Source of the DNA: Octopus vulgaris
Taxonomy: Eukaryota
NCBI GenBank assembly: GCA_951406725.2
Contig: OX597826.1
Coordinates: forward strand, 75,516,001-75,580,000
Length of the DNA: 64,000 nt
Direction of reading: 5' to 3'
A model generated the notes under the pieces. That model had not been told where the DNA came from. It searched no databases and saw only the letters and a list, made by a program, of their open reading frames with translations. The position numbers and the translations under genes are program-made. This document shows, one piece after another, positions 1 to 64,000 of this stretch. Within the stretch, counting starts at the first letter, position 1; every line of letters begins with the position of its first letter.

Positions 1-202
1 TAATGCATTTTTTTCGCTATTATATAAGGGAAGTAACTCTCAAAAAATGTCTACGATGAGTCAACGATTTAAAAAAAAATTTACCATAATTTTTTTTCCA
101 TTTTTAATGCATTTTTTTGCTATTTTTTGGCTATAACTCTTTAAAAATGCTTATATAGTTATTTCCCTTACAAACCCGAGCAACGCCGGGCGATACTGCT
201 AG
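1..202 (+). mobile_element. Non-autonomous Helitron, 3' part
   Basis: Ends in hairpin CCCGAGCAACGCCGGG then CTAG|T; near-identical to 17768-17968. Confidence 0.75.
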
Positions 203-463
203 TTCTTTATAAATAATGAATATATATTTTTTATCATCCATTTTTCAGTCATTAGACTGCGGCCATACTGGGGCATTGCCTTGAATCATTAGTCGGATGG
301 ATCTCCCCAGGATATATTTCTAAAGCCTTGTGCTTATTCTATCTGTCATTTATGTCGACATGCTAAGTTACAGGGACGTAAACACGCCAACATCGGTTTC
401 AAGCGATGGTGGGGTGACAAGGACACACACAAACACATACATGCATACATATATAGCCGTAGC

Positions 464-748
464 CACTTGAACATGGCTGTCCATTCGAACGGACACTACA
501 GCGACTTTTTTAACCCTAAGAGGGAATCTCCTCTAGCTGGTTAGCGATGCAGGGCTGCATCCGAGTTGTCCAGTACCGACGAGTGGCAGAAATAGCCTTG
601 GTTTGATTGATCTGTCACCAGACGGTGGTAGGGGTTCAGTCCCCTGCTCGCAATTTATCAGATGCAGCCCTGCGTCCTTAACCAGCTAGAAGAGATGTCC
701 CAAAAAATCACACTAGAGTCCATTCAAACGGATAGCCAGGCTGAAGTG
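464..748. mobile_element. MITE-like element with ~90-nt imperfect terminal inverted repeats
   Basis: CTAGCTGGTTAGCGATGCAGGGCTGCATC pairs with GATGCAGCCCTGCGTCCTTAACCAGCTAG, and the outer CACTT...AAGTG ends pair. Confidence 0.55.
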
Positions 749-783
749 TGTATATATACATATATACACATATAAGTGTATGC

Positions 784-836
<53 letters not shown>

Positions 837-869
837 TACATATACATATATATATATATACACACACAC

Positions 870-958
<89 letters not shown>

Positions 959-1901
959 ATGTGTGTGTGTGTGTGTTTGTAGTTTATATAAAACTATACT
1001 GATATATTCACTGCTAATTTAAAAAAATACTGCTGAGATTAGAATTTAAAATTTTATTAATATATAATTAATATGTTCTTTTACCTCAATACTCCTTTGT
1101 TAAAGCCAGTAAATATCATTTAATCAATATTCAAAGATACCATCTGATGATTTAGTATTTAAATATATAATATGTATGGATTCTAAACTATTTCTATATA
1201 ATTTCTTTTCCTCCCTCTATTGTGGTAAAAGTTTGATATATACTCAAAAGTATTCATAAATTTCTATCCTTTTGTTACAATATTCTTCTTAATAATCCTC
1301 TGAATAACCCTAAACTTTATCTGTATACAATATAGCAACATTGTTTTAAAGTATTTCATTATAGTGCTACATGATAAGACTCCCCCTGTTTCATTGTCAA
1401 TAGTCTGCTAGTGGGTGCCCCTTAATTATCAGCTAACATCTTGTTTTAAGTTTTCCCTTACTAAACATCATGACATTGCTTCTAATAAATCTTGATTTTT
1501 ATGGCTATACATCTAGAATGTCTGTCTACTCCCTCAGCCCTACCCTAAACAGATACTGCCCTCTGTTTTCTCTCAGCCTTAAATATATAAGGGATTTGAT
1601 AAACTAGTATATAAATTAAAAATGACCCCATAAAAAATCAGTGACAGGCAGTGTCTTGAAAATTTCAGTTATGGCTATGCAACATGTTCTTTGTCTGTCT
1701 CCTTAACTTGGAGATTTTAGGTATAATTATACTAATGAGTCCCTCTGTTCTAATTTAATTAAATTCTATGTCTTTGTGCAGCTGAAAATTTTTCTACATT
1801 TTAAATTGATGTAATTATTGCATTGTTTAATCAAATGGAGTTGCATGAAATGATCGTAGGCATTACTTCTGGATATCCTTGTTGCTTATTTTGATTATAT
1901 A

Positions 1902-1954
<53 letters not shown>

Positions 1955-2483
1955 TACGTACATACATATATGTACATACACACACACATATATATATGCA
2001 TATTGGGTACGGGACGTCACAGAACGTAAACAACATGAAATGCAAAAACAACACGTAACTATCTGCCATCTATCTTTTCCTCACGTGACCATCTTTCTTT
2101 TCTTTCAGTCTGTCTTACAGACCAAACCTATTCTTTATATGTCTTCTCTTCTATCTTTTCTCTTGTCAAACACAATATTCCTCCAGCGTTCGTTACCTAT
2201 CTCGTCTGGCTTAACGGCCCTCCATAATTGATTTCGTTTGGTTTGTTGTATGTCCTGTTTTTTTTTTTTATTTTGGTTCGTGGGAGCAACTGTCTTTTCG
2301 AAGCCTCATATTGTAGTTAATCGCTCGAAATGAGGGGTAGATGGACAGCCGACGACTGATGAAGGGTAGTTTTTCATGTTACTTGTGTTGTTTTCGATTT
2401 GTTTCTCTCGTTGTTCGCATACCAAAGTTTGTCTTCGTATTTCATGTTGTATAAGTTTTGTGACATCCTGTGTCCATATATGC

Positions 2484-2537
<54 letters not shown>

Positions 2538-2559
2538 TGTATGTACATATATGTATGTG

Positions 2560-2599
<40 letters not shown>

Positions 2600-2642
2600 G
2601 ACTGAACGCCACTCATCCATTTCCAAGTGAGTTTATCTTTTG

Positions 2643-2675
<33 letters not shown>

Positions 2676-2682
2676 CTATATA

Positions 2683-2744
<62 letters not shown>

Positions 2745-3355
2745 CAACTTATAAACAAAGGCAAGAGAAAATTATTTCTATGCCGATGTGCTGATAACAG
2801 ACTTTTAAATCGTCAATTTCCACATATTATTATGTACCCACTACAGAAACACGTTGTGCTGAAATCGAGGAAAGATAGCTAATAGAATTTCTTTAAAAAG
2901 TTCGTTATTTCTATATTGAATCAATTTCGGAATTAATCTCATAGATTCTTTCCTCTTCAGTAGAAAATACAAATAGAAATAAATGAAATACTTACATGCG
3001 CCCATGGAAAAAAAGCCGAAGCAAAAGTCATGTGTACACATAAGTACCCCAGATATAACTAAATATAAAATCCTTTGGCCAGCCTCAGCACACGTATGAA
3101 ATGTTCTCCACCACAGCTTATAGTGGTTACCAGTCCCTATAGCGAATAGTAATAGATCTACTACTAATATAGGATGAAGATTTTTTACAGAAAAAAATTT
3201 CATCAAAAAATAATGAAACTAAGAATGAAAAGACGGACGAAACACCGATAAGCATTTTACTTGGCATGCTAACGAACTCGGCGGAATTTGAACTCAGAAC
3301 GTAAAGACGAACGAAATGCCGCTAAGCTCGCCGCCTACTTAGTATAGAACATATT

Positions 3356-3657
3356 GATAAATGTAAAGTATAGAAGCCATCTTAACATGGCTAACCACAT
3401 AGGGAGGGGGTGTTACTGTAGCTTTATAGCCCCAGGAGATCGTCGTCTCCAGCTGGCTTTAGACACCATTTCAGTGCCCTTGAAGTATTTGCAAATACTT
3501 TCAGTGCCCTTGAAGTACTTGCAAATACTTCAAGGGCACTGAAATGGTGTCTAAAGCCAGCTGGAGACGACGATCTCCTGGGGCTATAAAGCTACAGTAA
3601 CATCCCCTCCCCTATGTGGCTAGCCATGTTAAGATGGCATCTATACTTTACATTATC
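3356..3657. repeat. Near-perfect long palindrome (~135-bp arms) with a central 30-bp tandem duplication
   Basis: Reverse-complement match of 3356-3490 with 3521-3657. Confidence 0.92.
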
Positions 3658-3748
3658 GAGCGATTACTGTTTCAATCTCATTCTGAGATTTAATAATGCA
3701 TATTGATAAATATTTATTATTTAATTTTAAACATGATAAAAGATTTAC

Positions 3749-4024
3749 CAGTTAAACCAAATGTTCACGGAAATCATCGCTCTTCGAGGTTTTTTTAACA
3801 AATCAATTGCTGTGTACGTCTTATGTATTTTCTTGCTTCCAAGTTTCATATTTTCGTCAATCTCGGCCTGCAATTTGGATTTCCTTTCTGTTTGAAGTTT
3901 CTGAATAAGTTTTACCGCAATCGCAGCGTTTTTCTTATTTGTTTTAGCTATCTTCTCAAATGACTTTTCAGCTTCAGTAAATTTCCCTTTATTAAGAAGC
4001 CATCTTGGAGACTCAGGAAGGAAT
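3749..4024 (-). CDS. SLC22 paralog B exon 6
   Basis: 276 nt, [21 protein letters not shown]...[19 protein letters not shown]; absent from the ORF track in this frame because there is no start codon. Confidence 0.92.
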
Positions 4025-4565
4025 CTGCCAAATAAGATGATTGATAGACAGTGAGATAACGTTGCAATGTTTTAGAAGTGAAAAATGAAATTATGCAATA
4101 ATAAATTTGAACTGATAATAATTTCATGCATCTTAGACTCAAATTAAACAAATCAGTTTAATTACTACGGAAATGTGAACCTATAACTTTGTAGCTTATA
4201 GGTTTACTGTCTCTTTGTACTGTATTATAAATATGACTAATATTATAACGGGCCGTAAATTATGTTTTCTAAATGGCCATTCGCCGCACATATACAAATA
4301 TATAATTTTTTTATGTGTGTAAATTTGTATCAGAAAACACCTCAGTGAGGGTGAATTATCTGAAAAATCTGTTAAATTCATAAAAGTGGTGAGTTAAATA
4401 TTTTGCAATATAGATATGTATTACTAATAGAAATATTAAAATTACTAAGTCTCTCTAAAAGAGATTACGGCAGCGTTACTGGAAATTAATTGTCATCGCC
4501 ATATTAATATTAGTATGGCGATAACTATTAATAGTATGGCGATAACAAATTACACACACGCACGG

Positions 4566-4608
<43 letters not shown>

Positions 4609-4763
4609 CGCGCACAAACACACATACACACACATACATATTACGACGAGCTTCTATCAGTTTCTGATTACCAAATCTACTCGTAACGCTTTGGTTGACC
4701 CGGGGCTATAGTAGAAGATATTTGACCAAAGTGTCTTGCACTTTGGAAGTGGACATGGAACCA

Positions 4764-4803
<40 letters not shown>

Positions 4804-4821
4804 GCATACATACATACATAC

Positions 4822-4853
<32 letters not shown>

Positions 4854-7800
4854 GTATGTATGTATGTATATATATATATATATATGTATGTATATATATA
4901 TAAAGACGACGGGCTTCTTTCAGTTTCCGTCTACCAAATCCACTCACAAGGCTTTGGTCAGCCCGAGGATATAGTACAAGATGCTTGATCAAGGTGCCAC
5001 GCAGTGGGATTGAACCCTGAATCATGTGGTTGGCAAGCAAGCTTCTTACCACACAGCCACGCCTATCTGCCTAGATGTTCGTTGCAGCATGCACAACTAC
5101 ACTTACTTCAATGCTACAATGACAACCAAAGCCGGTGGAATAACTGAAGCATATAGCAGGTGTTGCCATTTTGGAAATACATATGCCACACCAGCTAGAA
5201 TCATTGCTCCAAAACCGAAGGTTCCATGCATAAGGTAATTCAAACGCATTCTGTAGTTTTGGGCGACACATTCTTGCACTGTAATATAGAAAAAGATATA
5301 TTTCTTAATATAATATGTAAATAGTGATACAAATAGTGGTTTCAATTTTTGGCACAAGGCAAGCAATTTTGGGGGAAGGGGATACGTTGTTTGTTCCTTC
5401 TCGAGCCATGCCTGGCTCATAAGGGCCGGTTTCCCGGTTTCCTTGGTGTATAGATTCCCCCACCTGGACAGGACGCCGGTCTGTCGCAGGTGAGCTGCAA
5501 GATGCAGGAGGAAAGAGTGAGAGAAAGTTGTGGCGAAAGAGTCAGCAGATGTTCATCATTACTTTCCGCCGGAGCTGCGTGGAGCTTAGGTGTTTCGCTC
5601 ATAAACACACACATCGCTCGGTCTGAGATTCGAACCCGTGATCCCTCGACCGTGAGTCGCTGCTCTAACCAGTAGGTCATGTGCCTCCACAAGGGGATAA
5701 GCCGATTGCATTGATCCCAGTGTTCACCTGGTATTTATTTTATCGACACCGAAAGGATGAAAGGAAAAGTCGGCCTCGGCGGAATTTGAACTCAGTTTTC
5801 AACCACCGGTTCAATTAAAGTTTAATTACGTAAAAAAATAACGAAATCTTTGCAATGAGATGTATCTATTGCATACCTTTTAGAGTAATTACTGTAATTC
5901 GTTACAATCACGAATTACATTTATCTGCTCCTCAGTTCAAATCGCTACTGAGGCTATAGTAGGAGACATTTGCTCAAGGCCTCACACAATTGGACTGAGC
6001 CTGGAACCACGTGGTCGAGAAGCAAGCTTCTTACCACACAACAACGCCTGCAGTTGTCTTGTCTCACAGATATAAATCTTCAATTCTTTTTATTAAGGAA
6101 AGGACTGTCGATAGCAGAATTGTAATTTCAGGCAATATTAAGTAAGCACAGATGAAATTTAGAATATAATTCCTGTCGTTGTAGACATTTCGTATTATCG
6201 TTTGAAATCGATAAACAAAACAGAAGCCCCAAATTGGGTTGGTTAGTTGGTTGCTTGCTTGCTTTCTTGGTTCCGTTGACTATAACGCCTCGCATGAAAT
6301 TTCATTAAATGTACTGGAATAGAATTCTCACCGCACTCACGTCTTATGTTCGGAGAACTTTTGAAGATATTAAAAGAATTTTGTTCTTCGCCGTAGAACA
6401 ACGTCGTCCTTAATCGTGTACGACGTACCATCTCTTTCAGATTCTTTTATTAAATAGCAAAAGTGTTTTCTCTTTCGGTAAAATAAAAAAAACGAGAGTA
6501 ATATTTGCAGGGAGCAGCTAGATGACTCCTCAACTATCACAACACCCACATCATTGTTACTCTACATCTGGACCTAACACACTCTGACACAAAATGTATC
6601 ACTCTTGGCACTCTGGTATTTGGTGTTATGTTCTTTTAGACAGTAGTTTCAAATCGATAATATCTCCATGTTCATCGAAGATCACGATGAAGTACTTTGC
6701 ATTCTTTCCTTGTGACACATCACTGAATGCCACTTTGATTACTCGCCGATTCATATCAGATATAAATAATACACAATATTTGCAGGAATGTCCCTTTCAT
6801 TAAGGCTCCTTTATAGCCTTCCTCTTTTAAGGGCCATATGGAAAAACCAAATGTCTTTAATAAATTTCTTGACCTGTACTCTGGTACGGTTGTAAAAACT
6901 CTCACCGTTTTCTTTTGCATACATCTTTATTTCACTTGTGGTAATGCCGGTAACTCATGTCTCACGAAGTATCCGTTTCCTCCTGAACCCCCGCTTAATA
7001 GGCAAACGAATTCACTGTTCTCAGTGATATAGTAAATTTTTAAGATGGTTCTGCCTTAGTAAGAGAGCACCAGGAAATATACTACAAGTGAATAGCAGAC
7101 AATTTTTCAGATGTAGACACAAAAAAAACAACAACAAAAAACGGCGATTTACAGGCTAAAACTCTCTCATTTAGAAAAGGATTAATCCAATGGGACTATA
7201 TTTTCTGATGATGCTGGTATTTTTAATCAACAAACAGGGCCGGATTTGGATACAAATGTTATTGAAAGACAATCACCCATCCATTGTATACGGACGTCTT
7301 TAAGTTGTATAATCCTCATGATAAACTCGTAATACTAAAGCAAGCAGTAGATGAATTCATCAGAGAAATGGATATGAAATAGAGATTAGAAACATACAAC
7401 AAAGTAACGTTGAAGAGTGAAAAATTAAGAACGTTTTCCTGTTAGATACAGTCACAGAAATAATTAGAGAATTCGACCAAACATCGATATCTGGAAAGTA
7501 TACAATACACAAATTAAAGAAAATATTACATAAGAAAGGATTATTTGATGCTCCTACAATATTTGTGGTTGGAGTATCATTAATCATGGATATATTTTTT
7601 AATTAGGGCTGACCATAGACTATAAAGCAGTCGATTACACATTAAAACAAGATATAACAGACTATCGTACAAGCACATTTCTACACACTAAAAAGAAACG
7701 ATTTCGCATACACCACAGGAGTACAAAGGCCCAAATTATGAAGCAAAAAAGAGAGGCATGTAAGTGTTAAGATCAAAAGTTGGCGTCTATAGAATTTTCA

Positions 7801-10800
7801 AATACTTACAGATGGTGAATAAAACTATATACGTGCCAGCAATTCCGAAACCTTCAATAATGTAGATAAGGCAAAAGACAGTGTAATTTGGTGAGTATAT
7901 TTTGACAAAACGACAAAATATATTCAATAGATCCGCAACACAGAAAATCTTATATCGGCCGAATCTGCGAAAAATAAAATTAAAGCGACAAATTATTGTT
8001 TTAGTGTTTTTTAAAAAAAGTTTATTTTTTAAATTCATCTGTCTGTTAGAAATCGAATTCCCTTCATGTCAATATATAAATCTCTCACGTTTCTCTCTCA
8101 CGTTTCTCTCCATTTCTTTCTCTTTCTCTTTCTCTTTCTCTCTCTCTCTTCCTCTCTCGCTCTCTTCTCTCTCTTGTTCGATCCCTATTCGTTGTCGATC
8201 TCTCACTTTTCATCTCTCATCACCCCCCAACACACACACAAATATATATATGTATATACGAGAGTTGTGCCGAAAATAATGCAAAAGTGGGTATAGGGAT
8301 ACAAGGAGGGTGGTGAATGAAATTTAATGAAATTTGCGACAAATAACTTTTAGATGTACAAGTTATGATTTGGATGGAATTTAACGGGAAAGAAATTCAG
8401 CGAAATTGAGCAGATATTTTACTCATTTCGGCCTTGTTTTCTCATATATTTTGATGATTTAGATTTCAATTATGTTAAAAAATTACTTTTCAGGACAGTT
8501 TCATCTTTTCCCGAAAATTCCCTGAAAGAAATCATTGTACTAGTACGAGTAAATTGCGCAGCGAACTAGCAGAATCGTTAGCACGCCGGACAAAATGCTT
8601 AACAGCATTTCTTCCGGATTTACCTTCCGGAGTTGAAATTCCACCGAAGTCGACTTTACCTTTCATCTTTTAGGGACCGATAAATAAGTACCAGCGAAGC
8701 ACTAGGGCTTTTCCTTTCTTTTCTGTTATTGGCTTTTCCTTTCTCCCAAAGTTGCTGGCCTTGTTCCAAGACCTGAGACCATTACTTTGACGCTGTCGAG
8801 ATCTCCCTTAAATAAACTCAGGCATAGTCCAGTGTCCATTCATTACCTGGTCGTTTAGTATACTAAAAGTAGAATAAATCTAGGATTTATGGTGAATGTT
8901 ATTTGATACAACGTTATTCACCTTTATTGCTTGTAAGTCCTTGCTTCTTTGACATTTTCTCATATTGACAGAAAGTCAAGACCCAAGGTTAGTAGAAGTA
9001 AATATCGACATTTGCATTTGACTGACACCGCTTCTATCCATAAGCGCTGAGTAGAACATTTTTCTGCACTTTTGAACAGACCATCCTCTGTTGGCATGAG
9101 GTATTCGATATTGTTAATCGAAATGCCCTGTGATTAATTCTAAGGAAAATAGGTTGCCCATAAAAAATTGTGAACATGATCAGGGCTTTGCATCAAGATA
9201 TGAAGACTAAATTTTGGTAGGAGGCTTTCTGAATCATATTTTGCCATGGAAAATGGAGTAAAGCAAGGAGACCTTGATGCTCCCACCCTCTTTGCAATAT
9301 ACTTTGCTGTTGTGCTATCACACGTTTTTTAAAACTATCGATCAATGGCTAATGTTTTCAATCTGACCAAACTGAAATTCAAAACAAAGCTTTTACGACA
9401 CTCATTAGGGAACCCCTATACACAGACGATTGCGATCTAGTCAGTCACTCTGAAACAGGCCTGCAATCTCTTGGATCGGCATTTGACTCATATTCTGGTA
9501 TGACCATCAACTTGAAAAAAAAAAAACAGTTGTGATGTATCAAATCCCATGTGGTACTGTTTATAAACCCCTAAACCTTTCGCTAAGGGTAAGTTATATG
9601 AGGTTGTTGACTCTCATCGACCTCGGAAGCGCTGTACAAAATGATGGAAATCTGAACACAAAAATATATCTGCGAATTCAAAGGGCAGCACAAGCATTTG
9701 ATGGTTTGGAGTCACGTGTTTGGCGCCAACGACATATAAATAACAACACAAAATCGTTATCCCCGTTGTATCCCTCTGAAACATGGACCGATTACGAAAG
9801 ACATCTCAAATTGTCAGAACTATTCCACCAAATATGCCATCGCCGCATTTTAAACTTTAAACAGAACTTGTTTACTCATGACACATATGTCCTTGCATCT
9901 GCAGACGTCAGTTCACTTAAATCAATGATCTTGAAAAATCAAATGAGTTGGTCTGGCCACATTGTTCGAATGGTGGATGAACGCGCACCCAAGTTTTATG
10001 GCGAACTTGCAGAAGGGAAACGCGATCAGTGTAAACCTCAAAAGAGCTTTAAGGACTGTTTAAAGACTAACATGAAGTCATTTGGAAAAGATCCAAAGAC
10101 CATAAAAACCCTTGCTTCGGATGGAGCTGGATGGTGGACAAAAGTGTGGAGTGGAGTGGAAGCTTTTGAAGAAACCAGGATGACGCATGTGAAACTAAAA
10201 AGATATTTACAGAAAAATGCTACGATCAAGGAGAAAATTAATACCAACAACCTTTTTGCGTGCACAATTTGAGACAGATCATGCTGTTCTCTTACTGCGT
10301 TATGCATTTTCTCTGTGTGATTTTGTTTGGTAGAGTGGAATATTTCTTCTCAACGAATGTAACTTACTGGCGTAATTGTTTCTGAGTAAAACTTTGCGAA
10401 TGTTGGGTGTTTCTTATCCCAATATTCCTTAATTCTCTTCATGTAGCCAATCGAGAGATTTTCTCTGGTCTCTCTGCAAAATTAGTATAGGTTTCGGTTC
10501 AGTTAGAAAGTCCACTGGAATTCTTCTCGATAGAGCCGTTGCGCTTGTGATAGCTGACTTCGGATTCTATCGTTGCCATGGTGATATGTATTAACTTAAT
10601 TTCAGTGTTGCTTACTGTTTCGATCTTCTCAGGAAAGGTTGTTTCTTTGTATTTACTCCAAAAAGATAACCATTTCTTTTGCCGAGGCTTGTATTTATGG
10701 CAAAAAATTATAGGAGACTGTATTCACTAACCGGTAGAATGAATAGACTGCTATGCCAACGTTTCTGGATTCGACGCCATGATGTTTGTGTATATGAGTG

Positions 10801-10911
10801 TATATATGAAATTTTATCTTCTTTGAGAAATGAAACACTTGCTGGTTAATTTGTGGATGAATTAATAAATTTATTTGCATTCATTAGACATCTCTGTTTT
10901 CTAATTCAGCT

Positions 10912-10943
<32 letters not shown>

Positions 10944-11027
10944 TGTATGTATGTATGTATGTATGTATGTATGTATGTATGTATGTATGTATGTATGTAT
11001 GTATGTATGTATGTTTGTATCTGAATA

Positions 11028-11063
<36 letters not shown>

Positions 11064-11896
11064 AAGGTAGGTAGGTAGGCAAGAAGCCATAATTATAATG
11101 TTGGTTTCAAATTTGAAGGCCCGTAATTTCGGGAGAGAGGGTAAGCCAATTACATCGGCCCCAATGCTGAACTTGTACTTATTTTATCGACCTGAAAAGG
11201 ATGAAACATGAAGTGGTTCTCGGTGGAATTTGAGCCCAGAGCGAAAGGTCGGACGAAATACCACGAAATATTTTGCCTGGCTTGCTAACGATTTTTGCCT
11301 GTTCGCCACTTTAATAATTATCATAATGATATTAGCATTTTGAATTGATCATTATATTGTTAGTAAAAGGTAAGATTTGAACTTCAAAATCAGTGTAGTT
11401 ATTTAGTTATAGATATATTTACAGCTATTGGATGCCATACTGACCCACAAACTGGCTTGCAATCTGGTTAAAAGTTCACAAACCATAGATCTATCATTGT
11501 TCAGACAAGAACACAGTGCACCTGATTGGCGTCTTGTCAATGTATCTATTACTCGACATCCGTCACATAATTATATTTATAAGGACTTTATACGATTTCT
11601 GTCAACTTTTTCATTGTTAATTTGTTAGATATTTCATTATTCATTTATATGAATTCCATTTTCTTATAACCAGCATTCTTAGAGAAAATCCACATTATAT
11701 ACTTACGCGTCTGAAAGTGTACCAAAAAGTATATTTCCAACCAGAAATCCTGCAAACATTGCTGACACCGCAATGTTTTTCAACCATTCTCTTTCGCAAA
11801 CCAAATCGAACTGAAGAAAAACAGAATGACATTTTAAACAGCGCTAATTGTTCAAGGTATGTGTGTGTATGTGTATGTGTATGTGTGTGTGTGTGT

Positions 11897-11960
<64 letters not shown>

Positions 11961-12262
11961 CAAATACAGCAATATTTTCTCTGAGGGAGCCTTTTATACA
12001 GACGGCAATGAATATCCTACACTCAGTAGGATCTACATCACCATTTGGTATTGATGCAGCTTCCATCGGTAATATTTATATTCAGATGATTTAATAAAAA
12101 ATAACGATAAGTTCATTGACGAATGTCAGACATTCTGAATGAATTCTTATTTGTCCTTAATTTAAAGAGAGGAAACGAAAATATAGTGGCAAAAACTGGT
12201 GACATGTAAAAACTGGAGAAATGTAAATATTTAAATTTATATCTCTTTAGCCTTTAAGTGAA

Positions 12263-12303
<41 letters not shown>

Positions 12304-14933
12304 CGTGAAGAAATGAATTACAAAAATTTCGTTAGCCGGAATCTATATAAATATAGAAAGTGGACGACTTTATCTACATTGGTACCCCTAACCCAATTGG
12401 TTTATTTCTTTTCATTGCCGTACATTTTAATCATTACAATATTCCACTAAACTTCGTATTTCTTCTGCCATATGGAATTTTCGGTCTTGAAAATTCACAA
12501 TTCCTATTCTCACTGCATAAATAATCATTAAATGCTGTAAACTGTGGAATTGATTTTTGCAAAGATTTAACGTTAATTAGAAAACTAAAATTTATCTTCA
12601 GCATCTACTGAAATTTCCGTTTATTGAAATCACGATTTTATAAGACTTAGGGGGCGTATATATTTAAGGAATAAAGATTTTAAAAAAATAAACAAACAAA
12701 CAAAAAACGAGTTACAACTCCTTACCTCAGAGACAATAGATGACAGATGGTCAGAGTAGAACTTTCGACCATTATTACACGGTTCCTTTGTAGAATTACT
12801 GGTGGGAAGGATATAAAATCCTTCTTTAGTATCCAGGTTATACACAGAGCATTTCTCTTCTTCGACAGCTGCCTTGTTTAAGAATTCATCCAAGGTGATG
12901 TTTGGTGGAATCAAAGATTCATTGAAATTTGAAGGATAACAAGCAAACGGAACACTTTCTCTTATAAATACCATCGTTAAAAGAGCTTGAGCGTGACATG
13001 TTACAAAGATTACAACATAAATAGTAAGTATCTTTTGAAATAAACTATATCCACCACATTTCTTCAGTATTTCTTCTGTAATTTCAGATACTGACAAATC
13101 TAAAATTGAAACCAAAGCAAACATTGTTTCGTTAATAAATTTCTAATGAATCGTTTTCATTTAAATTTTTGGGATCGATAAAATAAATATCTGATGAGCA
13201 TTGGGTTTGATGTAATCGATAGCCCCCAACATCAAATTTCAGACTTTGTGCCTATAGTAGAAAAGGTACTAATTACTAATTAATAAGGCGGCGAGCTGGC
13301 AGAAACGTTAGCACGCCGGGCAAAATGCATAGCGGTATTTCGCCTGTCTTTACGTTCTGAGTCCAAATTTCACTGAGGTCGACTTTACCTTTCATCCTTT
13401 CGCGGTCGATAAATTAAGTACCAGTTACGCATTGAGGTCGATGTAATCGACTTAATCCCTTTGTCTGTCCGTGTTTGACCCCTCCATGTTTAAATCCTTG
13501 TGAGCAATAAAGAAATAAGAAACGTCAGCACGCCGGACGAAATGCTTAGCGGTATTTCGTTAGTCTTTACGTTCTGAATCCAAATTCCGCCATAGTCGAC
13601 TTTACCTTTCATGCTTTCGGAGTCGATAAATTAAGTACCAGTTCCGTACTGAGGTCGATCTAATTTACTGGCCCCCACCTCTCCAAAAATTCAAAGAAAT
13701 ACTAGCCCACTATGGAGCTCATAAGCTTATTAAATATTATTATCAACATAATCTCCGGTATTTACATAACTTATTCTGACGCAGTTTAAAAGCTTTTTTT
13801 TTTAAGTTGCATTCTTAATATTTCTTCTGCGAGTTCATATATTAACTAATCTAAAATTTTACATGAAACAAAATATATTCTGATAATTAATTTTTAAGAA
13901 ATCTTAGTATGTGTTGTCACTGATAATCTCTGTTGTTCAAATATATTTTGTAAACATTTACGTTGGATTATTCAAAACATTTAAAGGGTTGACAACTTGA
14001 AATGTGTAAAATGACAAGTAAATAAGTACACAAACATATATTTTTATTTTCCCTCCCTGTTTATTTCTGCGTTCCTTCCTGTGGAAGAGCGTATGACCGA
14101 AACATAAAATACTTTCTCATTTCCCGTGCATTAAACTAATACATCTGTTTGTTGTTTACCCACCTGTATTCGTCGTACATTTGTAAATTCCAATTATATA
14201 TATATATGCCGTAAATCCTCGAGTATAGTCCGCCCTTGAGTATAATACGCAGGGGATTTTTAGGGAGCTGTACCTCTGAAAAAATCTGAAAGAAGCGGCC
14301 CAGGATAGAACTGAATGGAGGACACTGATCCATCGAGTAACCGAGAGTCGACTTCGACTGAGCGGATAGCTAGAGATAGACCTCTGAAAAACCTAAACCT
14401 TGTGCATAATACGCACCCTTTCTCTAACTTGAGTCAAGGAGGTCTATATAACGACCTTGGTTTGTGAAAATGTATACGGTAACGTCCTTTATTATTATTG
14501 TATACATAACATAATGCAGACGTGTAGCACAATTCGTGCATAATTAAGCCAGCAGCACCTGGTCGAACAAACACTTCCGCGCATGCGTAATACAATAATA
14601 GTGATGTTCTTAACTGTTATATGGGAACGTAAATATGTTTGCAAATTGTTTTTGTTACGTTATTCTGTGTTCTGAATACTTTTATTTTGATAAATGTTGC
14701 TAACTGCAAATTATGGATGATTCTTTTATGACTTCATTGCTTTCAGGTTTAGCTGAAGGTGTTTTCGCGCCCGACATCACTAAATGCGTATGAATAAACA
14801 TTGCCGGACAGCAAATAGAGACTCGGACATTGCTTAGAAAATAGTTTTAATTTTTAACCTCGTATATAGTACGCACAAGGGATTTTGACCTTTAAATTTT
14901 TGGGAAAAAAATGCGGATTATACTCGAGGATTT

Positions 14934-14968
<35 letters not shown>

Positions 14969-15203
14969 GTTAATCCAAACATGAAAACACAAAGAGAAAA
15001 CATAACAACGCGAGGACGTGGAACAAGTATAATGTTTTGGGACGCTCAGACAAGGAGAGAAAGAAGGAGGATTTAACGTTTCTTGCGGAGCTCTTCGTCA
15101 GAAACATAGGAAAAGGAAAGATCCAAGGAAGGGAAGATGGAGAAGAAAATCGCCAACGATACACACGCGGTCACATATAGATGGAAACTGAAAGAAGTCC
15201 GTC

Positions 15204-15256
<53 letters not shown>

Positions 15257-15302
15257 TATATATATATGTGTCTGTGTGTATACATACATACACAAATATC
15301 TA

Positions 15303-15341
<39 letters not shown>

Positions 15342-16493
15342 ATATACACACATATATATATGTATACATATGTGTTTTTGTATGCATATAACTGATAGTG
15401 AGGGTAGTATATTCGTGTATATATATATAACTATATACATATTTTAAATTTGTTTACAGGAAACGTTTTGAATATGCAAATATAGCCCCTACTCCTTTAT
15501 GTTGGCTACAGTCCTATGATGGTGATTGGTCAACCAGTTTGGTGGGTGGAGTTGCACCAAGCTGTAGTGATATAATGTAGGATAAATATAGTAGTAATAA
15601 CAATAGTCCTGCGATGGAATTTTAAAATATCTTAATTCATCGCTACGCGCGATTCCACAAATACGTCTCTTAAGATGACAACCTTTATTCCTGGGATGAT
15701 TAGATGTGCTTCAAGTGGTATAGCATAAATGGATGTTTAACTGAGGGCTGGTTATCCTTTCTGACCAGTGAGGATAAACAACCTTCAGTTAAACTTTTAT
15801 TAATGCTATATCGCCCTAAGAAATGAATCCTTGAAGATGATCCACACTATGGATTACAAGATAATTATTGTTATTATTACTATACATATACATAGGCGCA
15901 GGAGTGGCTGTGTGGTAAGTATTATGTTTACCAACCACATGGTTGGGCAAGTGTCTTCTACTATAGCCTCGGGCCGACCAAAGCCAAGTGAATAGATTTG
16001 GTAGACGGAAACTGAAAGAAGCCCTTCGTATATATGTATATATATATATGCGTGTGTGTGTTTGTGTGTCTGTGTTTGTCCCCCTAGCATTGCTTGACAA
16101 CCGATGCTGGTGTGTTTACGTCCCCGTTACTTAGCGGTTCGGCAAAAGAAACCGATAGAACAAGTACTGGGTTTACAAAAGAATAAGTCCCGGTGTCGAG
16201 TTGCTCGATTAAAGGCGGTGCTCCAGCATGGCCGCAGTCAAATGACTGAAACAAGTAAAAAAGTAAAGAGTAATACTCCTACACACACGCGTGCATACAC
16301 ACATACACACACAAATACACGCACACATACACGCAGACATACACGTATATATGTATTTCTGTTCAAACACAGAAAACACGATGGCATTATAAAATGAAAA
16401 GAAGCGAAAATAAAAGATAATCTTCAGACCTTTGAATTCTTCAACATTTAAATCCTCGTGTAATTCCTTTAAAACGCTTGCTTCATTCTCCAT
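3749..16493 (-). CDS. SLC22-family transporter, paralog B, 3'-partial: exons 16430-16493, 12726-13099, 11707-11810, 7810-7964, 5107-5278, 3749-4024; remaining exons expected beyond the window start
   Basis: Same exon sizes and phases as paralog A (64/374/104/155/172; exon 6 is 276 vs 288 nt). Open frame throughout. Motifs FDLVC, SDAFGR, PESPRWL. Confidence 0.9.
5107..5278 (-). CDS. SLC22 paralog B exon 5
   Basis: 172 nt, [13 protein letters not shown]...FPKWQHLL...VALK. Confidence 0.9.
5392..5691 (-). mobile_element. tRNA-derived SINE (GTGGAGGC-head family, related copy)
   Basis: Reverse complement resembles the 43502 and 57261 copies; A/B-box-like head. Confidence 0.65.
7810..7964 (-). CDS. 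SLC22 paralog B exon 4
   Basis: 155 nt, [51 protein letters not shown]. Confidence 0.92.
9020..10300 (+). mobile_element. RTE-clade LINE reverse transcriptase fragment, decayed
   Basis: [43 protein letters not shown] motifs interrupted by stops and frameshifts. Confidence 0.85.
11707..11810 (-). CDS. SLC22 paralog B exon 3
   Basis: 104 nt, [35 protein letters not shown]. Confidence 0.92.
12726..13099 (-). CDS. SLC22 paralog B exon 2
   Basis: 374 nt, [14 protein letters not shown]...SSIVSE, GT-AG boundaries. Confidence 0.92.
13286..13700 (+). mobile_element. tRNA-derived SINE family 1 (GGCGGCGAGCTGGCAGAA head), tandem/partially duplicated
   Basis: Multi-copy in the window (e.g. 8563, 16612, 20951, 23609, 38746, 49220, 50908 on +; 11103, 31485, 35277, 52880, 54362, 54700, 55403 on -); GTTCAAATTC B-box-like motif. 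Confidence 0.8.
14209..14935. mobile_element. Non-autonomous Tc1/mariner-superfamily (Tc2/pogo-like) DNA transposon
   Basis: TIRs CCGTAAATCCTCGAGTATAGTCCGC / GCGGATTATACTCGAGGATTTAC; no ORF. Confidence 0.7.
15893..16272 (+). mobile_element. tRNA-derived CORE-like SINE family 2 (AGGCGCAGGAGTGGCTGTGTGGTAAG head, internal microsatellite, AAAGAGT tail)
   Basis: Related copies at 22903-23313(+), 33971-34461(-), 51385-51818(-), 59329-59729(-), 61124-61525(-), 4903-5064(-). Confidence 0.8.
16430..16493 (-). CDS. SLC22 paralog B coding exon 1 ([21 protein letters not shown])
   Basis: ATG at 16493, donor G|GTCTGA, homologous to 53258-53321; upstream acceptor ttttttcag at ~16528. Confidence 0.75.
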
Positions 16494-17004
16494 GTTACAC
16501 TCAGTGGGTGTCTCGTTGCAATCTCTACTGAAAAAAGGTCGCCTAATGACGTGATTATGAAAACAGACTGCTTCATACAATTACATTATGAAGCATAAAA
16601 AACGAAAAAAGCGATAAGCTGACAGAACCATCGGCACGTCGAGTTAAGTCGCTTATCCGCATTTCGTCCGTCCTTACGTTCTGAATTTAAAATTCTACCG
16701 AGGTCGAATTCACCTTTCATCCTTTCGGTATCGATAAAATAAGTACCAGTTGAACACTGGGATCAATGCAATCGACCATCCCCCTCCCCTGAATTTCAGG
16801 CCTTCTTTTCTTCTATATTAGAAAGGATTATGGGATTGCAAAATGATGATTTAATATTATTATACATTCTATAGCCACACGAATGGCTGCGTGGTTATGA
16901 AGCTCGCTTCGAACACACGGTTTCGGGTTCGGTATTTGTCTTCAACTGTAACCGCTTGTGAGTGAATTTGGTTTGGCGGAAACTGAGTGGATGCCCATTG
17001 TATA

Positions 17005-17968
17005 TCTATATATATAAAACTGTAGTTGTGTGAGTGTCTGTCCCCTTCGATTTAGATTCCTAACTCCTCCCACATTTTGCGGTGCAGTTTAACCAAATTC
17101 GGGTATCTTATAGTCGTGATTAATTTCGAGCCCGTCTGGCTATTAGCGCGCGTCTACGATGAGTCTACGATTTTAAAAATAATTTAACATCATTTTTTAT
17201 TCCATTTTAATGCATAATTTTTCGTGTGTCGATGGCGGCGGAGTTGGCGTCCACGCTCAAACACCTGCACCTGTGTTTGCTTCTCCCCCTTCTTCCCTCC
17301 TTCGTGAAGCTGTGGGGAAGGGAGTGTAAAGAAATCAACGTCGTAATGCGTTGTTAAGGAGACCAGCGTTCTTTTAGAACAACGACTTCATGGCTTGAAG
17401 ACACCAAAACAGAAAATGTCTACGATGAGTCAACGATTTAAAAAAAAAAATTACCATAATTTTTTTTCCATTTTTAATGCATTTTTTTGCTATCTTTTTG
17501 CTATAACTCTCTAAAAATACTTATATAGTTATTTCCCTTACAAACCCGAGCAACGCCGGGCGATACTGCTAGTCTTTATATATAAAAGTGAAGTTGTGTG
17601 TCTGTCTCCTACGATTTAGATTCCTAACTACTCCCACATTTTGCGGTGTAGTTTAACCAAAACCGGGTATCTTATAGTCGTGATTCATACCGAGCCCTTC
17701 TGGGTATTAGCGCGCGTCTACGATGAGTCTACGATTAAAAAAAAAATTACCATCATTTTTTTCATTTTAATGCATTTTTTCGCTATTATATAAGGGAAGT
17801 AACTCTCTAAAAATGTCTGCAATGAGTCAACGATTTAAAAAAGAATTTACCATAATTTTTTTTCCATTTTTAATGCATTTTTTTGCTATTTCTTGGCTAT
17901 AACTCTCTAAAAATGCTTATATAGTTATTTCCCTTACAAACCCGAGCAACGCCGGGCGATACTGCTAG
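17005..17968 (+). mobile_element. Head-to-tail dimer of non-autonomous Helitrons (17005-17572, 17573-17968)
   Basis: Each unit starts TC(T/A)TATATA.. and ends hairpin plus CTAG; junction CTAG|TC; inserted between A and T with no target-site duplication. Confidence 0.8.
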
Positions 17969-19119
17969 TAATCATATAAATGTATATGTATTTTTTCAAA
18001 GTTTACAAATAACACGAAATGAATAGTTACCAGATTAGCAAAAATTCACGTAAGTACCAAGGAAAGCAGGAAATCTTGAGAAACCCATCGCGACCATATT
18101 TCCGTGTGTAGAATTCACATGCAACATAATCTGCAACAATATTAGCTGACAACAAGCGAAACTTTCCCTGAGTTTCTGCAGACCCAGCCTCCACTTACCG
18201 CCCGATTTTGCATTGATTCCGAGACCTCCTTCCTTCAAGGCCTTGCACTCCTGTTCAACGTGCTCCTTAATTTAACCGATCCTGAGGCAGACCGTAAGGG
18301 ACGAAGCGAGCGGTTGAATTGCTAGGTGACCTTCTTGTCCTCTAGACTGCGACCAATTGGCACGACTGATCAATATTAATCATGTCCAGTACGATCGTTC
18401 ATTCATATCCTCAGTCAACACTCTCTCATCTGACTCTTGATTTGCTTGCAACCAAACTGTAATGAGAGTCTCAACACTGCTTTTTCTTTGCCCCATACGC
18501 TTCTGGACTAGACAGGCACACGCATCACACGCTATTAACACACACTCTTAACCGAGGTCTTCCCTTGTGTGAGCATTATAAATTATACTGCAGAATGGCT
18601 GTCGCTGCGTTTCGACTGTACACTCTCTGTTTTCGCTGCAGTACTCGTTGCTTCCCTGACCACGCCATTCTAAATAATGACATCAACAAGGAGCCGTGTC
18701 CTTACCAGTTTTCTGTCACAATTCGGATCGGCAAGACCAAGCAGCTGTGATAGAAGGAGGTCTAGTCAGGTTAAAACTCTTCAAGATCCAAGATTGCACG
18801 GCAAGTAACTCACCGCCAGGTCTTCTGACAGATTCTCATGTGATGTGCCCACAATGTCGAGAAGCGGTGAAATCGCTAAGCTCGAGTTACTGTCGAAAAG
18901 GTTTCTTTCTTCGCGGATGAGTGTTGTGGGTCGCAGCATCCTTGGTTTCTAGAATACCGCTCTTCTCTGTCAAATTACAAAGGATATGGTCATGGGTTTT
19001 TTCAGCTTCGCTTTTGCTACCCTCCTGTAATATTGAGTTTAGTTAAAACAAATTATTCATCAGGACATACATACTTTGTGTGTGTGTGTGTGTGTGTATT
19101 TGTGCCTATGATTATGTGT

Positions 19120-19285
19120 TCGTCTCTATGTGGTTATGTGTTCGTGAATATCTAATTGTGAGTTTATGCAACTTTTGAGACGTGTAACAGTTTCTTATGT
19201 TTATCTGCATTTGTGTCTGCGCATACATATTAATACATGCATACATATATACATACATAAACACACACATAATACATACATACAT

Positions 19286-19349
<64 letters not shown>

Positions 19350-19516
19350 CTCGTCTCTATGTGGTTATGTGTTCGTGAATATCTAATTGTGAGTTTATGC
19401 AACTTTTGAGACGTGTAACAGTTTCTTATGTTTATCTGCATTTGTGTCTGCGCATACATATTAATACATGCATACATATATACATACATAAACACACACA
19501 TAATACATACATACAT

Positions 19517-19581
<65 letters not shown>
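19120..19581. repeat. Near-exact tandem duplication with a 231-nt period
   Basis: TCGTCTCTATGTGGTTATGTGTTCGTG... starts at 19120 and again at 19351. Confidence 0.9.
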
Positions 19582-19584
<3 letters not shown>

Positions 19585-19597
19585 ATACATACATATA

Positions 19598-20454
19598 CAA
19601 GGTACGGTCAATATATTGTCTAAATTACGCAAAAATGAAAATAGCACCGACAGCTCATTTTTACAGATTTATTTACCAAATTTACATTTTAAAAAATGTT
19701 GAAATACTAATGATTAAATTTATTCAATAAAATCGCCATTGACTTCAACAACGGCCTCCAGACGACTTCGGAATCTTTTGCAACTCTTCTGGGCGGTCCC
19801 CTTGTTTAAGTTGGAGAATACCGACATAATCCTTGCCTTCAGTTCATCTTTGGTGTTACAACTGCGCCCCACATATAATAATGAAGGGGTTGCAGCGTGG
19901 GGAGTTAGGTAGCCAGATGTTAGGGGTGATGTGATCACAGAAATTGACTGACATCCATGACTGGGTTCTCCTGCTTCTCCTGGCACGTTGCAGAGTCCTG
20001 TTGCCAGACATAGGATCTTCCAGCAGCCACCATTTTCACCAGGAGCAGCACTACTTCCTCCAGGCTCTTGATGTAGGCCTCCGTGCTGAGTTTGAGGCCG
20101 TCTGGGAAGATGGATGGAGGCATGACATCGCCATCACTAGTGATCACTCCAAACACCATGATCTTGACTGGATGTTTGATCTTTATCACTCTCAGTACAT
20201 GTTCTCAGATTGCACTGTCCTCAGATTGAGACCCAAACACTTTGAAATATTCGTATCGGAGCTTGCGGCGCGAATGCAAGCTGTACAGTATGTCGTTTCC
20301 AATTTTCTGGCAGAGTGATTGGCGTCATGGTGCAGTTTTTCTCATAGATGGTGCCTAAGTGATCCTACTTTACTGTGTAGTCGAGAAAAGCAAACATAAA
20401 CTCTACGCTGAATTCAAAATATAAAATTGTGACAATTTACCCATCGCACCATGC
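19598..20454 (-). mobile_element. Tc1/mariner (probably maT/DD37D-type) deleted transposon
   Basis: KHPVKIMVFGVITSDGDVMPP...YVWQQDSA; homologous to 27102-27969; TIR-like ends. Confidence 0.78.
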
Positions 20455-20458
20455 ACAC

Positions 20459-20560
<102 letters not shown>

Positions 20561-21930
20561 CACACACACACACACACACACACACATGTATTGGTGAGTA
20601 GATAAACATGAACAGAAATAAAATTACTCACTTAAGAAAGGTATGACTAATTCTTTCACGAGACTGTTATCATGCATTAACACACAAGCTAATTATCTCA
20701 TGATACTCTGCATGTATCTACGTGTGTGTGAATCGTAATGTTTACTCGTATTTTTCTGATTGTAAAATTCGTGCTAGTTTACAAAAATCAACGTTATGCA
20801 CTCATTCTTAAATCTGTTGGTAACATACTTGTAATGGCAACACACATAGCACAAAAACAAAGATCTGTGGTTTCGAGTCCCATCCGTATGGAAACTCTTC
20901 TTCTTTTCCGTTGAGTGCTTATATGCCCCAGTGTTAGACTATAATACGATGACGAGCTGGAAAAATCGTTAGCCCGCCGGGCGAAATGCTTAGCGGTATT
21001 TCGTCCGTCTTTACGTTCTGAGTTCAAATTCCGCCGAGGTCGACTTTGCCTTTCATTCTTCCGAGGGTCAATTAAATAAGTAAGAGTTACGCACTGGGGT
21101 CGATGAAATCGACTTTAATCCTTTTGTTTGTCTCCCTCTATGTTTATCCCCCCCTCTCGTGGGTAAAAAAGAAATAAATATTAGAGTATTTTCGTTAATC
21201 ATTACACGGTGATCGCTTTTAAGCTTTAAGCCAATGAAATATTATCATCTAAAGAATTGTAACAATCGAAACTGCTTATCAAAACCCATCGCAAAAAACG
21301 TATATGTGTGTGTGTATGTGTGTGTGTGTAGTAAAAAGATTGATAAAAATATATCATATATAAAATCAAAGTTTAGATAGGAGGCATCAAAATACAGCAT
21401 TGAAGCCTTGTTTCAGCTAAGTCTCAGGTAGCGTGCCTGAAAAGCACGTTTACCGCTAATGGCTACCAGGTGTCATAAGATACGCTTTGCCTTCATCAGT
21501 GGAATACACGCAAAATAGTACATAAATACAAATATATATATATATATATATACAAAATATATATATATATATATATATACGACATACAAATACTTACATG
21601 TACGCAAGTATACACGCAAATATATACACGTGCGGGCAATTTAAACTGGTCGTGTGCATATGTGCATATATATGCGTGCATACGTGCGTATATGTAAGTA
21701 TGAGTATGTTGAATATATATATATATATACAGTTGCCATGATAGATCGTTAGCCACCACACACATTTTTTTCTCTCCTTGTTTCTCTTCTTGTTTTTTCT
21801 GTGTCCCTTTCTGTAGAAGAGCGTAGACTCGAAACGTAAAAGACTTTTTCTATTCCTGAGCGTTATACTAATACATCTGTTTGTTTTGTACACCACCTGT
21901 CTTCGTGTTTTGTTTTTTCGTAAAATCTCC

Positions 21931-22059
<129 letters not shown>

Positions 22060-22902
22060 TTTATTGAAAAGCAACAGAAATATCACAAAAGCTGTTACTC
22101 AAAGTTTCTCATTCCCGTTTGTCGGACAGTTTTGTTAGAATGGAACAGAAATGATGATATAATCAAACATAAAAATAGTTTAAATGATACACTTTTGAAA
22201 ATGGTCTTGTTTCATTGGTCCTTTCAACTAACGGACTTATGTATGCATAAGTATAAATTCATATTGTAGTAAAATCGAAGAAAATCTTAAGTCGATGGGC
22301 AGAGTCTAAATAAATATGGTAAATAATTATATACAAAATATAAATGAATTAATGCATTAACAGTTATATCCATTTAAAAATTGAAATTAAACATTAAAAA
22401 TTACATATTTTTCAGCAGTATATACCCATACTAAACCATCTATAGTATACATATATACACTAAAATATACATGTGCATGTACATAGTTAATAGGTGCGAC
22501 ATAAATATGTACACAAATACATCATATTTTTTTATTTTTTAAATTTTATCTAGTTTCAGCTCACGAGCTGTGGCCATGCTGGGGCACCGCATATGTACAC
22601 ACATACATCATATGTACGCACACATACACGCGCATAAAGTCTCTTGGTGTATACATATACAAGTCAGTTGTTACCGACTAAAAAGATGGGAAGTACATTA
22701 AGCGTAGGGAGGAGGGAGAGAAAAAGTAAAAATAAAAAAGAAAAAGAAACTGAAACAAAAAAACTAGCGAGAGAAGAGAGAAAGAGGTTGCTACGTAGAA
22801 ACGCGAAACCAGTATCGAGTAAGAAGAAAAAGAAAGGAGAGATGCTTCACGAATTGTGCTCAACGAACGCACTCATAAAATAAAATTACATATGTATATA
22901 CA

Positions 22903-23313
22903 CAGGAGTGGCCCTTGTAGTAAGTAGCTTGCTAACCAACCACATGGTTCCGGTTTCAGTCCCACTGCGTGGCATCATGGGCAAGTGTCTTCTGCTATAG
23001 CCCCGGGCCGACCAATGCCTTGTGAGTGGATTTGGTAGACGGAAACTGAAAGAAGCCTGTCGTATATATGTATATGTATATATATGTATGTGTGTGTTTG
23101 TGTGTCTGTGTTTGTCCCCCTAGCATTGCTTTACAACCGATGCTGGTGTGTTTACGTCCCCGTCATTTAGCGGTTCGACCGATAGAATATATACTGGGCT
23201 TACAAATAATAAGTCCCGGGGTCGATTTGCTCGACTAAAGGCGGTGCCGCAGTCAAATGACTAAAGGCATGGCCGCAGTCAAATGACTGAAACAAGTAAA
23301 AGAGTAAAGAGTA
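22903..23313 (+). mobile_element. SINE family 2 copy
   Basis: Matches 15893-16272. Confidence 0.8.
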
Positions 23314-23608
23314 ATAACTATACATATGAATACAAATACACATATGTGATTACGCATATAAATATACAAAAATATGTACGCAAATACATGCTCACATGAA
23401 TATAAGTATATACACGTATGCATATACAGCTATGTGCCTATGTTCATAAATATAAACATACACGTATACTTACACACGTACACACACATACATGTACACG
23501 TACGGACACATACACATACTCATGTACACCCACGATACATCCATACACACAAAAATAAATATACAGTGACACATCTATATCGTAATGTATATACGTATAC
23601 AAACAAAT

Positions 23609-23838
23609 AGGCGGCGAGCTGGCAGAAACGTTAGCACGCTGGGAGAAATGCGTAGCCGTATTTCGTCTGGCGTTACGTTCTGGGTTCAAATTTCGCCGAG
23701 GTCGACTTTGCCTTTCATCCTTTCGGGGTCGATAAATTAAGTACCAGTTGCGCACTGGAGTCGATATAATCGACTTAATCCGTTTATCTGTCCTTGTTTG
23801 TCCCCTCTGTGTTTAGCCCCTTGTGGGTAGTAAAGAAA
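23609..23838 (+). mobile_element. SINE family 1 full-length copy
   Basis: Matches 50908-51140. Confidence 0.8.
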
Positions 23839-24049
23839 TATATATATACAAATAATTTCAAAAGATGCCCGGTGTATGTAAAATCAAAATATGGATAAAA
23901 AGGCGTTTCAAAATGCAGCACTATATAAGGAATCATCTGCAAATTAAAAGTAAAGCTTAAATAGGTTTGTAAAATTCAATAAAGTAAAATAAAATGAAAT
24001 ATTATAAATATCAAAAAGTTTTAATAATAAAATTCTAGACAAAGCCTAA

Positions 24050-25950
24050 GCTTGAAAATGATATGCAAGACAGTCGAAGTTTTTCTTAAAGAATGTGTTG
24101 AAATATATTCAATATCGCTGCGATGCGTAACCACCATATATTACAAAGACAAATTCACAAGTAGCAGTCGAAAATAATTCAAAAGTCAAAACATACTATC
24201 CGTATGGTATTTTGTCGGTTAACATTTAAAATTCTGTTGCAGGAAATTAAAAGTTCGCGTCTCTGATTTAAAGCGCTTTTATCCTGGAACATGATGAAGA
24301 ATTTTTCCGAAAGGCATAAATTGCATTTCATGGGTCTTTTATGAGCTCCATGTCTGTAAGCTTATGCTTTGTCTAAGATTTTCCGTCCTGTTTTCGGGGT
24401 ACCGGAAGGAATTTCTGTGGGAATAAAATCGGGTCTTGAAAGAATTTTCAGAAGCCCTGTGTATGTTTTATATTCTTGCAAGCCTTCTATTTGTACTTTG
24501 GCCCTCTATACAATCCCTTTTTCCAGACATTTTCCTTCCAACGGACAGGGGGTCTCATCTTTGAAATTACAATTCTTTGGATTAGAATAGGCACTGAAGT
24601 TATCTGTGATTATTTTAGTGTTGTGTTGGCTAATGAAAGAGGCGAAGTTTTTACAATAATAGCTAATTTTCAGCGTTCGCCTATTAAATATTCTGTAGAA
24701 CTTATGGCTAGGTTGAAAATGCTTGGAGACTAATTTAAAAAATTCATTACCTATATTATATTTGTTTTTATGACTATATTAAATGCTGGGTTGAACCAAA
24801 AAACCCTCATAGTTCTAGTTCTACGTGTTGTATTATTGCTCGCATTAAATTGGTTGTATTGGATCTTCTCCAAGAATCCACTATTCTTTAATGCGTTATT
24901 GTAATAGGGTGCAGCATTTTGAAATGCTGTCTCATCCGAAGAAATTGAAAATATTCGCCTACCTACATTATTGACAATGTTCTTAAGAATAACGGGTGGA
25001 TGAATAGATTCTTTGCTAATATAAGATAGCTTTTCATTAGGCTTACGGAAAGGTTTGAAACTATTTAACTGTAAATCTAAATTAATATCTAAGAAATCTA
25101 CGTTTTTTTAAAAAAATTACTATCTATCGTAATCCATAAGCCCATTCTTTAGAAGACATTTAGATCCTTCCTAAGTTATCTAAATCATGGCCGTTTCAAA
25201 TAATTGGTGACTATAAGGCCGTCATCCCTGTATAATCCTGCGTCTATTAGAGGGAATCTTAGACTTAGATTATGCAAAATATAAGCTCCTATAAGCACAC
25301 ATAACGCAGCCCCATCATATGCCCCGTGATCGGTACATCGAAAAGAGAATCCTCACTCTTTTTGACCCAGGTTGAATCCTCGTAGAAAAGAAGAGATTTT
25401 CTCGCATGCAGTATAATATCCATTTCCGAGTCATCGATGCTGACATACTGCTTGGTGAAGTCTAATGCTTTTAGAAGCAAAGGCCTGGATATTGACGGGT
25501 AAAAATCAACAATATCAAACTGTGTAAACTTACAATTATGCTTATGGCTAATCTCTTTGAACCGATCTATCACTGACTTGCTATTATTCCAAATCTGTAA
25601 ATTTAATTCACTATCTAACATAGTTAAAATACGATCTAAAATATATTTGCTAATAATACCTATTTCAGTTTTAGCAGGATTAATCAATCTACATTTAGGG
25701 TTTCTATTAAAATTAGTTTTATGGTATTTTAGGGTAATAAAAGAGTGGCGCTGAGGGAGATATTCTATCCTATCACTAACTTTAAGATTGTTAGCAATTC
25801 TTCTTGCCTCCAAATTCACCTGTTTATATAAATTTGCGTTGTCTTTTTTTTTATGTATCTGTGATACTATTCGAAATTAAACGCTTATAAACGTCCTTAT
25901 CAACCGCATATAAGATGTTTGTCTTATCAGAGTTCACGAAGATCTTATAT
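24050..25950 (-). mobile_element. Penelope-like retroelement, decayed (RT plus GIY-YIG endonuclease)
   Basis: CRLINPAK, FDIVDFYPSI, GLYRDDGL RT motifs and a downstream VYRAKV...YTG..ENSFKTRF.SH GIY-YIG-like segment; frameshifted. A short fragment recurs at 32686-32748. Confidence 0.85.
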
Positions 25951-26164
25951 ACATAAACGTATTGATGTATGCATAAACATATGAATATTCGTGTATGAGT
26001 ATGTGAGAGAGAGAGAGAGAGTGAGATAGTGGGAGGGAGAGAATGTATGATTATATAAATGCATAACAGTAAATAATAACCTTCCTGTTGATTACTCCGT
26101 TATTTTCGCTGACGCTTTTTGCAATCAACTCTCGTCTGATACCTGTAAAGTATAATTTGATTTA

Positions 26165-26480
26165 GGTTAGAGCGTCGAGCTTACGATCGTGAGGTTGTGA
26201 GCTCGAATCCCGGACCGGGCTGCGTGTTGTGTTCTTGAGCAAGACACTTTATTTCACGTTGCTCCAGTTCACTCAGCTGTAGAAATGAGTTGCGACGTCA
26301 TTGGTGCCAAGCTGTATCGACCTTTGTCTTTCCCTTGGATAACATCGGTGACGTGGAGAGGGGAGGCCGGTATGCATGGGCGACTGCTGGTCTTCCATAA
26401 ACAACCATGCCCAGACTTGTGACTAGGAGGGTAACTTTCTAGGTGCAATCCCATGGTCAGTGTCGTGACCGAAGGGGGTC
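26165..26480 (+). mobile_element. tRNA-derived CORE-type SINE family 4
   Basis: GGTTAGAGCG...TCGAATCCC head plus GTGTTCTTGAGCAAGACACTT CORE-like segment; second copy at 46628-46815. Confidence 0.75.
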
Positions 26481-27044
26481 CCGGATCCCGGAATTTCATA
26501 TGATCAAGTCTGCCTAGAAAGCTCGTTCTGTCTTTGAACAACGTACCCTATTACATGATGCTGTATTCTGTTTGCTTGATCACGGGTACCGGTCCGAAAG
26601 TGGTGCTGCCCTTTCTCTCTTCTGGTGTCACATTCTTGATATTTGACTGGTACATGCCTAGGAGGGTCTATTTCTGCTTGCGATTACATAGGCATGTAAA
26701 ACAATGGACCAGCCGCATGGATCGTGCTACAAGCTCATACTAACTTGCGAGTGACGAACGAACCGCTGGTCTGACAGATGGACAGATCGTCTCCGCTGTT
26801 TACATCATCTTTCGTGTCGCTGTTTATTGGAGTCCACGGATGACTGTATTATTAAGTTGATAACAGGTACGAATTCTGTTTAAATATGAATAAAACGTGA
26901 CAGTTGTACAAGATATTACATTACATATAGAGTAAAAACGCAACGGGGTAAACTTATCAAAAGGGACGATAATGAACGAGGGGGTTGTAGAAAGAAAAAA
27001 ACAGACGAATTAGAAGCAAAGAAAAGGAAGGGAATATGAAATTT

Positions 27045-27101
<57 letters not shown>

Positions 27102-27969
27102 TAGGGTGCGATGGGGAAATTGTCGCCAGTATATATTTTAAATTTCACGCATGCGCATTGTTTGTTTTTGCTTTTGTTGATTACTCAGTATAGTAGGGTC
27201 AGTTGGGCACCGTCTGTGAGAAAAAACTGCCAGAAATTTGGACACGGCATGCCGTTCCACTTATCATTCGCGATGGAAGTTCCAATATGAACATTTCAGA
27301 GTATTTGAGTGTCAGTCTGAGGAAAGTGCAATCTGAAGACATGAAACGAGAGCGATAAAAATTAGATCAAATGTTGTCAACATCATGTTGTTTGCAGTGA
27401 TTACTAGGAGTGGCGACGTTATGCCTCCATTCATCATCCCACACAGCCTCAAACTCAGCATGGAATCCTACATTAATGCCTGGAGGAAGTAGTGATGCCC
27501 TGGGTGAAGAAGGTGGCTGCTGGAAGGTCGTATGTCTGGCAACAGGACCCTGCACATTGCCATAGAAGCAGGAGAACCCAGTCATTGCTATCAGACAATT
27601 CCTGAGACCACATCACCCCTAACATCTGGCCACCTAACTCCCCAGACTGCAACCCCCTTCATTATTATGTATGGGGCGCAGTTGAGCGAGAGACCAACAA
27701 AACTCCTCCAAAGATGAACTGAAGGCAAGGATTATGGCAGGCAGCATTGAGCAACTTGAACAAGAAGACTGTCCAGAAGAGCTGCTGGAGATTCCGACGT
27801 CGTTTGGAGGCTGTGGTTGAAGTCAATGGAGATTTTATTGAATAAATTTAATCTTTACCATTTTAAAATATTTTTATGTAATTTTGCTAAATATATCTGT
27901 TGAAATGAGATGTCAGTGATATTTTTTATTTTTGTGTAACTCTGACGACAGCTTAATCACCGCACCCTG
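27102..27969 (+). mobile_element. Tc1/mariner (probably maT/DD37D-type) deleted transposon
   Basis: YVWQQD and WPPNSPDCNPL motifs; TIR-like AGGGTGCG...CGCACCCTG. Confidence 0.78.
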
Positions 27970-30185
27970 TATGTACATGTGTATATATACATACATACAT
28001 ACATACATACATACATACATACATACATACATACATACACACATACATACACACATACACACACACATACACATACATACACACATACACACACATACAC
28101 ACACATACATATGCATACATACATACACACACGCATACACACATACACGAACACACACATACATACACACACACACATACACACATACACATACATACAC
28201 ACATACACACACACATACATATACATACATACACACACATACATATACACACATACGTACACACACGCACATACACACATACACGCATGCACACATACAT
28301 ACATATATACACATACATACACACATACATACATGCGCACATACATACACACACACTTACATACATACATACATACACCCACATACATACACACACACAT
28401 ACACACAAACATATACACATACATACATAGACACATATACACATACACACACACATACATATACATACATACAGACACACACATGCACACATACACGCAT
28501 GCACACATACATACATATACACACATACATACTATACACACATACATACACACACGCGTACATATACATACATACATACACATATACACACACACTTACA
28601 CACATACACCCGTACATACATACATACATACATACACACACACTTACATACACACACATACATACACACTTACACACATACACACACATACATACACACA
28701 CGCATACATATACATACACACACATACACACATACATACATATATACATACATACATACAAACATACATATACATACATACATACACACACATACACACA
28801 CACATACACACACACGCACGCACACATACATACATACACACACATACATACACACACACGTACATACATACATACACACACACAAACTTACACACATACA
28901 TACACACACATACATACATACATACATACATACATACATACACACACATACACACACACACACACATACCTACATACATACATACATACGCACTTACATA
29001 CACACACATATACATACATTCACACCCACATACACACACATATATATACATACATACATACACACACACATACACACATACACGCATGCACACATACATA
29101 CATACACACATACATATACATACACTACATACATAGATACATACATACATACACACACATACATAAACATACATATGTACACACACGCACATACACACAT
29201 ACACGAATGCAAAAATACATACATATACATACATACACACATACACACACACTTACACACATACACACACACATACATACATACATACATACGTACTTAC
29301 ATACATACATACACACACACATACATACACACACACACATACACACACATACATACACACATACACACAATACACACATACATACATACACACACGCATA
29401 CATACACACATACGCACACACATACACACATACATACATACACACACGCATACATATACATACATACATACACATACACACACATACACACACACATACA
29501 CACATACACACATACACACATACATACATACATACACACACATATAAACATATAAACACACATATAAGCCCCTACATTGTACACACACGCACACATATAT
29601 ACATACATTCACTCGCACGCACGTACACACACACGCACACACACACACATTTACATATATATATACTATACACTCACACACACATACACACGTACAAACA
29701 CACACAAACTCACATACACACCGACAGATATACATACACAATATACACCTATCCGCGCACGCACACATACACACAAACACATACAAACGCACACATACAC
29801 GCACACACATACACGTACATACATACACTCTCACACAAATGAACCCACACATACATCCCTACACACACACGCACGTACAAGCACACACGTACAAGCACAC
29901 ACGCACTAGGTTAAGCAGTTACTCGCCACACACCCACACTCTACGCATACACACACGAACACACACATGCACACACACACACTACAAACAACACACACAC
30001 ATGATACATATAGCCCTTTGTTTTTTTGACCTGGCTTTGACTTGGCTTGATACAAACAGCTAGTAGTCATTATGACAGCTGACTTTGTCATTGCTTTTTA
30101 TTCACCAAAAATACACACACACACACACACACACGCACGCACAAACACACTTGTCATCTTGCACACACACACACACACACACATT
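27970..30185. repeat. ~2.2-kb compound CA/CATA microsatellite
   Basis: Low-complexity (CA)n/(CATA)n; source of the spurious 636-aa ORF. Confidence 0.95.
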
Positions 30186-30466
30186 CCTTTTTTGAAACTC
30201 TCTTGCCTTATAAAACCATTTTTCAACTACCTCTCAACTTCTGTTCTTTCAACATGTGATCTCTTGAGCACCACCAGCTCAAATATTTTTTCCTCTGTCT
30301 TCCCTTCTTGGGATCTTTCCTTCTCCTTGTTTCCGACGAAGAGCTCCGCTCGAAACGTTAAACCCTCCTTCCCTTCTTTCCTGAGCGTCAATAATACTTT
30401 AATTGTTCCACGTCCTGCGTTGCTGTGTTTTTTTTTCTCTTTTTTTCTGTGTTTTCTTGTTTGTAT

Positions 30467-30538
<72 letters not shown>

Positions 30539-30598
30539 TATATATTTGGGGATGATCATGTTGCCAGTTTGGCCAATATATATATATATATATATAAT

Positions 30599-30926
30599 AC
30601 AAATTTAGTGAATGGAGTAGATAAAATCCGAGCTACATATGTTTCGTAGCAGCAGAACCTTGGAAGGAGTAGTTACCCACAGGAATACTCCGCTAGCTAC
30701 TTATCAGGCTGAATATACCTTAGTCAAGTGCTTTCCACGCATTTTCGGATCATATCTCCTGTAAGCTGACAGAATTCTTTGACGATAATGTAACCTTCAA
30801 ACTGACCATGGTATGTTTGGCCTGATTAATATCTAACGGAATACCCTTCGTTTGGGTAATTAGTACTTCCAATGTCCTGCTAGCTATGAAGCATGGATTT
30901 TATCAACTCCATTCTCTAAATCTGGA
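30599..30926. mobile_element. Degenerate fold-back/MITE with long imperfect inverted repeats
   Basis: TTTAGTGAATGGAGTAGATAAAATCC pairs with GGATTTTATCAACTCCATTCTCTAAA, and pairing continues inward. Confidence 0.6.
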
Positions 30927-31130
30927 TTTTTATTCACATACACAGCAACTCCAGTTGCTAACCGTGACCTACGAAATGACTTTTTCAGCTAATCGGACTT
31001 CGATATGGTAAAAATTCACAACCTTCTGCGTCAATAAACCACCATTGTTCCTAAAAGTTGTTTTTGGAAAACTTTCCATGGACTGCATGAAGCTTAGTAA
31101 CTTCCTACACCTTGATCCTTAAATCTTACC

Positions 31131-31191
<61 letters not shown>

Positions 31192-33970
31192 GCACACAAG
31201 CACACGCCCCCCCACACACACAATCTTGCAAGCAGAGGAAAACGAGAAAGAAAAAGAAAGAAACAGATAAAGAAGACTTGGTTACAATTGGTACTTTTTT
31301 CAGGAAATCATATCGTAAATTACATTTCAAGTTTTAGGTCCTGGGAGTATATGTTTCTTATATGGAGGAGAGAAAACAACAAAGGAAAGAAATGGAACAA
31401 ATCCTTGATATAAGATTGAGGAAAACCAGAGACGACGCGAAAACTGTGAGGAATTGGTACGAGGTGTTCTAGTCTATTCATATATTGGTTTAAAATTCCT
31501 GCACAAGCTCAGCATGTTCATGGAAGTCGATTACATTGACCCATTCTCAACTAATTACCACTTTGTCGATCCTGAAAGGATGAAAGACAAAGCCGACCTC
31601 GGTGGAATTTGAACTCAGAACGGAAAGACGGACGAAATGTTTCTAAGTATTTCGTCCGGCGTACTAACGGTTTTGCCAGCTCGCTCTTTTCCCCAGTAAA
31701 CAAGAGGCTGCGTGCTGGAAGAAATTTATGACATCGGACAAAAAGCTTAGCAGCATTTCCTCCGACTTCACGTTCGATTGCCGCTGGAGTCGACTTTACC
31801 TTTCATTCTTTCTGGGTCGGTAACATAAGTATTAATAGAGCACTGAAATCAATGTACTTGATCTACCCCTCCCAAATAATTGCTGGGTTTCTGCCAAAAT
31901 TTGAAACGAATATCTTTCGAAATATTTCGTAAAAGCAGAAAATTTCTATTGTGAAAACAACTTGTTTTTTAGGCCTTATGAATATTGCGTACATCTGCAC
32001 TGAACTTTATTGGGTCACACTTTTCGTTATAAGAAACATGTATAGTTTGCATTATTTAATTATGTTGCCAACATTTTACACTTTGCTGTTTTTCATTCTA
32101 TTCTACAAACACAAAACGATTTCAATACCCTCCGGAATTGCCAAAGAGTTGCTTTAATATTTCTAATATTGAATAAAATAAAATAATGATGAATACACAT
32201 ATATTTGTACATGTTGAACAAAATGATAGTAGTAGTAGTAGTAGTAGTAGCAGCAGCAGCAGCAGCAGTAGTAGTATAGGTAGTAATAGTAGTAGTAGTA
32301 GTAGTTGTAGTAGTAGTTTTGTCTTGGTTTAAAAGATGGACCAAAGCAAATATTATTTTCAGTACCACAGATTTGTTTGTCAGTTGTTTGACCTTAAACA
32401 GTTGAGCATGTTCCTGGGTGGCTGACGATATGTGCATCTCTGATCACGAGCAGAAGTAGTGGGGGAGCATCATAGCCATGTGTTGAGTGGAATTCTTTGG
32501 GGTTTGAATAATTCACATCTGGAAACTTGAGTGTTTCGTTCATCAACCTTAAGCAAACCTTATTCAAAGACCTTTTGAGCGGGATGGGCTACTCGACCTG
32601 AAGAAAATTCTAACAGGGTCCCACCTACAAGGTCATGCATTGTTAATCTTGATATGAGAACACCATTATTTACATTATTTACATTTCCCTGTATAATCCT
32701 GCATCTATTAGCGGGAATTCTAGATTTAGATTATACAAAATATAAGCTTTTTCATGCTATTGTAGACTTTTATTAATGCTTTCTTTTTAGTAAATGTTAC
32801 GTAAATATAATTAATATATAGCTTCCTTTATTATAGCACATAGACATACCTGTTTCTGTGAGCACTTGAGTGCGTAATAGTATAACACACTGATCAGAAT
32901 GGTCTAGTGTTTTCGATTATGAAACGGTACAGCGTCAAAACACATCATTAACCCTCATCGCGCCATAAAGTTTTAATTAGATTTGACTTTGTTAAATTTT
33001 TATTTGGACCGCAACATTGTTTATTATGTTATAATCATATTGACAGAAAACGACAACGAATTCACTCACCAGCGTTTCCAATCGCCATTTTACACACTTT
33101 CTCTTTTACAATTACTACCATTAACTCTGCTCTCATAAATATTTTACATTATTATTAAAAGGGAGACATTTTGTACCAAACAACAGTGTGTCCCTAACAT
33201 TGTGTCATACCATAACAAAGACAACTCTGTATTTTTGCTGCTCCAGAACCTCCCGTTACCAATCATTCTCTGAAAATACCTATAAATGAACTCTTCCAAA
33301 ATGTACCCTTTTAATGCCAAACATGTCACCGCAAATATAAACAACGCCACGTGAAAAGACTTCTTTTGTTGCTTCAGCACGCATTACATCATCCAGCAAG
33401 CACAAGCATTAAGTTTTCGTGCGAGATTCTCCCCTCAACGGACTTACATTTTAACACTGAATACGAATGTATTCCAATCTCTGTAGACACTGCAGGGATT
33501 CCTGTGCATAAGAACCGTCTGTTCTCTGAATCAAGGAAGGAGGCCCCTAATTGGCCGTGCGATCTACCAACATAACCGCCAAATCTGTTTTAAATGTCTT
33601 AGCAACGGGGACATTAGATAAGTATGTTCTGTTTCTCTCAAACCTAGGAAAAATAATGGACGGAGATAAAAAGGTTCTGGTATAATATAAAACGGCGTCT
33701 CTTGATTTGAGACAAACAAGAAGAATGCGAACACAGAAGGACTTTATATTTTCGTTAAATACAAACATGAATAGAAATGTTTAACACGTGTGGACAGTGG
33801 CAAACTCACGGGATAGCCAGGAACAATAGAGAGGAATGATGGAGATCAGTGTGAGCGGATGGCCTTAAATGGAGGGTGAATGAGAGATGGGCAATATAGA
33901 GCGAGGGAAAGATAACTTGAGGCAAAGTGAGAGAAGCACATATTTTTACGATGAGAAATATGATGGTGTC

Positions 33971-34461
<491 letters not shown>

Positions 34462-35276
34462 ATAATATAAAGGGAAACCAATCCCATTAACGCTTGTATA
34501 TATTTAATCGTATATAAAGAAATGGGAAAGAAAAATGGGGAGAAATAAAGGTAAAACAGAAGCGTAAATATAAAATGCATCGACAACGAAAAAGAGAAAT
34601 GAAAATTTAATAAGAAAGAAAAAAGGGGAAACGGAGCAAAAGAATAGAATGCATTGTTTCAGCACGAGCATTTTGTAATGTTGCTTGATATCAATTATGG
34701 AAAATGAGGGACTGAAATATTTTCGAAAGATGACCAAATTTAAGAAAGATGAAAGAGTTGGTGAGTTAAAGAGAAAAGGAAAATAAACCGAAAAAGCAGG
34801 CACATTTCCTAAAACCAAAAGAAAGAAGCGTGCAGAAAGAAAGAAAAAGAAGAATATGTCTGAATAAAAATCAAGTCACTACTAAATCACTTTTGAATAG
34901 ACTGGACAACATCAATTTTGTGACAGGAATTTTCACGAATGTTTTAAGTGTACAATTGTAAGTCGGATGTAAATATGAAATGTCGCATATAAGGCTTCTG
35001 GTAAAGTGCTAGAATCTTCATATTTCAGATGCCCAGACTTTTATTTAATCTGCACATTTCGTTTCTGACCAGTTTGAACGGTCCGGATGTTAAAAGAAAA
35101 AAATTCATAAATTTTCAGAATTTTGTACTACGAAACTGCGAGATCCGAATAAAATTCCAGTTGTCATTTCCTTCTTTTTTTTCCTTTTTTTTTTTCATAA
35201 TTCAAATGAAATTATCACCTAGAAAGTTGAAAAACTTGTAAGAAAGTAACATAAGTATAATTACTAAATTTTGCTT

Positions 35277-35485
35277 TAAAATTTTGGCACAATGCCAGCA
35301 ATTTCAAAGGTTAAAGTATGTCGGTTACAATGAGCCCAGTACATGACTGGTACTTAATTTATCGACCTCGAAAGGATGAAAGGCTAAGTTGACCTCGGTG
35401 GAATTTGAACTCAGAACGCAGAGGCGGACGAAACGCCGCTAAGCATTTTGCCCGGCGTGCTAACGATTCTGCCAGCTCGTCGCTT
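35277..35485 (-). mobile_element. SINE family 1 copy ~110 nt after the paralog A stop codon (probable 3' UTR)
   Basis: Reverse complement of the family 1 head and body. Confidence 0.75.
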
Positions 35486-35595
35486 TGTTACAATGTAATA
35501 TTTTGACATAAATTTGATAGTAATTAATTGAACACTTGTTTGTATTAAACTAATCGCAAGAATAGTTTAATACAAACCATATCGATATGCCAAAT

Positions 35596-53321
<17,726 letters not shown>

Positions 53322-53740
53322 GTTACCGGTAGTAGCAATCCTGCTGATGTGAAACCTTACTGTAGAATTCCACTGAGTGATGTGTTCATCATAGCAGGCA
53401 GGAGCACAATATATATACATTCGTTACACGGTATAAATAAATTTTTAACGCTTTCATGCGTACATGCGAAGTACATATCTGCACAAACCTGCATTTTATG
53501 TACATTCCGTTATATTAAATTACATTTATAATATGACAATATATCATGCTATATCATATAATATTGTATATTTATTACATTATATTATATTACTTTTTTT
53601 TGTATTAAGCGTAACTAGCTGTGGTAAGATCAACTTGCATGCATGTAGTTTCTGCACCACGCCTTTGTTAAGGGCCTTCTACTATAGCCCCGCGATGACC
53701 AGTGGGAATTTGATAGACAGAACTCGAGTGGAAGCCCTTC

Positions 53741-53786
<46 letters not shown>

Positions 53787-56700
53787 CTCGGAGTGGTTGG
53801 CGTTAGGAAGGGCATCCAGCTGTAGAAACTCTGCCAAATCAAGATTGGAGCCTAGTGCAGCCATCTGGTTCGCCAGCCCTCCGTCAAAATCGTCCAACCC
53901 ATGCTAGCATGGAAAGCGGACGTTAAACGATGATGATGATTAGGATGATGATGATATATATATATGTATGTATGTATGTATGCATGTATGCATGTATGTA
54001 TAATTTATATGTGTACGCGCGTGTGTATTTTCCCCGCACACCCGCCCACACACCACTCGACCACTTAATTTAGCTTGTTCGTATCCTCATAACTTAGCAG
54101 TTTGGTCTAACAGACCTATAGAATAAGTACCAGACTTTGAAATAAGTACCGGGTGGGGGGAATGCGAAGTTTTATTCGGGAAAGAGCCCTGTGCTTATGA
54201 ACCTTTTCAGGGTCACAAGGACAGGTAGGAGAGAGAGGAAGGAACTGGGGAATTGGTCTGAATGCATTCAAAGGAGAGGACACATTTAAAAGAAAACCTA
54301 AAATATCAGACAATGGTTTTAAACCGGGTGGCAACCTAACATTAATGACTGAAGATTAATATTGGTTGCAAATTTTGGCACACGGCCGGCAAGTTCAGGG
54401 AGGGGATAAGTCGTTTACATCTATCCTAGTGCTCGATTGGTACTTATTTTATCGACCCCAAAAGGATGAAATGCAAAGTCGGCCTCGGCGCCATTTGAAC
54501 TCATATAATGACGGACGAAATGCCGCAAAGCGTTTTGACCGGCTGCTAAAAACTCTGCCAGCTCGCCGCCTTATTGAAGATTAATATTATCAGCTCTGGA
54601 AGAATGAATAGCAACATTGACTTGAGCGTGAAACGAACTCAGAACATAAGTACTAATCATTACATGTGTTTTGTAATTCTCCGCCTATTCTAATATCGAT
54701 TTCAATTTTTGGCACAAGGCCATAAAATCCAGGGCAAAAAGTAAGGCGATAACGTCAACCCCGGCACTCTACTGGTGTTTATTTTATCGACTCCGAAAGG
54801 ATACAAGGCAGAGTCGACCTCGGCGGAACTTGAACTCAGAACATAAAGACAGACGAAATGCCGCTAAGCATTTTGCCCGGCGCGCTAGCTATTCTGCCAG
54901 CCCGCCGCCTCCCCTATTCTAATATTAACAGTAACAAGAGCACTGAGAAAGCGCAAACCTCCGCCAAGGCAACACCAGCGTTCTCTCAACGATTAGCCAG
55001 GAATTATTTTTAAAATGAGAATATCTGAAATAAACTCGACTGCTTTCACAAACGAGAATACTAAAAAAAGAACCCGACCTCTCTAAAAAATTAAGGAAAA
55101 ATAATCCAGAATCCTTGTCCGGTACCGGATCGATTCCCAAATCTAATCAGTTTGTGCCAGCCACGAGGCCAAACATTCCTGAAAGTTTCATCCGAACCCA
55201 TCTAGCAGTTCTTGAGATATCTTGTCCACGGACAAAACCAGAAAACAAACAAACACAACTGAAAACAATACCTCCGCCTTCGCGAAGGCGGATGTAATGA
55301 TGATTTTTGTGTGTATGTGTTAGCGTGTATTAGTGTATGTGAGTTTGTAGGCCTGTGCGAGTTTGTGAGAAAAGTTCAAAGCTAAGACAAAATGTACATA
55401 TACTGGTTTCAAATATTGGCACAAGACCAGCAGTTTCGGGGCGGAAGGGCGAACTTGATGACATCGACCCCAATGCCCAACTGGTACTTATTTTATCGAT
55501 CCCTAAAAAATGAAAGGAAAGGTCGACCTTAGCGGACAAAATGCCACTAAGAATTATACCCGGCGTGCATAACAATTCTGTCTGCTAGCGACTAAAAAAT
55601 GTAAAAGGTACACATAATAAGGCTTTCATAAGACTGCAAACAGGTAGAGTCAGTAGCACGCCGGAAAAAGTCCTCAGCGGTATTTTATTCCGGTTTTATG
55701 AATTCCTTAATATAGGAGAGGATCTGAATTCTAATAAAGAAACAAAACTCCGTCACTAGAATTTGGATAAAACGATCAGTGTTAAATATGTTGCATATTT
55801 TTAATGTTCTGCTTATAAATTGTATTGCATTTTCTGCCATAAAAGTCGAGGAATATAAAGTTTAAACATGTGGTGTAACCGTCGTCACTATCTTTTAAAA
55901 CACTACTGCATTTTACATAGAGTTTTCGGTCCTTAAAAGTTGTTTTGGTGTACAGGTTGACCTACAGTTTTTGGTCGTAAATTCGGATCATTAACATTCG
56001 ACGTGTATGCTGGAAAATGCAGTATCTATAAATTATATGTTAGCTGGCCACTTTCTTTTTCTGAAAACACTGGTTTTTCGATTTATGCATTTATTAACAT
56101 AGCCAAGCTCACTAACAGCTTTTGATAAAAATGTGAATTTATAATCGGAGTAGAGTAGATGCGGATTTCCAAGCAATTGTTTATAACTCTTCTATTTACT
56201 GATTATGCATTGCAATCTGCTTCTATAGCATCAGATAATTTCATTTTCCCTCCCAAACAATAATATCAGGTCTGTTAATCTTTTTATTTGGCGGAAGTTT
56301 TAAATGACAATTTTCCGCCGATATTGATTGTTATTCAATAATAAGTGTATTTTCTATAAGTTTCCCAACAGAGTCCTTAGTAACTATTATATATATATTC
56401 ACACACATATACATACACACATACACATATACATATATGTTTGGTCAAAATGTACTTCGTAAGATTCAGCATGCTGTAGCCCGTGAGAGGGAATTTACAG
56501 GAGAAATCTAACCATTTCACTACAGATGTCAGTTGTGGAGCACGACTGTCACTACTTCTTTCACCTGACGATTGCGTAACGCATGGAAGTACTAGTATTG
56601 TAAACTTGTAAAAATTGAAAATAATTTAACTAACTTGGAATTTCATTGATTATTTCATTGACAAAAACACGCGCTGAAAGCGAGGGAATGAACAAAAAAG

Positions 56701-57021
56701 ATTTTGTTCTGTCTATCTATGTGACTGATAAGAGACCGATAGAATAAGTACTAGGCTTACAAAGAATAAGTCCTGGGCTCGATGGGCTCGACTAAAAGCG
56801 GTGCTCCAGCATGGCCACAGTCAAATGATTGAAACAAGTAAAAGAGTAAAAAGAGAGTAAAAGAGTATACATACACACAGACACACACACATGCACACAC
56901 ACAGATATATATATATATATATATATATACCCTCCTTCTTCCATTTTCCTGAGCGCCTAATAATAATAATACTGTAATTGTTCCACGTGTTGTTGTTTTT
57001 TCTGTTTTCCCGTTTGGATTA

Positions 57022-57565
<544 letters not shown>

Positions 57566-58288
57566 ATATATATATTAGTGAAAATTATAAGTATAAGCAT
57601 GGTTTCCTTGTTTATTAACAATTATGCTTCTGTTGCGATGGTAAGTTTCTGCCAAAGAGTGAATCATTATATATTAAGTTGCCTACGGACGCGCGTTTCG
57701 GAATTAAGCCAGTATAGAGCATAAATAATGAATAATTATACCTTACCTGACTATTTTCCTTTTCAGCGTAGGATTCTTCAATTATAAATAATTGTGTCTC
57801 AATTATTAATAATTGTGTATTAAATTTGAAGGCACTAGAAAATATCACTTCACCTCTCGGTATCAGAGAGAACGTATACCGTGCCAGTACCGCCAAATTC
57901 AAAAAGTGAATGAGAGTGAATGAGAGCAACACGCTGGTGGACAGGGGAGAGTGACTTACTCTCATTCACGTGGGTGGCGTGACATTTTCTTGTGCCAACC
58001 TTGTCAGTTAGACTGCCAACCCGGGAATGATGAACCCAACGCTAAAAAGCGGGAAATGGCTTAGTCCAAATTACTGTCGTGTAGATTTCTTTTTGCGCTG
58101 GTCATTGTTGTGAACTCCTGCGTCCTTGGCCTTTAGAATGCTTCCCTTTGGCAAATTTGCATGATGGAGCCGTGCTCAAGGATGGAACACCACGAGGTCG
58201 ATGGCTGATTCAGCATATATTACTGGCTGATAGTCTTGGTTACGCTACTGGTGTCCTATATACATAGAACAGTTAAGCCGAAGCATGC

Positions 58289-58523
58289 ATACATCGTGTG
58301 TGGGGTACTTTTCCAGTGAGTCTGTAGGTGAATGTGAGGGGCTATGTATGTGTATGCAGTCGTGTTTATGTATGTGTGCATATGTGTGTGTGTGTGTGTG
58401 TGTGTGTGAGTGTAGGATACACACACACATATGCACACATACATAAACACGACTGCATACACATACATAGCCCCTCACATTCACCTACAGACTCACTGGA
58501 AAAGTACCCCACACACGATGTAT
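58289..58523. repeat. Perfect 105-bp inverted repeat with a 25-nt spacer
   Basis: 58289-58393 is the reverse complement of 58419-58523. Confidence 0.92.
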
Positions 58524-58580
58524 CCTACACTCACACACACACACACACATATATATAAAGACAAACATACATACATACAT

Positions 58581-58612
<32 letters not shown>

Positions 58613-58613
58613 G

Positions 58614-58663
<50 letters not shown>

Positions 58664-59328
58664 TCGTGTAACTATATATCTGAAGATGCACACACACATA
58701 TATACATACATACAAACATATATGTGTGTGTGTGTATGAGTGTGTGTGTGTTTGTGTGTACCCATATATATGTAGGTGGGTCTATGAATAGGAGTCAAGG
58801 TTAGCTACTGAACGACTGGTATAGTGAACGACTTGACAGTTCTATGACAGGTACTCAAAAGTAACCGGATACTTTCTCTGAGCGAAAAGCCTGTTGTAGA
58901 TCGGGTTTCCGCCGCTAGAAGCAACTTCATGCGACCCTCAGGCATCGGTCTGCTGACCGGTGTTGTCGCTCGGGGTCATATATTAGAACTGAATAATTTG
59001 TACGACATAGCTCTCACCCTTTTTACACCCTCTTCTCAATTCCTTAGAAAAAAAAATAGGACTTTGCTGTAGATTAACCTATAGATTTTTGCTAAGATAA
59101 ATGAAATATTCATTATTTGAGAGTTAAGAAAAATAATGTAGAAAGACAAAACTTTTATTAAGAATAATTCTCGTTCATCCTCAAGAGTTGACCTGTCATA
59201 AATGGCAATGTTTGACATATATATATTGAACACTGTTTATACTTCATCTCAGTAGGTGTTACTTTAAAAATATCTATTATAATGCTAATGCTATACTCAT
59301 AATTATTAGCATTTTACCGTGTGAACTC

Positions 59329-59729
59329 ACTTTACTCTTTACTCTCTTTTACTTGTTTCAGTCATTTGACTGCGGCCATGCTGGAGCACCGCCTTTAATC
59401 GAGCAACTCGACCCCGAGACTTAGTCTTTGTAAGCCCAGTACTTATTCTATCGGTTTCTTTTGCCGAACCGCTAAGTAACGGGGACATAAACACACCAGC
59501 ATCGGTTGTCAAGCAATGCTAGGGGGACAAACACAGACACACAAACACACACACATACATATATACGACAGGCTTCTTTCAGTTTCCGTCTACCAAATCC
59601 ACTCACAAGGCATTGGTCGGCCCGAGGCTATAGTAGAAGACACTTGCCCGAGGTGCCACGCAGTGGGACTGAACCCGGAACCGTGTGGTTCGTAAGCAAG
59701 CTACTTACCACACAGCCACTCCTGCGTCT
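59329..59729 (-). mobile_element. SINE family 2 full-length copy
   Basis: Matches 61124-61525. Confidence 0.8.
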
Positions 59730-60399
59730 ACACAGCCACAACCTCTTTTTAAAATATTTTCCATATGCTGTTATTGGAGAAAAATTAATAATAAAAGATA
59801 TGCTTCATGGTGGTAATTAAATCTGGTGAACTCTTCCCTCACCCCTTTCTAGCTCTATGCCACGCTCTCACCTGTTATCCTTGGAATACACTGCACATTT
59901 CATCTTTCGCGTGATTATTGAATCCTTCCCTTACCTGTGCTTCTACCTAACCAAGGATTATTTCCTTTAGATACCTAGCCTTGCTTAACCTCAGTTGTTG
60001 TGCCTGCTTTTATGTCTCAAAACAAAATGCAATTTATTTTAGTCTGTCAAACACCTTTTTTTTTTTCGTTTCTACACACAACCATCTTTGTGCTTCCACA
60101 AGTGTTTGCTTAAAAATGCATCAACTTTTTGTTTCAAAGATTGGAAAAATGTGTACAAATGTTGACCATCAGTAAGCTATAAAATGATGAACCATTTAAG
60201 ATTTGCTGTTCCTTATTTTTCTTTTTACTATTTCTCTTCTTTATTATTGGTTTTCTGAGATTGAATGATTTCAAAATGGCAGTGCATCGTACACTTTGCT
60301 TTGATACCAGTGTTGTTTGGGGTTTTTGGTTCTGTTTTGTTTATTTTTTCATAAAGGTGATAGAAATAGTCATATCTAATCATCTTTATCTTTGCAAAA

Positions 60400-61114
60400 T
60401 AACTGATATTCACCCATGTCCATCGATTTTTGCGATGGCTGAAACGAAAGAAAAGTGTGCTCCGTGAAATTCTATTTTCTACCGGAGAAAACGGCAGCCG
60501 AAACAGTTGTCATGTTTCAAACAGCTTACAAGGCCGCTGCCATGAACAAGACACAAGTTCACGACTTAGGAATGTTAACTTCTCGCTTGAGGACCAACCT
60601 TGTTCAAGGTGACCATCGGCCTCCCGAACAAATGAAAACATCACGAAAATTCATGAACTGATCTTCGAGGACCATCGCCGAACTACTGACGAGATCGATA
60701 TGGCTGGTGTGTCCTGGAGCTCCTGCCAACGAATTTTGAGTGAGAAATTACCAATGAAAAGATTTGCAGAAAAATTTGTGCCTCGCTTGCGCACAAAATC
60801 AATCACGACTGAATGAGTGTCGTGAACTGAAGGAACAGTTTATAAGTTGATCCGGAAGTTTTTTCGAAGGTCTTCACTAGTGACGGAAGCTGGTGTTACG
60901 GAATTTGCCGATGTGGAAAAGGTGAAGAAAAAAACGACGGAGGCGTTAAAAAGCATCACTTCGAAAGAGTTCCAGCACTTCTTCAAAACAGTGGAAAACG
61001 CGCGTAGACTGATGCTTCAAATAGTGAATACTTTGACGGAGATAAAAATATAAATGGTGTAAAACTGAGTAAAATATTATTGCAAAATTCCGGTTTCTTT
61101 TGGATACCCCTCGT
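60400..61114 (+). mobile_element. mariner transposon relic with internal deletion
   Basis: AAETVVMFQTAYKAAAMNKTQV and MKRFAEKFVPRL remnants; 3' TIR TTCCGGTTTCTTTTGGATACCCCTCGTA. Confidence 0.75.
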
Positions 61115-61123
61115 ACATGATAT

Positions 61124-61525
61124 TCTCTTTACTCCTTTACTTGTTTCAGTCATTTGACTGCGGCCATGCTGGAGCACCGCCTTTAGTCGAGCAAATCGAC
61201 ACCGGGACTTATTCTTTTTGTAAGCCCAGTACTTATTCTATCGGCCTCTTTTGCCGAACCGCTAAGTGATGGGGACGTAAACACACCAGCATCGGTTGTC
61301 AAGCAATGCTAGGGAGACAAAAACAGACACACACACATACATATATATATATACATATATACGACAGGCTTCTTTCAGTTTCCGTCTACCAAATCCACTC
61401 ACAAGGCTTTGGTCGGCTAGAGGCTATAGTAGAAGACACTTGCCCAAGGTGTCACGCAGTGGGACTGAACCCGGAACCATGTGGTTGGTTAGCAAGCTAC
61501 TTACCACACAGCCAACCTGCGCCTA
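61124..61525 (-). mobile_element. SINE family 2 full-length copy
   Basis: Matches 59329-59729. Confidence 0.8.
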
Positions 61526-61842
61526 TTGTCTATATTGTCTATATGTAATGTTTATTCGTACGTCTGCACACGGCACATGTGGATGTGTGCATATGTTCAT
61601 ACATGACTTCTGCAAACACAAACTGATAAGACGAATGGTAGATTCTATGGCACAACCTGTCCTGGATACATGAAGTTTTTGCTTCTGTTTTTGTCTTTAT
61701 GTTTTGTAGATGTGTGTATGCCATACATACACACACGTGAAAGTGTGTTTATATGTGTATTCACTTTCGTACACGCACATACTAACGCGCACATATGCAC
61801 ATACACACAGGTGCCTGTATACCCATATAAATATATATATAT

Positions 61843-62703
61843 AAGTTATTTGATCAATAAGTATCCGGACTGTTATCATAGTAACGAAGTTAAAGCAACC
61901 AAAGGGAAGCCACTTGGCACAGATTGACCTTAAACTCTGCTGAGCATGCGTGCGCACTAAGTCACAACATTCTAGCTCCCTTCCGTTGTCTACAGCAGTG
62001 CTTAGAGGGAAGGTGTGTAGCGTGTGATCGTCGCATTGACAATGACAGAGAATGTTGAGCAGAGAATCTGCATCAAATTTTGCCAAAAGCTTGGCAATAC
62101 CTGCTCAGAGGTCTACGCAAAGATTTCAAAAGGTTTTCATCGTTCTCAACACAATCGAGGAGATCTTGTGCAACTGAAACCCGACTGTCTTTTTGATCAG
62201 CTGAAAGCAGTTTTATCACAAACTTGGCAGACACGCATCTCATACCCAAATCTTCAGCAATATTGGACTGAACAGAATCGTAATTAATCTGCACATCCTC
62301 TGATAACTCACGGATGGTGATTCAACGACTTCCCTTCACAGCTGCACGTACATCTGAAATGGTTTCCTCAGTTCTGCTGGTTGCGGGTCTCCCATAACGT
62401 TCGTCACTATCGACATTTTTCAGCCATCTTGGAAACGCCTGACCCATTCGTACACTTGAGTGCGGCTCATACACTCCTCTCCATACACTTTCTGTAGGCC
62501 TCTAAGCATGTATCGCCATAACAAGTTTCTCTGTAATGATCAATACAACGATCACACGTTACACACGTTCCTTCCAAGCACTGCTGTAAACAACGGAAGT
62601 GAGCTAGAACGATAAAGCTTAATGCGCATGCACAGCAGCGTTCAATGTCAATCTGTGCCAATCAGTCTGCTTGCTTTGGCTTCGTTACTTTGATCAGACT
62701 TCG
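61843..62703. mobile_element. mariner-derived fold-back element made of two 5' halves in inverted orientation
   Basis: EQRICIKFCQKLG on +; VYGEECMSRTQVYEW and LGMRCVSAKFV on -; both ends share the same 5' UTR sequence. Confidence 0.75.
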
Positions 62704-62738
62704 TATATACCTACATACATACATATATATATATATGA

Positions 62739-63188
<450 letters not shown>

Positions 63189-63332
63189 TGTTTAAAATGC
63201 CGACGAGCGGGAACGTGGAACTCTGAGTAACAGCTTTTGTGATATTTTCGCTGCTTTTTAATAAACCACATTACTCTACCACTGGTATTTGAGTACTATT
63301 TTCTTCCATTTATGTGATTTCTCTGGTGTATG

Positions 63333-63399
<67 letters not shown>

Positions 63400-63427
63400 A
63401 TATATCTATATATATATATATATATAT

Positions 63428-63573
<146 letters not shown>

Positions 63574-63689
63574 GAGGGTATTATTACACATAAATGCCAC
63601 GACTGAATATATATATAGGAGAGTATCTGAATTCTAATAAAGAAGCAAAATAATGACTGAATATATAAACAAGCGCCTGTCCAACAGTG

Positions 63690-64000
63690 ATTGCATCATC
63701 CATACTCTCAACAATGCGCCCTTAAATATGGTTTCTGATTACAAATATCTTGGGTCATACATATCATCATCTGGAAAAGATTTTCTAACTAGAAAGGGTA
63801 TGGCCTGGTCAGCCTGTAATGACATGCATAAGATCTGGTCATCAAATCTAAGTAGAGGCTTCAAACTTGAAATCTTCAAAGCCACAGTCGAACCAATTCT
63901 ACTATATGGCTCAGAAACGTTATCAAAGAAGCTTGAGAGGCGGTTGGATGGAACCTACACTCGCCTCCTTATGAGAGCTCAAAATCTCTCGTGGAAGCGC
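63690..64000 (+). mobile_element. RTE-type LINE RT C-terminal fragment, runs off the window end
   Basis: YKYLGSYI...KGMAWSACNDMHKIW...FKATVEPILLYGSET...RLLMRAQNLSWK. Confidence 0.8.

What the first reader, a model, noticed from the sequence alone, without database searches (positions are those of the whole stretch)
12707..12953. Probable gene conversion homogenising only the large extracellular loop of two diverged SLC22 paralogs
Seen: 12707-12953 and its counterpart 48239-48485 differ at only 6 of ~247 nt by my manual count (~97-98% identity), including ~19 nt of intron past the donor. Exon 3 differs at 19 of 104 nt (~82%), and the TM1 part of the same exon 2 is strongly diverged ([15 protein letters not shown] vs [15 protein letters not shown]). 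Known: the glycosylated, disulfide-bonded loop 1 of SLC22 proteins is usually among the less conserved regions and supports oligomerisation and trafficking in OCT1/OAT1. Inference: recent or recurrent interlocus conversion keeps a shared ectodomain while the transport core diversifies. This could indicate a family with a common assembly module and variable substrate pockets.
Basis: partly seen in the sequence, partly recalled or inferred. Interest (0 to 1): 0.8.

Follow-up and report, generated by a model that had tools for sequence, protein, structure and literature searches.

The report
Octopus transporters share one copied loop
Neighbouring, otherwise well-diverged SLC22 transporter genes of octopus carry a nearly identical outer loop, likely kept alike by repeated gene-to-gene copying (gene conversion), a known process seen here in a new gene family, and nothing yet shows that the shared loop makes the transporters assemble together.

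Summary
The two stretches differ at 6 of 247 nt, including 19 identical intron bases, inside two tandem SLC22 genes. Gene B equals the Octopus vulgaris protein CAI9732231.1 at 501 of 501 residues. Synonymous difference is 0.08 in the tract against 0.44 elsewhere (scan permutation p=4e-5). The tract encodes 76 of about 85 residues of the extracellular domain. A third paralog outside the window (A2) shares it, and the mosaic recurs in O. sinensis and O. bimaculoides, so it is not an assembly error. Loop and rest-of-protein trees conflict (AU p=0.018 and 0.00014). Two sites group by species rather than by gene, which points to repeated conversion. Within this octopus family the loop is the most conserved part, not the least. 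Another pair (A1/C) shares a 51-residue patch inside the transport core. A shared assembly module remains a hypothesis; its one hint is that the shared loop changes about four times more slowly between species. Verdict: likely gene conversion confined to one domain, a known kind (protocadherins, TLR1/6), in an apparently undescribed octopus SLC22 cluster.

The parts
12707..12953 (-). Homogenised tract in gene A1: codons 71-146 of exon 2 (extracellular domain) plus the first 19 nt of intron 2
48239..48485 (-). Homogenised tract in gene B, counterpart of the above
12808..12917 (-). 110-nt core with no difference between A1 and B (48340-48449 in B); holds codon 102, GAA in both, and codon 104
12726..13099 (-). 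Gene A1 exon 2 (374 nt): N-terminal helix, TM1, extracellular domain; sharp identity step near 12979
48258..48631 (-). Gene B exon 2 (374 nt); joined to exon 3 in a contig of run X3 with 0 differences
3749..16493 (-). Gene A1, coding exons 1-6: 16493-16430, 13099-12726, 11810-11707, 7964-7810, 5278-5107, 4024-3749. Exons 7-9 were not found in the window and would lie beyond its left end. Likely ortholog of O. sinensis XP_036364375.1 (357 of 364 aligned residues)
35596..53321 (-). Gene B, 9 coding exons: 53321-53258, 48631-48258, 47341-47238, 45716-45562, 44217-44046, 41460-41173, 39441-39227, 37850-37742, 35803-35596. 562 aa; equals O. vulgaris CAI9732231.1 over its 501 residues
11707..11810 (-). 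A1 exon 3 (47238-47341 in B): end of the extracellular domain with the fourth conserved Cys (C151) and TM2; not homogenised between A1 and B (85 of 104 nt)

Best explanation
Three neighbouring octopus SLC22 transporter genes (A1 and B in the window, A2 outside it) share a nearly identical stretch of about 250 bases encoding the extracellular loop, likely because repeated non-allelic gene conversion keeps copying it between them, and likely only there because it is the one long near-identical stretch left while an interchangeable folding or trafficking loop would cost nothing to swap. Shown: the local identity at synonymous sites, its match to the extracellular domain in the predicted model, the same mosaic in three species, and the conflict between the loop tree and the tree of the rest. 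Inferred: that the exchange was conversion rather than double crossover; that it recurred after the species split (two informative residues); that it persists because identity feeds further conversion, while repeat-filled introns and diverged membrane exons stop it elsewhere; that the loop's role is folding and trafficking as proposed for OCT1; and that the membrane segments diverged for different substrates.
For: (1) pS 0.081 against 0.436, permutation p=4e-5. (2) Tract identity of A1 or A2 to B is 96-97% in O. sinensis and 97-100% in O. bimaculoides, against 43-79% in the other exons. The 42 O. sinensis pairs outside the trio reach only 62-84%. Regression on identity elsewhere predicts 74% for A1-B; 96% is observed, z=4.1, 35 control pairs. 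(3) Trees: A+B is one clade in the tract (96/93) with near-zero inner branches, while A and B have stems of 0.27 and 0.18 in exons 3-6. The AU test rejects A+B outside the tract (p=0.018) and rejects A+C inside it (p=0.00014). (4) A98, A99, S137 and D138 occur in the A/B rows and in 0 of 14 other paralog rows, so these are shared derived residues, not retained ancestral ones. (5) Recurrence: residue 104 is R in 3 of 3 O. bimaculoides copies and K in 6 of 6 O. vulgaris and O. sinensis copies. Residue 102 is E in O. vulgaris B, with the same GAA codon as A1, but D in B of the other two species. The A1/B quartet gives 2 species-shared to 0 gene-shared sites in the tract and 0 to 21 outside, p=0.004. 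Seven control quartets that include a gene outside the trio show 0 species-shared against 79 gene-shared tract sites. (6) The longest identical run between A1 and B is 110 nt in exon 2 and 11-16 nt in exons 1, 3, 4 and 5; the intron-2 cores are not homologous. Passages of PMC3924818 and PMC3924837 state that conversion falls with divergence, is favoured by about 200 bp of identity in yeast, and ends with insertions. (7) Passages of PMC10567722 favour a folding and trafficking role for the SLC22 extracellular domain.
Against: Recurrence rests on two amino-acid sites. Site 104 is labile: paralog D also has R in O. vulgaris and O. sinensis. The A2/B quartet is not significant (1:1 in the tract, 2:80 outside, p=0.07), and the tract does not reject B orthologs as one clade (p=0.35). 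GC3 is not raised in the tract (p=0.50 and 0.25). The 19-nt intron match is weak on its own, because the donor-4 flank is also 29 of 34 alike. The passive part is challenged by slower ortholog change in the shared loop: 2 of 76 residues against 11-12% elsewhere (p=0.015 for B, 0.023 for A2), whereas the loops of C, D, E and I change at 30 of 304, like the rest (p=0.47). That fits added selection on the shared loop. It could also follow from conversion itself: PMC2720389 passages report lower dN/dS in converted regions for 5 of 6 genes. No O. bimaculoides DNA was available, so synonymous sites were not compared between distant species. The O. bimaculoides A1 model is partial and its orthology is inferred.
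Confidence: 0.68

Rival explanations
1. Conversion is real but is kept by selection: the identical loop lets A1, A2 and B assemble with each other or bind one shared partner, while the membrane cores differ in substrate.
For: The tract edges nearly match the domain (71-146 against 66-150 in the model) and the mosaic is kept in three species. The shared loop changes about four times more slowly between species than the rest, unlike other paralogs' loops. Passages of PMC11119549 report that the large loops of rat Oct1 and Oat1 are pivotal for oligomerisation. Passages of PMC2720389 cite this idea for TLR1/6 and CCR2/5 and call their own version speculative.
Against: The 3' edge falls at the exon-intron border and leaves C151 and the domain's end outside the tract. 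H139 and D139 stay gene-specific in the three species. Passages of PMC10567722 find intermolecular disulfides unlikely and favour folding and trafficking. Other pairs carry patches too, one of them in the transport core, which suits a general process.
Confidence: 0.17
2. One ancient exchange of the exon-2 segment (conversion or double crossover) before the three species split, followed only by strong purifying selection.
For: All three species have the mosaic. Four synonymous differences have built up (dS 0.086). B orthologs are not rejected as a clade in the tract (p=0.35). The K/R site is labile.
Against: It needs parallel K-to-R changes in three O. bimaculoides genes, or in two if A1 and A2 exchange separately, plus a parallel D-to-E change in O. 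vulgaris B. Control quartets show 0 of 79 such tract sites, and A2/B shows 2 of 82 outside the tract.
Confidence: 0.11
3. No exchange: the stretch is held by nucleotide-level constraint, such as double-stranded RNA needed for cephalopod A-to-I editing or splicing elements, and K104R is an edited site later fixed as G in parallel.
For: The loop is the most conserved part among the paralogs. K104 is an AAA codon, one A-to-G step from R. Passages of PMC6881472 report conserved flanks around shared editing sites and preferential A-to-G replacement of nonsynonymous edits.
Against: The tract folds no better than shuffles (z=+1.64 and +0.52). No inverted complement better than E=0.85 lies in the flanking gene regions scanned, and the 19-nt intron piece pairs no better than shuffles. 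Constraint cannot give non-sister genes exclusive derived residues. E102D is not an A-to-G change.
Confidence: 0.03
4. Assembly artefact: one copy was collapsed onto or polished with the other.
For: No listed DNA contig spans the whole stretch. One of the DNA runs could be the source of the window.
Against: The copies differ at 6 sites. The same mosaic appears in named proteins of two other species. A contig of run X3 joins B exon 3, the tract and B's TM1 with 0 differences. B-specific intron contigs in 3 of 3 DNA runs, from three studies, end at 48268, 30 nt inside the tract edge. A-type letters appear at the 5 of 6 diagnostic places that the table lists.
Confidence: 0.01

Closest known systems
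SLC22 transporters (human OCTN2/SLC22A5, OCT1-3, OAT1, URAT1)
   Same: Best sequence matches in the PDB (OCTN2 E=1e-66) and best fold matches (TM-score about 0.8); 12-helix MFS fold with a large extracellular domain between TM1 and TM2 carrying four conserved Cys and three N-glycan sequons.
   Different: About 26% identity in the fold matches. The domain has 4 Cys, so it lacks the third, OCT-specific disulfide described in PMC10567722. It belongs to an octopus cluster of at least 10 paralogs whose nearest listed non-Octopus relative is an Argonauta protein at 45%. Substrate unknown.
Domain-limited conversion in clustered protocadherins (passages of PMC4978886)
   Same: Tandem paralogs in which some domains are homogenised (low dS in EC5 and EC6) while others keep paralog identity.
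   Different: There the specificity domains EC2-3 escape conversion within an adhesion ectodomain. Here the extracellular domain is the converted part of a 12-TM transporter, and only 3 of at least 10 paralogs share it.
Long-lived mosaic gene pairs BMP8A/B, DDX19A/B, TUBG1/2; TLR1/6, CCR2/5 and EMR2/CD97 as cited there (passages of PMC2720389)
   Same: Part of the gene evolves in concert across species and the rest diverges; lower dN/dS in most converted parts; shared binding proposed but not shown.
   Different: Those three pairs include whole introns, show raised GC and do not follow domains. This tract is about 250 nt, has only 19 intron bases, shows no GC3 rise and nearly matches one domain.
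Red/green opsin and RHD/RHCE model of divergence peaks under conversion (passages of PMC3924837)
   Same: A sharp step between converted and diverged sequence inside one gene, here within exon 2 next to TM1.
   Different: The picture is reversed: a small island of identity in a long-diverged pair (dS 0.6-0.9 outside), not a peak of divergence in a homogenised pair.

Membership tests
SLC22 transporter | MFS fold with 12 membrane helices | tested here: met
   Pfam Sugar_tr and MFS_1 above cut-off in 3 of 3 proteins; model pLDDT 89.7; the top 48 of 50 listed fold matches are SLC22 structures
SLC22 transporter | Large extracellular domain between TM1 and TM2 with four conserved Cys | tested here: met
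   TM1 helix 41-65, TM2 from 151; C75, C105 and C151 invariant and C129 nearly invariant in 85 sequences; disulfide pairing itself not examined
SLC22 transporter | N-glycosylation sequons in the loop | tested here: met
   N81, N88, N123 as motifs; occupancy not testable
SLC22 transporter | Transport of organic ions or zwitterions | not testable with these tools
   needs uptake assays
OCT1-3 subfamily | Third, OCT-specific disulfide in the extracellular domain (PMC10567722 passages) | tested here: not met
   only four Cys between residues 66 and 151; database names 'organic cation transporter-like' do not establish this subfamily
Interlocus gene conversion tract | Local excess identity at synonymous sites | tested here: met
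   pS 0.081 against 0.436, scan permutation p=4e-5
Interlocus gene conversion tract | Local tree conflicts with the tree of the rest of the gene | tested here: met
   AU p=0.018 and 0.00014 on proteins; trees
Interlocus gene conversion tract | Sites shared by paralogs within a species (ongoing concerted evolution) | tested here: met
   residues 102 and 104; p=0.004 for A1/B but p=0.07 for A2/B; only two sites, protein level
Interlocus gene conversion tract | Identity runs on into non-coding sequence | tested here: inconclusive
   19 of 19 nt after donor 2 against runs of 2-6 at the other five donors, but the donor-4 flank is 29 of 34 alike
Interlocus gene conversion tract | Raised GC at third positions (supporting sign, not required) | tested here: not met
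   GC3 37% against 32% (A1) and 42% against 35% (B), p=0.50 and 0.25
Interlocus gene conversion tract | Non-reciprocal transfer; polymorphisms shared between paralogs | not testable with these tools
   only contigs were served, which drop rare variants
RNA-editing-constrained element | Stable double-stranded structure or a complementary intronic partner | tested here: not met
Shared oligomerisation module | Physical association of the paralogs through the loop | not testable with these tools
   needs co-expression data and co-immunoprecipitation

The most novel reading that the evidence does not exclude
Selection keeps one extracellular domain identical across three octopus SLC22 transporters so that they co-assemble or dock on one partner, giving mix-and-match transporters with a common cap and different substrate pockets. 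The trio, beside seven paralogs with distinct loops, would be a natural experiment on what the SLC22 extracellular domain is for.
Probability: 0.17. Interest if true: 0.68.

Novelty: new member of a known kind. Interest (0 to 1): 0.36.

Why it matters
It is a clean three-species case of conversion confined to one protein domain in a transporter family. I found no report of it, nor of this octopus SLC22 cluster, in five searches of the held library (judged from titles and abstract openings, and subscription journals are mostly missing). In practice it warns that short reads, primers, probes and loop-directed antibodies cannot tell A1, A2 and B apart over this stretch, and that loop-based orthology is wrong. 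The role of the SLC22 extracellular domain is unsettled in the passages read (oligomerisation against folding and trafficking). Three transporters with one loop and different cores, next to paralogs with other loops, give ready-made constructs for swap tests. The process itself is well known, so a specialist would find it neat rather than surprising.

Tried and rejected
No whole genome is held for this window, so A2 and exons 7-9 of A1 could not be compared as DNA. (self-BLAST) was swamped by repeats and cut; it was not used. Support values were displaced by re-rooting; one search replaces them. The complex prediction for the two loops gave no answer (0.13 and 0.12 against a mark of 0.34; alignments not used, controls not folded) and is not counted either way. 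The run search listed no holder on record as RNA; this says nothing on expression. Run X3 is only guessed to be RNA, though its contig joins two exons at the splice sites. No A1-type contig was evident among the listed X3 pieces; contigs show presence, not absence, so this is not used. Contig depths in the tract (141 against 43-57 beside it in X16; 94 and 93 against 50-59 in X19) fit several copies but are not copy numbers. A high-copy repeat in intron 2 swamped the tables and 13 rows were hidden, so the sixth diagnostic site (48462) is unseen. RNA structure or editing constraint was not supported. GC-biased signature not found. The intron-2 lengths of 915 and 916 nt look like coincidence: core alignment score 211 against 220 +/- 19 for 30 shuffles. 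A search for short relatives found only 2 fragments, of other paralogs. Both look-ups of earlier findings returned nothing. Supplements of the papers were not opened.

Full report
Observation. The two stretches align without gaps at offset 35532 and differ at 6 of 247 bases. Both lie on the minus strand in exon 2 of two tandem genes. All splice sites of the exons I mapped are GT-AG. Gene B (53321-35596, nine exons, 562 aa) equals O. vulgaris CAI9732231.1 at 501 of 501 residues, so the window is likely from that species. Gene A1 (16493 to 3749, six exons in the window) matches O. sinensis XP_036364375.1 at 357 of 364 residues.

More than chance. In the 76 tract codons, 4 of 49.3 synonymous sites differ (dS 0.086). 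The other comparable codons give pS 0.436, with dS 0.60 for exons 3-6 and 0.90 for exon 1 plus the 5' part of exon 2 (Fisher p=9e-7). A scan permutation over 253 same-amino-acid codons gives p=4e-5. The longest identical run is 110 nt in exon 2 and 11-16 nt in exons 1, 3, 4 and 5.

What the genes are. They are SLC22-type transporters by Pfam, by PDB sequence match (OCTN2 E=1e-66) and by fold (48 of the 50 listed matches are SLC22 structures). The model of the O. sinensis B protein (pLDDT 89.7) puts TM1 at 41-65 and TM2 from 151. The tract (codons 71-146) therefore covers 76 of about 85 residues of the extracellular domain, with three of its four conserved Cys and all three sequons. The fourth Cys lies in exon 3, outside the tract. 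The genes belong to an octopus cluster: I sorted the named proteins into 10 paralog groups (A1, A2, B to I; my labels), listed on one contig length per species. The nearest listed non-Octopus relative is an Argonauta protein at 45% identity, and other animals are near 30%.

Not an artefact. The mosaic recurs in named proteins of O. sinensis and O. bimaculoides, and a third paralog, A2, shares it. Tract identity of A1 or A2 to B is 96-100%, against 43-79% in the other exons. Four runs were laid on gene B, out of 24 listed. A 565-nt contig of X3 joins exon 3 to the whole of exon 2 with 0 differences, which ties B's tract alleles to B's flanks. In 3 of 3 DNA runs the B-specific intron contig ends at 48268, 30 nt inside the tract edge. 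A-type letters appear at 48281, 48297, 48314, 48339 and 48450; the sixth site is among hidden rows, and other paralogs may add to these counts at the likeness used. In organism B a 135-nt contig with four A-type differences starts exactly at 48239, and another carries the letter that makes residue 102 an Asp, as in the O. sinensis protein.

Exchange rather than constraint alone. The loop is the most conserved part among the O. sinensis paralogs: 73%, against 46% for TM1, 58% for TM2-6 and 71% for TM7-12 over 35 pairs. Among 65 distant SLC22 rows, mostly vertebrate SLC22A13-like, the loop is middling at 42%. Constraint still does not explain the trio. Their identity elsewhere predicts 74% in the loop; 96% is seen (z=4.1), and the best other pair reaches 84%. 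In the tract tree A+B is one clade (96/93) with near-zero inner branches. In exons 3-6 A and B have stems of 0.27 and 0.18, and A leans to C. AU tests reject A+B outside the tract (p=0.018; 18 rows, partial models left out) and A+C inside it (p=0.00014; 20 rows). Four residues (A98, A99, S137, D138) are found in the A/B rows and in 0 of 14 other rows. Against this, six sites outside the tract are also shared by A and B and rare elsewhere.

Recurrent, not once. Residue 104 is R in all three O. bimaculoides copies and K in all six copies of the other two species. Residue 102 is E in O. vulgaris B and in A1 of O. vulgaris and O. sinensis, but D in B of the other two species and in all A2; A1 and B of the window use the same codon. 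The A1/B quartet has 2 species-shared and 0 gene-shared sites in the tract, and 0 and 21 outside (p=0.004). The A2/B quartet is weaker (1:1 against 2:80, p=0.07). Seven control quartets show 0 species-shared against 79 gene-shared tract sites. The limits are plain: two sites only, paralog D also has R104 in two species, and the tract does not reject a clade of B orthologs (p=0.35). Older differences persist as well, such as D139 in B of all three species. The picture is patchy exchange over a long time, not one recent 247-nt event.

Why only there. Inferred: conversion needs long near-identity and stops where divergence or insertions build up (passages of PMC3924818 and PMC3924837). Between A1 and B the intron cores share little beyond repeats and short flanks, and the membrane exons are 70-82% identical. 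The loop in the longest exon is the one place where the copying can keep itself going. Selection would tolerate this if the loop serves folding and trafficking, as passages of PMC10567722 propose for OCT1. The process is not confined to loops in this family. O. sinensis A1 and C share 51 identical residues over TM8-TM10, A1 and A2 share 82 residues running through exon 3, and H/I and C/D share 30 and 28 residues in the loop. These other patches were seen at protein level only.

The assembly idea. Passages of PMC11119549 and PMC9640557 report that the loops of OCT1, OCT2 and rat Oat1 are needed for oligomerisation or trafficking. Passages of PMC2720389 cite shared binding as a proposed reason for mosaic conversion in TLR1/6 and CCR2/5. 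One result here leans that way. Between O. sinensis and O. bimaculoides the shared loop changed at 2 of 76 residues in both B and A2, against 12% and 11% elsewhere (p=0.015 and 0.023). The loops of C, D, E and I changed at 30 of 304, like the rest of those proteins (p=0.47). Counted once, the trio's loop differs from those loops at p=0.04. This may equally be a by-product of conversion among three copies. The 3' edge follows the exon border rather than the domain end. I give the selected-module reading 0.17.

A cephalopod-specific rival, constraint from RNA editing (passages of PMC6881472), found no support. The tract folds no better than shuffles (z=+1.64 and +0.52) and has no complementary partner in the flanking regions scanned. 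GC3 is not raised.

Comparison and novelty. Domain-limited conversion is known from protocadherins (passages of PMC4978886), from mammalian mosaic pairs (passages of PMC2720389) and from newt sodium channels (passages of 10.1101/2021.03.25.437018). CEACAM domain shuffling (10.1101/2021.08.24.457561) was seen in a search listing only. All papers were read as search passages, none in full, and no supplements were opened. Searches for SLC22 with gene conversion, octopus with SLC22, cephalopod gene conversion, octopus organic cation transporter expansion and solute carriers with concerted evolution listed no paper on this cluster or on conversion between SLC22 paralogs, judged from titles and abstract openings; 20 of 36 and 20 of 24 hits were listed. 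Verdict: a real, likely recurrent conversion tract, a new member of a known kind; interest 0.36.

Noticed in passing
proteins P0017 and P0025, residues 414-464 in gene B numbering (B exon 7 is window 39441-39227): O. sinensis paralogs A1 and C share 51 identical residues over TM8-TM10 (exon 7 at 93%), a second likely conversion patch inside the transport core.
   Followed up: partly
proteins P0010/P0009 and P0025/P0036: Other O. sinensis pairs have identical runs in the loop: H/I 30 residues and C/D 28 residues.
   Followed up: no
whole cluster; window 3749-53321: At least 10 SLC22 paralogs form an octopus cluster in which TM1 (46%) and exon 4 (51%) are among the least alike parts, suggesting divergence of substrate pockets.
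   Followed up: partly
window 48633-48529: The public O. vulgaris model CAI9732232.1 (paralog C) ends with 35 residues read from gene B exon 2 in another frame, likely an annotation read-through; no exon of C was found in the window.
   Followed up: partly
window 14281-14177: The N-terminus of the O. sinensis A1 model (P0017 residues 7-41) matches intron 1 of A1 at 97%; it may be an alternative or mis-annotated first exon.
   Followed up: no
window 7809-7756 and 45561-45508: The first 54 nt of intron 4 are 87% alike between A1 and B although exon 4 is only 70% alike; possibly a conserved splicing element or an old short conversion.
   Followed up: no
window 11811-12725 and 47342-48257: Intron 2 is 915 and 916 nt long in the two genes, yet the cores are unrelated; likely coincidence.
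   Followed up: yes
window 48521: Run X16 (organism A) and run X19 (organism B) both carry the letter that gives Leu instead of Phe at residue 59 of B, as in the O. sinensis protein; a possible shared polymorphism in TM1.
   Followed up: no
window 9487-10269, 24754-25876, 47738-48110, 49448-49795, 63641-64000: Open frames that look by eye like decayed retroelement or transposase pieces (label recalled, not searched), plus a very high-copy repeat in B intron 2.
   Followed up: no
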